Below, piece by piece: positions 1 through 64,000 of a stretch of DNA of 64,000 nt (position 1 is its first letter; each line of letters starts with the position of its first letter). The notes under the pieces were generated by a model. It saw nothing but the letters and a program-made list of their open reading frames with translations, was not told the DNA's origin and made no database searches. The translations under genes and the position numbers were made by a program. This DNA comes from Promethearchaeota archaeon. GTDB lineage: Archaea > Asgardarchaeota > Lokiarchaeia > Sigyniarchaeales > SOKP01. The DNA lies in NCBI GenBank assembly GCA_019058445.1, contig JAHPZA010000009.1:480001-544000 (forward strand), given 5' to 3'.

Positions 1-781
1 AAGGTTTAAAAATATCGAGATCTATAAAGTAAAACTTGCTAAATCAGGTGATTATAGTTTATCGTTAAAGTCTCAAATACAAAATGAAATTGAGCATAAA
101 CTTGTTATACAAGGTGAGATTCGAAATAAAATATTCACACTTGAAATTACTCAATATAATGGAGTAAATAGACTTGAGTTTGTATTGAACTCTGAGTTAA
201 TAGAAGAAGTTATTGTTAAGCCCTCTTTCAAAATATTAAAATCTCTAATAAATTATCCATTTGGAATTGAAGAAACAAAAAGATCAAATATACAAACATT
301 AGACTTTCTATGGTTAATAGGAGAGAAAAAAAGCATTATTTATATCCAAAAGAATAGCCAACAGTTTATCATTAATCGAAATAACTTTCAAATCCTTAAT
401 TTATTAAAGAAAAAAGGAAGATATGAATTTTCAATATCATTACTCCATGATAAATATTTTGACTCTGCCTACCAGCAAGTAAATACATATAAATTTAGTT
501 TATTAGGTACAGCAATTCAAGGAAATCACGAATATATTAAAAAGACTGATTCATGGTTAAAAATAAATCCCCAAATTATCCTGATTAATCTATGGAGAAG
601 AGATAAACATTCTTTCCTAAGATTATTAAATCCTAGTAATGAAATAAAGGAATTTACGATACAAGGGTCCTTGATTGATAAGAATATAAAAGAATTAGAT
701 CTCAACTATAAAGTGAAAAAAGAATTAAGAAAAAATACATCAGTAATAAATGCCTGGAAAATACAAAATTTACAATTTTAA
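1..781 (+). CDS. 5'-truncated CDS, probable glycoside hydrolase family 38 (alpha-mannosidase)-like C-terminal domain
   Basis: Frame is open from position 2 to the stop at 781, so the gene starts before the window. The C-terminal 'ILINLWRR..FLRLLNPS...NAWKIQ' pattern resembles GH38 C-terminal beta domains; sugar-gene context. Confidence 0.45.
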   Translation, partial: RFKNIEIYKVKLAKSGDYSLSLKSQIQNEIEHKLVIQGEIRNKIFTLEITQYNGVNRLEFVLNSELIEEVIVKPSFKILKSLINYPFGIEETKRSNIQTLDFLWLIGEKKSIIYIQKNSQQFIINRNNFQILNLLKKKGRYEFSISLLHDKYFDSAYQQVNTYKFSLLGTAIQGNHEYIKKTDSWLKINPQIILINLWRRDKHSFLRLLNPSNEIKEFTIQGSLIDKNIKELDLNYKVKKELRKNTSVINAWKIQNLQF

Positions 782-813
782 AGGATTTTTCATGTTAAAA
801 ACACTCAAGAATT

Positions 814-1494
814 CTAAGGTAACTCTCTTTCTTTTTCAATATCGGTAGGATCGCGTCCTTTTTCAAGTTGTTCATACCACCATTTATCGGTAGAAATAAT
901 TTCTTTTGCCTTTTCCAAAACATCTTCAATTTTAGTTGAATCCACAATGACCACGCCATTTATATCACCAAATACAAGATCTCCGGGATTTATTGTTCTT
1001 ACGCCACATTTAATTGGTTGCATTACTGAATCCATATCAATAATCATTCGACTGCGAATTGAAGAACATATAATGCCTCTCGCAAAAATCGGAAATTTTA
1101 AATCGGTTACTTGTGGAATATCTCGTACTGGACCATCTACAAGACCACCTCTAAAGCCTAATCCTTGTAGAATTCTGCTAGTGCTCTGTCCTAAACCAGC
1201 TGCAATCATTTCTCCACTCATATCTATACATATGATTGGAAACTTTGGTACTATCTTGATAAACTTAACCATACGTGCTATCACATTCCGATCAAGTGGC
1301 TCGTCAGAGGGAACCATTTTCATAGTGCCTGCAAAACCTATCATTCTTGCACCGTTCCATATTGGCCTTATATCAGCGTCAATAAAACCTGGTTCCAAAC
1401 CTAGTTCATCAGTTGCATCAGATACAGCGCAAGAATAGAGTTTTGAATACTCTTCTAAAATTAATTCCATCTTTTTCTTATCCATGTTAAACAC
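814..1494 (-). CDS. RraA family / HMG-aldolase-like protein
   Basis: 'SCAVSDA', 'G.AGT', 'LVDGPVRD..', 'PGDLVFGDINGVV' motifs of the RraA/HMG aldolase family. Confidence 0.85.
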   Translation of the reverse strand: MFNMDKKKMELILEEYSKLYSCAVSDATDELGLEPGFIDADIRPIWNGARMIGFAGTMKMVPSDEPLDRNVIARMVKFIKIVPKFPIICIDMSGEMIAAGLGQSTSRILQGLGFRGGLVDGPVRDIPQVTDLKFPIFARGIICSSIRSRMIIDMDSVMQPIKCGVRTINPGDLVFGDINGVVIVDSTKIEDVLEKAKEIISTDKWWYEQLEKGRDPTDIEKERELP

Positions 1495-1725
1495 AAATTA
1501 GTAAACAATTGTAATAATATATAAAAAATTATTTTTGAAATGATATGATCATGAATTTTGTTAAAACTAATATATTTTATTAAAAAATTTTGATAAAATT
1601 TGTTTATTTTCTGTATAAATTCTACTATATCTTCTTTATAGTACTTTTCGTGAAAAATGTTAATGAATTACTTTTTCTCTACGGTATACTTCTTTAAATA
1701 GAATTTTATCTATTAAAACAATCGT

Positions 1726-3003
1726 ATGAAATTAGTCTATAAGTTCAGAATATCGAAGAATAAGCATCTGGATACACTCTGTTCAATTTCTAAAAAGCTA
1801 TATAATCAAGCAAATTGGTATATACGCCAAGATTTTTTTCATTTGGGCAATTGGCTTCGATATGAAGATTTAAATTTCATTCTTAAAGGATCCTATCATT
1901 ACAAGTTATTGAAAGCTCAGACGTCACAACAAGTTCTTATTGTCTTAGATAAAAACTGGAAAAGCTTTTTTAATGCGATAAAAGTGTGGAAAAAAGATAA
2001 GAAAAAATTCAAGGGAATACCAAGACCTCCTAAATATAAAAAGGACTGTAATAACTTGTTAATCTTTACCAACCAGAATAGCCAGATTAAAGGCAATATT
2101 ATAAGACTTACTATGTCTAAAATGTTTAAAGAGAAATATCCCGAATTTAAAGACCTAATAGAAATAACAGTTCCCCCATACAAAAAGAAAAGTTTTGAAA
2201 CTTATCAACAGATTCGGATTTTACCGCGAAAACGATTTTATGAAATTGAAATCGTATATAAAAAAGAAGTGAAGAAAGCTGAGTTAAACCAAGAGTTATA
2301 CTTATCTATGGATTTTGGATTGAATAATTTAATAACTACCGTTGAAAATCGAAATGTTAAACCAATTATTATCTCGGGTAAGATATTAAAATCAATTAAT
2401 CGACAATGGAATAAGCGAAAAGCAAGACTTTATTCTATAAAAGACAAGCAAAACCTCAATTGGACGGAGCAACTTGATAAGATCACCACAACGAGAAATG
2501 CTATTATGAAAGATTATTTACACAAGACCGCTCAATTGATGGTTGGGTACTGTTTAAAAAATAACATAGGGAATATTTGTTTAGGTAAATTAAAAAATAT
2601 AAAGCAAAATATTAGATTGGGCACACGAAATAACCAAAATTTCGTAAATCTCCCCATTCAAACACTTAAACAAATGATAATGTATAAAGCTCAACTTGTA
2701 GGAATTACGGTTCATGAAGTCAATGAGTCGTACACTTCTAAATGCAGCTCATTAGATGTAGAAACTATCAAAAAACATAGTAGATATATGGGAAAACGGA
2801 TTAAACGAGGATTATTTCGAGGCTCAAATTATGTACTCAACGCAGATGTTAATGGGGCTTTAAATATCCTCAGAAAAGTAGTCGGAGATGGTTTTATCCA
2901 AAATCTATCCGATAGGGGCTGCTGGTTTCAGCCTGTGCGAATAAGGGACTTGTTCCAAACTTCACATGAACAATTTTTATTAAAAAATGAGGAAATTATC
3001 TAA
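1726..3003 (+). CDS. tnpB: RNA-guided endonuclease TnpB (IS200/IS605/IS607-associated), rearranged RuvC-II type
   Basis: RuvC-I 'SMDFGLNN', Gly at the usual RuvC-II position ('ICLGKL'), alternative Glu in 'VNESYTSK', RuvC-III 'NADVNGALNI'. Confidence 0.93.
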   Translation: MKLVYKFRISKNKHLDTLCSISKKLYNQANWYIRQDFFHLGNWLRYEDLNFILKGSYHYKLLKAQTSQQVLIVLDKNWKSFFNAIKVWKKDKKKFKGIPRPPKYKKDCNNLLIFTNQNSQIKGNIIRLTMSKMFKEKYPEFKDLIEITVPPYKKKSFETYQQIRILPRKRFYEIEIVYKKEVKKAELNQELYLSMDFGLNNLITTVENRNVKPIIISGKILKSINRQWNKRKARLYSIKDKQNLNWTEQLDKITTTRNAIMKDYLHKTAQLMVGYCLKNNIGNICLGKLKNIKQNIRLGTRNNQNFVNLPIQTLKQMIMYKAQLVGITVHEVNESYTSKCSSLDVETIKKHSRYMGKRIKRGLFRGSNYVLNADVNGALNILRKVVGDGFIQNLSDRGCWFQPVRIRDLFQTSHEQFLLKNEEII

Positions 3004-3030
3004 TATTTTTAATAATTTTGATAACCTTAA
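2880..3030 (+). ncRNA. Putative omega/reRNA scaffold overlapping the tnpB 3' end; boundaries approximate
   Basis: Hairpins GGCTG-N7-CAGCC and TTGTTC-N12-GAACAA in the 3' part of tnpB. TnpB guide RNAs are known to derive from this position. Confidence 0.4.
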
Positions 3031-3086
3031 TTTGATTATAGCTTGAAAAATAGATAATGAGATTTTACTAAATAGAAGGCATTAAA

Positions 3087-4757
3087 ATGGATGATGAGAA
3101 AATCAATTTAAAGAGGAGAAGTAATACTATTTTTGAAGGTATTAAGAAGACACCTTTTAATTATGTTACTTTAGGTATAATTGAAAGTTTGGGTTTAGAA
3201 GATAAAGAAATTCATAGCAAACCATTTGTTGGTATAGTTAACACTTGGAATGAACTTAATCCAGGTCATAAGCACTTGAAAGATTTAGCCGAAGCTGTTA
3301 AATTAGGTGTAGCCGAAGCAGGGGGTATTCCATTCGAGTTCTGTACAGTGGGTCCATGTGATGGGTGGGCAAATGGCAATGAGGGAATGCGCCATATTTT
3401 ACCCCATAGAGAAGTGATTGCAGATTCAATTGAATTAATGGTAGAAGCGCATAGATTAGATGCTATTGTCACATTATCAGGTTGCGATAAGATCAACCCC
3501 GCGATTTTAATGGCTGCTGTAAGGTTAGACATTCCCACTATATGTGTGCCAGGAGGGCCTAGTTTTTATGAAATACGATTTACATCGGATTATGTCGGGA
3601 TTGAACAAAGCAATTATAGCGATTTTGATCATAAATTGAAATGTATAAGCTGTGCTACCTACGGAGCATGTGAGATTATGGGAACAGCAAATACCATTCA
3701 ATGTCTAATGGAAGCATTCGGAATGACATTACCTAACGCAGCTACAACTCCAGCAATGACAAGAATGAAATATTTAATCGCTAAAAATTCTGGAAAGCAA
3801 ATTATTGAGCTATTAAAGCAGGATCTAAGGCCATCTAAGATAATGACACAGAAGTCTTTCGAAAACGCTTTGATGGTTGATGTAGCAATTGGAGGATCTA
3901 CAAATTCCGCGCTTCATCTTCCAGCTATTGCGCATGAAATGGGCATAGAATTTGATTTAGAAATGTTCAATGAGTATAGCAAGAAGATTCCAACAATAGT
4001 GAATGTTGCTCCATCGGGAGATTATGGGATAGTAGATTTGTATAAAGCAGGGGGAATTCCTGCAGTACTTAACAGATTAAAGGAATATTTAAATTTGGAT
4101 TGTCTAACTGTGACTGGAAAACCTATTGGAAAGGTAATAAGAAAAATGAGTGTGTTAGATGAAAAAATAATTCGACCTTTAGAGGATCCTGTATATCCAG
4201 AAGGAGGAACAGTAGTATTAAAAGGTAATTTAGCACCTGAGGGTGCTGTGGTAAAACAATCCGCTATTAAAGATAAAAAAATGTTAGAATTTGAAGGACC
4301 TGCCTTATGTTTCAATTCTGAACAAGAAGTAATTGATGCGATATTTCAAAATAAGGTAGAGAATGGTTCAGTGTTAGTTATTAGATATGAAGGACCAAAG
4401 GGAGGTCCTGGAATGCCAGAATTATTGGCAGTAACCGCTACGCTTATGTTAAAACGTGATTTAGACCAAGTTGCATTAGTTACAGACGGACGATTTTCAG
4501 GTGCTACATCAGGACCATGTATTGGTCATGTGAGTCCCGAAGCGTATGTAGGTGGTCCTATAGCTATAATAGAAAATGGTGATCGAGTAATTATTGATAT
4601 AGCTCAGAAAAAACTTGAAGTTGATCTTTCAGATAATGAAATCTCAGGTCGCTTCAAAAATTGGACGCCAGTCGAAAAGGTTATCAAAAGCAGAGCTCTT
4701 TTAAAATATAGGAATCTTGTCTCCTCTGCAGCGGAAGGAGCAATATTTAAATTTTAA
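3087..4757 (+). CDS. ilvD: Dihydroxy-acid dehydratase, IlvD/Edd family (possibly a sugar-acid dehydratase)
   Basis: 'CDG', 'GCDKINP', 'GTANT', 'GGSTN', 'GPKGGPGMPE', 'TDGRFSG' signature motifs. Confidence 0.93.
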   Translation: MDDEKINLKRRSNTIFEGIKKTPFNYVTLGIIESLGLEDKEIHSKPFVGIVNTWNELNPGHKHLKDLAEAVKLGVAEAGGIPFEFCTVGPCDGWANGNEGMRHILPHREVIADSIELMVEAHRLDAIVTLSGCDKINPAILMAAVRLDIPTICVPGGPSFYEIRFTSDYVGIEQSNYSDFDHKLKCISCATYGACEIMGTANTIQCLMEAFGMTLPNAATTPAMTRMKYLIAKNSGKQIIELLKQDLRPSKIMTQKSFENALMVDVAIGGSTNSALHLPAIAHEMGIEFDLEMFNEYSKKIPTIVNVAPSGDYGIVDLYKAGGIPAVLNRLKEYLNLDCLTVTGKPIGKVIRKMSVLDEKIIRPLEDPVYPEGGTVVLKGNLAPEGAVVKQSAIKDKKMLEFEGPALCFNSEQEVIDAIFQNKVENGSVLVIRYEGPKGGPGMPELLAVTATLMLKRDLDQVALVTDGRFSGATSGPCIGHVSPEAYVGGPIAIIENGDRVIIDIAQKKLEVDLSDNEISGRFKNWTPVEKVIKSRALLKYRNLVSSAAEGAIFKF

Positions 4758-4799
4758 ATTGTTTTTAAGATAATTTATAAAGAAAAGAATGTATGTATC

Positions 4800-5696
4800 A
4801 TGAAATCGTTTAAAACTAAGCCAAGTAAATTAAAATTCTATGCAGATGTTTATGTCTGGTTCCCCAATGGTCGAATCCAAAAGGTTTCACCTGGAGATGG
4901 AATCTATTACCAGCCTTGTATTCATCCAGAAGGAACTCATGTAGTATTCAGCGGAAATTCTTTGGGTGCTCCTCGCGTATGGAAAGTAGACTTTAAGACC
5001 TATAAACTTTTACCTCTTACACCCCTAAATTCAGGAGCTCGCCACCCTGTTTTTTCATGGGATGGTAAAAGAATAATTTTTTCCTCAGATCGCAGTTATG
5101 ATCAGGATGCAGAATGCGTAGAGGATATGGATGATAATGGTCTTCCACCAAGTGATCATATACTTAATCTTTTTACAATGGATCCAGATGGTAACAATGT
5201 TAAACAGATAACTACAGGTTCGTTCCAAGACCAACGGCCATGTATTAGTCCAGATGGTAAAAATGTAGCATTTGTTTCTAATCGAGGTAATTTTTTTCCT
5301 AGTTTGTGGGTCGTTCCAATTGATGGCAGCACTAAACCACGTCCACTGTTAAAGAAAGGAGGTGGATACAGACCATGGTATTCTGTGGATGGTAAATCAA
5401 TATTTTTCTTTACAATAATTGGAAAACGTCATCAAATATGCAGAATTCCTGCCAATGGTGGAGAATTAGTTCCATTAGCAAATGATGATGTCGGGCGAAG
5501 TCATGGGCCTTTTGCTGATCCGAGTGGTGAGTGCCTATTAATGCATTCTACGCGAGGAGGTAAATATGGGATATGGGAGCTTCCTTTGAATGGAGATCCC
5601 CCACATGTTCTACATCCACCTGGAATTGAAAGCGCAACTCATCCAACACGTTCAAAAAATGGTATTATAACATTTGATGTAGTGAGATCTGTCTAA
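4800..5696 (+). CDS. TolB-like PD40 beta-propeller protein
   Basis: Repeated 'P.FS.DGK.I.F.S.R'-type PD40 units. Confidence 0.85.
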   Translation: MKSFKTKPSKLKFYADVYVWFPNGRIQKVSPGDGIYYQPCIHPEGTHVVFSGNSLGAPRVWKVDFKTYKLLPLTPLNSGARHPVFSWDGKRIIFSSDRSYDQDAECVEDMDDNGLPPSDHILNLFTMDPDGNNVKQITTGSFQDQRPCISPDGKNVAFVSNRGNFFPSLWVVPIDGSTKPRPLLKKGGGYRPWYSVDGKSIFFFTIIGKRHQICRIPANGGELVPLANDDVGRSHGPFADPSGECLLMHSTRGGKYGIWELPLNGDPPHVLHPPGIESATHPTRSKNGIITFDVVRSV

Positions 5697-5716
5697 AATA
5701 AGATCAATCAAATAAG

Positions 5717-5781
5717 AAAAGAAGATATAAATTAAGATCTCCTTTTACTTTAATAATTCTATTGTATCTAATTAATAATGA
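5717..5781 (+). repeat. 65-bp intergenic direct repeat, copy 1 (copy 2 at 10143-10207), with internal inverted repeat
   Basis: 59/65 identical to 10143-10207 by manual alignment; AAAAGAAGAT..ATCTCCTTTT stem. Confidence 0.85.
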
Positions 5782-5785
5782 TATA

Positions 5786-5899
5786 ATGGCTCGATTAAAT
5801 AAATGGACAGGTTTTGAAAAGATAACAAAAAATAAGACTCTCTTAAAGTTCAGAGCATTAGTGACTTCAGCTGCCAAAGGTATTATATTAAAATTCTAA
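5786..5899 (+). pseudogene. Remnant of an ilvD-family 3' end (37 aa)
   Basis: MARLNKWTGFEKITKNKTLLKFRALVTSAAKGIILKF* aligns with the C-terminus of the 3087-4757 protein (SGRFKNWTPVEKVIKSRALLKYRNLVSSAAEGAIFKF*). Confidence 0.8.
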
Positions 5900-5910
5900 T
5901 ATTTTTTTCA

Positions 5911-8343
5911 CTATGTTGTCAATATAAGTTCCTTTTGTTCTGATTTTTTAATTATTACTTCAAAATTTTTATTTTCCCAATTTTCTGAATTTATCCAATA
6001 AAATGTAAAGATTATTTTAGTGCCCTCAGCAAGTTTACCAGTAGGTAGATCACCATAATGAATTCCTAATTCTGAATCAATTGTTTTTAGCTCATGACTT
6101 GAAACCCAATCATCTATTGTCCAGTGAATTATTGCTGGTGATAATAATTCAATTCTTAACTGTTTACCAAACGCAATCTGGTGGCTTTTATGATTATAAC
6201 TCCATTTTGAAATATTTGATGAGATATCACCTATAACATAACGTTTAAATGTTTGATTAGGCATGTCAAAAACACTTCCTTTATGGATTGAATGTAATAA
6301 TTTTATATATTCAGCATGGGCCCATACCAAGGGCATAGCAGATCCTGTTGGATGCCCATTTAAGAGATCTTTTTCAGGTATATCTTCTGAATCCCAGATT
6401 TGCTCTGGAATTAAACCTCCAGGACCCGTTTGCCTTTCCATTACTTTACATAGGAATTTTGCTTCTGATATATTTCCTCTTGCTAATTCATAATGTGCAC
6501 GTTCTCCTACTAATAAAGGCCAACCTCGACCAATCCCCGTACCATCAAAAGGATCACCATTTTCATGCTCACCATACCCATCTTGATTATAACGATACCA
6601 AACAGGACCAGTTTTTGTTTCTGTTTTTAATAAAGAATCAATGACTTTAACGGTATTAATAATGCGTGGATCATCAGCACTTCGTAATCCAAATCTTACT
6701 AACGCTAATGCATCAGGGCTAACGATATATTCAAACAAAGCTTTATTTTGGCTGGGTGGTTTATTTTTAATTGGAACATAACCATTTATTGGTGATGCAG
6801 CATCTGCTACATTTTTAGGGCCGATTCTGACATAGTAACCCTCGATATTTAATTTTTTTGAAATTTTAGTATTTTTGATATAAGTCCATTGATCAATTTT
6901 AGAATTCCACATATCTGCAGTTTCGGTTAAGAATTTTGCAATTTTATGTTCCCCAGCTTCTTCAGCAAATTCAGCAGCAGCTAAAAGGGCTGCTATTTCA
7001 ACAGCAAGAGTGAAAGGGGAATATCCTGCATCCTCCTCCCAACGGTCTTCCTGAGACACAGGACCATTACATACCAAGAAGCTTGCTGCTTGTTTCACCA
7101 TGGGCCATATGTCTAAATCATATAATTCATTATTTTGCTTAAGAACATTAGCAAGCAATATAGGAAAAGCCGTCTCATCCATTTGTATTCCTTGCCAATA
7201 ACTTGTTCCATCAAGCCACATATTTTGAGGCCAATGTCCATCTACTTCTTGAGTACTCATAAGATAGAGGAGAACCTGGCGTGCAGAAGAAAAATCTCCA
7301 GCGGCTAATAAACCCCCAGCAGTCTCAACCAAGTCTCGTGGCCATATTAAGTGATAACCTCCCAAATCATTATCTCCTTTTGAAAAACCCCATGGTATTG
7401 AAAGACTCGCAATTATACCATCACTAAAACGCTTATCCATATGCGTTTTAAGAACTGAAGTGCTAATCCGATATATATCAATTTCTTTTTCACTTAAACT
7501 TCTTAAATTTAAACACTTCTTTTGGAATTTTTCCCAAGAATTTTTAAATTCAGATAACTGTTGGTCAAAGTTTTTGATTAATGCTGTGCGTGCTAATTGT
7601 CCTGCTTCTGCAGCATTATTTCCAAAAGCTAAAACTATAATAAATTCGCCCTTTGAAATTGAAAGATCAATTTCACCAGTTAGAGCAATATTTCCATCAA
7701 TAGCCTTGGAATAACATTTAGTTAATTTTTTATTTTTACTGATATCTTGCCATCCATCACTAAAACCAACATAACCACAACTCATATTAATAAAAGGTAT
7801 TGAACAAGCAAGCGCAAGAGATATATCATCGCGTTGAGCAAACAACATTGGGATCCCCTTATAATCACCTATCCAGCCATTATTACCAAAACCACAATTT
7901 TTAATATGAGGTGTTAAAATTACATATAAATGATAATTACTTAATATCCCTTTAAGAGGCTTAAATTGGGCTTTTTGGATTAATACTTCCCTCCTTGGAT
8001 CAGTCAAGATAGTTTTTCTAATTTCATATATACCATTTTTTGATTTATTAGTAATATTAAATGCTGGAACACCTTGTTTTACTGGTAAAATTTGATGTGT
8101 GCAGTGTTTTTTCTCCTCTTCAAAAATTTCTGTTTCACTTGAGATGAGAAACTGCATATCTTTAATATTTGCTTGATCTATTCTTGGATAATAAATTTCA
8201 TTGATAATTCCTTTTGAAATTGTAAACCAGAGTCTATTACCTATTGAATTGGCAGTGCCTACTCCATCTTTAGCGCTTATACTCCAATTAGGATTTACTC
8301 CTGGATTACCTGGGGGATTATTATCAATTTTTAATTTTTCCAT
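5911..8343 (-). CDS. Glucan 1,4-alpha-glucosidase / glucoamylase (GH15) with glucodextranase-like N-terminal domain
   Basis: 'WPRDLVE', 'QMDETAFP', 'DRWEED', 'RYNQDGYGE', 'PEQIWD', 'AMPLVWAHAEY'. Confidence 0.95.
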   Translation of the reverse strand: MEKLKIDNNPPGNPGVNPNWSISAKDGVGTANSIGNRLWFTISKGIINEIYYPRIDQANIKDMQFLISSETEIFEEEKKHCTHQILPVKQGVPAFNITNKSKNGIYEIRKTILTDPRREVLIQKAQFKPLKGILSNYHLYVILTPHIKNCGFGNNGWIGDYKGIPMLFAQRDDISLALACSIPFINMSCGYVGFSDGWQDISKNKKLTKCYSKAIDGNIALTGEIDLSISKGEFIIVLAFGNNAAEAGQLARTALIKNFDQQLSEFKNSWEKFQKKCLNLRSLSEKEIDIYRISTSVLKTHMDKRFSDGIIASLSIPWGFSKGDNDLGGYHLIWPRDLVETAGGLLAAGDFSSARQVLLYLMSTQEVDGHWPQNMWLDGTSYWQGIQMDETAFPILLANVLKQNNELYDLDIWPMVKQAASFLVCNGPVSQEDRWEEDAGYSPFTLAVEIAALLAAAEFAEEAGEHKIAKFLTETADMWNSKIDQWTYIKNTKISKKLNIEGYYVRIGPKNVADAASPINGYVPIKNKPPSQNKALFEYIVSPDALALVRFGLRSADDPRIINTVKVIDSLLKTETKTGPVWYRYNQDGYGEHENGDPFDGTGIGRGWPLLVGERAHYELARGNISEAKFLCKVMERQTGPGGLIPEQIWDSEDIPEKDLLNGHPTGSAMPLVWAHAEYIKLLHSIHKGSVFDMPNQTFKRYVIGDISSNISKWSYNHKSHQIAFGKQLRIELLSPAIIHWTIDDWVSSHELKTIDSELGIHYGDLPTGKLAEGTKIIFTFYWINSENWENKNFEVIIKKSEQKELILTT

Positions 8344-8354
8344 TTTTTATCACT

Positions 8355-9740
8355 TTATTTTCCTAATTCTAGTGGATGTTTTCCTTTCCGCCAATGTTCT
8401 TCAATTTCTTCTAAAGTTTGATTTTTAGTTTCTGGTACATAATAAAATGTAAAAAGAAATGCCAATATTCCCACTCCTCCATACAACCAAAATGTACCAG
8501 ACGCCCCTATGGATTGAATCAATAAAAGAAAAGTTAATGCAATTACCAAATTTGATCCCCAATTTACTTCAGTTACAATGCTCATTGCAGTTCCTCGTAT
8601 TTTTAATGGATATATCTCTGAGATTAATAACCAAAATACAGGCCCTAACCCAATAGCAAAGAACGCTACATAGAGCATGAGACTAATGGCAGCTAATGGT
8701 CCTATAAGAGATATAAGACTCGGTAAAAAGAAAATAATCCCAAGCAATATCAATGTCGCAGACATTCCAGCTAAACCAACCAAAAGTAAAGGTCGGCGTC
8801 CAACTCGGTCTAGTAATTTAATAGATACAATAGTCATTCCAACATTTACAAGTCCAACACCTATAGTCGCAATAATTGCTGCTGATGATGATTTGAATCC
8901 TGCATATTGAAAGATTATAGGAGCATAATATATTACAGTGTTAATACCTGTGACTTGTTGAAATATCGCTAAAGCTATACCAATTAGTAATGCAGGTTTA
9001 TTTTTTGGATTCAATAATTCAGATCTACCTCCTTTCTCTTGTTTTAAACTAGTTTGAATTTGACTTAATTCTACTTCAATATTTGAATTATTTCTTATAC
9101 GCTGCAATACTTTACGTCCGTCTGTTAAATCTCCATGATGGACTAACCATCTGGGACTTTCGGGGAGAAAAAACATACCTATTAGTAATATAGCAGCGGG
9201 AATCACAGCTAAACCAAACATATAACGCCATCCTTGAATTGGAGCTAGAGAATAATCAACTAAATAAGAAATTACGATTCCAATGGTTATAGCTAATTGA
9301 TTAAATGAGACTAATGCACCTCTAATATATGGGGGAGATGCTTCTGAGATATATAAAGGTGCTGTAAAAGACGCAATACCAATTGCAATACCAACAATAA
9401 TCCTCCCAAAAATTAAAAAGATTATATCTGGTGTTATGGCTGTAAAAATAGCACCAAAGATGAAAATAATGGCAGCAAAAATAATTACTTTCTTTCTACC
9501 GTAATTTTCTGCCATATAACCCCCTAAAAGTGCTCCTATAACAGCACCTATCAATACAGCACTAACTACTAATCCAGTTAAAAAGGGAGATAAATTAAAT
9601 TCTGATCTGATAAAAAGAATTGCCCCTGATATGACTCCTGTATCATATCCAAATAGCATACCACTTATTCCAGATATTGCTGCAATAAAATAAAGATATA
9701 TAGTAGTACTTTTTTCATTGGGAAGTGTATTACTTAGCAT
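8355..9740 (-). CDS. MFS sugar porter family transporter
   Basis: 'GYDTGVISGA', 'YGRKK', 'PESPRWL', 'QQVTGINTVIYY', 'PETK'. Confidence 0.96.
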   Translation of the reverse strand: MLSNTLPNEKSTTIYLYFIAAISGISGMLFGYDTGVISGAILFIRSEFNLSPFLTGLVVSAVLIGAVIGALLGGYMAENYGRKKVIIFAAIIFIFGAIFTAITPDIIFLIFGRIIVGIAIGIASFTAPLYISEASPPYIRGALVSFNQLAITIGIVISYLVDYSLAPIQGWRYMFGLAVIPAAILLIGMFFLPESPRWLVHHGDLTDGRKVLQRIRNNSNIEVELSQIQTSLKQEKGGRSELLNPKNKPALLIGIALAIFQQVTGINTVIYYAPIIFQYAGFKSSSAAIIATIGVGLVNVGMTIVSIKLLDRVGRRPLLLVGLAGMSATLILLGIIFFLPSLISLIGPLAAISLMLYVAFFAIGLGPVFWLLISEIYPLKIRGTAMSIVTEVNWGSNLVIALTFLLLIQSIGASGTFWLYGGVGILAFLFTFYYVPETKNQTLEEIEEHWRKGKHPLELGK

Positions 9741-9960
9741 TAAACACCACTTTTAATAATTTAATAACTTGATCTAAAATGAAATATACCAATTGGCATT
9801 AAAAAATGGTGGTTATAATTTATTAAAAAGTAATAATTAATTTTAAGATATTTTAGACTAAAACAAAATTTTAAAATTTAAATTGGAACATTTTTATTTT
9901 TCAAGTTAAGCTTTTCTGATTTCAATTAATTTCCTTAAATTCCTCCCAAATTTATGTTAG

Positions 9961-10128
9961 GTTTTAATAAATTCAACAAAAGTAAGAAGATATGGTATTT
10001 GGGAGTCTCAATTAAACGATAATCCACCATCTACATTAAAATCTCCTAAAATTAAAGTTGCAACTCATCCTACCTATTCGAAATCTGGTGATATCACATA
10101 TTATGTAAGGAATTCTATCTATTATTAA
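9961..10128 (+). pseudogene. Remnant of a PD40/TolB-like gene 3' end
   Basis: Start-less frame LINSTKVRRYGIWESQLNDNPPSTLKSPKIKVATHPTYSKSGDITYYVRNSIYY* aligns with the C-terminus of the 4800-5696 protein (LMHSTRGGKYGIWELPLNGDPPHVLHPPGIESATHPTRSKNGIITFDVVRSV*). Confidence 0.8.
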
Positions 10129-10142
10129 GAAAAACGATTTTT

Positions 10143-10207
10143 AAAAGAAGATATAAATTTTTATCTTCTTTTACTTTAATAATACTATTGGATCTAATTA
10201 ATAATGA
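10143..10207 (+). repeat. 65-bp intergenic direct repeat, copy 2, with a perfect 11-bp inverted repeat
   Basis: AAAAGAAGATA-N8-TATCTTCTTTT followed by a TTTAATAAT box; matches 5717-5781. Confidence 0.85.
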
Positions 10208-10240
10208 AATTAATAAGATAATAAAAGGATATAATTTAAC

Positions 10241-11134
10241 ATGACAAATCAATCAATTATAGAAAAGCTTGGTTTTGATGCGTCTGATAAAGTTGTTATT
10301 TTCCATATTGATGATATGGGTTTTTCTCATACATCGAATATAGCTTCTTTTGAATGTTTAGATTTTGGAATCGCAAGTTGTGGATCCATTCTTGTGCCTG
10401 CCCCCTGGTTTTTAGAAGTGGCGTCTATTTGCAGAAAGAATCCCAAGTATGATGTGGGAATTCATTTAACCTTCACGTGTGAATATGATTTATACCGATG
10501 GCGCGCTTTAAGTAGTGTTGATCCCACATCAGGATTATTAGATTCGGAGAAATCCCTTTGGCGTACATCTGAGGAAGCTATTTCAAATGTGACTATAACA
10601 GCCGCAGAACTTGAAATGCGAGCTCAAATTCAAATGGCTTTAGATAATGGTATTGATGTTACTCACATCGACACGCACATGGGAACAGTCATTAATCCAA
10701 AGTTTCTTCCAATATATTTAAAAATGGCTCGAGAATTCAAGGTTCCTGCGTTTTTACCAAGGGTTAATAGAGAAATATTAATTAATGAAGGATTAGGGGA
10801 CAGCGCTGATGCTATTTTAAAAATGTTCTCAAAAATAGAAGAGAGTGGAGCTCCCTTACTCGATTATATGGTTATAGATACAACTGGAGATTATCCCGAT
10901 AAAGTAGAATATTATTGCAAGCGCATGGCAGAAATAAAGCCTGGCTTAACACATTTTTTATTTCATCCTGCCAAAATGAGTTCTGAATTAGAAGGAATAA
11001 CACCTGACTCTGCAAGTTGGCGAGATCAAGATTATAAGGCATTTACAGACCCACGTATAAAAGAATGTGTAGAAAAATACGATTTACATATAATTGGGTA
11101 CAGAAAAATTCGTGAATATATCAGAAATCAATAG
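10241..11134 (+). CDS. YdjC/ChbG family carbohydrate deacetylase
   Basis: 'HIDDMG', 'GIHLT', 'THIDTHMG', 'FHP'. Confidence 0.9.
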   Translation: MTNQSIIEKLGFDASDKVVIFHIDDMGFSHTSNIASFECLDFGIASCGSILVPAPWFLEVASICRKNPKYDVGIHLTFTCEYDLYRWRALSSVDPTSGLLDSEKSLWRTSEEAISNVTITAAELEMRAQIQMALDNGIDVTHIDTHMGTVINPKFLPIYLKMAREFKVPAFLPRVNREILINEGLGDSADAILKMFSKIEESGAPLLDYMVIDTTGDYPDKVEYYCKRMAEIKPGLTHFLFHPAKMSSELEGITPDSASWRDQDYKAFTDPRIKECVEKYDLHIIGYRKIREYIRNQ

Positions 11135-11259
11135 TAAAATAGATCATTAACGAAATTATGGTTCAATTAATCAATCCCTTTAATATATATCACTTCCCTG
11201 AATATACAAATTTTAAAGCTATTTATCAATTTACATCATATTAGTTTTACAATTTTTAA

Positions 11260-12645
11260 ATGATAATTATGAACGAAGATCATGTACCAACTGGTAAAAA
11301 AATATCATGGGCAGTCGCAAATGTAGGGAGTTTAGCAATTGGCCAAGCATCGATACTTCTCCTCTATGCGTACTATTTCTTGTATTTGGGAGTACCACTT
11401 TCTCCGCTTGGAATTAGTTTAGTTTTAATGATTTATGGGATATGGGATGCAGTCAATGAACCTTTGATTGGTCATATTTCTGATATTTCAAGGAGTAAAT
11501 GGGGTCGTAGAAAACCGTATATTGCAATTGGATTAGTTCCGCTATTAATATGTTCATATTTAATTTATACTCCTCCTGTAAATGATCCTATAACAACCAC
11601 AATCTATTTGATCGTGATTTTGATTTTATACGAGACGTCCGTTACTATGGTATTTACTTTATGGTTTGCGCTATACCCAGAGTTAACTCTAGATCAAAAT
11701 GAAAGACTAGCTATCTCAAGATTTAAAGAGATATTCGGAGTGTTAGGCTTGATTTTAGGACTCGCTATTGCTCCTTTAATTGCTGGCTCGTTTAAAGATC
11801 CTATGCTAGGTTTCTCGTTAATGGGGCTAACGTTAGGTATTATTGCTGTCGTATTCATGCTTCCCACCTTATTCTTTATTAAGGAACGGAAAGAATCTCA
11901 GATTATTAAGGAAAACAGAATTGGATTTATTAAATCAATGAAGATTTCATTAAAGAGTAGAAGCTTTGTGTGCTTTATTCTAGTTCAATTTTTGCTTCAG
12001 CTTTCTTATTCAGTTGTGCTCTCTGGGTTACCACTGTTTTTTGAAGGAGTATTAGGCATGGGCGCAAGTGAATGGGCTATTCAAATGCTACTAATATTTT
12101 GTGTTGTTATTCCAGGATTATATGTATGGATAAAAATCGCGGAAAAAAAAGGGACTAAATATGCGTTATTTATTTCCATGCTCTGTTTTAGCATAACATT
12201 CCCATTAATTTTTCTCGTATATAACCCCACATCGATGTTAATTGTTCTTTTAATTGCTGGTTTTGGACTTGGAGGGTTAATGATTTTTCCAACAGTCCTA
12301 CTTAGTGACGTAATAGATGAGGATCATACGAAAACCAATGAACGAAGGGAAGGAATTTTTAACGGAGTTTCAGGTGTTATCGTAAAATCCTCAAATGCCA
12401 TCAGTTGGTTGGTTTTAGGTATTGTGCTTACGATTTTTCAAATTAATCGAGAAAATGTAAGTCCATCTACTCTGACACCTTCTGGTGAATTAGGACTTAG
12501 AATATTATTGGGGGTGATTCCAGTAATTTTTATTTTATTGGGTATGCTCTTCTTATATCTTTATCCTTTAACTGGCGAAAGATTAGATGAAGTAAAAAGC
12601 AAAGTGAGAGAACTGAAAGAGGAAAAGGCTAAAAATTCTAGCTAA
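11260..12645 (+). CDS. MFS GPH-family (MelB-like) glycoside transporter
   Basis: 'WDAVNEPLIG.ISD..RSKWGRRKPY', 'DVIDED....RREG'; about 12 TM segments. Confidence 0.92.
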   Translation: MIIMNEDHVPTGKKISWAVANVGSLAIGQASILLLYAYYFLYLGVPLSPLGISLVLMIYGIWDAVNEPLIGHISDISRSKWGRRKPYIAIGLVPLLICSYLIYTPPVNDPITTTIYLIVILILYETSVTMVFTLWFALYPELTLDQNERLAISRFKEIFGVLGLILGLAIAPLIAGSFKDPMLGFSLMGLTLGIIAVVFMLPTLFFIKERKESQIIKENRIGFIKSMKISLKSRSFVCFILVQFLLQLSYSVVLSGLPLFFEGVLGMGASEWAIQMLLIFCVVIPGLYVWIKIAEKKGTKYALFISMLCFSITFPLIFLVYNPTSMLIVLLIAGFGLGGLMIFPTVLLSDVIDEDHTKTNERREGIFNGVSGVIVKSSNAISWLVLGIVLTIFQINRENVSPSTLTPSGELGLRILLGVIPVIFILLGMLFLYLYPLTGERLDEVKSKVRELKEEKAKNSS

Positions 12646-12672
12646 CATTATTTTTCTTTTTTAATTTTTTTT

Positions 12673-14535
12673 TTAGTAATTCTCTATTTTTAATTCAAAT
12701 AGTTTATTCTTTGTAGGTATGCCGTTTACATCCCATCCTCTAAATTTATAGTATTCTTCTAACATGAGATCTATTGTGAGAACCTTGTCCTTTACTCTAC
12801 CTTTCTCTAAAGGAAATTTTAATCGAGGAGGAATTCTATCGTCTTTCTTCGTAATTCCACATTTATTATTAAAAACTCGTTTTAAATTAAAAATTCTTTC
12901 TCCAATCTCCATTAGCTCAGATAAAGCTAATTTTATTTCTATTAAATAATAAATTTCATCAAGTATTAAATCTAATAAGTTTTCTACGATTTGAGAGCCT
13001 GATGATATCGATTGACGGCAAATCCCTAATGCATTATTAATTTCTGATAAATTTTGAGAGATAGCAACATCTCTTGCAAATTCTGGATTATCAATTGTTC
13101 TTTCCTTGATAGGTTTTTCTTTAGAAATTTTTAAGGCTTCATTAAAACCAGTAAATCCAGAATATAAATCATTCGCAAAACCTCTTAGATGACACGCACC
13201 ACGATTCGAAGTAGCATATTGTAATCCCAATGGAAATATCGCACGAGGATCATGCATTGGAGCTTCTAATCCTTTAATCTCAGCTAGGAATTCCTCAGAA
13301 CCGTTTCCTATAATTTCAGAAGCTTTCCGAGATCCATTACTTAAAATTTTTCCAATTCCCTCTTTTTTACACATTAGATTTAAAAGCTTAATAGCTGCAT
13401 CAGCATCACCCCATTCTAAGGGAAATCCTATATCGTCTTGAGTTAAAATACTCTTCTCATAACAATCCATCGCAAAAGCTATTGTGCATCCCGCGGATAT
13501 AGTATCGACTCCCATAGTGTTACACAGATGATTCATATAAGCTATTGCCTCCACGTTTGAGATTAAACACATGGCACCAAAAGCCGCTGTAGTTTCATAT
13601 TCTGAACAAGCAGCATTTGATATTTTATAAGGACCTTCCTTTATTTCAATTTCTCTACCACAACTGAAGGGACATAAATAACAGGGTCTACTTTTTACGT
13701 GTAATCTTTCCAATACAACGGAACCAGATATCTCGTTGACTCCTTTCCATTTATGCAAAGTCCAATTTTTATGGGGTACATCAGCCAGTCTTTCAAAATA
13801 ATCAATATTATTGGTACCAAAATTCTTCAAGACATCTCCCATTGCAGATTTTTTAAATGATAAAAAGATTGACTTCGAAATGTTATTGAACTTTTCTTCA
13901 TTGAAATAATCAATTTTTTTAGAACTCTTTACTGCTATCGCTTTAAGGTTTTTTGAGCCCATAACCGCACCCATTCCTCCTCTACCAACGGCTCTAAAAT
14001 GATCATTTATAATAGAGGCCAAAGGAACATTTATTTCACCAGAAGTACCGATACACGTGACTTTATAATTTTTTCCTAATTCAGATCGTAAGTTTTGTAT
14101 GGTTTTATCCGTAGTTAAACCCCATAAATCTGAAGCATCTTTTAGTTCATAATGATCATCTTCAATTTTTAAATATACGGGAGAATCTGCTTTATTTTCA
14201 ATAATAATTCCATTTAACACCTTTCTTAATTCTGCTCCAAAAAACCCTCCGGATAAACCCTCTCCATAAATTGTAGTCAATGGTGATCTCGCAGATACGG
14301 AGTAAAATCCAGAACAAGGAAATGAAGTACTTGTTAATAATCCCGTCATTACCACTAAAGGATTCTTCTCGCTTAAAGGGTCATATTCAAACACTTTTTG
14401 TTTCATCAAATAATCAATTGCAAATCCAGGACCCCCCAAAAATGTCATTACATCATTCTTATTTATATATCTCTCATTAAAAGATTTGTTTTTAAGATTA
14501 ACCTTTAAAATTTTCCCAAATTTTTCATTTCCCAT
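12673..14535 (-). CDS. Tungsten-dependent aldehyde:ferredoxin oxidoreductase family protein
   Basis: 'GRGGMGAVMGSKNLKA', 'CYLCPFSC', 'EYET', 'DTIS.G', 'RGACH', 'YY..RGW'. Start moved to the ATG of MGNEK. Confidence 0.92.
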   Translation of the reverse strand: MGNEKFGKILKVNLKNKSFNERYINKNDVMTFLGGPGFAIDYLMKQKVFEYDPLSEKNPLVVMTGLLTSTSFPCSGFYSVSARSPLTTIYGEGLSGGFFGAELRKVLNGIIIENKADSPVYLKIEDDHYELKDASDLWGLTTDKTIQNLRSELGKNYKVTCIGTSGEINVPLASIINDHFRAVGRGGMGAVMGSKNLKAIAVKSSKKIDYFNEEKFNNISKSIFLSFKKSAMGDVLKNFGTNNIDYFERLADVPHKNWTLHKWKGVNEISGSVVLERLHVKSRPCYLCPFSCGREIEIKEGPYKISNAACSEYETTAAFGAMCLISNVEAIAYMNHLCNTMGVDTISAGCTIAFAMDCYEKSILTQDDIGFPLEWGDADAAIKLLNLMCKKEGIGKILSNGSRKASEIIGNGSEEFLAEIKGLEAPMHDPRAIFPLGLQYATSNRGACHLRGFANDLYSGFTGFNEALKISKEKPIKERTIDNPEFARDVAISQNLSEINNALGICRQSISSGSQIVENLLDLILDEIYYLIEIKLALSELMEIGERIFNLKRVFNNKCGITKKDDRIPPRLKFPLEKGRVKDKVLTIDLMLEEYYKFRGWDVNGIPTKNKLFELKIENY

Positions 14536-14706
14536 TTTATCTTCAATCGCTTTTATTATGCTTCTTAGAGTGAATATTATTAATAAATTCGATAGATTCG
14601 GATTTAATTTTAATATTATTAAATATAAGCTTAATGAAAAAACCAATCTTTTTTTAAAAGGCAGAATTTAAATAAGGAATAATAAATCAACTTTCAGTGA
14701 TTAGCA

Positions 14707-15774
14707 ATGATTTTTACTGAATATGCTAAAATTTATACAAAAAAGATTAATGAGGCAATAAGCGCTATTTATGACAAGAAACTGGGAAAAGTGAAAAATA
14801 AATTTTTAAACACATACTATTCGGAATTGAAAGATTATTTCTTATCAGGAGGAAAAAGAATACGTCCTTTACTATGTATCGCGACTTATAACGCTTTTAA
14901 GAAAGGAGAAGGTGATGAAATTATTATTCCAAGCGTAGGAGTGGAATTCCTCCATAATGCTTCACTAGTTCATGATGATATAATAGATAAAGATGATTTT
15001 AGGCGTGGAAAACCAGCTTTTCATTATAGATTCAAAAAATTGCATTCGAAATATAGCCTAAAAAAAATGTTAGCAGACGATTTTGGAACCAGCATTGGTA
15101 TAATTGGAGGGGATTCTGCGTTCTTTATTGGATTAGAAGCATTTCTTTTCAATACATTTGATAAACTCTTGAATATTAAAGCAGTTGAATATTATGAGCA
15201 AGCCTTTATTGAAATAAGCGATGGAGTGCTTATTGAAATTGATATGGTAAACCAAAAGGATTTACAGATACAGGATTATATCGAAATGATCTCTTTAAAA
15301 ACAGGTGCTTTAATTGAAAAATCAATAATGATTGGAGCGACATATGCTGAAGTAGAGGAAAAATATAGAAAATTACTTTCTACATACGGCATGAATTTAG
15401 GAATTATATTCCAAATAATTGATGATATATTAGGTACCTTCGGAGATGAAAAAGTCACTGGGAAACCAACAGATGGAGATATTCGGGAAGGCAAAAAAAC
15501 ATGTTTACTGATTGAATCATTAAGTAAATTAGAAAAAAATAAAAGAAAACAGCTTGAAAAGTTAATTGAAAAACCAGAGATGACGGAAAATGATGTTCAA
15601 CAAGTAAAAGAACTATTCCAAGACGCAGATGCAATTAATTCATGTAAAGAATTAGCGAATAGCTATTATTCAGAAGCAAAATCTGCATTGGAAGAGTTAA
15701 AGGCTGCTATGAATCAATCAGAAGCGGAGTTTTTTGAGAGTTTATTAAAATTCGTGGCAGAAAGAAAATTTTAA
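14707..15774 (+). CDS. Polyprenyl diphosphate synthase (GGPP synthase, IdsA-like)
   Basis: 'GGKRIRP', FARM 'HDDIIDKDDFRRG', 'KTG', SARM 'FQIIDD', 'DIREGKKT'. Confidence 0.93.
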   Translation: MIFTEYAKIYTKKINEAISAIYDKKLGKVKNKFLNTYYSELKDYFLSGGKRIRPLLCIATYNAFKKGEGDEIIIPSVGVEFLHNASLVHDDIIDKDDFRRGKPAFHYRFKKLHSKYSLKKMLADDFGTSIGIIGGDSAFFIGLEAFLFNTFDKLLNIKAVEYYEQAFIEISDGVLIEIDMVNQKDLQIQDYIEMISLKTGALIEKSIMIGATYAEVEEKYRKLLSTYGMNLGIIFQIIDDILGTFGDEKVTGKPTDGDIREGKKTCLLIESLSKLEKNKRKQLEKLIEKPEMTENDVQQVKELFQDADAINSCKELANSYYSEAKSALEELKAAMNQSEAEFFESLLKFVAERKF

Positions 15775-15906
15775 ATAATTTTATTAGTCTCTGTACTTTT
15801 TTGTGAGGCTATTTTTAGTTTCTAAATAGCTTTTTTGAAAAACTCATATTTAAATATTATCTACAGTGCTAGAAATGTGTAAATAATAAATAGTCTTATA
15901 GGAAAA

Positions 15907-16314
15907 TTGACACCCAAAAATAATCTTAATAAAATCTCTTATGATATTTTAATAGTAGATGATAGTAGATACATTATTTAGTTATTAACTAAAATATTTA
16001 CGTTGAAAGGGTATACTTGTAAGTCTGTGAAAGATTTTGCTGGAACAATGGACGAAATAAATGATAACAAACCAAGGTTAATATTCTTAGATGTAAATAT
16101 GCCTGATATTAATGGATATCAATTATCTGAAATGATTAAATCAAATGAAAGGTACAAAAATATTCTCGTCTATTATCTAACCGGAATAGCTAAATCTGAA
16201 ATCTCTGTGAAAACATTAGAAACAAAAGCAGATGGATTTATAACAAAACCCTTTGATCTCTCAGACTTTAATGATGTATTTGATTATCTCAATCTTAAAA
16301 AAATGGATAATTAA
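15907..16314 (+). pseudogene. Stand-alone response-regulator receiver domain with an in-frame TAG at 15979-15981
   Basis: In-frame upstream 'YDILIVDDSRYII*LLTKIF' continues into 'LIFLDVNMPDING...FITKPF'. Confidence 0.75.
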
Positions 16315-16345
16315 AGAATACTAATTTTAACATTTCTAATAAGCA

Positions 16346-17845
16346 CTAAATTTTCCTTAGTAAACGGATGAATATTTTCCAAAAGTTCTCAACGCTCTGA
16401 ATATCCAATCGTTCATCTGGAGAGTGTAAAGCATCAAGAGTAGGGCCTATTGTGATCATATCAAGATCTGGAAAATTCAATCTAAATACTCCTGGTTCTA
16501 AGCCTCCGTGAACTGCTGTGATGATAATATTTTCCATCGATAATTCTTCATAAGTTTCTTTAGTAAGATGTAGTAATGGTGAATCAAAATTCGGATTCCA
16601 TTCACCAAAGCCTCCCATTTGCCTGAATTTTATTTTTAAATCAGCATTTTTAAATAGATCTATTATCTTATCAGATATTTCTTTATAGGATGTCTTTTCA
16701 AAACTTCTTTGCATTGTATCAATTTTAATTCGGTTTGTTTTTGAAATAATAGAAGCTAGATTTGTTGATGAGTGTACTAAATTTTCGAATTTGGGATGCA
16801 TTGAAATAGGACCATGAGGAAATGAATTTAAAACGTCTAAAAATTTATCTTGGAACTCCTTTGAATATAGAAAATCTTCCGGATTACTTTCCAATTTCAC
16901 GAGTGCTATCTCAATATTAGGATCAATTTTGGAATACTCTTTTTTTATTTCTGAGACTAGACCATCAAAAAATTCCTTAAGTTGTTTTATATCTTCGTTT
17001 TTTACATAAAAAATTGCCCTAGCTTCTCTTGGCAAGGCATTACGATGTGTGCTACCACCATCAATTGATTTAACGTAAATTGAATTGTTTTGATTAAGTC
17101 TTTTTAATATTTTCGCTATCAATTTAATAGGATTTGGCCGACCTTTATCTATATCACCACCAGAATGCCCCCCAAGTAATCCAGTTATCTGTATTTCTAA
17201 AGGCTGTAATTTACCTTCTATTTGATTTACATTAATTAAGTCAATTTTCACTTCTACATATGTAAGTAATGCCCCTACACATCCTATTGTTATTACATTT
17301 TCCCTCGCCGAATCGAGATTTATTAAGGTTTTACTTCTTAAAAGGTCTTTATCAATTTGCAGTGCCCCTGACATACTAGATTCTTCTGAAACAGTAAATA
17401 CTAAGTCTATTTCTAAATTTTCAAAAATTAAATCTCCCTTGTGAATTTTCTTCATTATTGCTAAAGAGTATGCCATGCCAGTTGCGTTGTCAGCCCCTAG
17501 AGTAGTACCCTCAGCAGTAAGCCATTTTTTACCATCGAAAGTAATAACTTTCAGTTTTAGAGGATCTTTAGAGAAATCATGCTCAACTTCTTTATTCTTT
17601 TCGCAGACCATATCCATGTGACTTTGTATAATTATGATGGATTTTTTTTCTTTTTTTGGAGGTATTATTACTAAGATGTTCCCGGCGTTATCACTTTTTG
17701 TCTCAAAATTGAATTTTTCTGCTTCTTCTTTTATATATTCTCTGACTTTACCCTCATTACCAGAACAATGCGGAATTTTTGAAATATCTTCAAAATATTC
17801 CCAAAATTCTAAAGGAGAACTCAAATCATGAAGATTAACTGACAT
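16346..17845 (-). CDS. pepD: Aminoacyl-histidine dipeptidase (M20C)
   Basis: 'QSHMDMV', 'TTLGADN', 'SEE', 'GGHSG', 'HGGLE', 'HSPDE'. Confidence 0.92.
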   Translation of the reverse strand: MSVNLHDLSSPLEFWEYFEDISKIPHCSGNEGKVREYIKEEAEKFNFETKSDNAGNILVIIPPKKEKKSIIIIQSHMDMVCEKNKEVEHDFSKDPLKLKVITFDGKKWLTAEGTTLGADNATGMAYSLAIMKKIHKGDLIFENLEIDLVFTVSEESSMSGALQIDKDLLRSKTLINLDSARENVITIGCVGALLTYVEVKIDLINVNQIEGKLQPLEIQITGLLGGHSGGDIDKGRPNPIKLIAKILKRLNQNNSIYVKSIDGGSTHRNALPREARAIFYVKNEDIKQLKEFFDGLVSEIKKEYSKIDPNIEIALVKLESNPEDFLYSKEFQDKFLDVLNSFPHGPISMHPKFENLVHSSTNLASIISKTNRIKIDTMQRSFEKTSYKEISDKIIDLFKNADLKIKFRQMGGFGEWNPNFDSPLLHLTKETYEELSMENIIITAVHGGLEPGVFRLNFPDLDMITIGPTLDALHSPDERLDIQSVENFWKIFIRLLRKI

Positions 17846-18234
17846 ATCTCATATTTACCTTAAATATTTAAAAACATCGTGTTTTATAATTAATAGAAAA
17901 AGTCTATTACTTTAAAAGATTAAGGAGATATTAAAGCAAATTAACGCTTATCTAAAAATTATTAAATTCAATAATTTATAAACAATTTTATTTGATCACT
18001 TAAAATTAAACCTAAATCTTTTAGCGTAATAACTAATAACCTAATGAAACGTAATATGTAGATGAAATAAATGATGACAAAACAGAAGGAAGGATTGGCT
18101 TTGTCTATGAGGAGGGAGACAAAGATTTTAAGGGACTTAAAGGAAATCTTATTCATATTCTTGCGGATATCAGAGTAATAAATTCTCCCGAATACGTGAA
18201 ATGGTTCTGGATATGTATATATTTAGTAAAATTT

Positions 18235-19335
18235 TTAATCCAATACTTGAATAAAATATCCGAGAATCCTTAATTTATTTTCAAAACGATTTAAATCCGC
18301 GATAATTCCTTTTAAACCAGTTCCGTCATGAACTAATGATTTTTCAAAATTAAGTGTAACTACTCCCATTTTTCCGGGAATTAATTCCTCTCCTTGGCTA
18401 AATTTAAACGGAGATCCCTTCAATTCAACAAAACTATGATATTGGATTCCATCTCCAGGTTTTATTTTTCCTCCTTTAGGTTTATAAAATTTATTAAGAT
18501 AAACTTTCGCCTTAATCTCATGTTCTCTTACAAATTTTCCTTGAGAAACGATAATATTATCACGGCTGATATCCTCAGGGGAAATATTACCCTTTAAGGC
18601 TAAGCCTACTCGGTCTCCTTCATAAGCCATTTTAAAATCTCTATCATGCTTTTGAATACTTCTTATTATTATTTTTTTACCCTGACCCTCGTATCCTATA
18701 AGCTCAACCATTTGACGGGTATTAATTAATCCTCTTTTTACAATTCCAAGAATTACAGTTCCAATTCCTTTTACTGGAAAGACATGATCGATCAAAATTT
18801 TAGAGTATGGGGCTATTTCTAACTCTGGTTCTGGTAAATTTAATCCTAATTCAACAATTTTTTGTTTTAAATTTTCATAATCTTCTTTACAAATAAGTTT
18901 AAAGATTTCTGTTCCTTTTAGACTTGTTGAGTTTAAAATCTTCTCAATTTCACTCTCAATCTGAATTAATTTCCATTTAGTTTTTGAATTTATTCCCGTA
19001 ATTATCACAAGACATTCTGTTTTAAATAATTGATGATATAAATCCATACCCACGAGTATTTCGCCTACTGTCGCATTTAGACCTAATTCTAAATCAATAA
19101 CTAATAAATGGATATTAGACATTTTTAATACTTGTAAGAAAGGCTTTATTTTATCGGGATAATCAATGGGAGTCATAGCACAAAAAACATGACCTGCCTC
19201 TACATTTAATCGATTAAAAAAAAGTATATCAGACTTAGTTCCTGGAGCCCCTAACGCCTGTCCAATTAACTGTTGATGGTCAAAATTTTCCCCGAAAATT
19301 CCAATGAGAAAATTTCTCTCTTTAGCTTCACTCAT
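18235..19335 (-). CDS. Archaeal SelB-like (SelBL) / EF-Tu domain-II protein with degenerate G domain
   Basis: 'GTKSDI', 'IDHVFPVKGIGTVILG', 'IRSIQKHD', 'GDRVGLALKG'; no GxxxxGK P-loop. Confidence 0.8.
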   Translation of the reverse strand: MSEAKERNFLIGIFGENFDHQQLIGQALGAPGTKSDILFFNRLNVEAGHVFCAMTPIDYPDKIKPFLQVLKMSNIHLLVIDLELGLNATVGEILVGMDLYHQLFKTECLVIITGINSKTKWKLIQIESEIEKILNSTSLKGTEIFKLICKEDYENLKQKIVELGLNLPEPELEIAPYSKILIDHVFPVKGIGTVILGIVKRGLINTRQMVELIGYEGQGKKIIIRSIQKHDRDFKMAYEGDRVGLALKGNISPEDISRDNIIVSQGKFVREHEIKAKVYLNKFYKPKGGKIKPGDGIQYHSFVELKGSPFKFSQGEELIPGKMGVVTLNFEKSLVHDGTGLKGIIADLNRFENKLRILGYFIQVLD

Positions 19336-19513
19336 TTAGTTTTTAAAAAGTAGAATAAAACAAAAATTTTTCGATATTGATTTTGTAATTAATTTTTATT
19401 AGAAGAAATAATTAAAATTAGACTCCTTTTTATTTAAATAGAGTTAAATACTTGATATCTTAAATGAGTAGCACTGTCATTTACTTTTAAAAAGTATTCA
19501 TAAGGAAATTATT

Positions 19514-20755
19514 ATGACTCAAAAAAATAACAGTATGCTATTGGAAAATAATACAAATATTCAAGAAAGACGATATGATATCGATGCATTGAGAGTAATA
19601 GCAACAATTTTATTAATTTATTTTCATACTGCAATGATATTTAATATTTGGTCTGTATATCACCTCAAGGACAATGAATTAAGTTTAGAAGCTGCATTAT
19701 TTGTATCTTTTCTTAACATTTGGCATATGCCTCTCTTTTTTCTTTTAGCTGGAATTAGTACATATTATGCTTTAAATTTTCGAACTAAAGATGAATATGC
19801 TAAAGAACGTGTTAAAAGATTGCTCATACCGCTTATATTTGGAATTTTAATAGTTGTTCCACCTCAAGTGTATTATGAGCGATTGGCGTGGTGGAGTGAA
19901 ACTAGACATAGTCCAATTAATTTTAACGGTTCTTATCTTGAGTTTTATCCCCAATTTTTTATTGGAATTTATCCGAATGGTAATTTTAGCTGGCATCATC
20001 TTTGGTTTATGTGGTATTTATTCTTTATTTCTTTAATCGCATTACCATTATTCATAAAGCTAAAAAGTGACAATGGAAAACAACGAATCTCACGTATAGC
20101 ATCATCAGTTGAGAATGGTCGAAAGGTTTTCTTTCTTGCTATTCCATTAATAATTGTAAATATTTGCCTTCGCTGGATATTTCCGGACTCTCATAATTTT
20201 ATTTTTGATTGGGCGGCAATTCTTCATTTTCTTTTAATTTTCATATTTGGGTTTTTAATGGTTGCGGATTCTCGATTTGAGGATTCAGTAGCCCGAAATA
20301 AAAGATTAGCGTTATTTTTTGGTATTATTATAGCGATTTTCACTTTAACATTTGATGCGTTAATATATCTGAATTCGAATTCTGCATTAATTGTCAACAT
20401 AGGCAACAATTTTGCTGTTTTAATCACAATATATATAATTGGGACAGGACTTTGGTCTTTTTGTGTATGGTGTTGGTTAATTGCTTTTTTAGGGTATGGG
20501 CGGAAGTATTTAAATAAACAAAATTCTTTTATTAAACATTTTAGTGAAATAGCTCTTCCTTTCTATATATTGCATCAAACAATAATAATAATTGTAGGTT
20601 TCTACGTAGTCCAATGGGAAATAAATATTTTAGTGAAATATTTAGTAATTACTACAGCTGCTTTATTTATAACGCTTATAATCTGTGAAGTAATAAAAAC
20701 AAACAAGATTACTCGGTTTATGTTCGGAATGAAAGTAATCAAAAAAAAGATGTAG
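19514..20755 (+). CDS. Acyltransferase-3 family (OpgC/MdoC-like) membrane protein
   Basis: 'RRYDIDALR', 'MPLFFLLAG', 'RVKRLLIP', 'HLWF', 'YILHQ'. Confidence 0.9.
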   Translation: MTQKNNSMLLENNTNIQERRYDIDALRVIATILLIYFHTAMIFNIWSVYHLKDNELSLEAALFVSFLNIWHMPLFFLLAGISTYYALNFRTKDEYAKERVKRLLIPLIFGILIVVPPQVYYERLAWWSETRHSPINFNGSYLEFYPQFFIGIYPNGNFSWHHLWFMWYLFFISLIALPLFIKLKSDNGKQRISRIASSVENGRKVFFLAIPLIIVNICLRWIFPDSHNFIFDWAAILHFLLIFIFGFLMVADSRFEDSVARNKRLALFFGIIIAIFTLTFDALIYLNSNSALIVNIGNNFAVLITIYIIGTGLWSFCVWCWLIAFLGYGRKYLNKQNSFIKHFSEIALPFYILHQTIIIIVGFYVVQWEINILVKYLVITTAALFITLIICEVIKTNKITRFMFGMKVIKKKM

Positions 20756-20766
20756 AAGTTATACCA

Positions 20767-21507
20767 TCATATAAAATAAGGAATTGCCATCCGCATTGGT
20801 AAGTCTTCAGAATCATATTCAAAAATTTCGGGAAGAAATCGCAGATTTGCCCTTCCTTTAGAACCAGATATTGCTAAAATCCAAGCGTCTAATATATCAT
20901 CAAGAGAAACATTCTCATTTGAAAGTTGATGGGAAACATTATTTAGAATCTCTTTAGAATTTGTAGAATAAGATTCAATGATTGATAATCTTTCATTGAC
21001 TCCTTCTTTAGTTTTCTTATAATGTTTCATTGGAACTCTATTCGACAGAGCAGCGAAACATAGCTCCGGATGAGATTCTATGAAAACTTTAGAGGCTTTA
21101 GGATCCCTTCGCAATAAGCTATCAACTTCTTTAATCTTTGCTGTAATATTCCAGGTTTGTTTAGATAATCCCTTTCCTGTCATGTTTCTGTGAATTTGGT
21201 TTGCATCAACATAAGATTTTGCAGATAGAGAAGCGCGACATGGTGTTGGAAATATACTAGATGATCGAGATCTTGTGAGATATCTACGAGCAGCTTTGTC
21301 ACATAATCGGGGTTCGCTTCCATTATCCCTTAATCCAATTGGTATATCAATTAAAATCAAATTAATTGATTTCAATGCATTAGATAATATATCCCATAAA
21401 TCTTGAATTGTTGGAAATATTTCAAATCTGTATTCTATTTGATCTTTTGTGTAAGAACAAATCCATCCTGATCGGCACCCATCAATACCTATCGATAAAA
21501 TTGGCAT
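20767..21507 (-). CDS. DUF429 family protein (RNase H-like fold)
   Basis: 'GIDGCRSGW', 'IDIPIGL', 'ESHPEL', 'DDILDA'. Confidence 0.85.
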   Translation of the reverse strand: MPILSIGIDGCRSGWICSYTKDQIEYRFEIFPTIQDLWDILSNALKSINLILIDIPIGLRDNGSEPRLCDKAARRYLTRSRSSSIFPTPCRASLSAKSYVDANQIHRNMTGKGLSKQTWNITAKIKEVDSLLRRDPKASKVFIESHPELCFAALSNRVPMKHYKKTKEGVNERLSIIESYSTNSKEILNNVSHQLSNENVSLDDILDAWILAISGSKGRANLRFLPEIFEYDSEDLPMRMAIPYFI

Positions 21508-21527
21508 TTTATACTAGTTCAAGAATT

Positions 21528-22475
21528 TTAGAGTCCATTCCAGTATGCACGGAGTTCAACAACATTACTAAATAGATCCAATGGGTTAATGGGAGCATTC
21601 CAAGGTTCCTTACGGAATTCTCTGTATGCTCTGTAAACATTAAAATATAAACGCTCGGGCTCTGTCCATTCTGCAAAAGTTCCAAGATTTATTTTCTTCG
21701 ATGCCTCAAGAGGGTCAAGTCCTTCATCAAAAAAAAGTTTGGCCTCAGAATATACAAATTCGAAGTATGTTCGTAGTTCTTTAGCCCCATCGACTCCACA
21801 GAGGGGTCCATGCCCTGGTACAATAATCTCGGGTTTATAAGAAATTATGAGATCTAACGCTTCAATCCATTTAGCATGCGTACCTTCCCATCCTACAGGC
21901 GTACAATGCCTGAAGACTATATCACCGGCAAATATTACACTATGTTGAGGGAGATACACAATTATATCTCCTGAGGTGTGTGCCGGTCCAACATAAATAA
22001 GCTGGCAAGGATATCCATCTAGATCAAGATCAAGTTTATCTTCGAATAGGCGATTTGGAAGTGTAAGTTCAATCCCAGAATAATCAAAATTATTTAAAGC
22101 ATCTAACAATGGTTTCATCTCTGCTGGAAAAGCTTTTGGTCTTTTTTGACCTGCTTGGAATAATGCTGGTAGATTGCGTTTCTTTTCTTTTTCCATTTCT
22201 TCAGCGCAGTGACGATGTGCGATAATCTCAGCGTCTTTAAAAAGCTGATTGCCCCAGGTATGATCTCCATTGTGATGAGTGTTAACGAGTCGCTTTATTG
22301 GTTCAGGTGATATCGTTTTATATAGCTCTCTCATCTGCTTAGTAAGATTCAAGTCGTAGAATGTATCAATAGCGAGCCCTCCGCCCAAATTCACAAAACC
22401 TGCATTGCTCCATCCAAGTCCTCTGTCTTCCTGCAAGCAAGCATAAATATTCTTGGCAATTTCTTTAAGTTCCAT
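21528..22475 (-). CDS. MBL-fold metallo-hydrolase (cyclase-like)
   Basis: 'THHNGDH', 'AHT.GD', 'FAGD', 'PGHG'. Confidence 0.9.
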   Translation of the reverse strand: MELKEIAKNIYACLQEDRGLGWSNAGFVNLGGGLAIDTFYDLNLTKQMRELYKTISPEPIKRLVNTHHNGDHTWGNQLFKDAEIIAHRHCAEEMEKEKKRNLPALFQAGQKRPKAFPAEMKPLLDALNNFDYSGIELTLPNRLFEDKLDLDLDGYPCQLIYVGPAHTSGDIIVYLPQHSVIFAGDIVFRHCTPVGWEGTHAKWIEALDLIISYKPEIIVPGHGPLCGVDGAKELRTYFEFVYSEAKLFFDEGLDPLEASKKINLGTFAEWTEPERLYFNVYRAYREFRKEPWNAPINPLDLFSNVVELRAYWNGL

Positions 22476-22782
22476 ACTTACTCTCTCACTCTTTATCTAT
22501 TTCTCAGTTAATGACTTTAATTATGTTTATAATTTTATAAAGAAATTTCGTTAAGAAAAGTATACTTCTTCTATTTATAAATCTTACTTAGTCGTTAAAT
22601 TGTAGGAAATAAATGCATTCCCACTTAGGGAAAAATTCGTTGAACAAAATGTGATGAAATCTTTTAAATTGTTCCACAACAATAAAGAAAGCATAGAAGT
22701 TCATTATTTAAAATTTAATATCGGAAAAAATAAAAATAATGATATAAATACCAAATTATTGAAAATATGGCAGAAAAAAAAA

Positions 22783-23505
22783 ATGTCAGATAAGGAAGAA
22801 CGTGAGATTGGCAGGATTCAAGAACTTGAAAGCACTAATTTAGCAAGAGAGGAGATTAGAGACTTAGTTATTGAAACTAAAAAGAAAGTAGAAAGAGATA
22901 ATGATTTATTAGCTGAACGGATAAATAAAAATTTTCAAAAACATAACATTAAATCCTTCGATATAGTAGGAGCAATTGGAGCTGGTAAGACAGCCATATT
23001 AGAAAAAATTAGTGAAAAAATTTCGTCTAAATATAAAACCTTAGTGATATGTGGGGATATTACAACGAGAGTTGATGCTGATAGAATTGAAGAACATAAT
23101 GTTGAAACCGTACAGATTAATACTGGCCGTGAATGTGCTTTAAATGCATATCATATCAATCAAATCATAAAAAATAAAGAATTATCTGAGTATGATGTTA
23201 TTTTTGTTGAAAATGTCGGAAATTTAATATGTCCATCTGAATTTATTCTCGGTACAGACAAAAGAATCACAGTTGTATCAATTACTGAAGGGGAGTGGGT
23301 TATAGAAAAACATCCAATGCTCTTTAAAATGTCAGATATCGCAATCATTAATAAAATTGATCTTTTAGAAAGATTAGGAACCAATATTGATAAGATGATA
23401 AGCGATGCTAAAAAATTCAATCCAGATATAGAAGTCATAACCACCAGTGCCAAAACTGGGGAAAATATCAATAAATTATTAGAAATCATGGGGTTAGCAG
23501 AATGA
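22783..23505 (+). CDS. hypB: HypB/UreG-family nickel-insertion GTPase
   Basis: 'GAIGAGKT', 'ENVGNLICP', 'KHP.LF', 'NKIDL', 'SAKTG'. Start placed at MSDKEE. Confidence 0.88.
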   Translation: MSDKEEREIGRIQELESTNLAREEIRDLVIETKKKVERDNDLLAERINKNFQKHNIKSFDIVGAIGAGKTAILEKISEKISSKYKTLVICGDITTRVDADRIEEHNVETVQINTGRECALNAYHINQIIKNKELSEYDVIFVENVGNLICPSEFILGTDKRITVVSITEGEWVIEKHPMLFKMSDIAIINKIDLLERLGTNIDKMISDAKKFNPDIEVITTSAKTGENINKLLEIMGLAE

Positions 23506-23927
23506 AAGAATTAATAGAAAAAGTTAAAAGTTCAATAAAAGATATTGAGAGTGTTGATAAGTCTACTCTACGAGTCTTATTTCATGATACTCTAAAAGAG
23601 TTAAAAAACCATCATAAAATCGATGCATATATAGGGGATTTTCCAACTTTCATAGAACCTGTGCATCTTGGAAATAATGTTCGAATAGGTGATGATGTTC
23701 TTTTAGGACCTAATGTCTATATCGGAAATAATTGCGAACTCGGAGATTATGTAGAACTCTCAAATACGATTGTATTAGATAATGTTAAACTTGGCAATAA
23801 TTTTACCTTAGAAAATTGCATTATCGCAAATGATAGTAAATTAAATTTTGATATTCTAAAAGAAAAAAATTGTATCTTGAAGGGTATTACAGATATAAAA
23901 GAAAATATTGAAAAATTAGATTTTTAA
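23502..23927 (+). CDS. Left-handed beta-helix (hexapeptide repeat) protein
   Basis: 'PVHLGNNVRIGDDVLLGPNVYIGNNCELG'; overlaps the hypB stop. Confidence 0.8.
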   Translation: MKELIEKVKSSIKDIESVDKSTLRVLFHDTLKELKNHHKIDAYIGDFPTFIEPVHLGNNVRIGDDVLLGPNVYIGNNCELGDYVELSNTIVLDNVKLGNNFTLENCIIANDSKLNFDILKEKNCILKGITDIKENIEKLDF

Positions 23928-23964
23928 TTCAGATTAATTTAACAAATCTCTGTTAATAATCAAT

Positions 23965-24654
23965 ATGTTTGAAGTAAACAACTCAAAACAAGTGTATCTT
24001 ATTTTAGGAATAATTGTTGTTATATGTCAAATAATTATATCATATTTTTTTCTAGATCCTGTACAAATAATTAGTAATTGGTTATTAACAATTATTTATT
24101 TAGCCTTAGGGTTTATAGCTCTCAAATATTTCGAAAAGGATGCAGGGTTTCCTGATATGCTTGATAACGAGATTAAAGTTAATCATTTATTATTAATTCC
24201 ATTCATTTTTGGATTGATTTTTGGAATAGGAGCAATTTTATTTGATTTGATTAATCCTATTAAAGTCCCCCAACTTCCTTTTCCTATATCGATTCCATAT
24301 TGGATTTTTGTTGGTATAACTGATGAGATTTTTTGGCGTTTATTCTTATTGACATTTCTAATCTGGCTGATTTCCTATAAAATATTAAAAAATGAAAGGC
24401 AGGAACAGGTATTCTGGGGAGTAGCTATACTTGAAAGTGTAATTTACATTATAATTCAACTAATCCTATTCGAATCCTTTGTGGGTCCAATTACTTCTTT
24501 GGTTTTAATTCAAATATTGATTATTTCTGGAGGATATATCATAGTAGCATGTTATTGTTATAGAAAAGGAGGATTTCTCGCTGTAATTGTTGTTCGTTTG
24601 ACCCAATACACTGTCTACCATATAATCTATGGCGGACTGACCCTTGTAATATAG
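23965..24654 (+). CDS. CPBP/CAAX-protease-like membrane protein
   Basis: Multi-TM; 'DEIFWR' variant of the EExxxR motif. Confidence 0.6.
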   Translation: MFEVNNSKQVYLILGIIVVICQIIISYFFLDPVQIISNWLLTIIYLALGFIALKYFEKDAGFPDMLDNEIKVNHLLLIPFIFGLIFGIGAILFDLINPIKVPQLPFPISIPYWIFVGITDEIFWRLFLLTFLIWLISYKILKNERQEQVFWGVAILESVIYIIIQLILFESFVGPITSLVLIQILIISGGYIIVACYCYRKGGFLAVIVVRLTQYTVYHIIYGGLTLVI

Positions 24655-24683
24655 GTTAAGAGTAATACTTTTGGTAATAGTCG

Positions 24684-25790
24684 TTAAATACAACTATTTT
24701 TAAGCTTAGAAAGGGAGTGTTCAAAAACCCAATGTAGTTTTTTTGGTAATCTCTGATAATCCATTTTCGAAATTATCTCAGAATAATCAACACTATTGAA
24801 AGTGTTCCAGAATAAAACCGTTTTGTCTTTAATTTTAATTTTTTTGGTTCTTACATAATCAATAAGACCCGCAAAAGTCTTTCCTGTATAAGTTGGATCA
24901 AGTGTAATATCTTCGTATTCTTTTATTAAATTAATAGCCTTAAGACCTTCTGGGGTTGGTTTTCCATATGCTTCTCCAAAATAGGCGTCATCTAGTATTA
25001 AATGCTCAAAAGAAAGTTTTGGTATTGATTTGTCATACTTAGCTAGAAGCGCCCTTGATTTAATAGCTAGCTTCTGAGTATTTTTAACACTGGAAAATGT
25101 CGGTGGTGTAACCTGAATACCATAGATGATTGTTTTTAATCTAGCAAGTTCAATACCTATTATTAAACCCGCCGTCGTTCCCATTGATCCATTAGCTACA
25201 AAAATATAATCCGGTTCCGGTAATTCTCCATTGTTTATTTGATTTTTCAATTCAAGAGCAGCATCTATAAATCCTAAAGTACCAAGAGGAGAGCTCCCTC
25301 CTTGTCCTATATAATATATTCTATCATCTTCATTCAGCTTCCAGCGTATTCTTAATCTCCACCCTCTCGCTGTGTGAGAATATATTAAGTTATTTTTAAA
25401 ATATAATTCAAGTAAAAGATTATTTCTCACATGAGTAGTTATGGGTTGATAAAGCAATGCAGCATATGGGGTCAGATTAAGTTCATTGCAAAATGCAGCA
25501 GTCGCTATACAATGATTGGATCCAATCCCTCCAACTGTTAATACTTTATTGCAATCTTTATATTTCGCATCAGCCAGCAGATACTCTAGTTTTCGAGGTT
25601 TATTACCACCATATATCGGTGACGTAAGATTATCTTGCTTAATCCAGAGGGAGCTTATTCCTAACTTATCTTGAAGGTTAAATAATTGCTTTACAGGAGT
25701 CCTCATAGGAGCCAGTTTAATCCAAGGAATACCAGATTCTAAATCTGGATAATATTCAAATAGAAATGGTTTTTTTCTGGACTCAGACAT
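24684..25790 (-). CDS. PLP-dependent D-cysteine desulfhydrase / ACC deaminase family
   Basis: 'GGNKPRKLEY', 'SNHC', 'GSMGT', 'LDPTYTGK'. Confidence 0.92.
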   Translation of the reverse strand: MSESRKKPFLFEYYPDLESGIPWIKLAPMRTPVKQLFNLQDKLGISSLWIKQDNLTSPIYGGNKPRKLEYLLADAKYKDCNKVLTVGGIGSNHCIATAAFCNELNLTPYAALLYQPITTHVRNNLLLELYFKNNLIYSHTARGWRLRIRWKLNEDDRIYYIGQGGSSPLGTLGFIDAALELKNQINNGELPEPDYIFVANGSMGTTAGLIIGIELARLKTIIYGIQVTPPTFSSVKNTQKLAIKSRALLAKYDKSIPKLSFEHLILDDAYFGEAYGKPTPEGLKAINLIKEYEDITLDPTYTGKTFAGLIDYVRTKKIKIKDKTVLFWNTFNSVDYSEIISKMDYQRLPKKLHWVFEHSLSKLKNSCI

Positions 25791-25901
25791 AGTAGATTCT
25801 AGGATATTATTGTGAATAGTAATCTAAATTTACTTATAATCCTTATTTAAATAGTTTTCTAAAAGAAAACTCTTTTAAAAACACCCACTATATTAAAATC
25901 T

Positions 25902-26822
25902 ATGGAAAGAATACCACAAATTAAACTGGAAATAACTGAGAAAAAAGGAAAAGAATGGCTAGGTCTTCAGATGACTACAGAAAAACAACTTGAGTCCCTT
26001 CTATGGTACTTAGAACATCCAAAATTGCAAGAAAATCCAAAACTGCTCGAAGAAATAACTGAACTTTATTTTATTGCAAAAGCAAGCGGATTTATGAAAA
26101 TGGAAAGTATTATTCGTAAATTAGATCAACTAAGTATTACATTAGGAAAATTTGATTATACTGAAAAAGAAGAAGAATTAGATAAAAAGCCAAAGTTTCT
26201 AAATTATCCTCAAGAAATTAAAGAATTAAGAAAAAAAATTGAGGTTTTAATACAATCACCATATGGTACAAGCCTCCCTGAAACTACTCAACAATTAATT
26301 ATTAATTTTATTAATTACTTGAATCATCCGGATTTACATAAAAGACCTAAATTATTCGATGATATATTTGAAAAATACGAGGAAGCTAAAGCCACGGATT
26401 TTATGAAGATGCAATCTTTCAATGATATGTTGAACATGCTTGAAATCAAACTTGGAGCAATTAACGAAGATATGAAACAGTATAAAACACTCGAGGAAAA
26501 AATAGAAGACTTAGAAGATGAAAAGAAAAGAATATCCGAAGAATGGAATAAATTAGATTTGGAACGAGAAGCTTTAATTACTGAAAAAGAAAAAATAGCT
26601 AAAGAACGGGATGTACTGAAAGATGAAAATAAAAAATTAAAGGATGATTTAGAAGCTATAAAAAAAGAATGGGTCAAAATTGAAAACGAAAACAAAAAGT
26701 TAGAAGAGGAAACAAATAGTTTAATCAAAGAACGGCAAACATTAAATGAAGAGCAAAAAAGACTTGAATATGAAAGACAGAGATTAGAAAATTCCCATAA
26801 TACTGATATTAATCTGATCTAA
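25902..26822 (+). CDS. Hypothetical protein: two internal ~55-aa repeats plus a C-terminal coiled coil
   Basis: 'YL.HP.L...PKL...I...Y..AKA..FMKM.S....L..L.I.LG' occurs twice; heptad-rich tail. Confidence 0.75.
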   Translation: MERIPQIKLEITEKKGKEWLGLQMTTEKQLESLLWYLEHPKLQENPKLLEEITELYFIAKASGFMKMESIIRKLDQLSITLGKFDYTEKEEELDKKPKFLNYPQEIKELRKKIEVLIQSPYGTSLPETTQQLIINFINYLNHPDLHKRPKLFDDIFEKYEEAKATDFMKMQSFNDMLNMLEIKLGAINEDMKQYKTLEEKIEDLEDEKKRISEEWNKLDLEREALITEKEKIAKERDVLKDENKKLKDDLEAIKKEWVKIENENKKLEEETNSLIKERQTLNEEQKRLEYERQRLENSHNTDINLI

Positions 26823-26934
26823 ACACTTTACTAAAATTATTGTTTTCTTAATCTATCTTAAAAAAAATTCTTTTTAGAATTTTCAATATTAAAAATTTGA
26901 AATAGCTTAAATTCTATAATTATTTTTAAAGTAT

Positions 26935-28053
26935 ATGGCTAATTCGACTAATAATTTTGATATTGCTGTTATTGGTGCTGGCCCAGGTGGTTCTTTTGCA
27001 GCAAAAGCCAGTGCTGAAATGGGATACAAAACTTTATTAATTGATAAGGAACAAATCAGAGAAAGTGGTCGGTATAAAGCATGTGGCGGAGCTATTGCTT
27101 GGGAACTAGTTGAAGAAATTAATTATCCTGAAGATAAAATAGCAAGAGTAATAGAATCATTAGAATTACATCATGTTGATGGAGAGGATTTTTCCAAAAA
27201 GGGAAAGGGGGCTGTTATTTGGCGTAGTACGTTCGATAAGTTTTTAACAGATATAGCAATTGAAAGTGGAGCAATCTTAAAAGAGAAAGAAATGCTTATT
27301 TATATAGAAAAAAATAATGATATTTATCGTATTAGAACAAAAAACGAAAATTATAATGCAAAGTATGTCATTGCTGCTGATGGGGTTACTTCTCCCACAT
27401 TAAAATTATTGAAGTGGCCTTATTTTGAAAAGGAAAACCTAATTCTAACAATTACAAAAGAAATGAAAACTACGAATTCTTATATTAATAAAATCTTAGG
27501 CTCTGATACAGTTCATTTATTTTTTGGGATTAAAAACCTTATTCAAATTGGGTATGCCTGGTTGTTTCCAAAAGCTGAAACTATCACTGTTGGATGGGGC
27601 AACCAAATAAACCTAGTTAAGAATTCTCGAATAGAGTTTGATAAATTTGTATCATTACCATTTGTTAAAACTGCCTTAAAAGACTCAAATTTAGAAATAT
27701 TTAAGCCCCATCTAATTCCTGTCGGTTTAAGACCAAAACTTTATGAAGATAACGTGTTTGCAGTTGGTGATGCAGGAGGAATAGTTGATCCTATAAGTGG
27801 GAAAGGCATTCCGTATGCGATGATGTCTGGACAATTTGCGATTGAAGCAATCAATACTGGGGAAAAGAGAGATAAACCAGATAAATTAGGTACATTTTAC
27901 GAAAAAAGTTTAGATAGAAAGTTTCTTAAAATCTTAAAAGCGAAACGAGTAGCACGTGATAGAATCTTTCAGAATGATGAAAGTTTGAAGAAATTTTTAT
28001 CTTTATGGGAGAAATATAGATCCTCTCAGATTGTAATGGGAAAAATGATCTAA
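26935..28053 (+). CDS. Geranylgeranyl reductase family flavoprotein
   Basis: 'GAGPGG', 'KACGG', 'ADG', 'GYAWLFPK', 'GDAGG..DP..G.GI'. Confidence 0.88.
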   Translation: MANSTNNFDIAVIGAGPGGSFAAKASAEMGYKTLLIDKEQIRESGRYKACGGAIAWELVEEINYPEDKIARVIESLELHHVDGEDFSKKGKGAVIWRSTFDKFLTDIAIESGAILKEKEMLIYIEKNNDIYRIRTKNENYNAKYVIAADGVTSPTLKLLKWPYFEKENLILTITKEMKTTNSYINKILGSDTVHLFFGIKNLIQIGYAWLFPKAETITVGWGNQINLVKNSRIEFDKFVSLPFVKTALKDSNLEIFKPHLIPVGLRPKLYEDNVFAVGDAGGIVDPISGKGIPYAMMSGQFAIEAINTGEKRDKPDKLGTFYEKSLDRKFLKILKAKRVARDRIFQNDESLKKFLSLWEKYRSSQIVMGKMI

Positions 28054-28092
28054 TTCAATTTTAAAATAAAATATAAATGGTGATTATTTTAT

Positions 28093-28641
28093 ATGCTAGT
28101 AGCAATTACAGGCGCTTCTGGAGCTCAAATAGCGATTAAATTATTAGAGATTTTAAAAGAAAAGGGAATTAAAGTTGAGTTAATAATATCAAAAATAGCA
28201 GAAGTAATTATAAATACTGAAACTGAATATAAAGTTTCGGATATTCGAAAAATAGCTACGAAAAATTATGATTTTGATGATTTAGCAGCAGCCCCTGCTA
28301 GTGGATCTTACAAATTTGATGCGATGGTTATAGTTCCATGTACTATGAAAACGTTAGCTGCAATAGCAAATGGGATCGCAGATAATTTGATTACTAGAGC
28401 GGCTGACGTAGCAATAAAAGAAAAAAGGAAACTTATACTTGTGGTCAGAGAAAGCCCATTTAGCGCTATCCATCTAGAAAATATGCTGAAATTGGCAAGA
28501 TTAGGAGTTGTGATTGCTCCTCCAATACCTTCTTATTATATAAAGCCTGAGTCTGTTGAGGAGTTGATTGAACATTCGGTAGGGAGAATTCTTGACCAAT
28601 TAGGTATTGAAAGCAATATAAAAAGATGGGGAGATAATTAA
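28093..28641 (+). CDS. ubiX: Flavin prenyltransferase UbiX (prFMN supply for AMPD)
   Basis: 'ITGASG', 'ASGS', 'PCTMKTLA', 'RAADV..KE.R', 'RESP'. Confidence 0.95.
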   Translation: MLVAITGASGAQIAIKLLEILKEKGIKVELIISKIAEVIINTETEYKVSDIRKIATKNYDFDDLAAAPASGSYKFDAMVIVPCTMKTLAAIANGIADNLITRAADVAIKEKRKLILVVRESPFSAIHLENMLKLARLGVVIAPPIPSYYIKPESVEELIEHSVGRILDQLGIESNIKRWGDN

Positions 28642-28658
28642 TTATTTTATAAAATATA

Positions 28659-29783
28659 TTATTGGTTTAACCATTTATATAACTCACCAAGAATAATACA
28701 TTTATTTCTTTGACCTTTTAGTTTTTCTATATTTTCCACATTCATCAACCATAAGCAGGAACGTAATTCATTTTTAAGTGTTCTTATCTCTTTAAGGGTA
28801 TTTGAAATAGAATTACTTTTTCTATCTTTCCAGGCGGATTTTAAAAATTTATAGGCAAATCCCCCGATATCAGCACCTAAGGCGATGGACTTTGCTATAT
28901 CAATCCCTGTTTTTAAACCTCCAGTGCCAATTAGTAATTTTTGAGTCGCACTTCTAACATAAATGATGCTAACTGGTGTAGGTATACCCCATTCTCTAAA
29001 TATTTCGGCAGGATCTCGAGTGTATTTTTGATTGTCAAAATTGTTGCGCTTGGATTCAATTGCTGCAAAACTTGTACCTCCTGTTCCTCCAACATCAAAA
29101 CCATCAAAACCAAGCTTATCAAGTTCCATCGCCAAATCTCGGTTGAAACCCGTTCCAACTTCTTTTGCAATTATTGGTATCTTATGCTTTTTTCGTATTT
29201 TTTGAAAATTTTCGCGAAAAAGTTTATAGGAAATATCTCCTTTATCCTGAACTAATTCATGTAAGGCATTCAAATGAATTGCCATCACATCAGCATGTAT
29301 CATCTCGATACATTTACTAAAACTTTCCACATTAAATTTTTCTTCACTTACTTGACCAATACCAATATTACCAATTATTGGGATATTTGGAGCAACTTCG
29401 CGTGTAACTTCAAATGAACTTAATAGAGCAGGGTCTTCAATTCCAGCACGTTGACTTCCTACGCTCATTATAATATTTTCTTCTTCTGCAGACCTTGCCA
29501 AAATTTCATTAATTTCTTTTGAAACCGGGTGACCCCCTGTAATTGCAGAAATACAAATTGGAGCTGAAATCTTTTTATTAAAAAATTTGATCGAAAGATC
29601 AATATCTTCAAAATCCACTTCTGGGAGAGGATGGTGAATCAATTTAATATCATCAAAATAATTTTCTAAATGTTGTACATTGTATTCTAAGGGAATTTTA
29701 AGATGTTCTATTTTTCGATCCATTATTTCCTTAGATTGATTTGGTTCAGGCATATCTTCTTTTCTAAATCTACTACTTGTCAT
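28659..29783 (-). CDS. fni: Type 2 isopentenyl-diphosphate delta-isomerase
   Basis: 'RKIEH', 'ITGG', 'GSQR', 'HLN', 'KEVG.G', 'GGTSF', 'WGIPT'. Confidence 0.95.
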   Translation of the reverse strand: MTSSRFRKEDMPEPNQSKEIMDRKIEHLKIPLEYNVQHLENYFDDIKLIHHPLPEVDFEDIDLSIKFFNKKISAPICISAITGGHPVSKEINEILARSAEEENIIMSVGSQRAGIEDPALLSSFEVTREVAPNIPIIGNIGIGQVSEEKFNVESFSKCIEMIHADVMAIHLNALHELVQDKGDISYKLFRENFQKIRKKHKIPIIAKEVGTGFNRDLAMELDKLGFDGFDVGGTGGTSFAAIESKRNNFDNQKYTRDPAEIFREWGIPTPVSIIYVRSATQKLLIGTGGLKTGIDIAKSIALGADIGGFAYKFLKSAWKDRKSNSISNTLKEIRTLKNELRSCLWLMNVENIEKLKGQRNKCIILGELYKWLNQ

Positions 29784-29792
29784 AATTTAAAC

Positions 29793-30608
29793 TTATTTAT
29801 TAATTAATATGTTTGTACAATTAATATTTTGATTTTTCAATGACTTGTATATATATCCTTCCTTAAGTCCATTTATTAATTGCACTGGAATATTATAAGT
29901 ACAAATTTGCTTAATAAAGTTAAGTTTGCCTTTAATTCCACCAGTAACATCTATTTTTTGACCTAGATTTGCTAAATTAAGACTATCTAATTCGTCAGAA
30001 TTACATTCTGTAGCCAGTGTGCATTCCCCATTAGTATCTTTGTCATTGATATATATACCATCCGTTTCCATTGTGAAAATTACTTTTGATACCGAATATT
30101 TTTTCAAATTTTCACATAATTCAAGAATAATCTGATCTCCTGAGATAATTGAAAACGAGCCTTGTTTATCAAGAATAATATCACCATATAAAATAGGCAA
30201 GATATTGAGGTCTAAGGCCGCCTTGATAATTTCGATAGAGTAAGTTGAAATTTTATGAGAATCTTTAATAAAAATGCTGGAAGCTTGAATTGATAAGGCC
30301 GGATATTTTTTTTCTAAAAATAAATTAATTAAATAGGAATTGAACTTATTCATTGATTGGTGAGTTTGAGTAAGTCCAAATATTTGATTTTCAATAGATG
30401 GATTAAGACCTTTCGAAATACTGTACTGCTTTGCAAGAGGATGACCAAATGAACCCCCACCATGAATTAAAATTACTTTTTCATCAGCATCGATTATCTG
30501 CTGTACTGCGCTTTTTGCAACTTCTTCTCGTATAGAAAATGGTTTATTTTTATCAGTTAATAAACCTCCACCTAACTTTAACAGTATAATTTTATTTTTG
30601 TCCTTCAA
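29793..30608 (-). CDS. ipk: Isopentenyl phosphate kinase
   Basis: 'LKLGG..LTDK', 'HGGGSFGH', 'SGDQ', 'DVTGG..GK'. Confidence 0.93.
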   Translation of the reverse strand: MKDKNKIILLKLGGGLLTDKNKPFSIREEVAKSAVQQIIDADEKVILIHGGGSFGHPLAKQYSISKGLNPSIENQIFGLTQTHQSMNKFNSYLINLFLEKKYPALSIQASSIFIKDSHKISTYSIEIIKAALDLNILPILYGDIILDKQGSFSIISGDQIILELCENLKKYSVSKVIFTMETDGIYINDKDTNGECTLATECNSDELDSLNLANLGQKIDVTGGIKGKLNFIKQICTYNIPVQLINGLKEGYIYKSLKNQNINCTNILINK

Positions 30609-30621
30609 TTTAAATTAACAC

Positions 30622-31600
30622 TCAACCTATCATTGTTCTCCAGGCATCAAATCCTTCTTGTTCGATGGCCTTAGCAATTTTCTCTTGTAATTCTTCGCTT
30701 TCAGCTAAAGCTATTACCAATCCTCCGCGTCCTGTTCCCGTCATTTTAGCGCCTAATGCACCATTATTTAGTGCAATTTCTACTAATCTATCATTTAATT
30801 CTCCAGAAACCGTGATTTGTTGAAGTAATTTATGATTTTGATTCATTAAATCACCTAAAGTGTTGGAATCTCCTTCAAGGAGAGCTTTTTTTGCTTTTTC
30901 TGCTAGAATTTTATAATCACCGAATATTTTCTCAAATTTTTCTGGAGATTCTTCCTTTAAACTCCGAACATCAGCAACTACCTCCGTTGTTGAAGCAGTT
31001 ATTCCTGAATTTGCGATTACTAATGGCATCTTTTTTGGTGTTTTTAAAAGGTCCATAGTATTCTTTCCACCACTTAAGTTCTTTACAAACCATATCAATC
31101 CTCCATATGTTGAGGCTGTATTATCTATTCCTGAGGGAGTTCCGTGATATGCTTTTTCACCTTCATAAGCCGCTGCATTTATCTTTTCATCATCTAATCC
31201 AAGATTAAACCTTTCGTTTAAAGCGCGAGCTAAAGATGTACATTGAGCAGCAGAAGCTCCAACTCCACTCGCAGCAATCAAATCTCCTGCAAATGTTATT
31301 TCAAGTTTCTGACTCTGGATATCTATTTTTAAATGTTCAAGTACATTTTTAATAGATTGCATAGCATCATCATATTTCATTTGTTTATAACCTGGTGTAG
31401 CAGGCCTCTGATCATCTACAGTCCAACCTTGACCATTAACAATTTTAACTTCAGCTGTTGTATAGGAACTTAAAGCTGATGCGATTGCAGGAAGACCATA
31501 CACTACAAAATGATTGCGTTTAATCCTGAATTGGGAATTAAATTTCGCCAAAAAGTATAGTCTTTCCATATCCTTTTCCAGTACCCAAATTATTCACCAT
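30622..31600 (-). CDS. mvk: Mevalonate kinase, two-exon model: exon 1 31544-31600 (or TTG start at 31588), exon 2 30622-31512
   Basis: Exon 1 encodes (MVNN)LGTGKGYGKTILFGE and exon 2 HFVVYGLPAIA..., with the GHMP motif 'ASGVGASAA', 'HGTPSGIDN' and 'GAKMTGTGRGG'. The supplied ORF from 31569 has a non-homologous N-terminus. Confidence 0.9.
31513..31543 (-). other. Candidate 31-nt bulge-helix-bulge (tRNA-type) pre-mRNA intron in mvk
   Basis: mRNA GGCG-AA|A-UUUAAUUC-(CCAAUUCA)-GGAUUAAA-CGCA-AU|C-AU. Removing it joins GAA and CAU and restores G-E-H. Confidence 0.72.
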
Positions 31601-32045
31601 TTATTCTCGTATTTTATGACAAAATCTATGAAATAAATAATTCTTACCTATATTTAAAAAGTTGGATATAATAATTTATCCAGAAATTATTAATTTATCT
31701 ACTTATTCTGCCTATTCAAATATCCTACCATACTTATAATATCCAATTCCAAGCTTCTATACGTTTGATTATAAAATTGTTTTAATTCTTCAACCTTTTT
31801 TTTCCCTAGTTAGGTTAGATTATAGGAATTATCAAATGGGAAGGTAGAATCTTAATAATCAAGTTATTATTACATAATTGAAATTAGTTTGTGAAGATTA
31901 CAAAGATAGGTTTTTTAGTCACTAAACATACTCATAAATGCTTAAGACAAGATACCAAAGTTTATTATTAATTTCTTTATAAATTAAAAATTAACTGAAT
32001 TATGGAAAAAATTGAATTTCCATATGACAAAGATGAGAAAAACTT

Positions 32046-32903
32046 ATGAATAATTCAAATTCCAATACAATTTTCGGTATTCTTCTTTTATTGGGATTTG
32101 GTGGTCTTATCATCGGACCCGCCTTCCTTATTGTTGGTATCTATGCATATATTTCTCTAGAACCTTTTGGAATTAGTTCAATAATTTTTGGAATAGTCCT
32201 CATTTCAATCTCAATATTATCATTTACAATCCTCATTATTTATAAGAATAAACACGATTTCTTTAAAGATGCTTCTAAACAAAAAGAAAAAAAAAAAGAA
32301 TCATTGAAATTACTTCATAAAGATAAGTTTTTCTGTGAGAGATGTCTAAAAGAAATCACAGAAGAAGATGCAGTGTTATACAAAGGTCATTGTCTTGAAT
32401 GTTGGAAAACTTTATACATTTATGAACCCATTCATCTCCCTATTTGTTGTATTATTATAACTTTATTGATTTCCTTTATTTTTATAGTCATAGGTTTTCA
32501 AATTGGTGACACTGTTGTCTCTTTGATAGTGGCAATAATGCTTATAGTTTTGGTTATACCCGCATACGCACTTGGAATTAGAACAAGCATTAGAAAACTA
32601 AAGAAAGAAAAAAAGGTAATTGAGAACATAATGAAGAATAAATATAAAATCAAAATATCAAAATGTTATTTATGTGATAATGAAGCTCATACTAATTGTT
32701 ATAATTGTAATAAACCAATATGTGAGACGCATTCTACAGAATCAAAATTTGCATTTTATGGGCCTGAAATTACTTGCCTTGATTGTGCAAGAATTATTGA
32801 AATCAAAGAAGGTGCTAAAATGTTTATTTTTGTTATTTTGATGACTTTTGCGATGGGGATATTAATTGCTGTATTATTCTTTTCAATCATAATTCTTCCT
32901 TGA
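32046..32903 (+). CDS. Hypothetical membrane protein with Cys/His-rich Zn-binding modules
   Basis: About 5 TM segments; CERC..CLEC and CYLC..CYNC..C..H..CLDC (B-box-like). Confidence 0.75.
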   Translation: MNNSNSNTIFGILLLLGFGGLIIGPAFLIVGIYAYISLEPFGISSIIFGIVLISISILSFTILIIYKNKHDFFKDASKQKEKKKESLKLLHKDKFFCERCLKEITEEDAVLYKGHCLECWKTLYIYEPIHLPICCIIITLLISFIFIVIGFQIGDTVVSLIVAIMLIVLVIPAYALGIRTSIRKLKKEKKVIENIMKNKYKIKISKCYLCDNEAHTNCYNCNKPICETHSTESKFAFYGPEITCLDCARIIEIKEGAKMFIFVILMTFAMGILIAVLFFSIIILP

Positions 32904-32973
32904 CTCAATTTAAATGGGTTTTGAATTACAACAAATATTTAACCAACATGATATAAGTTTTAAATTATTATAT

Positions 32974-33045
32974 TTAGTTTAAAATATAAGATATAAAATG
33001 TTCTCCGAATAAAATTGTCTTACCATATCCAATTCCTTTACCCAT
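32974..33045 (-). pseudogene. Truncated, intron-less mvk 5' remnant (MGKGIGYGKTILFGEHFISYILN*)
   Basis: GAGGTGA RBS 5 nt upstream of the ATG. Matches the mvk N-terminus through ...GEHF, then diverges and stops. Confidence 0.85.
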
Positions 33046-33174
33046 CTATCTCACCTCTACAATGCCTTCTGAGCCATTAACAAGAATTCTTTAACCGGTT
33101 TTTATATTACTAATATTAATTTGATCTATGCAAGGAACTTCGCTAATAATGCAACCGACTGCTATGATTGTATT
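33046..33174 (-). pseudogene. Remnant of an AcnX small-subunit 3' end with an internal TAA (33091-33093)
   Basis: NTIIAVGCIISEVPCIDQINISNIKTG*RILVNGSEGIVEVR* is 30/42 identical to the C-terminus of 34446-34835. Its TAG abuts the ATG of the mvk remnant. Confidence 0.85.
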
Positions 33175-34372
33175 TGAAAATGTATAAATCTTCTTCCAAT
33201 TTTTTAGCTTCAGATGATTTTGGATTTAATAACTTAGAGGGACCAGCAATAGATCCCTCAATAATATCATATTGTGGAATTATTGAATTCAATTCCTCAA
33301 TAATTTCTTTTTTCTCATCCCTAAGGGTTATTAAAACTACTGAGGGTCCAGTGTCAATGGAATAATATACATGATAATTATTTTTTTCTCGTAATTCACG
33401 AGTTTTTATCATAATTTTTAAAGTATCTGGTTTCCACGCAATTATATTATCTTCTCGAGCTGTTATAGTAATATGATGGAGGCAATTTGTGTCATATTCA
33501 GCTATCTCGCCAATACTATCTAATTTATGATTATTCAGAGCGTCAATAAACGCTATTATATTTTGTTTACGCTGTTTTAACCAAGGGAGGAAGTAAGGTG
33601 ATGTAGGAGCAGCTTTATGAGCTTGATCAGTTTTCAGCTCTGATTCAATTGGGATTGTTAACAAGGATATATTATCAATAAAAGATTGATGTTCTTTTTT
33701 ATCCAATCTAACAGCAAAACAATCGAGTGGATCAATTGTAGGATGACTTAGCCATAAAGCTAAGCCGCCTACCGCACTTCTACACCCCGAGCCAGACAGA
33801 TACCTGGAAAAAAAGCTGATTAATCTACGATTCTTTAGATACTCATCACAGTTATCATATACAATTGAAGTAGCAGCAAGAGCTAATGCAGCAGATCCCG
33901 AAGCAGAAGTTCCAAGACCCTTTCCAATTTCATTTCCTTTAATGGATTTTAAAAAATTTCGAGAAACTAAAACCGCTTTAGTTTTCACTTGAGAATAATC
34001 ACGGATAACGTTCAATGCAAGCTTAATCCTTTCCAATTTATCATCAAAGATTTCATTTCCATTTAGAATCGCATGATCCTCTTTTAAATTTTTATCAAAT
34101 TTCAGAAAAGAAATTGTGTTTGCACAACTATTATTAAGAGAAATACTTGGAAAATAGGCAATTCGATTATTTGGATCTCCTGAAAATCCATGATATTTTA
34201 GAATCCCTTGAATAGGATATGCCATTGAGTAAACTTCACCACTATCCCTTCGAAATTCAAGATTTGTGGGGATTTCTGGAATGAAATAATTATTAACGTC
34301 AAGAGCTTGAAGAATTTCTTCATAATCCTTCTTTAACTGTATAATATCTTCCTTTCGAATAGAATTTGCCAT
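33143..34372 (-). CDS. mvaD: ATP-dependent phosphomevalonate decarboxylase (MvaD family, haloarchaeal-type)
   Basis: 'AYPIQGILKYHG', 'KGLGTSASG.AALA', 'SGSGCRS', 'YSIDTGP'. Confidence 0.82.
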   Translation of the reverse strand: MANSIRKEDIIQLKKDYEEILQALDVNNYFIPEIPTNLEFRRDSGEVYSMAYPIQGILKYHGFSGDPNNRIAYFPSISLNNSCANTISFLKFDKNLKEDHAILNGNEIFDDKLERIKLALNVIRDYSQVKTKAVLVSRNFLKSIKGNEIGKGLGTSASGSAALALAATSIVYDNCDEYLKNRRLISFFSRYLSGSGCRSAVGGLALWLSHPTIDPLDCFAVRLDKKEHQSFIDNISLLTIPIESELKTDQAHKAAPTSPYFLPWLKQRKQNIIAFIDALNNHKLDSIGEIAEYDTNCLHHITITAREDNIIAWKPDTLKIMIKTRELREKNNYHVYYSIDTGPSVVLITLRDEKKEIIEELNSIIPQYDIIEGSIAGPSKLLNPKSSEAKKLEEDLYIFKYNHSSRLHY

Positions 34373-34445
34373 TTTATTTATTTAAAAAATATACATTATT
34401 GGTAGAGAGAGAAGTTATATTACCATATTTTTTTCCTGTTCCCTG

Positions 34446-34835
34446 CTATTTCACCTCTACAGTGCCTTCTGATCCATTTACGATAATTTTTTGTCCCATT
34501 TTAATGTTTTTAATATCAATTTTATCTACACAGGGGATTTCACTAATTATACACCCTACTGCGATAATTGTATCGATTTGTTCATTTACAATTGCTGCTG
34601 GAGCTGTATTTTTTTTTTTCATTCTATACATCGTATACGATCCGACAGTAGAACCTTTCCCTGTAGGAAAGACCAGAACTTTTCCGGTTATGTTTTGACC
34701 TTCAAGCTCATGTCCAACCTCAACAACTTTACCGGTATCGGGATCTACACCACCATAGAATGAAATTCCATCTTTCGTTACAATCGCTTCTGCCTCAGCA
34801 GTTCCTTTATAAATTCTTCTTCCTTCTAACTTCAT
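34446..34835 (-). CDS. Phosphomevalonate dehydratase small subunit (AcnX swivel domain, DUF126)
   Basis: 'SFYGGVDP.TG', 'H.L.GQ.I.GK.L.FP..KGSTVGS'. Confidence 0.92.
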   Translation of the reverse strand: MKLEGRRIYKGTAEAEAIVTKDGISFYGGVDPDTGKVVEVGHELEGQNITGKVLVFPTGKGSTVGSYTMYRMKKKNTAPAAIVNEQIDTIIAVGCIISEIPCVDKIDIKNIKMGQKIIVNGSEGTVEVK

Positions 34836-36025
34836 TTTATCGCCTCCTCAACACATTCTTCGATTGTACCAATTTTTACTTTAAACTTATTCTTTGCGCG
34901 ACCATAATAACACGCTTTTGCTGAATCCACCATGATTCCCTTAAAGCGTCCTTTAATAGGAGCTACTACACAACATGTATCTGCTGCAAATTTTGCTCCA
35001 GCATCTTCAATAATTTTAGAGTATCCAGCTTCATCTGCTATTTTTTTTGTTGGTCGAGCAGTAGTAATCCAAAATTCTTTATTTACTTTTTTTCCTTCTA
35101 ATAAACTTGCTAATTGTGCGATTTCATGAATTGAAGCGTGTGGACAACCTATACTTACAAAATCGATTTCAAGATCATCGTCAATAAGTTCGGCACGAGT
35201 TTTTTCTAAGGCATCCTGATTAATTTCGAATACAAGGTCATTTGGTTTAGGGAATTCATTATACTCAGGAGTAATACCTTCCATATGGAATAAGGCAGTA
35301 CCACCGTATGTTGCAACGGAAGCACAAAATGATTTAAGCTCTTCAACTGTAGCGGATGGAATTCCCGTAATATAAGGTATTTTTTTTCCTAGCTCACCTA
35401 ATTTATCTCCAATTATTTTTCCCAATACTCCGAATTCGTCTGTGCCTTTTACTGAGGCATTTACTTTAACTAAAACTTGTCCATGGCGATTTTCATCCAA
35501 GTGATACCCATATTTAGGTGTTCTCCCAGTTAGAGCCGAGGCCAATGCGCTTGGTCCTCCCTCACGATTCGTTCGAGCTCCAATAACTGAGTTAGAATAG
35601 CAAACGGCACTACTTTCAGCCCAGGCTATATGCTGTCCATAATGAGGGGTGTTTCCAATTAAATACGGGGTACATGAACAAGTTGTAATTATCCCCATTC
35701 TCGCAAAGGCATCTATAGCACGGTTCTGATTTTTTGCAAATTCCTTATCGATACCTAAAGCTTGCCAATTTTCGCGATCCATTCCTGCGGGATTTAATGT
35801 TGTTAAAACTCTAACCTTCCCATCTTCTGCCATCTCGCTTAGAAATTCCAAACCTGCTTCGTCTAAGTTAGCATAAGATACTCCCGCAATCTGTACACTT
35901 TGAACATCAACCATGTATTCAGCATCAAAGATCTCACCTAATGTGTTTAAAATTTCCATAGATTTCTTAACAGCATTTCCATATTTTCCATCCAGCATAT
36001 CTTGCTCTTCTGTGGTTAATTTCAC
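34832..36025 (-). CDS. Phosphomevalonate dehydratase large subunit (AcnX catalytic, DUF521)
   Basis: 'CSCTPY', 'WAESSA..Y.NSVIGARTNREG', 'IGCPH', 'DTC', 'SAK'. Confidence 0.93.
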   Translation of the reverse strand: MKLTTEEQDMLDGKYGNAVKKSMEILNTLGEIFDAEYMVDVQSVQIAGVSYANLDEAGLEFLSEMAEDGKVRVLTTLNPAGMDRENWQALGIDKEFAKNQNRAIDAFARMGIITTCSCTPYLIGNTPHYGQHIAWAESSAVCYSNSVIGARTNREGGPSALASALTGRTPKYGYHLDENRHGQVLVKVNASVKGTDEFGVLGKIIGDKLGELGKKIPYITGIPSATVEELKSFCASVATYGGTALFHMEGITPEYNEFPKPNDLVFEINQDALEKTRAELIDDDLEIDFVSIGCPHASIHEIAQLASLLEGKKVNKEFWITTARPTKKIADEAGYSKIIEDAGAKFAADTCCVVAPIKGRFKGIMVDSAKACYYGRAKNKFKVKIGTIEECVEEAIK

Positions 36026-36044
36026 AATTATTTTCTCCTCTCTG

Positions 36045-37346
36045 TTAAAAATATTTATTTAAATCAACTTTTGGGAAATCTGCTATATCAAAGCTCTTCC
36101 CTTTGGCCACAAGAGGTTTTGTTAAATCAAATCCAATTTTGGTAGTCATTTTTGTTCCTGGCTCTGCGCTAGGATCTAAACTGCTTCCTGGCTCTTTTTC
36201 TTTCATAACCATTCGGGAATCTCCTTGAAAACGGGTTGCCATTGCCCATTCCACTGATAGTGGATTATAGATATCTATATCTTTATCTACAATAAATACA
36301 TGTTTGCAACTCGTATGACCAGCAAATGCACCAAAAATAGCCTTTCTGCCATCTTCTTCTGATTTTTTATCAATTTGTACAATCGCATGTAACCATGAAC
36401 AGCCTCCTGGATTGATGTTGACATCTAAACATTTAACCCCTGCTTCATTGACTTTATTAAAAATGGTAGGTTCTCTTGGCATTCCCATTAATATTTTATG
36501 CTCAAGTGCTCCTGGTAATAATGCTTGCCAAATTGCTTCCTTTCTATGAGTAATTTTAGTAACTTCAAACACAGGTTCTTCCCTGACTACATCATAAGTT
36601 TCAGTTAAATCGACAAAAGGACCTTCAGGATGTTTTTCTTCCAAATACACCCGCCCTTCTAACACAAATTCTGCTTCAGCCGGAATTAGAAGATCTACCG
36701 AATTCGCTTTCACAACCTTTATTGGCTCTAAGGCATTTGCAATTTCTAATTCGTCAACTCCAATATCTACCGAAGTTGCACCTGCAATTAAAATATTCGG
36801 AGTATTTCCGATACAATATGCGACTTCTAATTCACCATTCTTTTTTAAAAATTTATGGAAATGACGGCCACCAACGATTCGAGTGGCGAATTTATTCTTA
36901 GAAAATTGCATGGCACGATGGAAATCCATATTTTGACCATACTCGGGATCTCTAGTAATAACTACAGCCGAACTGATATAGTTTCCCCCATCTTTCTCAC
37001 AATGGAATAAAATTGGTATTTTATCTAAATCAACATTTGATTCAATAACTTCTTGGCAAGGTGCGTTTGTAACAACTTCCGGCTTTAAACGCTGAGTAAT
37101 TGCTTTTGAAAGCATAGGTATTAGATCTGCGGGAGTAACGCCAAAATAATCAGCGATTACATTTTTAGTACAGAACATATTACCAATTACTCGAAAATCT
37201 GATTCTTTAACATTATTAAACAATATTTGCGTTGGCTCTATCGCCTTTAAAATACCAGAAATCTCTAGTTTCTTAGATACTTCAATATCAACTTTTCGTA
37301 GAAGTCCACTTTCATCTATTTTTTTTATATAATCTCTTAATCCCAT
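36045..37346 (-). CDS. UbiD-family trans-anhydromevalonate phosphate decarboxylase (AMPD)
   Basis: UbiD motifs 'DGGNY', 'HR', 'EGPF.D...TY', 'WAMATR', 'SSLDPS'; located in the mevalonate operon. Confidence 0.88.
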   Translation of the reverse strand: MGLRDYIKKIDESGLLRKVDIEVSKKLEISGILKAIEPTQILFNNVKESDFRVIGNMFCTKNVIADYFGVTPADLIPMLSKAITQRLKPEVVTNAPCQEVIESNVDLDKIPILFHCEKDGGNYISSAVVITRDPEYGQNMDFHRAMQFSKNKFATRIVGGRHFHKFLKKNGELEVAYCIGNTPNILIAGATSVDIGVDELEIANALEPIKVVKANSVDLLIPAEAEFVLEGRVYLEEKHPEGPFVDLTETYDVVREEPVFEVTKITHRKEAIWQALLPGALEHKILMGMPREPTIFNKVNEAGVKCLDVNINPGGCSWLHAIVQIDKKSEEDGRKAIFGAFAGHTSCKHVFIVDKDIDIYNPLSVEWAMATRFQGDSRMVMKEKEPGSSLDPSAEPGTKMTTKIGFDLTKPLVAKGKSFDIADFPKVDLNKYF

Positions 37347-37436
37347 ACGTTCTAATCATCTCACATTCTATATTAATTAATACAAATATGTACATAACGG
37401 TTTCTTAGGTTAATTACAGAATAACATTTTTTAAAA

Positions 37437-38720
37437 CTAAAGGTTTTTATCATCCTGTATCTTTTGTAAAATTTCTTTAGCATAATCAACCCTAATCTTT
37501 TTATCCTCTACTAATTTTTTTGCAACTTTTTCTATTAATTCCTCAGGTACTCCTGCGAGTTTTGCTATATTTCTTGAATGAAGAGTCATATGACCTTTTT
37601 GAATTCCCTCTGAAGCTAAAACCCTTAATGCACCTACATTCTGTGCCAAACCAAGAGCAGCAGCAACCTGAGAGAGCTCACTAGCACTTTCAACATTTAC
37701 AATTTTCAGCGCTAATCGTGCCATCGGGTGAATTTTTGTCATACCTCCAATGATACCAAGAGCAAGAGGTATTTCTATTTCCCCTACTAGATTTCCATCC
37801 GAATCAATTTGAAATTTTGTTAATGGAGAGTATTTTCCGTTTAATGCAGCATACGCATGAGCTCCAGCTTCAATGGCACGCGTATCATTTCCGGTGGCTA
37901 ATGTTAAAGCTATAATTCCATTCATTATACCTTTATTATGAGTGGTAGCTCTGTAGGGATCTGCAAAAGCAAATTCATATGCGTTCATTATTCCCTCAAC
38001 TACTTGGAGGCCTCCTAATAAATCCTTATCAAAAATCGCTTTACACTTGGCTACACGATGTGTAGCTAAATTTGATACAATTCTAAGGTAAATTCTCCCT
38101 TCACATAAATCCTCAATGTAAGGACTTACTGCTTCGGCCATTGTATTCACTACATTAGCCCCCATCGCATCTAAGACATCTACTAATAAATGGATAATTA
38201 ACATTTTACCCCGTCTTGTAGTCAATTCTCTAACTTCAAAATCAAACGCGCCACCGCCTAACTGATTCAAGAATGGATCTTGCTCATTAGCCATTCTTAT
38301 AATATCATCCTTATGTTCTATTAGCTTTTCTTTAGAAGCTGTGATATCCTTTAAATCAGTAATTTGAATTTGGGAAATCATTACTGATTTAATTTTTTCT
38401 GCATGGAATCCACCATGTTTTCTTGCAAACTTTGCCGCATTGGATGCAGCCGCAACAACTGAGGGTTCCTCTATGACCATAGGAATTAAGTAATCTTTAT
38501 TATTAATTTTAAAATTACATGCTATACCTAGAGGTAATTGATAACTTCCTATAACATTCTCAATTAATGTATCCAGTTGAGAAGGTTTGAAATAACCAAA
38601 ATTTTGCAATAGGGCAAGATCTTCTTCACTTAAATCAACGGCCCCAGCAACAACTTTTAGACGTTCTTCTATAGGAAGCTTATAAAAGCCAGATATGGCT
38701 GAATTGATTTCTTTTTTCAT
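37437..38720 (-). CDS. mvaA: HMG-CoA reductase (class II, MvaA-like)
   Basis: 'ENVIG', 'EEPSVVAA', 'DAMGAN', 'THNKG', 'GNDTRA', 'GIQKGHM.LH'. Confidence 0.95.
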   Translation of the reverse strand: MKKEINSAISGFYKLPIEERLKVVAGAVDLSEEDLALLQNFGYFKPSQLDTLIENVIGSYQLPLGIACNFKINNKDYLIPMVIEEPSVVAAASNAAKFARKHGGFHAEKIKSVMISQIQITDLKDITASKEKLIEHKDDIIRMANEQDPFLNQLGGGAFDFEVRELTTRRGKMLIIHLLVDVLDAMGANVVNTMAEAVSPYIEDLCEGRIYLRIVSNLATHRVAKCKAIFDKDLLGGLQVVEGIMNAYEFAFADPYRATTHNKGIMNGIIALTLATGNDTRAIEAGAHAYAALNGKYSPLTKFQIDSDGNLVGEIEIPLALGIIGGMTKIHPMARLALKIVNVESASELSQVAAALGLAQNVGALRVLASEGIQKGHMTLHSRNIAKLAGVPEELIEKVAKKLVEDKKIRVDYAKEILQKIQDDKNL

Positions 38721-38855
38721 AATATTTCATTTAAATTAGTATCTTAATTAAATTGAATAATAAATCTATTGGAAATCTTTTAAAATGATGAATAAACCAT
38801 TGAAACTTTTAAAAAAAAGGATTTGATCCAAACACATTCCTCGTATAAGTGAAAT

Positions 38856-40484
38856 CTAATATATATTTTGAATAGGGATATAGATTGGAACCCAATTTAA
38901 CAATCCCATTGCATTGAAATCTTTTTCTTCCTTATTCTCAACTCTTCTTACTTCATATTCCAGGGAATTTCCCTTTCTTACGTTCCAGGCAACTCTTACT
39001 AAGCCTTTATTTAGATAGCTCAAATCATTTGTATTAGGATATACAATTGGGTTTGATTCAAGAGTTGCAAAAAGAGGAAAAAACCTCTCATGAAAGCCAG
39101 AATGTCCTTTAGGACAATAGTTTAATCCTTTTTTATTTGGGATAATACATCCTTCATCACAAAAATGGAGTGTAAAACCTCGCTCTTCATTTAATTTATG
39201 TTCGCTAATACGCCCTAATAAGGATCTCATTTCCACAGTTCCGCTTTTTATTTGTTCATATTCTTGAACGCTTTTCCTTTCTTTAAATTTGATGTAATCA
39301 TTGATCTTGGGCCCATATCTTAGAACACTTTTGAATTGAGGTCTCACTTTTAATAGTCCAGAAATACATGTCGCACCAGAGCCATAAGAACCAAAATAAA
39401 TCGTATCATGAGGATTAGCATGGTTTTCGAGAATGAATTGGATTTGAGACCATACAGCAGCATTATACATGTTTCCAAAATGCATTGGAACTCTCAACTG
39501 GGGCAAAACTCGTTCTTTTACATTTGTGTTTATCCAGTGTGCCCAGTTTTCTAATCTATCAGAAGAAAATCCTTTTTCTTTTAATTTTAAATAAATAAAT
39601 TCTGGTAGGAGGGTTACATCATGAAGAAAGTAGTCTATTTTTTTTAATAAAGACGATTTCAAATCGTTTCTATTGATTTTAGGCAGATCATTTATGTTTT
39701 TTATCCAGCGTTTTTGGATTATGTATTGCATGGCTTTAAGTGGAAGTTTTGAAAAAGGGGCATGAAATGTGTAATAGTCAGCATAAAAATCTCCAATATG
39801 TCTAATTAAATCGTCATATGCTCCCAATTGAAAGTTGATGTATGCATCAACCGAATAATGTCCAAAAACCTTCGCATTTTTTTCATTTGCAGGTCGATAA
39901 AAGTCATTAATATCTCCTGAAATCATCCCAAACTTTTTACTAAAGGTCGCAATGCGTGGATTCTTAGAAATAATAAAAGCTATCGCCCCAGAACCCTGTG
40001 TAGGCTCAGAAGGAGTTCCCAAATGATAGGAAGATATGTCTGCACTTATTACGAGCGCCTTATTTATGATATCTCTCTCAATTAAACCAATTGCATTAAG
40101 TATTGCTAAAGTTCCTCCGGCACATGCATTATAAATATCTTGAGTTAAGATATTTTTTTGCAATCCTAACATTTCGGCAAAAATATTAGACACCGATTTA
40201 ACGGCATAAGTGATCGTTTCTGTACCTACAAAAACAGCGTCAATTTCTTTGGGATTAATGTGTCCTCTATTCAGAGCATTATACGCCGCTTTTAATCCAA
40301 TCGAGATGATATCTTCATCGACTTCAGGTAATCTCATTTCTTTTAATAGTAAGCCTTTCCTATACTTGTTTGGATCAACATCTCTTTCTTTGGCAAGTTC
40401 TGTAATATCGACGAAATGTCTGGGCGCATGAAAACTTATTGAGTCAATTCCAATGTTTGTGAAAAGATAATCGTCAGAAATCAT
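38856..40484 (-). CDS. HMG-CoA synthase with C-terminal Zn-ribbon/OB-fold (DUF35-like) extension
   Basis: 'GTET', catalytic 'NACAGG', 'EPTQGSGA', 'HAPF', 'GNMYN', 'SYGSG', followed by a ~140-aa Cys-containing tail. Confidence 0.88.
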   Translation of the reverse strand: MISDDYLFTNIGIDSISFHAPRHFVDITELAKERDVDPNKYRKGLLLKEMRLPEVDEDIISIGLKAAYNALNRGHINPKEIDAVFVGTETITYAVKSVSNIFAEMLGLQKNILTQDIYNACAGGTLAILNAIGLIERDIINKALVISADISSYHLGTPSEPTQGSGAIAFIISKNPRIATFSKKFGMISGDINDFYRPANEKNAKVFGHYSVDAYINFQLGAYDDLIRHIGDFYADYYTFHAPFSKLPLKAMQYIIQKRWIKNINDLPKINRNDLKSSLLKKIDYFLHDVTLLPEFIYLKLKEKGFSSDRLENWAHWINTNVKERVLPQLRVPMHFGNMYNAAVWSQIQFILENHANPHDTIYFGSYGSGATCISGLLKVRPQFKSVLRYGPKINDYIKFKERKSVQEYEQIKSGTVEMRSLLGRISEHKLNEERGFTLHFCDEGCIIPNKKGLNYCPKGHSGFHERFFPLFATLESNPIVYPNTNDLSYLNKGLVRVAWNVRKGNSLEYEVRRVENKEEKDFNAMGLLNWVPIYIPIQNIY

Positions 40485-40911
40485 AATTTCTCTCCCATTT
40501 TTTATATGAAAATTTTATTTTAAATAGTTGTTTAATTAATTAGATATGTATTTTAATAGCAATTATTAATTAGTAAACTTTTTGTTTAAGACAGTTTTTC
40601 AAATTTTTAGTTTGAAATTATTAAGTAAAACTGAGTTATAAAGGTTTTCTTCACGATTTCCAACGAAAAATCGATTAAATGTTTTAAAACGATTAATTAA
40701 TTAAAGTTCGTAATTCAAAATCATGTAATATCAATGTTTATTCGCTATTCAGAAAATAAACAGCATTGGAAAAAATAAGTTAGATAATTAGAAAAATAAT
40801 GTTGAGAGCATTTTGGTAATAATTAAACATAAATATTATATATATTTTAATCTAATTAAGATTACATACTAATAAACTCTGAAAAATCGTAATTTTTTTT
40901 GGTGTTGAAAA

Positions 40912-41709
40912 ATACAAAAATTAAAAAAACAGAAACATATTGAAACGGATAAAGACAAAAATAGCACAGAAAGAGAAGAAAAGCTCAGAGAATTAAAAGA
41001 AAATTATAAAGATAAGATTCCACGACACATCGGCTTGACTCCAGATGGAAATCGTCGTTGGAGTCGTAGAGAAGGAGTTAGTACAAATGTGGGTCACTAT
41101 CGCGGTTATGAAGTAGTAAAAAAAATCCTTATTGCATGTTTTAATGCTGGTATAAAGTATTTATCATTGTATGCCCTATCTCTTGAAAATGCTCGAAAGC
41201 GATCTCCTGAAGAGTTAAAATACATTTATAAAATCATTAAACTCGCTGTAGATACTGTTAAAAACGAGCCAATTGTTACAAATGAAAAAGTTAAGTTCAA
41301 CGTAATTGGAAGATTAGAGTTATTGCCTCAAGATGTGCGTGACAAAATTGACGAGCTACTCGATTATACTAAAGATTTTGATGGAGCTTTTGTAAATGTT
41401 TTAATAATGTATGATGGACAAGCTGAGATTGTCGATGCCATGAAAAAAATAATTAATGATAAGGTTGATCCTGACAAAATTGACCGAAAATTAATAAAGA
41501 AATATCTATATACAAAAGATTTTCCAGAGCTTGATTTTCTCATAAGAACTGGCATGTCTGATGGAGCACGTATCTCAGGATTTCTTTTATGGGATGCTTC
41601 TTATGCTGAATTCAAATTTAGAAATGAATTTTGGCCTGAATATAGTGAAGATTTGTTAATTGAAGATATCCACGATTTCATTAATAGGAATCGAAGGAAA
41701 GGGAAATAA
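40912..41709 (+). CDS. uppS: cis-Prenyltransferase (UppS family), probable ATA start
   Basis: 'IPRHIGLTPDGNRRW', 'SLEN..R', 'RTG', 'RISGFLLW'. The conserved PRHI segment lies upstream of the called TTG; GGTG sits 7 nt before ATA 40912. Confidence 0.88.
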   Translation: MQKLKKQKHIETDKDKNSTEREEKLRELKENYKDKIPRHIGLTPDGNRRWSRREGVSTNVGHYRGYEVVKKILIACFNAGIKYLSLYALSLENARKRSPEELKYIYKIIKLAVDTVKNEPIVTNEKVKFNVIGRLELLPQDVRDKIDELLDYTKDFDGAFVNVLIMYDGQAEIVDAMKKIINDKVDPDKIDRKLIKKYLYTKDFPELDFLIRTGMSDGARISGFLLWDASYAEFKFRNEFWPEYSEDLLIEDIHDFINRNRRKGK

Positions 41710-41778
41710 TTTTACTTTCTAATTTTCGTCTATTTTTCTAAAATTATCATTTATCATCCTTTTTCTATTTAACAAGGA

Positions 41779-41822
41779 TTTAAAAAAAGGGAAACTATTA
41801 TTTAAAAAAAGGGAAATTATTA
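41779..41822. repeat. 22-bp tandem duplication upstream of the 41879 operon
   Basis: TTTAAAAAAAGGGAAACTATTA / TTTAAAAAAAGGGAAATTATTA (1 mismatch). Confidence 0.75.
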
Positions 41823-41878
41823 TTTCCAGAATACTTTTCAAAAATATACAAATATTAGTCAAAACATAATTCGTTATA

Positions 41879-43786
41879 ATGACAATATCAGATCAAAGTA
41901 AGGCAATTTCAATAACATTTACTAGATTCCCGCAGAATTTATTGATCCCTGCTATTGATAATATCATTTCTTTTCAAGCAATTAATTATTTCAATAATAA
42001 AGAGAGGTTTAAATTTGATATTGAAGGGGAAAATCTTACTGCTACAATCCCTAAAGAATTAGAAGAAGAAATCCATTTTGAGCCTGGAGAAACGAAAAAC
42101 TTTGAAATTAATTTAATTCCTACTTTAGATGGATATGGCAAGCTTTCCCTAAATGTTAATTGGCTAAAACGTGTAGAATATACAGTAAAAGTGAAAAAAG
42201 TTAGGGAGCAAGTTTCAAAAAGCAAATCGAAAAAAATTTTTGGAAAATTTGCTGTGAAATTTCCTAAGGAAGCAAATGAATTCAATGCAGAGAATTTTAT
42301 TTTAGAATTTTCACCTAAAGAGATTAAACAAGCTGAAAAACAATTTGAGTCAAAAAAGAAAAAGTATAATGAGTATCTAAAGCATAAGCAAGCGTGGGAA
42401 GAGAAAAAATCACAAGGTGCGAAAGAATCCAAACCAATCCCAGAAGTAACAATAGAAGATATCGATAAGGATATGAGCTTGTTAGCAAGAGGATACCTTT
42501 CAAATAAAGATCCTATGAAAGCGTTAGAGCTAGCATTAGGAATTTCTGATGAAAATTATAAGATCAATCTTTACTTTAATTTAATACGAGCATTTGGATT
42601 CATTGATTTAGACAAGACTATTGAAATCGTTAAAAATTTAACTCAAAATGATAAGAAGACTGAATTAATCAAAGATTTAGCTTTTGATCAAATTAAAATC
42701 AATCCAGAACAAGCACCTAGAATTGCGTTTTTAATTGAAGATCTTTCCCAAAGAGAACAGCTTATAATTGATGTCATTGGAAAAATAATCGAAATTGAAC
42801 CAGATGTCGCATTGAAAGTTTCTCAGCTTATTAATAATGAGTTAACCAGAATTAAAATCCAATTTAATATAATACGGATAATCTATGAGAAAGATAATTT
42901 AAAAGCAATTGAAATTTTAAAACAAATTATTAATAATCTTGAGAAGTCTTCGAATTTGAATTTAGCTGATAATAATTTTGACAATCCTGGATATGAATTT
43001 TATAAAAATTCAGTACACTTACTCGCAGAAATAGATTCAACTCAAGCAGCGGATAATCTACTAATTAGTTTTAGCTTAAGAGAAGTAAAAGATAAGATTG
43101 CGGAGGACTTATTTGATATTATTTATGAAATGGTGGATGAAACAAAAATCAGATTCGATCCTTTTCCTGTATTTTCTCAATATTATTTATTCAATACCTA
43201 TGCTTCAAGTATTAATGAGGATATCAAAAGTTTTTCGAGTATAGGGGGAAATATTAGTAATAACGTTTTATTAAAAGATTTTAATTTTTCTGTTGTGTTA
43301 CTTTCCTTATTTGGTTATGATTTTAGTATTTTTCCTCTGGTTGACAGAGTTTATGCCGATTTAAAGTTTAATAATAATAAGTCCATTGCGTATTACATTT
43401 TTCCCTCAAAAGAAAACCATAATCAAAGTGAATTGAAATCTATTAACACATCTTTAAATCAATTTGGAATGGTATCTCATCTTAATAATGCTAAAAATGA
43501 AATTTTGATATTAAATTTAGATTTCATCCCCTATCTTGGAAAACCAACAATAATATTAGCCGCAGATTCAGAATTAACTAAATCACTCCAAAGCAAAGTT
43601 ATCAATTCATTAGAAAATAATGTTAATCTCAAGATTGACGAAGCACTATTTAAGGGAGGGAAAACGGAAGAATTTTTAAAACAAATTTTCTCAGGAAGTA
43701 ATTTTAAATTTGTCAATTTACTTATGTCTTATGAATTCATTAACAATTATGAGCTGTTTAAAAACTTTATATTATCATTATTTTAA
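41879..43786 (+). CDS. Hypothetical protein with a beta-rich N-terminus and an alpha-helical repeat region
   Basis: 635-aa ORF; recurring '.P..AL..A..I.D' helical units. Confidence 0.7.
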   Translation: MTISDQSKAISITFTRFPQNLLIPAIDNIISFQAINYFNNKERFKFDIEGENLTATIPKELEEEIHFEPGETKNFEINLIPTLDGYGKLSLNVNWLKRVEYTVKVKKVREQVSKSKSKKIFGKFAVKFPKEANEFNAENFILEFSPKEIKQAEKQFESKKKKYNEYLKHKQAWEEKKSQGAKESKPIPEVTIEDIDKDMSLLARGYLSNKDPMKALELALGISDENYKINLYFNLIRAFGFIDLDKTIEIVKNLTQNDKKTELIKDLAFDQIKINPEQAPRIAFLIEDLSQREQLIIDVIGKIIEIEPDVALKVSQLINNELTRIKIQFNIIRIIYEKDNLKAIEILKQIINNLEKSSNLNLADNNFDNPGYEFYKNSVHLLAEIDSTQAADNLLISFSLREVKDKIAEDLFDIIYEMVDETKIRFDPFPVFSQYYLFNTYASSINEDIKSFSSIGGNISNNVLLKDFNFSVVLLSLFGYDFSIFPLVDRVYADLKFNNNKSIAYYIFPSKENHNQSELKSINTSLNQFGMVSHLNNAKNEILILNLDFIPYLGKPTIILAADSELTKSLQSKVINSLENNVNLKIDEALFKGGKTEEFLKQIFSGSNFKFVNLLMSYEFINNYELFKNFILSLF

Positions 43787-43867
43787 GATTCACTAAAACA
43801 AAAAGTATTATTAAATTATAATTTATGAAAAAATATATAGGATTTTTAAAAAAAAGAGATCATTTAA

Positions 43868-45544
43868 ATGGCAAAAGACAAGAAAAAGAAGAAGAAGGGG
43901 AAAAAGAAAAAGAAAGGGAATATTGAATATAGTACTAGTAGCTCTACACTGGACTATGCAACTACTGAAGTTTCAGGAATTTCAGCGGGGAATGCAATAG
44001 ATCGGTCTAATGATAATTTATTCATTGGCACAGATTATAGAGAGGTTTTCAGTTGGCAATATGAAAGAACTTGGCCAGAAATTCTCGGAGATCTATCACG
44101 ATGGCATTATATGCCCTTTTCATTAGGACTTGAATTGGAATTAATATTGGCGTATAATGATGGTTCTTATCCTGACGGGGCAGAAATGGTGCATATCATG
44201 AAAGAAAGTATCCGAGACGCCATAAAAATAATGGATCAAATTCTTTACGAGGGTAGGAGCGATTTTCCTCCAGTTCCTCAGTATATTGTTCAGAAAGTTT
44301 TAGCTAGACCATACTTTCGTGAGGATAAAGAAAAAGGAGGAGTAATGGTAATTCGATATAAATTACCTGATGGGCAAACCCAGGACTATGTAGATGTAGA
44401 CAGTTTTGCGAGAGATGGGAATGCGACTGCTGTCACTTATATCTTAGAGCTCGTAAGTCCTCCCTGTGAATATGTTGAAGAATTAGCCTTTTGGGCCTCA
44501 ACGCTCTTCCAATTGGCAAAAATTATACTACCTAAAGATGTTCATATAATTGCAAGTGGGATAAATCCAGCAGCTAAAGAATATATGCGAGGTTTAACTC
44601 AAGCTACGCATGTACATATAGGAGGTTTTAGCAGTGACACTGAAAAAGCACAAGTCTATAGCATGATACGGAATTTCATCCCGCACTTAATAGCTTTATC
44701 CGTGAATTCACCAATATTTAATAATAATCCCACAGACGTAATTAAAATAATAAATAATCGGATCACCGCCCCAAATTGTATTAGATCATTGCGTTTACAC
44801 TATAATTCAAGTATGTTATCGAGCAACGAACCTCAAACGTTCTTACCTTATTTAACCAATACTGATCAGGACTCAGCAAATTATTTTCTTCAAACAATAC
44901 AAAAAGCAAGTTTAGAGGATGGTAGAATGCAAGATCTAACTCCTTTTTCAAGACATGTAACCGTTGAATTTAGACCAATGGATGCTCAACTATCTATATG
45001 CCGAAATATTGGATTGGCATTATTAGTTCAAACATTAGCTTATAAGGCAAGAAAGTTATTGCAACGAGGCACATGGGTACCAGATGCCGGATCGGCTACA
45101 ATTTCTGGGAATAGAAAAGGCGCATATGAAAGAGGGTTGATTTCGTTATTTAGACCCTCTAACATAGATCGTGCCACTTTAGCTCAATATGATCCAGATT
45201 TTGCTGAACAATATTTAGGCCCCGAAAATCAACCAAATCGGTATATGACCCATGCTGTACAAAGAATGTTTTTTTATTTGAAACCAGAGTTAATTGAACT
45301 TGATTATCTTTATACTCCATTTTTAAAACCACTTTTAATGAGTGTTTTTGGTGAGATTTCATATGCTTTAGCACCAATGACAGAAGCAGATTATCAATTA
45401 TCCTTATATGATTATAAGATTAAAGAGGGATTAATTCCAGATGTCTTACATGATTTAATTTATTTCACATTAGAATATAGTAAGGATCCTATAAGCCATC
45501 CTTTAACTGGAAATCTAACACTTCCAAAAGAAATGAGAGAATAA
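43868..45544 (+). CDS. Glutamate-cysteine ligase family 2 (GCS2/YbdK-like) carboxylate-amine ligase
   Basis: 'SLGLELEL', 'LELVSPP', 'SGINP', 'THVHIG', 'ALSVNSP', 'TVEFRPMDAQ'. Confidence 0.85.
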   Translation: MAKDKKKKKKGKKKKKGNIEYSTSSSTLDYATTEVSGISAGNAIDRSNDNLFIGTDYREVFSWQYERTWPEILGDLSRWHYMPFSLGLELELILAYNDGSYPDGAEMVHIMKESIRDAIKIMDQILYEGRSDFPPVPQYIVQKVLARPYFREDKEKGGVMVIRYKLPDGQTQDYVDVDSFARDGNATAVTYILELVSPPCEYVEELAFWASTLFQLAKIILPKDVHIIASGINPAAKEYMRGLTQATHVHIGGFSSDTEKAQVYSMIRNFIPHLIALSVNSPIFNNNPTDVIKIINNRITAPNCIRSLRLHYNSSMLSSNEPQTFLPYLTNTDQDSANYFLQTIQKASLEDGRMQDLTPFSRHVTVEFRPMDAQLSICRNIGLALLVQTLAYKARKLLQRGTWVPDAGSATISGNRKGAYERGLISLFRPSNIDRATLAQYDPDFAEQYLGPENQPNRYMTHAVQRMFFYLKPELIELDYLYTPFLKPLLMSVFGEISYALAPMTEADYQLSLYDYKIKEGLIPDVLHDLIYFTLEYSKDPISHPLTGNLTLPKEMRE

Positions 45545-45546
45545 TT

Positions 45547-47091
45547 ATGCTTACTGCAACAATAGAACAAAATGGAAAGAAATGGGTTGAGAATCTACTT
45601 GTAATTGATGCCCATTCTCATTTAGGTCAAGATGTAGATGGTGCGACTATGATGAATCCCCTTGCCCCCGGATCTGGCACCTTTGATTTCTGGGGAAATG
45701 TGCAAGGAAAAATAAAAACAGATTGGGAAAAAACTGGAGAACAATCCTTTATGACTATAATAAATGGAATCAATACGAAAATCTCATGGTCGTTCACACC
45801 TTTTCCTTTTACAGATAAATTATACAGCGCTTTAGAAAAACTAAAGCAAAGACACTCTGATTTAAAAGAAAAATCTAAATTTTACAGCTTCATTGATCAA
45901 GGTGTTTGCTTCCCCTTTCAAGATGTATTTCGCGATAAACAGCCAGAAGCTTTATATAGAGCAAGCAATATAAATGTCTCACGTTTTACAACTCGTTTCC
46001 CTTTTTCTATGAAATTAGTGGGTTATGGGCGCTGTGATCCTATGGAGGGTCAGAAAGCAGTGAATGAAGTAAAATGTATGAGAGAATTAGGGTTGCGAGG
46101 TTTAAAATTGCACCCTCGTTCAGAAGGATGGATTGATAATATTTATTCTGAACCCGCAATTAATGTACTACTTGAAGCAGCTAAATATTCCATGCCTGTC
46201 ATTTTTGATACGAGGGGTAAAGGTTCTATATTAAGTATTGGTAAATTAATCAATCAAACTCGAAATATTTTGAGAACGAAATCCCCTGATTTACTGCCCC
46301 ACTTTAAGGTTATTATTGCACATTTTGCTCAAGGAAATATCGGAGATCATGAAGTGTATAATACGATTGTTCAACCAAATACATATGGAGATCTTTCTAT
46401 GCTTCATGGTGAAGGAGCAGGTAATTTTTTCAAGGATTTTCGACAATGGTTTAAAAACAATAATAAAATAACTGTCGATGGTCGAGATTGGTCAGAATAT
46501 GTTCTTTTTGCATCTGATTATCCATATTTTGGAGATGTGCATGCTGAGAAATTGATGATCTATATTATAAACAAACAATTTTTTGATAATGGTGGTACGA
46601 TTCAAGATACTAAAAACATTCTTGGATTAAACCAGATCAAGATATTACCTGAATATAATCTTCCTCAAATAAAAAAGGATGCCAAGAGATTACCAAGTAT
46701 ACTGATATCTAATCCTAACTTTCAGCAAGATAACAGCACTGCATATAATACCGCAGTGGAAGCAATAGCTAAACTAATTACTGATGCGAAAATTGATATA
46801 AAGAGATTTTGCATTCAATTTAAAGAAAATTGGAGGCAATTTAGTGATGACTTGTTCATAACTACGATAAAAAATAGCACTAAGGAAGAAATTCCACTCT
46901 ATTTTACGAACATTGTTGAAGATCAATCTATATCACTTATAGCACCCCTACATCCGAATACAGAATGGAAAAAATTTGGCTATAAATATTTCGATCCAGA
47001 GGATCGAGCATTCTTTGCTTCTTTATTTAAACAAACATATTTAGCTACTGATGTGAATAAGGCAATTGAAGTATTATCTCATGTTTTTTAA
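45547..47091 (+). CDS. Amidohydrolase (amidohydro_2-like) with C-terminal extension
   Basis: 'IDAHSHLG', 'RGLKLHP', 'IIAH', 'LFASDYP'. Confidence 0.85.
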   Translation: MLTATIEQNGKKWVENLLVIDAHSHLGQDVDGATMMNPLAPGSGTFDFWGNVQGKIKTDWEKTGEQSFMTIINGINTKISWSFTPFPFTDKLYSALEKLKQRHSDLKEKSKFYSFIDQGVCFPFQDVFRDKQPEALYRASNINVSRFTTRFPFSMKLVGYGRCDPMEGQKAVNEVKCMRELGLRGLKLHPRSEGWIDNIYSEPAINVLLEAAKYSMPVIFDTRGKGSILSIGKLINQTRNILRTKSPDLLPHFKVIIAHFAQGNIGDHEVYNTIVQPNTYGDLSMLHGEGAGNFFKDFRQWFKNNNKITVDGRDWSEYVLFASDYPYFGDVHAEKLMIYIINKQFFDNGGTIQDTKNILGLNQIKILPEYNLPQIKKDAKRLPSILISNPNFQQDNSTAYNTAVEAIAKLITDAKIDIKRFCIQFKENWRQFSDDLFITTIKNSTKEEIPLYFTNIVEDQSISLIAPLHPNTEWKKFGYKYFDPEDRAFFASLFKQTYLATDVNKAIEVLSHVF

Positions 47092-47266
47092 TGTTAATTT
47101 ATATTAATTTTAGTTTTTTACTACTCATTATATCATTCAATTGAAGTAGCCCTTGAGATTCTCCATTATTTTAAGGAAATAATTAAAAAAGATAAAACAC
47201 TTAAATATGGATGTAATTATTATAATCAAAACAGTAAGTCAATAGATTAATCCATGTGATAGACAA

Positions 47267-48475
47267 TTGAAAGGAATAATGGTATTAGGTTTTAATGAGA
47301 ATTTTGAAGCCTTCATTGAGGCGCAGTTTCCAAATGATCTTTCTGAAAGTTACAATTTGAAAGCATCTGATCTTATGAATATATACACACTTCATAGAAT
47401 GGAGAAAAATGGACCAAATTTTTTTCAAATGGAGATTAGAGAGTTTACAGTTGCTAGTTTTTTTACAGGTTTTTCTCTTAAGCATTATGTGGGACGTCCT
47501 GATTATGCCATTACCATATTTTTTTCTAATGAGGAGATGACACAAGATTCATCTCTAATAGATTATGACTTTGAGGGTAAACTAAGGAAAATTGCTTATG
47601 ATATATTACCTAAAAGAGGAGAAACAAATTTTACTGGATTGCTCGAGGATTATTATGGAAAATTAGAAAATCAACAAATAGAACCTTATTGGGATGAATA
47701 TAATGAAGATGAAATTTCTAAATTCGTACCACTCCCAACTGAAGGAAGTAGTGATGAAATTACTACTGAAGTAAACCCGATTAACTTAGCGCATATGAAT
47801 AATCCTCAAACGAATGAAAATGATAAGGAACAGAATTATTATAAACTTGAAAATGAAGTATTAAAAACGGAAATTGAAAGTTTAGAAATGCTATTAAAAG
47901 AGAAAACTGAAAAAATCACGGAACTCTCCCAAAGTCAAAATATGTCTGAAGGTCCAGACACAGCAGATTGGAAATCTAAATATGAAAAACTCGAAGAATA
48001 TAATCAAATTTTAACTGAAAATGTTGATAAATTAACCGAACTGAACTCTAAATATGATGAAGAAATTAAGAGATTCACTAACAATAAAACTGAATTGCAA
48101 AAAAAAATGGATTCAAAGGAGACACTTATCAATGAATTAACAAGGAAGCTAGAAAAAACGACTAAAGAATTAGAGGGATGCAAAGAAAGCAAAGATGATG
48201 CTATTGAGTACTATCAGGTCATGGAACTGTTAAAAAAAGAAAATAAGGAATTAATCCAAGAAAATCAAACGCTTAAAAAAGATAATGAAATTCACTTGGA
48301 TAGTATTGCTGATTTAAAGCTTAAACTTAGAGATTTCAAAGAAAAAGCCTCTTCTGAAGGAAATGCTCAAGATAACCTCACAGAAGAGCTTATCGATTTG
48401 AAAAAAGAAATAAAAGTGTTAAGGCGTGAAAGAGATCATTATAGAGCAATCATTAAGGAAAAAAATCTCCTCTAA
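47267..48475 (+). CDS. Longin/uDENN-like N-terminal domain plus long coiled coil
   Basis: N-terminus resembles that of 52985-54103 ('GI.....F/W.....F/YP....L...D.M..Y..H'); heptad-rich C-terminal half. Confidence 0.55.
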   Translation: MKGIMVLGFNENFEAFIEAQFPNDLSESYNLKASDLMNIYTLHRMEKNGPNFFQMEIREFTVASFFTGFSLKHYVGRPDYAITIFFSNEEMTQDSSLIDYDFEGKLRKIAYDILPKRGETNFTGLLEDYYGKLENQQIEPYWDEYNEDEISKFVPLPTEGSSDEITTEVNPINLAHMNNPQTNENDKEQNYYKLENEVLKTEIESLEMLLKEKTEKITELSQSQNMSEGPDTADWKSKYEKLEEYNQILTENVDKLTELNSKYDEEIKRFTNNKTELQKKMDSKETLINELTRKLEKTTKELEGCKESKDDAIEYYQVMELLKKENKELIQENQTLKKDNEIHLDSIADLKLKLRDFKEKASSEGNAQDNLTEELIDLKKEIKVLRRERDHYRAIIKEKNLL

Positions 48476-48701
48476 AGAAGTTATTATAATACTAGGTTTT
48501 TTACTTTATTTTAAGCTTGAAGAATAATCATATTTCCCTTTTTTCCCTTGAAATTAGAACACAAGTTTCATATATACTAAAAACATAATTTTTTATAACT
48601 TAGTTTTCTATTATTATTTAGTTTTACACAATAGTTTTAAAAGTAAAATTTTATATAATTATTATAAAAGATTATAAAATATTAAAAAAAGGTGTGTAAA
48701 A

Positions 48702-49157
48702 ACGTCAATTGATACAAAATCATTCGATAACATACTCAGTAAGATTATTAAGTCAGAGAGCGGTATTAAAAAAGTGATTTTGGTTGATCGCACGGGATTA
48801 ACCATCGCAAGTGTTTCAAAATTTTCCTATTTTCCAGCTGATGTAGACGGAATTGGTGCTATAGCCAGTGCTGTTTTCTGCGCATCTGAAGAACAAGGAA
48901 AAAACCTCGAGCTCGGTGATTTGGACATTGTGACAAGTGAATTCAGCGGAGGTAAGATTTTTGCTGCTGCGTGCGGATTTAAAGGTGTCCTATGCCTTAT
49001 TAGTGATCCCGATATAAATATTGGGTTGATTAGACTTATATTAAAAAGATCTGGAGATGAACTTAAAGAAATATTAGATGAGTTCTTATCAGAAATTCCA
49101 GAAGCAATGGACAGCGGTCTTGATTTATCAGATCTTGATGAGTTGACCCCTGATTAA
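48702..49157 (+). CDS. Roadblock/LC7 domain protein, probable ACG start
   Basis: 'VILVDRTGLTIAS', 'GAIASAVF..SE..G..L.LG'. The first helix is encoded upstream of the called GTG; AGGTG sits 7 nt before ACG 48702. Confidence 0.85.
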   Translation, partial: TSIDTKSFDNILSKIIKSESGIKKVILVDRTGLTIASVSKFSYFPADVDGIGAIASAVFCASEEQGKNLELGDLDIVTSEFSGGKIFAAACGFKGVLCLISDPDINIGLIRLILKRSGDELKEILDEFLSEIPEAMDSGLDLSDLDELTPD

Positions 49158-49293
49158 CTTCTAAATAGCATAATCTTTAATTTTCATACTTATTTTTGCC
49201 TAATTAGTAAATTTCATCATAATCAATTATATTACGTTAATTTTATAGATTTATTTTAGTAATTCTTTAACAATTGCCTATGGAAAAGAACTT

Positions 49294-49461
49294 ATGAGAG
49301 ATGATATCGAAAAGAGATTACATAGGGTTGCAATAACTTTAGATAAAGATAATCTCAAGTGTCCGTATTCAAAAAAATGTGATAAGGCAAAATACTGCAA
49401 AAGATGTAATGTTTTTTTTGAGAAATGTACCCTTTTCAAAGATCTAAATCTTTCATTATGA
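49294..49461 (+). CDS. Small Cys-rich protein (55 aa), absent from the ORF track
   Basis: MRDDIEKRLHRVAITLDKDNLKCPYSKKCDKAKYCKRCNVFFEKCTLFKDLNLSL*. Confidence 0.55.
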   Translation: MRDDIEKRLHRVAITLDKDNLKCPYSKKCDKAKYCKRCNVFFEKCTLFKDLNLSL

Positions 49462-49562
49462 TTTGCCTAATAAAAGAAAAAAAGGAAAATTGATTTAATT
49501 TTAAAAAATTCTAAATTTTGTTATTTTAAAGCTTGTTCTTTCTAATTATAAGTTGAATTATT

Positions 49563-50099
49563 TTACCATGCTACTTCATATTTACATTGTCTAGCGCCTT
49601 CCATTCTACATTCACCGGGAATGTGTTTAACTCTTGGAATTTGACCATCAGCTCTGAGCTTATACATAAATCCTTCAATAATCCCAATATCGTATGAACA
49701 TGGATAGGGGCTACTACAAGTCATAATTCCTTTGTTTTTACCAGTTTTTTCATATGCATAATGCCCAATCTCTCCATTTTGATAATTCATATGGTAAGCC
49801 TGGTCCATCATTGCTAGGGCTTTTTCAATGGTATCAAGTTGAGGTGGAAGAACGGCTGTTTCCGGGATTTTCATTCCAATGACTTTTAGTGTCGCATTTC
49901 CTAATTTCTCTGCGATAACCTTGAATGCGTTTAAATAGTTCTGAAGTTTAAACCATTTTCGAGGTTGAGGTTCTTTAATGCCATTTTCTTCGAGAATTTG
50001 GTAAGCTGTCTTTTTAAAAGCGCCCATTCCTTCCACAACTGCCAGAATAGATTCTCCATTGACATCTACATTTGGAGAATATGATTTATAAACTGCCAC
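49563..50099 (-). CDS. V4R/H-NOX-like small-ligand-binding protein
   Basis: 'AYHMN', 'PYPCSYD.GII', 'CRMEG...C.YEV.W'; GGTGA RBS before the GTG. Confidence 0.65.
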   Translation of the reverse strand: MAVYKSYSPNVDVNGESILAVVEGMGAFKKTAYQILEENGIKEPQPRKWFKLQNYLNAFKVIAEKLGNATLKVIGMKIPETAVLPPQLDTIEKALAMMDQAYHMNYQNGEIGHYAYEKTGKNKGIMTCSSPYPCSYDIGIIEGFMYKLRADGQIPRVKHIPGECRMEGARQCKYEVAW

Positions 50100-50299
50100 T
50101 TAAAGTTTCACCTTTTTGTATATTTATATTTGATTTACTTAGGAACTATAAATCTAAAATATAAACCTAGCTTTTGAATAATTATTCTTAACAGTGCTAC
50201 GAAATAGATTTAAAAAATGAATTATTAAAAAAATCTAAAAGCACTCGTATAACTTAGAACCACTTTTTAAATGAAAGTGTATATAAGCTAAATTATTGT

Positions 50300-51112
50300 G
50301 TGATTTTTATGAAGTTAGGATTAGAAAATAAGGTTGCATTAGTTTTGGCCTCGAGCAAAGGATTAGGGTTTGCTTGCGCTAAAGGATTATATGAAGAAGG
50401 TGCGAATATTGTAATAAGCAGCCGTTCTGAGGAAAATTTGAGGGTTGCGAAGCAAAAGATTGAAAATCTTAAATCCATAAGTGAAAATAATAAATTATTC
50501 ACGGTTGCTGTAGATTTATTGTATGAAGACCAAATTAAAACATTAGTCGAAAAAACTTTTAACGAATTTGGACGCATTGATATCTTAGTGCATAATGCTG
50601 GAGGACCTCCATCAGCACCTATTAATAAAATTACTCAAGAGGAGTGGTCAGATTCAATTGAGTTAAACCTTCGCTCTTTCATTAGAATTTCAGATTTAAT
50701 TGTACCAATTATGCAAAAACAGAAATATGGAAAAATCATCGCAATTACCTCTATTTCGGTAAAACAACCATTGGAAAATTTAGTGCTCTCAAATACTACT
50801 CGTCTTGGAGTCGTGGGCTACGCGAAAACCCTCGCAAATGAATTTGCAAAAGACAATATATTAGTTAATGTGGTTTGCCCCGGTCCTAACCTTACGGATA
50901 GAATGAAAGAAATAATAAGCAAAATGGCTCAAGATATGGGAAAATCTGAGAAAGAGGTCGAAAAAAATTGGACACATCAAATACCATTAGGTAGAATGGG
51001 CAAACCAGATGATTTAGCGAATTTAGTTGTCTTTCTGGCTTCTGAACGAGCAAGCTATATTACTGGGACAGTAATACAAGTAGATGGGGGATTTGTAAAA
51101 AGTCCATTTTAA
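50300..51112 (+). CDS. Short-chain dehydrogenase/reductase (FabG-like, atypical)
   Basis: 'ASSKGLG', 'NAGGP', 'SNTTR', 'PLGRMG', 'YITG..IQVDGG'. Confidence 0.92.
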   Translation: MIFMKLGLENKVALVLASSKGLGFACAKGLYEEGANIVISSRSEENLRVAKQKIENLKSISENNKLFTVAVDLLYEDQIKTLVEKTFNEFGRIDILVHNAGGPPSAPINKITQEEWSDSIELNLRSFIRISDLIVPIMQKQKYGKIIAITSISVKQPLENLVLSNTTRLGVVGYAKTLANEFAKDNILVNVVCPGPNLTDRMKEIISKMAQDMGKSEKEVEKNWTHQIPLGRMGKPDDLANLVVFLASERASYITGTVIQVDGGFVKSPF

Positions 51113-51301
51113 CAAGAAATCTAATTTTCTAAAAGACCATAAATATATATTTCAAAATTGTTTTGTCAGTAATGTAAATTCAGAAAATATTTTGAGATAA
51201 TCAAAATTAGTGGAACCATCGATATTTCCTCTGAATTAATAAAAATTTATATAGATATTTAATGTAGTTAATATCAATAGAACTCTTATAGGATAAAAAA
51301 A

Positions 51302-52984
51302 ATGAAATTTCTGAATAAAAGAAATAAAACTTGTGGATTTATAGCTATATGTTTTGTTTTGATGCTATCCTACCAGATTGTATCAGTTACATCTCCAAAT
51401 GATTCCAAAACTATAAATACTCAGGAGAATCCCAAGATTTCTGCTCAAATAAGTGATACGGAATACGATTGGCTTAATAATTCTGGCTTTGACACTTCGG
51501 AATACTGGTATAGTCAAAATAATACTGATACTTTAAATCCAGATGTTAATGCTTCTATTAGTAATGGTTTTGCAGATTTCGAGATATTAGGAAATGTAGA
51601 CACTAAAATAATTGATGATCCCCTTAATGATGGTACTTGGCATGCATTTACTTATAGCAATTTTCGACTACCAGAGGATTATGGTATTGATTCAAGAGGT
51701 TGTTGGGTTACACACGAATGGGATGAAGATGAAGATCAGACTCATAATTATCCTATTATCCATTGGAAAAAAAACGTTAGCATGGGATTTGATATGTCAG
51801 ATTATAATATTACTTCTGCATCTCTTGAGGTAATGTTTAATGCATCTGTTGGTACTAATGTAGATACTGAGAATGATGATGATTCAGGGGGCAGTGGGAA
51901 TTGGCAATATTCTATTGGTGATTTTGTAGAATTTTATGTAGAACTTTCAGATATATATGGTACTAATCCATATAGAGTGCGATATAATAAAACTTATAAT
52001 CTAGGGCAAGATGGTATTTCACCACAAATAACTACTATCGAAGAAAAGCCAATTGAACCACAAGGTGATGAGGATGACTTAATTAGTGCCTTGAATTCAG
52101 CTTTTGAGGGCAGTCCTGGTCATTCTAACTTTAATATCACTTTAGGAATAACTATTTATTGTGAAGATAATGATCCGAATATAGATGTGGACACATATGA
52201 TCCATTAATCATTAGATCATGTAATTTATCATTTACTTACGAGAAATTAATTGATGAATTCAATTCTATATCTTGGAATCAAGATGCCAATAAACTTAGT
52301 GATCTTAGCCCTGGAAATGATACTAGTGTTGTAGCAACGGAAGCAAATCTTAAATTTAAATATACTATTGATAAAAATTGGACAACAAATACAGGTTCTC
52401 AGAATTCTGAAATCAATATATATTTAAATAGAAATCCTTACCCAATACCAATAAAATTAATTCATGTTAATGTGTCTGATTTTGAACAAGAAGCGGATTT
52501 AAATCTTATTCCTCCAGTGGATAGTGTAAATCTTTCAATTGAAATTTTAATTAAAGATGATTTTGGGCTTGATGATATTATTACAATATCAATTGATAAT
52601 GTTACCCTTGACATTTCTTATATAATCTATTTTGACATTCCTCACTCAGGAGGAGATGGTGGCGGAGGTGGAACTAAAATTATACGTGGTGAAGATTATA
52701 CACCGATTGTTATCGGATTAGTTGCAGGGATTATTGGTCTTATCGCGGTATTCGGAGCATATCAGGCACACTTTAAACATCCGTTAATGGTAAGAAAAAT
52801 TAGAAAACTCAAGAAAAAAATCAAGAAGGGAAAAACTCTGAAATCGTTAGCAGTAAATCCGAGAGAAGAAATTATTCGAGATAATTTTAAAGCAAAAACA
52901 CGGCAAGCATTAGATGAAGAATTTTTGCAGCCTGAAGTTTTAGGAAAAATGAATAAAATAAAAGAACAAGGAGGAGGGAAATAA
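51302..52984 (+). CDS. Secreted, C-terminally membrane-anchored surface (glyco)protein
   Basis: Signal peptide, acidic beta-rich body with many N-x-S/T sequons, Gly linker, TM helix and basic tail. Confidence 0.75.
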   Translation: MKFLNKRNKTCGFIAICFVLMLSYQIVSVTSPNDSKTINTQENPKISAQISDTEYDWLNNSGFDTSEYWYSQNNTDTLNPDVNASISNGFADFEILGNVDTKIIDDPLNDGTWHAFTYSNFRLPEDYGIDSRGCWVTHEWDEDEDQTHNYPIIHWKKNVSMGFDMSDYNITSASLEVMFNASVGTNVDTENDDDSGGSGNWQYSIGDFVEFYVELSDIYGTNPYRVRYNKTYNLGQDGISPQITTIEEKPIEPQGDEDDLISALNSAFEGSPGHSNFNITLGITIYCEDNDPNIDVDTYDPLIIRSCNLSFTYEKLIDEFNSISWNQDANKLSDLSPGNDTSVVATEANLKFKYTIDKNWTTNTGSQNSEINIYLNRNPYPIPIKLIHVNVSDFEQEADLNLIPPVDSVNLSIEILIKDDFGLDDIITISIDNVTLDISYIIYFDIPHSGGDGGGGGTKIIRGEDYTPIVIGLVAGIIGLIAVFGAYQAHFKHPLMVRKIRKLKKKIKKGKTLKSLAVNPREEIIRDNFKAKTRQALDEEFLQPEVLGKMNKIKEQGGGK

Positions 52985-54103
52985 ATGCCTCAAGGGATCG
53001 TAATAACCAAATGGACACATGATAAGGGGATGATTGTTGATACGAAATACCCTGAAACTATTGAAGTTGATTTGGATGATATGATGCGGGTATTCTATGC
53101 GCATGTTGTAGGTGCTGGAGCAGGGGGAGATGTGTTAGTGAGGCTTGAAAAGGCGCGATCTAATGTGTCAAGTCATTTTACCGGAATGGATGCTAAAGTA
53201 CCTTACTTAGTTAATTTGATGCTAGAGATAGGAGAAGATCCCGATATGTACGGTGAAGCGGTTATTAAAGAAATTAATGAAAATATTATAAAATATCTTG
53301 ATCAAATGACGGGAACAGATGTTAATAAAGACTATAGCACTAAGAAGACCTTAAAAGAATACCTAAAAAATGCCTTATTTCTTTTGGATCGTTTAAAAAA
53401 TATGACAAGAGAGCAGCGGTTAGCTCAAATTTATAGTAGCAAAAAATCGCGGTCAATTTTAGAGATATTACATCAACAAGCGTATTCTAGAAGAGAGTTG
53501 CAAAACATCTTAGAAGAAAAATTAGGAGCATTTGTATCCAATATTGAATATACACTGGATCCATTCATTAAAACTAATCTCGTGAAACAGGATTGGATTG
53601 AGGGATTTTCGGATATCTTCTTATTTCTAATTTCAGATTTTACTCTTTTTAGAAAACCGGCAGATAATACACTTAAGAATGCGAGAAAAAATGTACCAAG
53701 TCCAGATTTAGCTAAAACATATCGTGAAGAAGTGGGTAAATTCTTCTCAACTTATCAACCAACAATTATAGATAGTGTAAATATTGCGCTTAATTTGCTA
53801 AATCCCGATAAATACGATTTCATCGTACTATTACGAGAACGAGCATATCCTTTGAATAAATTGCCAAAAAGTCCTGCTGATAGTTTCTTAGATACTAGAG
53901 CACTTTTAGAATCATTAGCAAAGGATCAAATTATAAAGATTATAAAAGATAAAAGAGATATTGAGTGGGTTTTTTTATTCACTGATGTTTCAGCTGAAAC
54001 CTTTTATCCGGAATACATGCTTGAGAATATTCGAGCAGCGCCCTTAAAAAAAGAGATAGCAATTAAGCATTTAGAATTACTTGAAGTAGCATACCAGAAA
54101 TAA
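52985..54103 (+). CDS. Longin/uDENN-like N-terminal domain plus winged-helix-like region
   Basis: N-terminus resembles 47267-48475; central 'RSILEIL....SRRELQNIL......IEYTLDPF....LV' is wHTH-like. Confidence 0.5.
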   Translation: MPQGIVITKWTHDKGMIVDTKYPETIEVDLDDMMRVFYAHVVGAGAGGDVLVRLEKARSNVSSHFTGMDAKVPYLVNLMLEIGEDPDMYGEAVIKEINENIIKYLDQMTGTDVNKDYSTKKTLKEYLKNALFLLDRLKNMTREQRLAQIYSSKKSRSILEILHQQAYSRRELQNILEEKLGAFVSNIEYTLDPFIKTNLVKQDWIEGFSDIFLFLISDFTLFRKPADNTLKNARKNVPSPDLAKTYREEVGKFFSTYQPTIIDSVNIALNLLNPDKYDFIVLLRERAYPLNKLPKSPADSFLDTRALLESLAKDQIIKIIKDKRDIEWVFLFTDVSAETFYPEYMLENIRAAPLKKEIAIKHLELLEVAYQK

Positions 54104-54161
54104 GAATTAATACATTTTTTTATAATTCTACTTTTTAACCTTTTTTGTTCTAACTAGTTTA

Positions 54162-55226
54162 TTAAAATAATACAGGATTGGTAATTCCAAGATATTTATC
54201 AATTACTTCTAAAATATCTTCTTTTGTTCCCATATAAGCAAATAATTGATGTGTTGCTTTTCCATGAGACAACGTCCCTTGAGTTTCAAATTGATTTAGT
54301 TGGAGCTCTATTTCTCCAAAATTTAAAAATAATTTATCTGGAGTTTCTGAGTTGTAAGATTGAATCACACCAATTTCAGAGTCCGGATGATCTCGTGAAA
54401 CGTCAAAACAATTCTCTTGCGATTTTGGGACATCATCAGATAATTTAACTAATAATCCCCAATCTTCAGTTTCGGGAATATCCAACACATACCCTATTTT
54501 TGCTTGCATAGTATAATCAATGTCTTCAGGACGGATGGCTAATTTGTATATGTCATAGACATCAATTTTAAAGGCCACATAATCTTCTCCAATTATCAAT
54601 CGATCGTGAGGTATTGTTCGAAAATATGACAGTGGTTTAGGATTTGGATTTGTTGGTATTAACACCGTTCCAGGATTATAGGGACCTCCACTGATGATTT
54701 GAGTTAATGTCCAACCATTAACATTTAGATTTGTACTCTTTAACTTGCATTCTTCAATGTATTCAATTCCACAATAAGGAATACCAATAGAATATCGTTC
54801 TTTTATGAGAGAAATTTTTCTTATTATTTCCCCATCATACTGCTCTTTAGTTCTTTGATTTGTTAAAGAAATTTTACTAGACACTGAACAAAAAGCATTT
54901 GATTTGTTTTCTAAAATATAATCAGCTGGATCAAGACCCTCTGGACAAAACCATTCTTCCCAAGTTTCAGGTTTTTTGTAAAAAAAATATCTTTCAGGAC
55001 TTATCCAAAATCTATCTCCTCCAATGTTCCACTCATTTTTCTCAATCACATCTTTTATATTTGGCGCAGTCCATAATAAATTATAACAATCTCTTTTAGG
55101 AAACACCCCTAGAACTCGACCACCATATATTGAAATAATTATTGAAGCTTCACCAAACTCCATTTCAACGATATTCGTACTCTTCCCTATTTTATTTAAT
55201 AAATCACTTTTGGTATTATAACTCAT
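54162..55226 (-). CDS. Conserved hypothetical protein (DUF6786-like)
   Basis: 'YGGRVLG', 'NLLW', 'WNIGGDRFWISPE'. Start placed at MSYNTK. Confidence 0.55.
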   Translation of the reverse strand: MSYNTKSDLLNKIGKSTNIVEMEFGEASIIISIYGGRVLGVFPKRDCYNLLWTAPNIKDVIEKNEWNIGGDRFWISPERYFFYKKPETWEEWFCPEGLDPADYILENKSNAFCSVSSKISLTNQRTKEQYDGEIIRKISLIKERYSIGIPYCGIEYIEECKLKSTNLNVNGWTLTQIISGGPYNPGTVLIPTNPNPKPLSYFRTIPHDRLIIGEDYVAFKIDVYDIYKLAIRPEDIDYTMQAKIGYVLDIPETEDWGLLVKLSDDVPKSQENCFDVSRDHPDSEIGVIQSYNSETPDKLFLNFGEIELQLNQFETQGTLSHGKATHQLFAYMGTKEDILEVIDKYLGITNPVLF

Positions 55227-55420
55227 GGCTAATACTTTTCCTTTAGTTATTTTATTATAATATTCATTAGAAGTTTTGATTTTATTAAATTTAATAATTA
55301 ACTCTGAAAATTTCAAACTTATTATTTACCAAGAAAACTAATAATTTTTATATTTTATTGACATTTAAAATATAGATTAAGATTTTTACTCTATTATCAT
55401 AAGAACTAAATAAAAAAGAA

Positions 55421-55798
55421 GTGAAAAATCTGCCTAAAGTTGTACATTTTGAAATTAATGTTGATGATCCAAAAAGAGCAATTAAATTCTATGAAAAAAC
55501 ATTCGGATGGGAATTCACCAAATGGGAAGGCCCTATGAACTATTGGTTAATTAAAACAGGAGAAGATTCCGAACAAGGGATAAATGGAGGTTTAATGAAA
55601 AGACAGGAACCTGAAGCTTCAGTCCAAAATGCTATTGATGTATCGTCTGTTGATGAATATATTAATAAAATTGAAGCATATGGTGGAAAGATTTATGCTC
55701 CTAAAATGCCTATCCCTGGAGTAGGTTGGGTTGCTGGATTTATGGATACAGAGGGAAATAAATTTACGATCATTCAAAGCGATGAGACTGTAAAATAA
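55421..55798 (+). CDS. VOC/glyoxalase family protein
   Basis: 'VVHFEI..DD..RA..FY...FGW', 'GINGG', 'DTEGN'. Confidence 0.92.
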   Translation: MKNLPKVVHFEINVDDPKRAIKFYEKTFGWEFTKWEGPMNYWLIKTGEDSEQGINGGLMKRQEPEASVQNAIDVSSVDEYINKIEAYGGKIYAPKMPIPGVGWVAGFMDTEGNKFTIIQSDETVK

Positions 55799-55833
55799 TG
55801 ACTAAAGATTCACGAAAAAATAAAAAGAAAAAT

Positions 55834-56544
55834 TTAGGTTGGTTTTAAACCTAAATAAAATAACGCTGCGCTTCCGATCATAGCAGACCTTATGACAATT
55901 AAAATTATCCCCGGAGAAAATAAACCATCTAAAATACCACCTGTCGTGTATACAAACGCTCCAATTGATAAGAACAAAAATTTTTTTCTTATTGCTCCCT
56001 TAGTCTGGATTGCTCTAATTAGAAAGCCAAATCCGAGAAAGATAATTATGGAAAGTAAAAATATCAATGCTAAAAAGTAAACTACGGAATCTTCAACCAA
56101 GTTATCATTTATTAAATCAGTGCCTGGTATAGTTGGATTCGCATAAGTCACTGAACCTGTTGGATCTAAGAAGAGGAACAGGTCAAAAATGATACCTAAA
56201 ATGATATATACCCCAACTATATACCATTTCTTCTGTGGAGTTAAAATTTCAGCAGCAATATACATGGCAAATATAACTACGCCTGGAAACCACATCCAAT
56301 TAACAATCCCGATAAAACCACTGCTATTATCTACATTTCTTCCTGTTAAGAGAATATGGGCAAAGTCAAGAAAATCTCCAAAATAGATAAGCCCAGCAAA
56401 GAAATAGGTTAAACCTAGATATAAAAGCAGATCCGCATCTATTTTTTTTCCACGATAGATAAAAAAAAGTCCTATTAAACATGTTAAAACAAAAACTCCC
56501 GTCGCTGTAATCCCATTTAACCATCCTACATACGATAGAGCTAT
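55834..56544 (-). CDS. Multi-pass membrane protein, probable ATA start
   Basis: Frame is open for 83 codons upstream of the called ATG (further hydrophobic segments), up to AGGTGA-GATGAT-ATA; the TGA of the RBS is an in-frame stop. Confidence 0.7.
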   Translation of the reverse strand: MALSYVGWLNGITATGVFVLTCLIGLFFIYRGKKIDADLLLYLGLTYFFAGLIYFGDFLDFAHILLTGRNVDNSSGFIGIVNWMWFPGVVIFAMYIAAEILTPQKKWYIVGVYIILGIIFDLFLFLDPTGSVTYANPTIPGTDLINDNLVEDSVVYFLALIFLLSIIIFLGFGFLIRAIQTKGAIRKKFLFLSIGAFVYTTGGILDGLFSPGIILIVIRSAMIGSAALFYLGLKPT

Positions 56545-56748
56545 ATCATCTCACCTTTTTAAGTTAATTCCATAAATTTTTACAATTATATGTAAGGTTA
56601 CCTTTTTATAAATTTAAATCTTTTTCACATGAGCAATTAATTAGTCTATTTGAAAAAAAATTGTTTGAGAAATTATAAATTCTTAGCAGATTATTTCTAT
56701 GTAATTTTTTTAAGAGTTCTAGAAAACAGATAAAATCTCATACCATTA

Positions 56749-57546
56749 TTAATTCTTTTCACTTATTATATTTTTATTGTGTAATTTCTTAATAGTCAAG
56801 GATAATGTCTCATCGAATTCTTCACCCTCAACCACACATTTAAAAGAAAGATCCTCAGAATGAAATAATTCTGTAAAATATCCAAACCAATAATTGCTAT
56901 AACGTTTATTTTGATGGTGTTTGAATATCATATGGTATTGATCCTCACTTTCTTTTTTCACATCAATAAAATAGAAATAATTAGCAACAATCCAAAATTT
57001 TTGGATCGCATTAACTATCTCCTCTAATGATAGATTTCGTATCGGTTTTCCTGTACACCATAAGATTACATCGAGAGCAATATTACGCTTCTGGGGTTTG
57101 GCCAAACTTTCTTTAGGAGTTTCTGCTGCTGTAAGAAGTTGGTTAAATGTAGTTTTCCCAATAAGCATCATTTTCATTTCACCTCGGGCTCTACACCATA
57201 AGTCCAATTCTTCTGATTTAAGATGATTTCTTTCGGAATATAAAATATTTATGGTTTCTTCCATATTTCTTATCATCGATCTGGATTCGGTTTTATAATT
57301 CTCAAGAATTGCTTGCACATCCGGAGATATTGAATATAGATCGTTATAGATTTGAATTGCTTCCTCAATTATGCTTGAGATAGTTTTACCCTCATCCTTA
57401 TAAACATCAATGATTTCTCTCGTTTCATCAGAGACTTTTACATATATACTTTTTTCCTTACTTTCTCTTTCTCTAATCTCGGTAGTATCAGATTCCTGAT
57501 CTCCTTCAGCAACTTTTTCTTCTTTTCTTGACATAAAAATCAGCAT
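56749..57546 (-). CDS. Putative ribbon-helix-helix transcriptional regulator with a C-terminal ligand-binding-like domain
   Basis: 'KSIYVKVSDETREIID......TISSIIEEAI' RHH pattern; divergent from the NfeD/SPFH operon. Confidence 0.55.
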   Translation of the reverse strand: MLIFMSRKEEKVAEGDQESDTTEIRERESKEKSIYVKVSDETREIIDVYKDEGKTISSIIEEAIQIYNDLYSISPDVQAILENYKTESRSMIRNMEETINILYSERNHLKSEELDLWCRARGEMKMMLIGKTTFNQLLTAAETPKESLAKPQKRNIALDVILWCTGKPIRNLSLEEIVNAIQKFWIVANYFYFIDVKKESEDQYHMIFKHHQNKRYSNYWFGYFTELFHSEDLSFKCVVEGEEFDETLSLTIKKLHNKNIISEKN

Positions 57547-57874
57547 TATGGTCTAAAATATCCCTTCTTAAAAGATTATTGATAAATAAATTTTATATAA
57601 TCTTATATAATTGCATTATGATATCTTCATTTTAATATTAAATTGAATTTTTTTGATTTTTTCTTCTATATTATATAAGAATATATACATATATATAAAT
57701 ATATATTCTGCTAAAAAGCGTTAATCTGGATTAAATTGATTCCGTCTAACTAATCGCAACCTTTAAATATATAATTATATATAATTTTAATAAGGTTAAA
57801 TATAAAAAGATATATGGATATATTAAATATCCTTAAAAAATATAAAAAAAAATAACAAATAAAAAGCCAAAAAA

Positions 57875-58723
57875 ATGAGAGTTTATGGTTTTTATTACTG
57901 GTCGTTCACAATCAGCACCAGCATAGTGATGACAATTCTCTCATTTTTTTATGAAGAAGCCATTTTTAATGTATTTTTTAATATTTGTTTAGGTTTATTC
58001 ATTGGCGGTATATTGATGGCCGTGGCTTCTATAATTCTAGCAGAAATGTCTGCTGAAAGTCAAGATACTAGTCAGATTGGCCATATAGATCATATAGATC
58101 ATTTCGACCATATAGACCACGTAGATCATTTCGACCATATAGACCACATAGATCATATAGATCATTTCGACCACGTAGATAATGTAGATCATCTTGACCA
58201 TGTAGATCATCTTGACCATGTGGATAATATAGATCACGTAGATCAAATGGAAGATAGTGATCACACTATTGATTCAAATGACTTAAGTGATACAACTCCT
58301 GCTCCTTTTATGTTATTATTCTCGACATTTTTATTAGTTTTTGGAATTTCGGGTATAATTTTATATTCTCTTACTTTCAGTTGGTTGAGATTTTTGATTT
58401 TTTTTATAACACCTCTCATAGCTTACTTTATTACACATTATCTCTCTGAAGGTTGGAAAAAAATTGCTAAATCAAGATACTACACTATTTCTTCAACCCA
58501 AAACCTTATAGGAATGCAGGGCGAAGTCATTTTAATGGTAGATTACAGGGGGGGGATTATTAAAATCCCCTCCACTACACCTTTGAAGTTTGAAAGAATG
58601 CATGTAAAACCAATAAAACCTGATTCTCAATTTGAAAAAGGAGAAATGGTTTATATTTGCGATGTAAAAAATGGCTTTTTATTGGTTGATAATAATAAAA
58701 GTTTAATTAAAAGGAGGGGATAA
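57875..58723 (+). CDS. NfeD-like/YqiJ-like membrane protein with a His-Asp repeat loop and C-terminal OB fold
   Basis: TM segments, 'LIGMQGEV', 'KGE.V.I..V....L.V'; next to an SPFH gene. Confidence 0.75.
   Translation: MRVYGFYYWSFTISTSIVMTILSFFYEEAIFNVFFNICLGLFIGGILMAVASIILAEMSAESQDTSQIGHIDHIDHFDHIDHVDHFDHIDHIDHIDHFDHVDNVDHLDHVDHLDHVDNIDHVDQMEDSDHTIDSNDLSDTTPAPFMLLFSTFLLVFGISGIILYSLTFSWLRFLIFFITPLIAYFITHYLSEGWKKIAKSRYYTISSTQNLIGMQGEVILMVDYRGGIIKIPSTTPLKFERMHVKPIKPDSQFEKGEMVYICDVKNGFLLVDNNKSLIKRRG
58082..58243 (+). repeat. 18 x 9-bp coding tandem repeat, (H/N-[IFVL]-D)18
   Basis: CATATAGAT/CACGTAGAT/CATTTCGAC-type units in frame. Confidence 0.92.
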
Positions 58724-58730
58724 TGAAAGG

Positions 58731-58946
58731 ATGAGTGTAAGTGAAGTTGTATTAGAAAGAGAGGAAAAGAATAATAATGAGTCAAAGGATAATAATGATT
58801 ACGTAAAATTTAAAGAAAAAAATATTAAAACGGCGAAAATAGAAAAAAAAGTCATAGATGACTCTAAACTGATTGGTTTTATCCTCATTTATCTTCTAAT
58901 GATACTCACCATTATGACCTTTGCTTTACTGAGTTTATATTTCTAA
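58731..58946 (+). CDS. Small tail-anchored membrane protein
   Basis: 71 aa with a C-terminal hydrophobic helix; in the operon between the NfeD-like and SPFH genes. Confidence 0.65.
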   Translation: MSVSEVVLEREEKNNNESKDNNDYVKFKEKNIKTAKIEKKVIDDSKLIGFILIYLLMILTIMTFALLSLYF

Positions 58947-59038
58947 TAAATTCAAATTAAATTTTTTTTCAGATAAAAAAAAAAAAAAATAAAAATAAAA
59001 ATAAAAAAAACCAAATAAGGAGGTTATGAAAAAAGAAA

Positions 59039-60205
59039 ATGTTGTTCCAAGAAATTAATGGTTGGATAGTAGGTGGAGTTATCTCGGGGATCATTATATT
59101 ATTCTTAATCATAGTTTTCATGGCTACGCGCTACCGAAAATTCAAAACTAACCAATTCGTTATACATTTAAGGAATGGTAAAGTAAAACACGCAGGACTA
59201 GGAGGTTCCTTATGGTTATTACCTTTAATTGATGAATTTATTGTAATACCTACAACTAGTATTCAGACAAATCTAGATGCTCATGAACAAGTTGTTTCAA
59301 AAGAATATCAGAATATCTCTATCTTTGGCATGTTAATCTGGAAAGTTGTTGATCCTGAGAAAGCCTTTAGTGCAATATCTTGGTACCCTCGGGATGAAAA
59401 TTACATTGAAAAAATCTTAAAGAATGCTGCTGAAGCAATAATTAGAACTACAGCTGCTAATATGGAAATTGAGAAAATCATCAGGGAACGACGAGAGATC
59501 ATCAAAGAAATAAGTAAGGAACTACATGAATTAACTGCAGATTGGGGGATCGTGATAGAATCAATTGAAATACGGGAGGTAAATATACTGGAACACGAGT
59601 TAAAAGAAAATATGGAACAAGTAAAAAAATCTATTGAGGCTAGAAAAGCTCGGATAGCTAGGGCTGACGCAGAAAGGGAATCCCGCCTAAGAGAATTAGA
59701 AGTAAGGAACGAAATTGGTATTCAAGAACAACTAGTGGAAAAAGAGGTAGCAATGCAAGAAAAAGACAGAGAAATTGCTATAGCGGAAAAAGAACGAGAC
59801 CGAAAGACAATTGAAGCGGATGGTGATCGACAGAAAAAAGTTATCGAAGCCGAAGCTGATGCTCAACAAATCAAGAAAAAACTCATTGCTCAGGCTGAAG
59901 GTGAAGCAGAAAATATCAAGCAACAAATGCTTGCTCAAGCTGAAGGTTTCAAAAAACAAGTGGAAGCTATGACCAGTGCTGATGAGAGGTTTTTAGCAGT
60001 GCAATTAACAAATATTCTACCGGAGATATTCAAGAATTTAAATCCTGATAAGATGTTTATCATGGGAGACGGTAATGAATCCTTTACTGCGCTTTCAAAA
60101 GCAATCATGCCATTCTTACAGCTATTACCCGAATATTCCGATCAAATTAAGAAATTTTTTGGAAATGGTGAAATGAAAGAAGTATTGGCAAAAATTAAGA
60201 AATAA
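59039..60205 (+). CDS. SPFH/flotillin-like protein
   Basis: N-terminal TM, band-7 domain ('WGIVIESIEIREV'), AEA/EA-rich coiled coil. Confidence 0.92.
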   Translation: MLFQEINGWIVGGVISGIIILFLIIVFMATRYRKFKTNQFVIHLRNGKVKHAGLGGSLWLLPLIDEFIVIPTTSIQTNLDAHEQVVSKEYQNISIFGMLIWKVVDPEKAFSAISWYPRDENYIEKILKNAAEAIIRTTAANMEIEKIIRERREIIKEISKELHELTADWGIVIESIEIREVNILEHELKENMEQVKKSIEARKARIARADAERESRLRELEVRNEIGIQEQLVEKEVAMQEKDREIAIAEKERDRKTIEADGDRQKKVIEAEADAQQIKKKLIAQAEGEAENIKQQMLAQAEGFKKQVEAMTSADERFLAVQLTNILPEIFKNLNPDKMFIMGDGNESFTALSKAIMPFLQLLPEYSDQIKKFFGNGEMKEVLAKIKK

Positions 60206-60288
60206 CTACTTTTTTTTTATTAATTCAAGGGTTTTTTTTTAAATTTAAAATAAAATTAAAAAAATAAAAGGGTGAAATAAGAAAAAAA

Positions 60289-61278
60289 ATGTCTAATCTA
60301 ATTCAAAATAGGAAAAACCTAGAAAAAGAAGAATTTATTAGACAATATATAGAAATTTATGATAAAAGAGTATATTTAATAGCAAAACATGTTGTCTTAT
60401 CTCAAATCTCCCTCTTAATTTTAACGGGAATAATAACTATATTAATATCTTTGATAGGCTTTACAGCAGCTAGGCTACTTTCATTATTAGTTTTTTGGAT
60501 GATCTTCGAGTTTATAATTCCAGTTTTTAGTATAATATATATTTACTTTAAACGGAATACATTTTATTACAATTTTAGTTGGCGTCAAATATTATTGTAT
60601 TACTTAATTATTTGGCTTTCAATAACAACTTATATTGGAATTTTTGTGGATTTTTATTTAGGATTTGGTAAAACTTTGTTAACAGGTCTATGTTTATCAC
60701 TTTATTATATTATTGGATATTTAATTGCTAAAAAATGTTGGAGTATCCGCTTCTATTTTAATAAAAAACAAATAAAATATTTATTTCGTATAATATCGAT
60801 TGTTTTAATTATAGGATTTCTAATCCTGGGTTGGTATATTTTAAATTTATCTATAAAAGGGAATAACATCAAAGGAATACCTGAAAATGTAGACGAGAGT
60901 TTTTTAAGTGAATTTATTTTTACTATAGGATTATTTACTATGCTAAATGGTTTTGGGATAGTACTATCTGCCTATTTAAACTTTCGAATGTTATATTTAC
61001 TTTATGCAGAACCTTTTTGGAATGTGAAAAGCGATTCTCCAAATAAACTTTATATGAAATGCTTAAGTAGGACGATGATTTGTATGTTCTTTTTTTGGTT
61101 ATTTATGGAAATATTCTTTCCTCCGATATCAATAAATCTCGATAAATTGAAGTGGGAACGTACTAAGAAAATTACACCCAAATTTAGCCCAAAAGAACGA
61201 AGTCTAGTATATAATGAATGGAAAGAGGAAGGTCTTGCTATAAATGTAGAAAAAATTAAGAGAGGTTATAAATATTAG
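60289..61278 (+). CDS. Hypothetical multi-pass membrane protein
   Basis: About 7 hydrophobic segments. Confidence 0.7.
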   Translation: MSNLIQNRKNLEKEEFIRQYIEIYDKRVYLIAKHVVLSQISLLILTGIITILISLIGFTAARLLSLLVFWMIFEFIIPVFSIIYIYFKRNTFYYNFSWRQILLYYLIIWLSITTYIGIFVDFYLGFGKTLLTGLCLSLYYIIGYLIAKKCWSIRFYFNKKQIKYLFRIISIVLIIGFLILGWYILNLSIKGNNIKGIPENVDESFLSEFIFTIGLFTMLNGFGIVLSAYLNFRMLYLLYAEPFWNVKSDSPNKLYMKCLSRTMICMFFFWLFMEIFFPPISINLDKLKWERTKKITPKFSPKERSLVYNEWKEEGLAINVEKIKRGYKY

Positions 61279-61312
61279 TGAAAATGAATTACATGATATT
61301 ATTTTAAAAAAA

Positions 61313-62227
61313 ATGTTGGATGGAAATTTGGAATTTCAGTGGAAATTACGTAATAAATCTAAGACAGTAAATATAAATGGCACACTTCCAAAATATCCGG
61401 TCCTAATTCTTACATGTATGGATTCGAGAATAAATATCTATGAAATTTTCCAATTAAATCTTGGTGATGTATTAATTTTGAGAAATGCTGGAAATGTATA
61501 TTCTAAAGATATTATGAGATCAATTTTATTAGCGATTTTCGAGTTTAAGATAAATCACATCATCATTTTAGGACATCTGGACTGCCAAATGACAAAAGTT
61601 AATATAAGTAATTTAAAACATGAATTGGCTCCTTCATTAGTGAGGCAATTATATGATCGAGATGAGACTCCTGAAGAGGGAATTAAGAGGTTTTTTAAAA
61701 TATTTGATGATGAAATAAGAATGGTTAATAACCAAATAAAATTATTGAGAAAATTTCCAGATTTTCCCAAAGGAATAGAAATCATGGGAATGTTATATGA
61801 TGTAAATAGCGGCTGGATTTTTGATTCAAAAGATTTTGAACATTTAGAAAGTAAAGAAGAATTCTTGATAAATTTTAAAAAGTTATTAAGAAAAAAGTAC
61901 AAGAAATTAACGAAATTTGTAAAATGTCTAAAAACTGAAAAACAAGAATTAAAATTGTTAAAAAATACTGCTCCTTTAGAAAAAAAAGTTAAACAGAATC
62001 ATTTCGCTAATCATTTAGAAAACGAATCCAAATCTTTTAAAATACTCCCAAAATCATTTACTGCTAAAAATTACGTCATAAACGGGATAAATCCAATTAA
62101 ATTATTTAGTAATAAAAAAAGCTCTTGTGCTCCAAGAAATTTAAGAATTAAAATAATTGTTCCAAAATATTCGATCCCCAAATTAAATTTTCTTAATCCA
62201 AATATCAATTTAAAAAATGAAGGTTAG
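61313..62227 (+). CDS. Beta-class carbonic anhydrase-like protein with basic C-terminal tail (possible ATT start at 61274)
   Basis: 'TCMDSR', 'RNAGN', 'GHLDC', 'YDV.SG'. Confidence 0.85.
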   Translation: MLDGNLEFQWKLRNKSKTVNINGTLPKYPVLILTCMDSRINIYEIFQLNLGDVLILRNAGNVYSKDIMRSILLAIFEFKINHIIILGHLDCQMTKVNISNLKHELAPSLVRQLYDRDETPEEGIKRFFKIFDDEIRMVNNQIKLLRKFPDFPKGIEIMGMLYDVNSGWIFDSKDFEHLESKEEFLINFKKLLRKKYKKLTKFVKCLKTEKQELKLLKNTAPLEKKVKQNHFANHLENESKSFKILPKSFTAKNYVINGINPIKLFSNKKSSCAPRNLRIKIIVPKYSIPKLNFLNPNINLKNEG

Positions 62228-62277
62228 AATATAGAATGATATCTGTAATTTTAATTAAAAAAAGAGTGAATTATTAA

Positions 62278-63282
62278 TTGTTAAAATATAAAAGAGTTAT
62301 AATTTTGAAGGTATTCATAATCGTCTTTATTTTATTTCCAGTTTTTTTCTCAAAATCTTATGCTGAATCAGATTATGACTTGAATTTTAGAAAAGATATT
62401 GAAATCACTTGGGAATATGCGAAAGTAGATGATATTTTAATTAATAGAATAAAATTTTTCTTCAATTCTAGTCTCTATTGTTTAAATCATTCCGATAATG
62501 AAGAAGATTCTAGGTTCATGAATTATATTGAAGATATCGAAAAATCTTCAGATAAATGGAAAGTAAAAATATCTTATAAGCATAATGACAATTCTCATCA
62601 AAATTTAAAGGAATTAAAAATTTATGAAGATCCAGGTAAAATTCCCATTGAGTGGTTTTATGAGATTAATGATCTTAAACTTCGCTATATCCCTTATCGT
62701 GTAAATGATTATTTAGACGAACTTATTGAAGGGGCTCCAGTTATTTTTAATACAAGTATATTAAAGGGTTCGTTTTCACAATTATTAATACATCGCCATA
62801 GTGGCAATAAAACTATTATAGCGGAACTCAGTTATGATAATGCAGGAATAATCGATAAATTTAAAGTGAAAATTGATGATAAGACGGCTTATTATTATAA
62901 AAAGATAGGCATAAAAACTAATGGTCCTCATCAAGATCCTTTATTGATGATTATACTGATTATTTTTGCGATATGTATATCATCATGGCCTTTATGCTTA
63001 GCATTATTAAGCTACAGAAAAAAATCTAGATTAAAAAATCTAACTATAACCGATAAGAATAATAAACACTTGATAGATCCCCGAATTAGAAATTTAGAAT
63101 TCATTGATAACAAAACCTCAAAAAAAGAACCAATATTGATTCCTGGAACAGAGAATCCAAATATTTTAGGTAGCAAAGAAAATTCTAAAACACTCTACGA
63201 GAAATATGAATTATTTGAGAAGGATATTCTATTTGTTGAAAATTATAATGAAAGTAAGAGAAAGAAGTCAAATTTAGTTTGA
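62278..63282 (+). CDS. Secreted/membrane-anchored hypothetical protein
   Basis: Signal peptide and a C-terminal TM helix followed by a basic segment. Confidence 0.65.
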   Translation: MLKYKRVIILKVFIIVFILFPVFFSKSYAESDYDLNFRKDIEITWEYAKVDDILINRIKFFFNSSLYCLNHSDNEEDSRFMNYIEDIEKSSDKWKVKISYKHNDNSHQNLKELKIYEDPGKIPIEWFYEINDLKLRYIPYRVNDYLDELIEGAPVIFNTSILKGSFSQLLIHRHSGNKTIIAELSYDNAGIIDKFKVKIDDKTAYYYKKIGIKTNGPHQDPLLMIILIIFAICISSWPLCLALLSYRKKSRLKNLTITDKNNKHLIDPRIRNLEFIDNKTSKKEPILIPGTENPNILGSKENSKTLYEKYELFEKDILFVENYNESKRKKSNLV

Positions 63283-63308
63283 TAAAAGATAGAAAAGGTG
63301 AAAAATAA

Positions 63309-64000
63309 ATGGGTGAAGATATAGAAAGAAATTTTTTGAATAACAATATCAAATTTCGATGGAATGTTATCCAAGATTTAGAAAAAATTGATTCAGTAGA
63401 AGATTATCCAAAATATCCCGTTCTATTTCTTACGTGTATGGATCCGAGAATTGATATTAATAGAATTTTTCAACTCAATCCTGGAGATGTATTTGTATTA
63501 AGAAACGCAGGAAATATTTTAACTATTGATATGTTAAGATCGATTTTAATTACCATTCATGAATATAACATAAAATACATAATTATCCTCGGGCACTTAG
63601 ACTGTGGAATGACGAAAATTGACTTACTAAAATTGAGAGAAAAGTTATATATAAAATCTCGAGAATTAATAATTCGAAAGGGTAATAATCCATATTCAGA
63701 ACTTCGAAATTTTTTTAAACCATTTAAAGACGTTTTGCAGAATATTAATGAACAGATTGATAGTCTGAGAGATTTTAAAGGTTTTCCGTCGAATGTGAAA
63801 ATTAGAGGATGGTTATATGATGTTCATACGGGTTGGGTGTTTGAAACTGATAATTTGAGAAATTTTGAGTCCACTGAGGATCTCATGATAAATTACAAAG
63901 ATCTTATTAGTAAGAAAGACCTGGAGTTGGTTGATTCTTTAATATCTCTGGAAAAAGATTCTTTGGATCCTAAGAGCTTGATTCGAAAATATGAAGAAGA
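63309..64000 (+). CDS. Second beta-carbonic anhydrase-like paralog, 3'-truncated by the window edge
   Basis: AGGTGA RBS; MGEDIERNF...PKYPVLFLTCMDPR...RNAGN...GHLDCGM...YDVHTG; no stop before 64000. Confidence 0.85.
   Translation, partial: MGEDIERNFLNNNIKFRWNVIQDLEKIDSVEDYPKYPVLFLTCMDPRIDINRIFQLNPGDVFVLRNAGNILTIDMLRSILITIHEYNIKYIIILGHLDCGMTKIDLLKLREKLYIKSRELIIRKGNNPYSELRNFFKPFKDVLQNINEQIDSLRDFKGFPSNVKIRGWLYDVHTGWVFETDNLRNFESTEDLMINYKDLISKKDLELVDSLISLEKDSLDPKSLIRKYEE

What the first reader, a model, noticed from the sequence alone, without database searches (positions are those of the whole stretch)
31513..31543. Candidate bulge-helix-bulge (tRNA-type) intron in the mevalonate kinase gene of a probable Asgard archaeon
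Seen in sequence: on the minus strand mvk reads ...GGA AAG ACT ATA CTT TTT GGC GAA [ATTTAATTCCCAATTCAGGATTAAACGCAAT] CAT TTT GTA GTG. The 31-nt insert splits the conserved GKxILFGEH motif between E and H. Unspliced, exon 1 stops at once (GAA ATT TAA). The RNA folds as exon GGCG, a 3-nt bulge AA|A, an 8-bp intron stem UUUAAUUC/GGAUUAAA with an 8-nt loop, CGCA pairing back on GGCG (3 of 4 pairs, one G-A), a 3-nt bulge AU|C, and a looser exon-exon stem (U-A, U-rich internal loop, ACUAUA/UGUAGU). Established: archaeal splicing endonuclease cuts after the second nucleotide of each bulge and RtcB ligates; applying that rule removes exactly these 31 nt and restores the frame. The best-known archaeal mRNA precedent is the crenarchaeal cbf5 intron. 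Inference: this is a spliced mRNA intron in a lipid-precursor gene, which would tie isoprenoid synthesis to the tRNA-splicing machinery in the lineage closest to eukaryotes (compare HAC1/XBP1 non-spliceosomal splicing). Gene callers miss it because an out-of-frame ATG at 31569 gives a plausible ORF lacking the conserved Lys and Glu. Caveats: the central helix has one mismatch and the 3' bulge sits in a relaxed, BHL-like context.
Basis: partly seen in the sequence, partly recalled or inferred. Interest (0 to 1): 0.93.

Follow-up and report, generated by a model that had tools for sequence, protein, structure and literature searches.

The report
tRNA-type mini-intron splitting Asgard mevalonate kinase
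The only mevalonate kinase gene of this Lokiarchaeia-type (Asgard) archaeon is broken inside its active-site motif by a 31-base insert with the shape and cut points of an archaeal tRNA-type intron. The insert is conserved with compensating mutations in 56 related species, so the enzyme can almost certainly be made only after the mRNA is cut and re-joined, which is very rare in archaea.

Summary

**What is there**
- On the minus strand, exon 1 (31600-31544, ...GKTILFGE) and exon 2 (31512-30622, HFVVYG...) of the genome's only mevalonate kinase gene are separated by 31 nt. The insert carries an in-frame TAA and shifts the frame.

**Why it is not chance**
- The fold alone is at chance level in this 31 %-GC genome. 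The evidence is comparative.
- The same insert sits at the same codon boundary in 56 of 154 species-level genomes of the order. All 56 belong to one Lokiarchaeia family. Lengths are 31, 30 or 28 nt, and every insert has an in-frame stop.
- 37 relatives carry the exact intron-less junction.
- The boundaries required by protein homology match bulge-helix-bulge geometry in 55/55 distinct sequences: a 4-bp helix with a cut after the second bulge nucleotide on each side.
- The exon Gly codon covaries with the intron (GGC/CGC to GGU/CAC).
- Synonymous sites are frozen only when the intron is present: Phe TTT in 53/53, and no GGA or GGG.
- Exon 2 is under purifying selection (dN/dS about 0.1).
- EndA and RtcB are both encoded.

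**Context**
- gyrB, acs and cooS in this genome carry the same kind of 30-32-nt insert.

**Limits**
- No RNA data were available, so splicing is inferred, not shown. A regulatory role is unsupported.
- This scan has noted the mvk intron before in other genomes. I found no publication on it.

The parts
31544..31600 (-). mvk exon 1 (MVNNLGTGKGYGKTILFGE). The start may instead be TTG at 31588, which is the position of the ATG in relatives.
   Evidence: Its frame is the only conserved one: amino-acid identity is 0.95 against 0.80 in the other two frames, and 13 of 21 variable columns fall at third codon positions.
31513..31543 (-). 31-nt BHB intron. It runs from the third nucleotide of the 5' bulge through the second nucleotide of the 3' bulge.
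   Evidence: A homologous insert sits at the same site in 56 genomes.
30622..31512 (-). mvk exon 2 (HFVVYG... to the stop codon).
   Evidence: TIGR00549 at 1.3e-62, starting at profile position 11. dN/dS is 0.09-0.12 against orthologues.
31546..31549 (-). Central helix H, exon strand GGCG (the Gly codon plus the G of the Glu codon).
   Evidence: Pairs with 31515-31518. Pair 24-54 is CG in 50, UA in 4 and UG in 1 of 55 sequences.
31515..31518 (-). Central helix H', intron strand CGCA. It forms 3 of 4 pairs here (one G.A). In 22 of the 55 distinct sequences all four pairs form (G-U in 21, G-C in 1).
31543..31545 (-). 5' bulge AA|A. The predicted cut lies between 31544 and 31543.
   Evidence: Unpaired in the MFE fold. 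The 5' bulge is AAA, AAU, AGA, AAG or AGU across the 55 sequences.
31512..31514 (-). 3' bulge AU|C. The predicted cut lies between 31513 and 31512.
   Evidence: the first A and the last C are invariant. The closing pair U31550-A31511 is present in 55/55.
31519..31542 (-). Intron hairpin h': 8-bp stem UUUAAUUC/GGAUUAAA (31535-31542 with 31519-31526) and an 8-nt loop (31527-31534).
   Evidence: Four stem pairs show changes on both sides across relatives.
31502..31561 (-). Span of the loose outer exon-exon helix h: ACUAUA (31556-31561) with UGUAGU (31502-31507), across a U-rich internal loop.
   Evidence: Present in the MFE fold, but pair 12-67 is unpaired in 40/55 sequences. Support is weak.
29793..30608 (-). 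Isopentenyl phosphate kinase, immediately downstream in the same pathway.
   Evidence: NF040647 at 4.6e-63.

Best explanation
The 31 nt at 31513-31543 (minus strand) are an archaeal bulge-helix-bulge intron in the pre-mRNA of the organism's only mevalonate kinase gene.

**Proposed mechanism**
- In the transcript, exon GGCG pairs with intron CGCA to form the 4-bp central helix. In this window that is 3 pairs plus one G.A.
- The helix is flanked on opposite strands by two 3-nt bulges, AA|A and AU|C.
- An 8-bp intron hairpin provides helix h'. An invariant U-A pair plus a looser exon-exon helix provide h.
- The splicing endonuclease EndA (one 202-aa gene in this genome) cuts after the second nucleotide of each bulge.
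- RtcB joins the exons and probably circularises the intron.
- Only the spliced mRNA encodes the GKTILFGEHFVVYG motif and hence an active kinase. Unspliced mRNA gives a 20-aa peptide.

**Shown:** the sequence, the geometry, conservation and covariation, purifying selection, and the presence of EndA and RtcB.

**Inferred:** cleavage, ligation and the timing of splicing relative to translation.

**History and role:** the intron most likely arose once within one Lokiarchaeia family and has since been lost precisely many times. It is best seen as a tolerated passenger that creates an obligatory dependence on the tRNA-splicing enzymes, not as a demonstrated regulator.
For: 1. **Same site in many genomes.** An insert of 31 (50 sequences), 30 (4) or 28 (1) nt lies at exactly FGE|HFVV in 56 of 154 genomes of the order. 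All 56 are in family f1. Every insert has a stop in the exon-1 frame.
2. **Exact intron-less alleles.** 37 f1 genomes have TTYGGNGAR directly followed by CAYTTYGT. No genome has both forms.
3. **Cut sites fit BHB geometry.** The cuts required by homology equal the BHB rule in 55/55 sequences. The central helix has 4/4 pairs in 22 and 3/4 in 33, and the closing U-A pair is present in 55/55.
4. **Pairing and covariation.** 84 % of cells are paired, against 34-50 % when the partners are slid. Pair 24-54 is CG in 50, UA in 4 and UG in 1. Four intron-stem pairs show double changes. The covariation score exceeded all 500 shuffles.
5. **Synonymous-site constraint.** With the intron, Phe is TTT in 53/53 and Gly is GGC (49) or GGT (4). 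Without it, Phe is TTC 30 / TTT 17 and Gly is GGA 21 / GGT 11 / GGG 8 / GGC 7. In phylogenetically independent pairs, GGC tracks the intron about 8:0 (median p 0.008).
6. **Exon 1 is coding.** It is conserved only in its own frame.
7. **Exon 2 is functional.** dN/dS is 0.09-0.12.
8. **No other gene reaches the MVK cut-off.**
9. **Spliced product matches orthologues.** It aligns ungapped to intron-less orthologues at 78-86 % identity, and the junction peptide is identical.
10. **Enzymes present.** EndA (TIGR00324, 89 bits against a cut-off of 59.6) and RtcB (574 bits) are encoded.
11. **The insert is genomic.** Contigs from three samples span it without gaps.
12. **Same architecture elsewhere in this genome.** gyrB has a 30-nt insert (GLEGV|RKRPAMYIGD), acs has two 30-nt inserts, and cooS has a 32-nt insert exactly where its family match splits.
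Against: - No RNA evidence of any kind exists here, so splicing, the circular intron and the cleavage sites are inferred.
- The motif is relaxed. In this window the central helix has a G.A mismatch. The outer helix is one invariant pair followed by a U-rich internal loop, and a distal helix that is broken in most relatives.
- Unconstrained MFE reproduces the exact BHB in only 10 of 55 sequences. Structures compatible with the BHB (bulge nucleotides held unpaired, central-helix nucleotides allowed only their BHB partners) lie a median 1.7 kcal/mol above the MFE. RNAalifold did not recover the structure.
- Only one EndA gene was found, and it has the length of the single-subunit (alpha) type. 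From my own knowledge, homotetrameric alpha4 enzymes are the strict type. Whether this enzyme accepts relaxed motifs is unknown.
- My ab initio genome scans showed no excess of BHB-plus-ORF-joining sites over decoys. The geometry alone therefore carries little information in this AT-rich genome.
Confidence: 0.86

Rival explanations
1. Translational recoding: ribosomes bypass or frameshift across the insert, as in the 50-nt hop of phage T4 gene 60, so the RNA is never cut.
For: The insert contains a hairpin, and a stop follows soon after the Glu codon. These features superficially resemble a take-off site.
Against: - Insert lengths of 31, 30 and 28 nt would need different frame changes.
- The codon before exon 2 is AAT, TAT, AAA, TAA, TAG, TAC or CAA and never GAA or GAG, so there is no landing codon for peptidyl-tRNA-Glu.
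- The distance from the Glu codon to the first in-frame stop differs between relatives, from the second to the eighth codon of the insert (by eye from the sequences printed).
- Bypassing does not explain the covariation between the exon Gly codon and the intron's 3' end, nor the exact 4-bp/3-nt symmetry.
Confidence: 0.03
2. The gene is not repaired at all. A truncated kinase is made from the out-of-frame ATG at 31569 (or the gene is a pseudogene), and the N-terminal motif is dispensable or supplied elsewhere.
For: An ORF of 315 aa exists from 31569. One GHMP paralogue (L005, 371 aa) scores 121 bits on the MVK model.
Against: - Exon 1 is conserved in its own frame (0.95 identity, mostly third-position changes). 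The read-through frames are poorly conserved and carry stops in 6 and 18 of 55 sequences.
- Exon 2 has dN/dS about 0.1.
- No other gene reaches the MVK cut-off of 163 bits.
- From established knowledge of GHMP kinases, the missing Lys and Glu of the GKxILxGEH motif are needed for catalysis in mevalonate kinases.
- The helix-forming synonymous sites are frozen only in intron-bearing alleles.
Confidence: 0.03
3. The insert is removed at the RNA level, but by machinery other than EndA/RtcB, for example another structure-specific nuclease. Alternatively, it is removed at the DNA level in a subpopulation.
For: The motif is relaxed, and only one alpha-type EndA gene was found. No enzyme assay exists.
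Against: - The cut sites fit the EndA rule exactly in 55/55 sequences.
- EndA and RtcB are present.
- 19 of the 23 tRNA genes that ARAGORN could call have introns, so the machinery must be active.
- DNA contigs of the same strain keep the insert, and no DNA joint across it was seen. Contigs cannot exclude rare variants.
Confidence: 0.06
4. Assembly or sequencing artefact.
For: None beyond the fact that the genome is a metagenome-assembled one.
Against: The insert is present in 56 independently assembled species-level genomes and in contigs from three samples, including diverged strains.
Confidence: 0

Closest known systems
cbf5 (pseudouridine synthase) pre-mRNA intron of Crenarchaeota (Watanabe 2002; Yokobori 2009, PMC2738675)
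   Same: - It is a BHB-type intron inside a protein-coding region that breaks the frame and must be removed for a functional protein.
- It shows lineage-specific presence and secondary precise loss.
- Gene callers mis-annotate the gene.
- The inferred enzymes are the tRNA-splicing endonuclease and ligase.
   Different: - It occurs in a different phylum (Asgard/Lokiarchaeia) and in a different gene, a lipid-precursor kinase.
- It lies 57 nt from the start codon, inside the catalytic motif.
- It is one of several such introns in the same genome (gyrB, acs, cooS). According to PMC7714728 and PMC2738675, cbf5 was the only coding-region case confirmed.
- Splicing of cbf5 was shown experimentally. 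Here it is not.
BHB intron in the 5' UTR of Haloferax volcanii HVO_1309 (Schwarz et al. 2020, PMC7714728)
   Same: An mRNA is a substrate of the archaeal splicing endonuclease, and a small intron (46 nt) is released.
   Different: That intron lies in the untranslated leader and does not interrupt the reading frame. It was confirmed by circRNA-seq and in vitro cleavage.
[quoted passage not shown]
   Same: Both have the same motif, the same inferred enzymes, short length, relaxed motif variants and repeated gain or loss. The window's genome also has intron-rich tRNAs: 19 of the 23 tRNA genes ARAGORN called have introns.
   Different: [quoted passage not shown] The preprint does not mention mRNA introns.
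HAC1/XBP1 unconventional mRNA splicing in eukaryotes
   Same: Both are protein-only, non-spliceosomal splicing of an mRNA with a frame change. In metazoa, ligation is by RtcB.
   Different: The endonuclease there is IRE1, which recognises twin stem-loops rather than a BHB, and the event is a regulated stress switch. No regulation is shown here and the intron is dispensable in sister species. This is an analogy only.

Membership tests
Archaeal bulge-helix-bulge (EndA/RtcB-spliced) intron | [quoted passage not shown] | tested here: met
   The spacing is exact in 55/55 sequences. The helix has 4/4 pairs in 22 and 3/4 (a G.A) in 33, including this window. This is a relaxed but recognised form.
Archaeal bulge-helix-bulge (EndA/RtcB-spliced) intron | Cuts after the second nucleotide of each bulge give a functional joined product. 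| tested here: met
   Applying the rule removes exactly the insert and restores GKTILFGE|HFVVYG in all 55 sequences. The joined protein aligns ungapped to intron-less orthologues.
Archaeal bulge-helix-bulge (EndA/RtcB-spliced) intron | Flanking helices h (exon side) and h' (intron side). | tested here: inconclusive
   h' is good: an 8-bp stem here, and 6-10 pairs allowing one mismatch in 38 of 55 sequences. h is one invariant U-A pair, then a U-rich internal loop and a distal helix that is broken in 40/55. The 3' side is therefore BHL-like.
Archaeal bulge-helix-bulge (EndA/RtcB-spliced) intron | The structure is maintained by compensatory change. | tested here: met
   Central pair CG 50 / UA 4 / UG 1, and four stem pairs with double changes. 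84 % of cells are paired against 34-50 % when slid. Codon constraint holds in phylogenetically independent pairs.
Archaeal bulge-helix-bulge (EndA/RtcB-spliced) intron | Splicing endonuclease and RNA ligase are encoded by the organism. | tested here: met
   EndA is at C9:770313-770918 (TIGR00324, above cut-off). RtcB is at C1:114713-116020 (PF01139, 574 bits).
Archaeal bulge-helix-bulge (EndA/RtcB-spliced) intron | Spliced exons and an excised (circular) intron are observed in RNA; cleavage by EndA in vitro. | not testable with these tools
   No RNA run could be listed for this stretch.
Archaeal pre-mRNA (cbf5-type) intron | It interrupts a protein-coding frame, shows lineage-specific presence or absence, and has exact intron-less alleles. 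| tested here: met
   56 intron-bearing and 37 intron-less genomes in one family. The gene tree needs 17 state changes, at least 10 of them on well-supported branches.
Translational bypassing (T4 gene 60 type) | Matched take-off and landing codons, and a fixed gap. | tested here: not met
   No Glu codon precedes exon 2 in any of 55 sequences, and the gap length varies (28/30/31 nt).
IRE1-dependent HAC1/XBP1 splicing | Twin stem-loops with a conserved 7-nt loop cut by IRE1; stress-regulated. | not tested
   I did not search for IRE1. The structure seen is a BHB, not twin loops. The resemblance is functional analogy only.

The most novel reading that the evidence does not exclude
The mvk intron is one of a whole population of about 30-nt BHB introns in ordinary protein-coding genes of this Lokiarchaeia family; gyrB, acs and cooS were verified here. 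In this reading its splicing is not just tolerated but acts as a gate. Production of the first committed kinase of isoprenoid-lipid synthesis would then depend on, and be tuned by, EndA/RtcB activity. That would be a protein-enzyme mRNA-splicing checkpoint in the closest prokaryotic relatives of eukaryotes, functionally comparable to HAC1/XBP1.
Probability: 0.15. Interest if true: 0.95.

Novelty: new member of a known kind. Interest (0 to 1): 0.82.

Why it matters
Until now, archaeal mRNA splicing by the tRNA-splicing enzymes has been documented for one coding region (crenarchaeal cbf5) and one 5' UTR (Haloferax HVO_1309).

- **A second, well-supported coding-region case.** It lies in Asgard archaea and in an essential lipid-pathway gene. 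It comes with 56 natural variants and 37 natural deletions, which together act as a ready-made mutational series.
- **More than one gene is affected.** With gyrB, acs and cooS in the same genome, protein-gene introns of this type may be common in this lineage.
- **Practical consequence.** Gene callers mis-predict these genes. Here they give a wrong N-terminus that lacks catalytic residues, so pathway reconstructions for Asgard MAGs may be biased.
- **Conceptual consequence.** mRNAs in eukaryotes' closest relatives appear to be routinely cut and re-ligated by protein enzymes. That bears on how transcription, splicing and translation are ordered in cells without a nucleus.

Tried and rejected
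- **RNA evidence.** No RNA holder was listed in either run search, so expression and splicing could not be examined.
- **RNAalifold.** On the 55-sequence alignment it returned only a trivial 3-bp helix. The stem register and loop length shift between sequences, so I counted pairs on the stated structure instead.
- **Ab initio genome-wide scans.** I scanned for BHB geometry combined with ORF joining.
  - The first run exceeded the time limit.
  - The reversed-genome control proved unfair, because a reversed genome has no ORFs.
  - Strict geometry gave 88 ORF-joining sites, against 78-98 for random decoys and 74-89 for shifted cuts. Stratifying by stem length gave no excess.
  - Relaxed geometry gave 1507 sites against about 1470-1690 in controls.
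  - These scans have no power in a 31 %-GC genome. They say nothing on how many introns exist, although they did recover the cooS site.
- **Second EndA subunit.** None was found. The only weak hit (C3, E = 0.05) is a methyltransferase-like ORF.
- **Second MVK.** None was found. The paralogues score 63-121 bits against a cut-off of 163.
- **Insert at this site outside the family.** A looser pattern over 400 genomes of the phylum gave only two extra hits. They look like chance and are comparable to the reversed-pattern control.
- **Literature.** No paper combining mevalonate kinase, intron and splicing endonuclease was found. None combined cbf5, intron and Asgard either.
Full report
**1. Observation**

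On the minus strand the window reads ATG (31600) ... GGA AAG ACT ATA CTT TTT GGC GAA (to 31544). A 31-nt insert follows (31543-31513), and then CAT TTT GTA GTG ... runs to a stop at 30622.
- Read unspliced, exon 1 ends at once (GAA ATT TAA). The ORF list shows a 20-aa ORF at 31538-31600.
- It also shows a 315-aa ORF from an out-of-frame ATG at 31569, whose first 19 residues are read-through of exon 1 and the insert.
- Removing exactly the 31 nt gives a 315-aa protein with GKTILFGEHFVVYGLPAIASAL.
- Exon 2 alone matches TIGR00549 mevalonate kinase (1.3e-62, 211.8 bits against a cut-off of 163), but only from profile position 11. An intron-less orthologue (L007) matches from position 3 with 234.5 bits.
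- The next gene downstream is isopentenyl phosphate kinase.

**2. The fold**

It contains:
- a distal exon-exon helix;
- the GCG/CGC core of the central helix;
- an unpaired AAA;
- an 8-bp stem with an 8-nt loop.

On its own this is not significant. The z-score is -0.22 for the 76-mer and -1.6 for the 43-mer. Strict BHB-like geometry turns up about 15,000 times in both the real and the reversed genome. Everything that follows therefore rests on comparison.

**3. Distribution**

The genome is 4.6 Mb in 10 contigs and 92.6 % complete. It has one mvk. The other GHMP kinases score 63-121 bits on the MVK model, below the cut-off.

A pattern search over 154 species-level genomes of the order found an insert between FGE and HFVV in 56 of them. 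All 56 are in the window's family, spread over five genera.
- Among 55 distinct sequences, 50 inserts are 31 nt, four are 30 nt and one is 28 nt. All have a stop in the exon-1 frame.
- 37 genomes of the same family have the uninterrupted junction. No genome has both forms.
- A looser pattern over 400 genomes of the phylum added only two chance-like hits.
- Record titles of relatives read Promethearchaeota/Promethearchaeia, i.e. Lokiarchaeia (Loki_b32, ABR01-06 and others), which confirms the Asgard assignment.
- Public DNA contigs from three samples span the insert without gaps, including diverged strains. Loose ends show that intron-less relatives live in the same sediments.

**4. Structure is under selection**

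Protein homology fixes the junction uniquely. Any other cut changes the invariant Glu or His. In all 55 sequences that junction lies after the second nucleotide following each strand of a 4-bp helix, which is the BHB rule.
- The helix has 4/4 pairs in 22 sequences and 3/4 (a G.A) in 33. A closing U-A pair is present in 55/55.
- On the stated structure, 84 % of cells pair, against 34-50 % when the 3' partners are slid by 1-3 columns.
- The central pair between the third base of the Gly codon and the intron is CG in 50, UA in 4 and UG in 1. Four intron-stem pairs show double changes.

The intron-less alleles are a natural control.

| Codon | Intron-bearing alleles | Intron-less alleles |
|---|---|---|
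| Phe | TTT 53/53 | TTC 30, TTT 17 |
| Gly | GGC 49, GGT 4 | GGA 21, GGT 11, GGG 8, GGC 7 |

In phylogenetically independent pairs, GGC goes with the intron about 8:0 (median p 0.008) and GGY about 7:0 (p 0.016).

**5. The gene is alive and needs both exons**

- Exon 1 is conserved in its own frame: 0.95 amino-acid identity, with 13 of 21 variable columns at third positions. The other two frames show 0.80 identity and carry stops in 6 and 18 sequences.
- Exon 2 has dN/dS of 0.09-0.12 against both intron-bearing and intron-less orthologues.
- The spliced protein aligns ungapped to intron-less orthologues at 78-86 % identity.

**6. History**

On an mvk tree of 100 family members, intron state needs 17 changes, at least 10 of them on well-supported branches. 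The window's gene is sister (support 99) to an intron-less allele. The introns are clearly homologous to one another, because they share both the site and a common sequence. The simplest history is therefore one gain followed by many exact losses. Yokobori et al. proposed the same for cbf5, possibly via the spliced RNA (PMC2738675). Repeated exact deletion at the predicted splice sites is itself indirect evidence that those are the real junctions.

**7. Machinery and context**

- EndA (202 aa, both domains, TIGR00324 above cut-off) and RtcB are encoded. No second EndA paralogue was found.
- ARAGORN calls only 23 tRNA genes in this genome, and 19 of them have introns. This fits the heavily interrupted tRNA genes reported for Asgard archaea.
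- Following leads from earlier notes of this scan, I checked three other genes in this genome:
  - gyrB matches its family end to end but with two in-frame TAA. They lie in a 30-nt insert with GGCG/CGCU, 3-nt bulges and a hairpin. Removing it restores GLEGV|RKRPAMYIGD.
  - acs has 30-nt inserts that restore GEP|INPEAW and DTYWQ|TETGG.
  - The cooS family match splits exactly at a 32-nt BHB candidate from my own scan.

  The mvk intron therefore belongs to a class.

**8. Rivals**

- **Translational bypass or frameshift.** This fails because lengths differ modulo 3, no Glu landing codon exists in any sequence, and it cannot explain the exon-intron covariation.
- **Truncated protein or pseudogene.** This fails on exon-1 frame conservation, on dN/dS, and on no other gene reaching the MVK cut-off.
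- **Assembly artefact.** This is excluded by 56 independent assemblies.
- **A nuclease other than EndA.** This cannot be excluded without biochemistry, especially as the motif is relaxed and only one alpha-type EndA gene is seen.

**9. Weak points**

- There is no RNA evidence.
- Unconstrained MFE reproduces the exact BHB in only 10/55 sequences. Structures compatible with the BHB (bulge nucleotides held unpaired, central-helix nucleotides allowed only their BHB partners) lie a median 1.7 kcal/mol above the MFE. They are still far better than with shuffled intron interiors (-11.3 against -6.5 kcal/mol).
- RNAalifold failed on the alignment.
- The outer helix is poorly supported.
- My genome-wide ab initio scans had no power.

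**10. Comparison and novelty**

The literature held here names cbf5 as the only coding-region BHB intron and HVO_1309 as a 5'-UTR case (PMC7714728, PMC2738675). I found nothing on mevalonate kinase or on Asgard mRNA introns. The recent Asgard tRNA-intron preprint does not mention mRNAs.

This scan has noted the same mvk intron before in other genomes. Those are unpublished AI notes. My tests were run independently and agree with them.

I file the finding as a new member of a known kind, the BHB pre-mRNA intron. It is notable for its lineage, for the gene it interrupts, and for being one of several in the same genome. The dependence of isoprenoid synthesis on the splicing enzymes follows directly. 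A regulatory role like that of HAC1/XBP1 is speculation, and the many natural losses argue against it.

Noticed in passing
G000:C9:606358-608376 (-), outside the window (about 64 kb beyond its end): gyrB matches TIGR01059 over positions 1-639 but has two in-frame TAA. They lie in a 30-nt insert with a GGCG/CGCU helix, UAA and AAA bulges and a 9-bp hairpin with one mismatch. Removing it restores GLEGV|RKRPAMYIGD.
   Followed up: partly
G000:C10:621084-623089 (-): The acetyl-CoA synthetase family match is split and has internal stops. Two 30-nt inserts with BHB-like geometry restore GEP|INPEAW and DTYWQ|TETGG. Several AMP-ligase paralogues also show internal TAA, some of which may simply be gene ends.
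   Followed up: partly
G000:C6:396802-396833 (-): A 32-nt insert with 4/4 central helix pairs and an 8-bp stem splits cooS. TIGR01702 positions 1-549 and 547-621 lie on either side of it, in different frames (AAPEY|MEQK).
   Followed up: partly
G000:C10:684116-684145 (-): A 30-nt candidate with a 9-bp stem and a 5-nt loop joins two long ORF pieces (...QLQMTD|SDDEEQ...). The gene was not identified.
   Followed up: no
whole genome G000: ARAGORN finds only 23 tRNA genes in 4.6 Mb, and 19 of them have introns. Many tRNA genes are probably too interrupted to be called.
   Followed up: no
L011, L012, L013 (relatives), at the mvk start: Where most relatives have TAAATGGG (the upstream gene's stop overlapping the mvk ATG), these three have TAAACGGG, so no standard start codon sits at that position.
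   Followed up: no
window 31601-31750 (-), compared with relatives: In most relatives, mvk abuts an upstream gene ending ...VEVK*. In this genome and in G019 and G028, an AT-rich intergenic region with a TATA-like TTTAAATA precedes mvk, and the N-terminus is extended (MVNNL...). This is a local rearrangement.
   Followed up: no
G000:C4:213158-216382 (L005:1471-2583, -): A 371-aa GHMP kinase scores about equally on the galactokinase model (125 bits) and the mevalonate kinase model (121 bits). Both scores are below the cut-offs, so its function is unclear.
   Followed up: partly
window 32046-32903 (+): A 285-aa ORF has several hydrophobic segments and Cys-x-x-Cys pairs: a membrane protein with zinc-ribbon-like motifs. 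I did not examine it.
   Followed up: no
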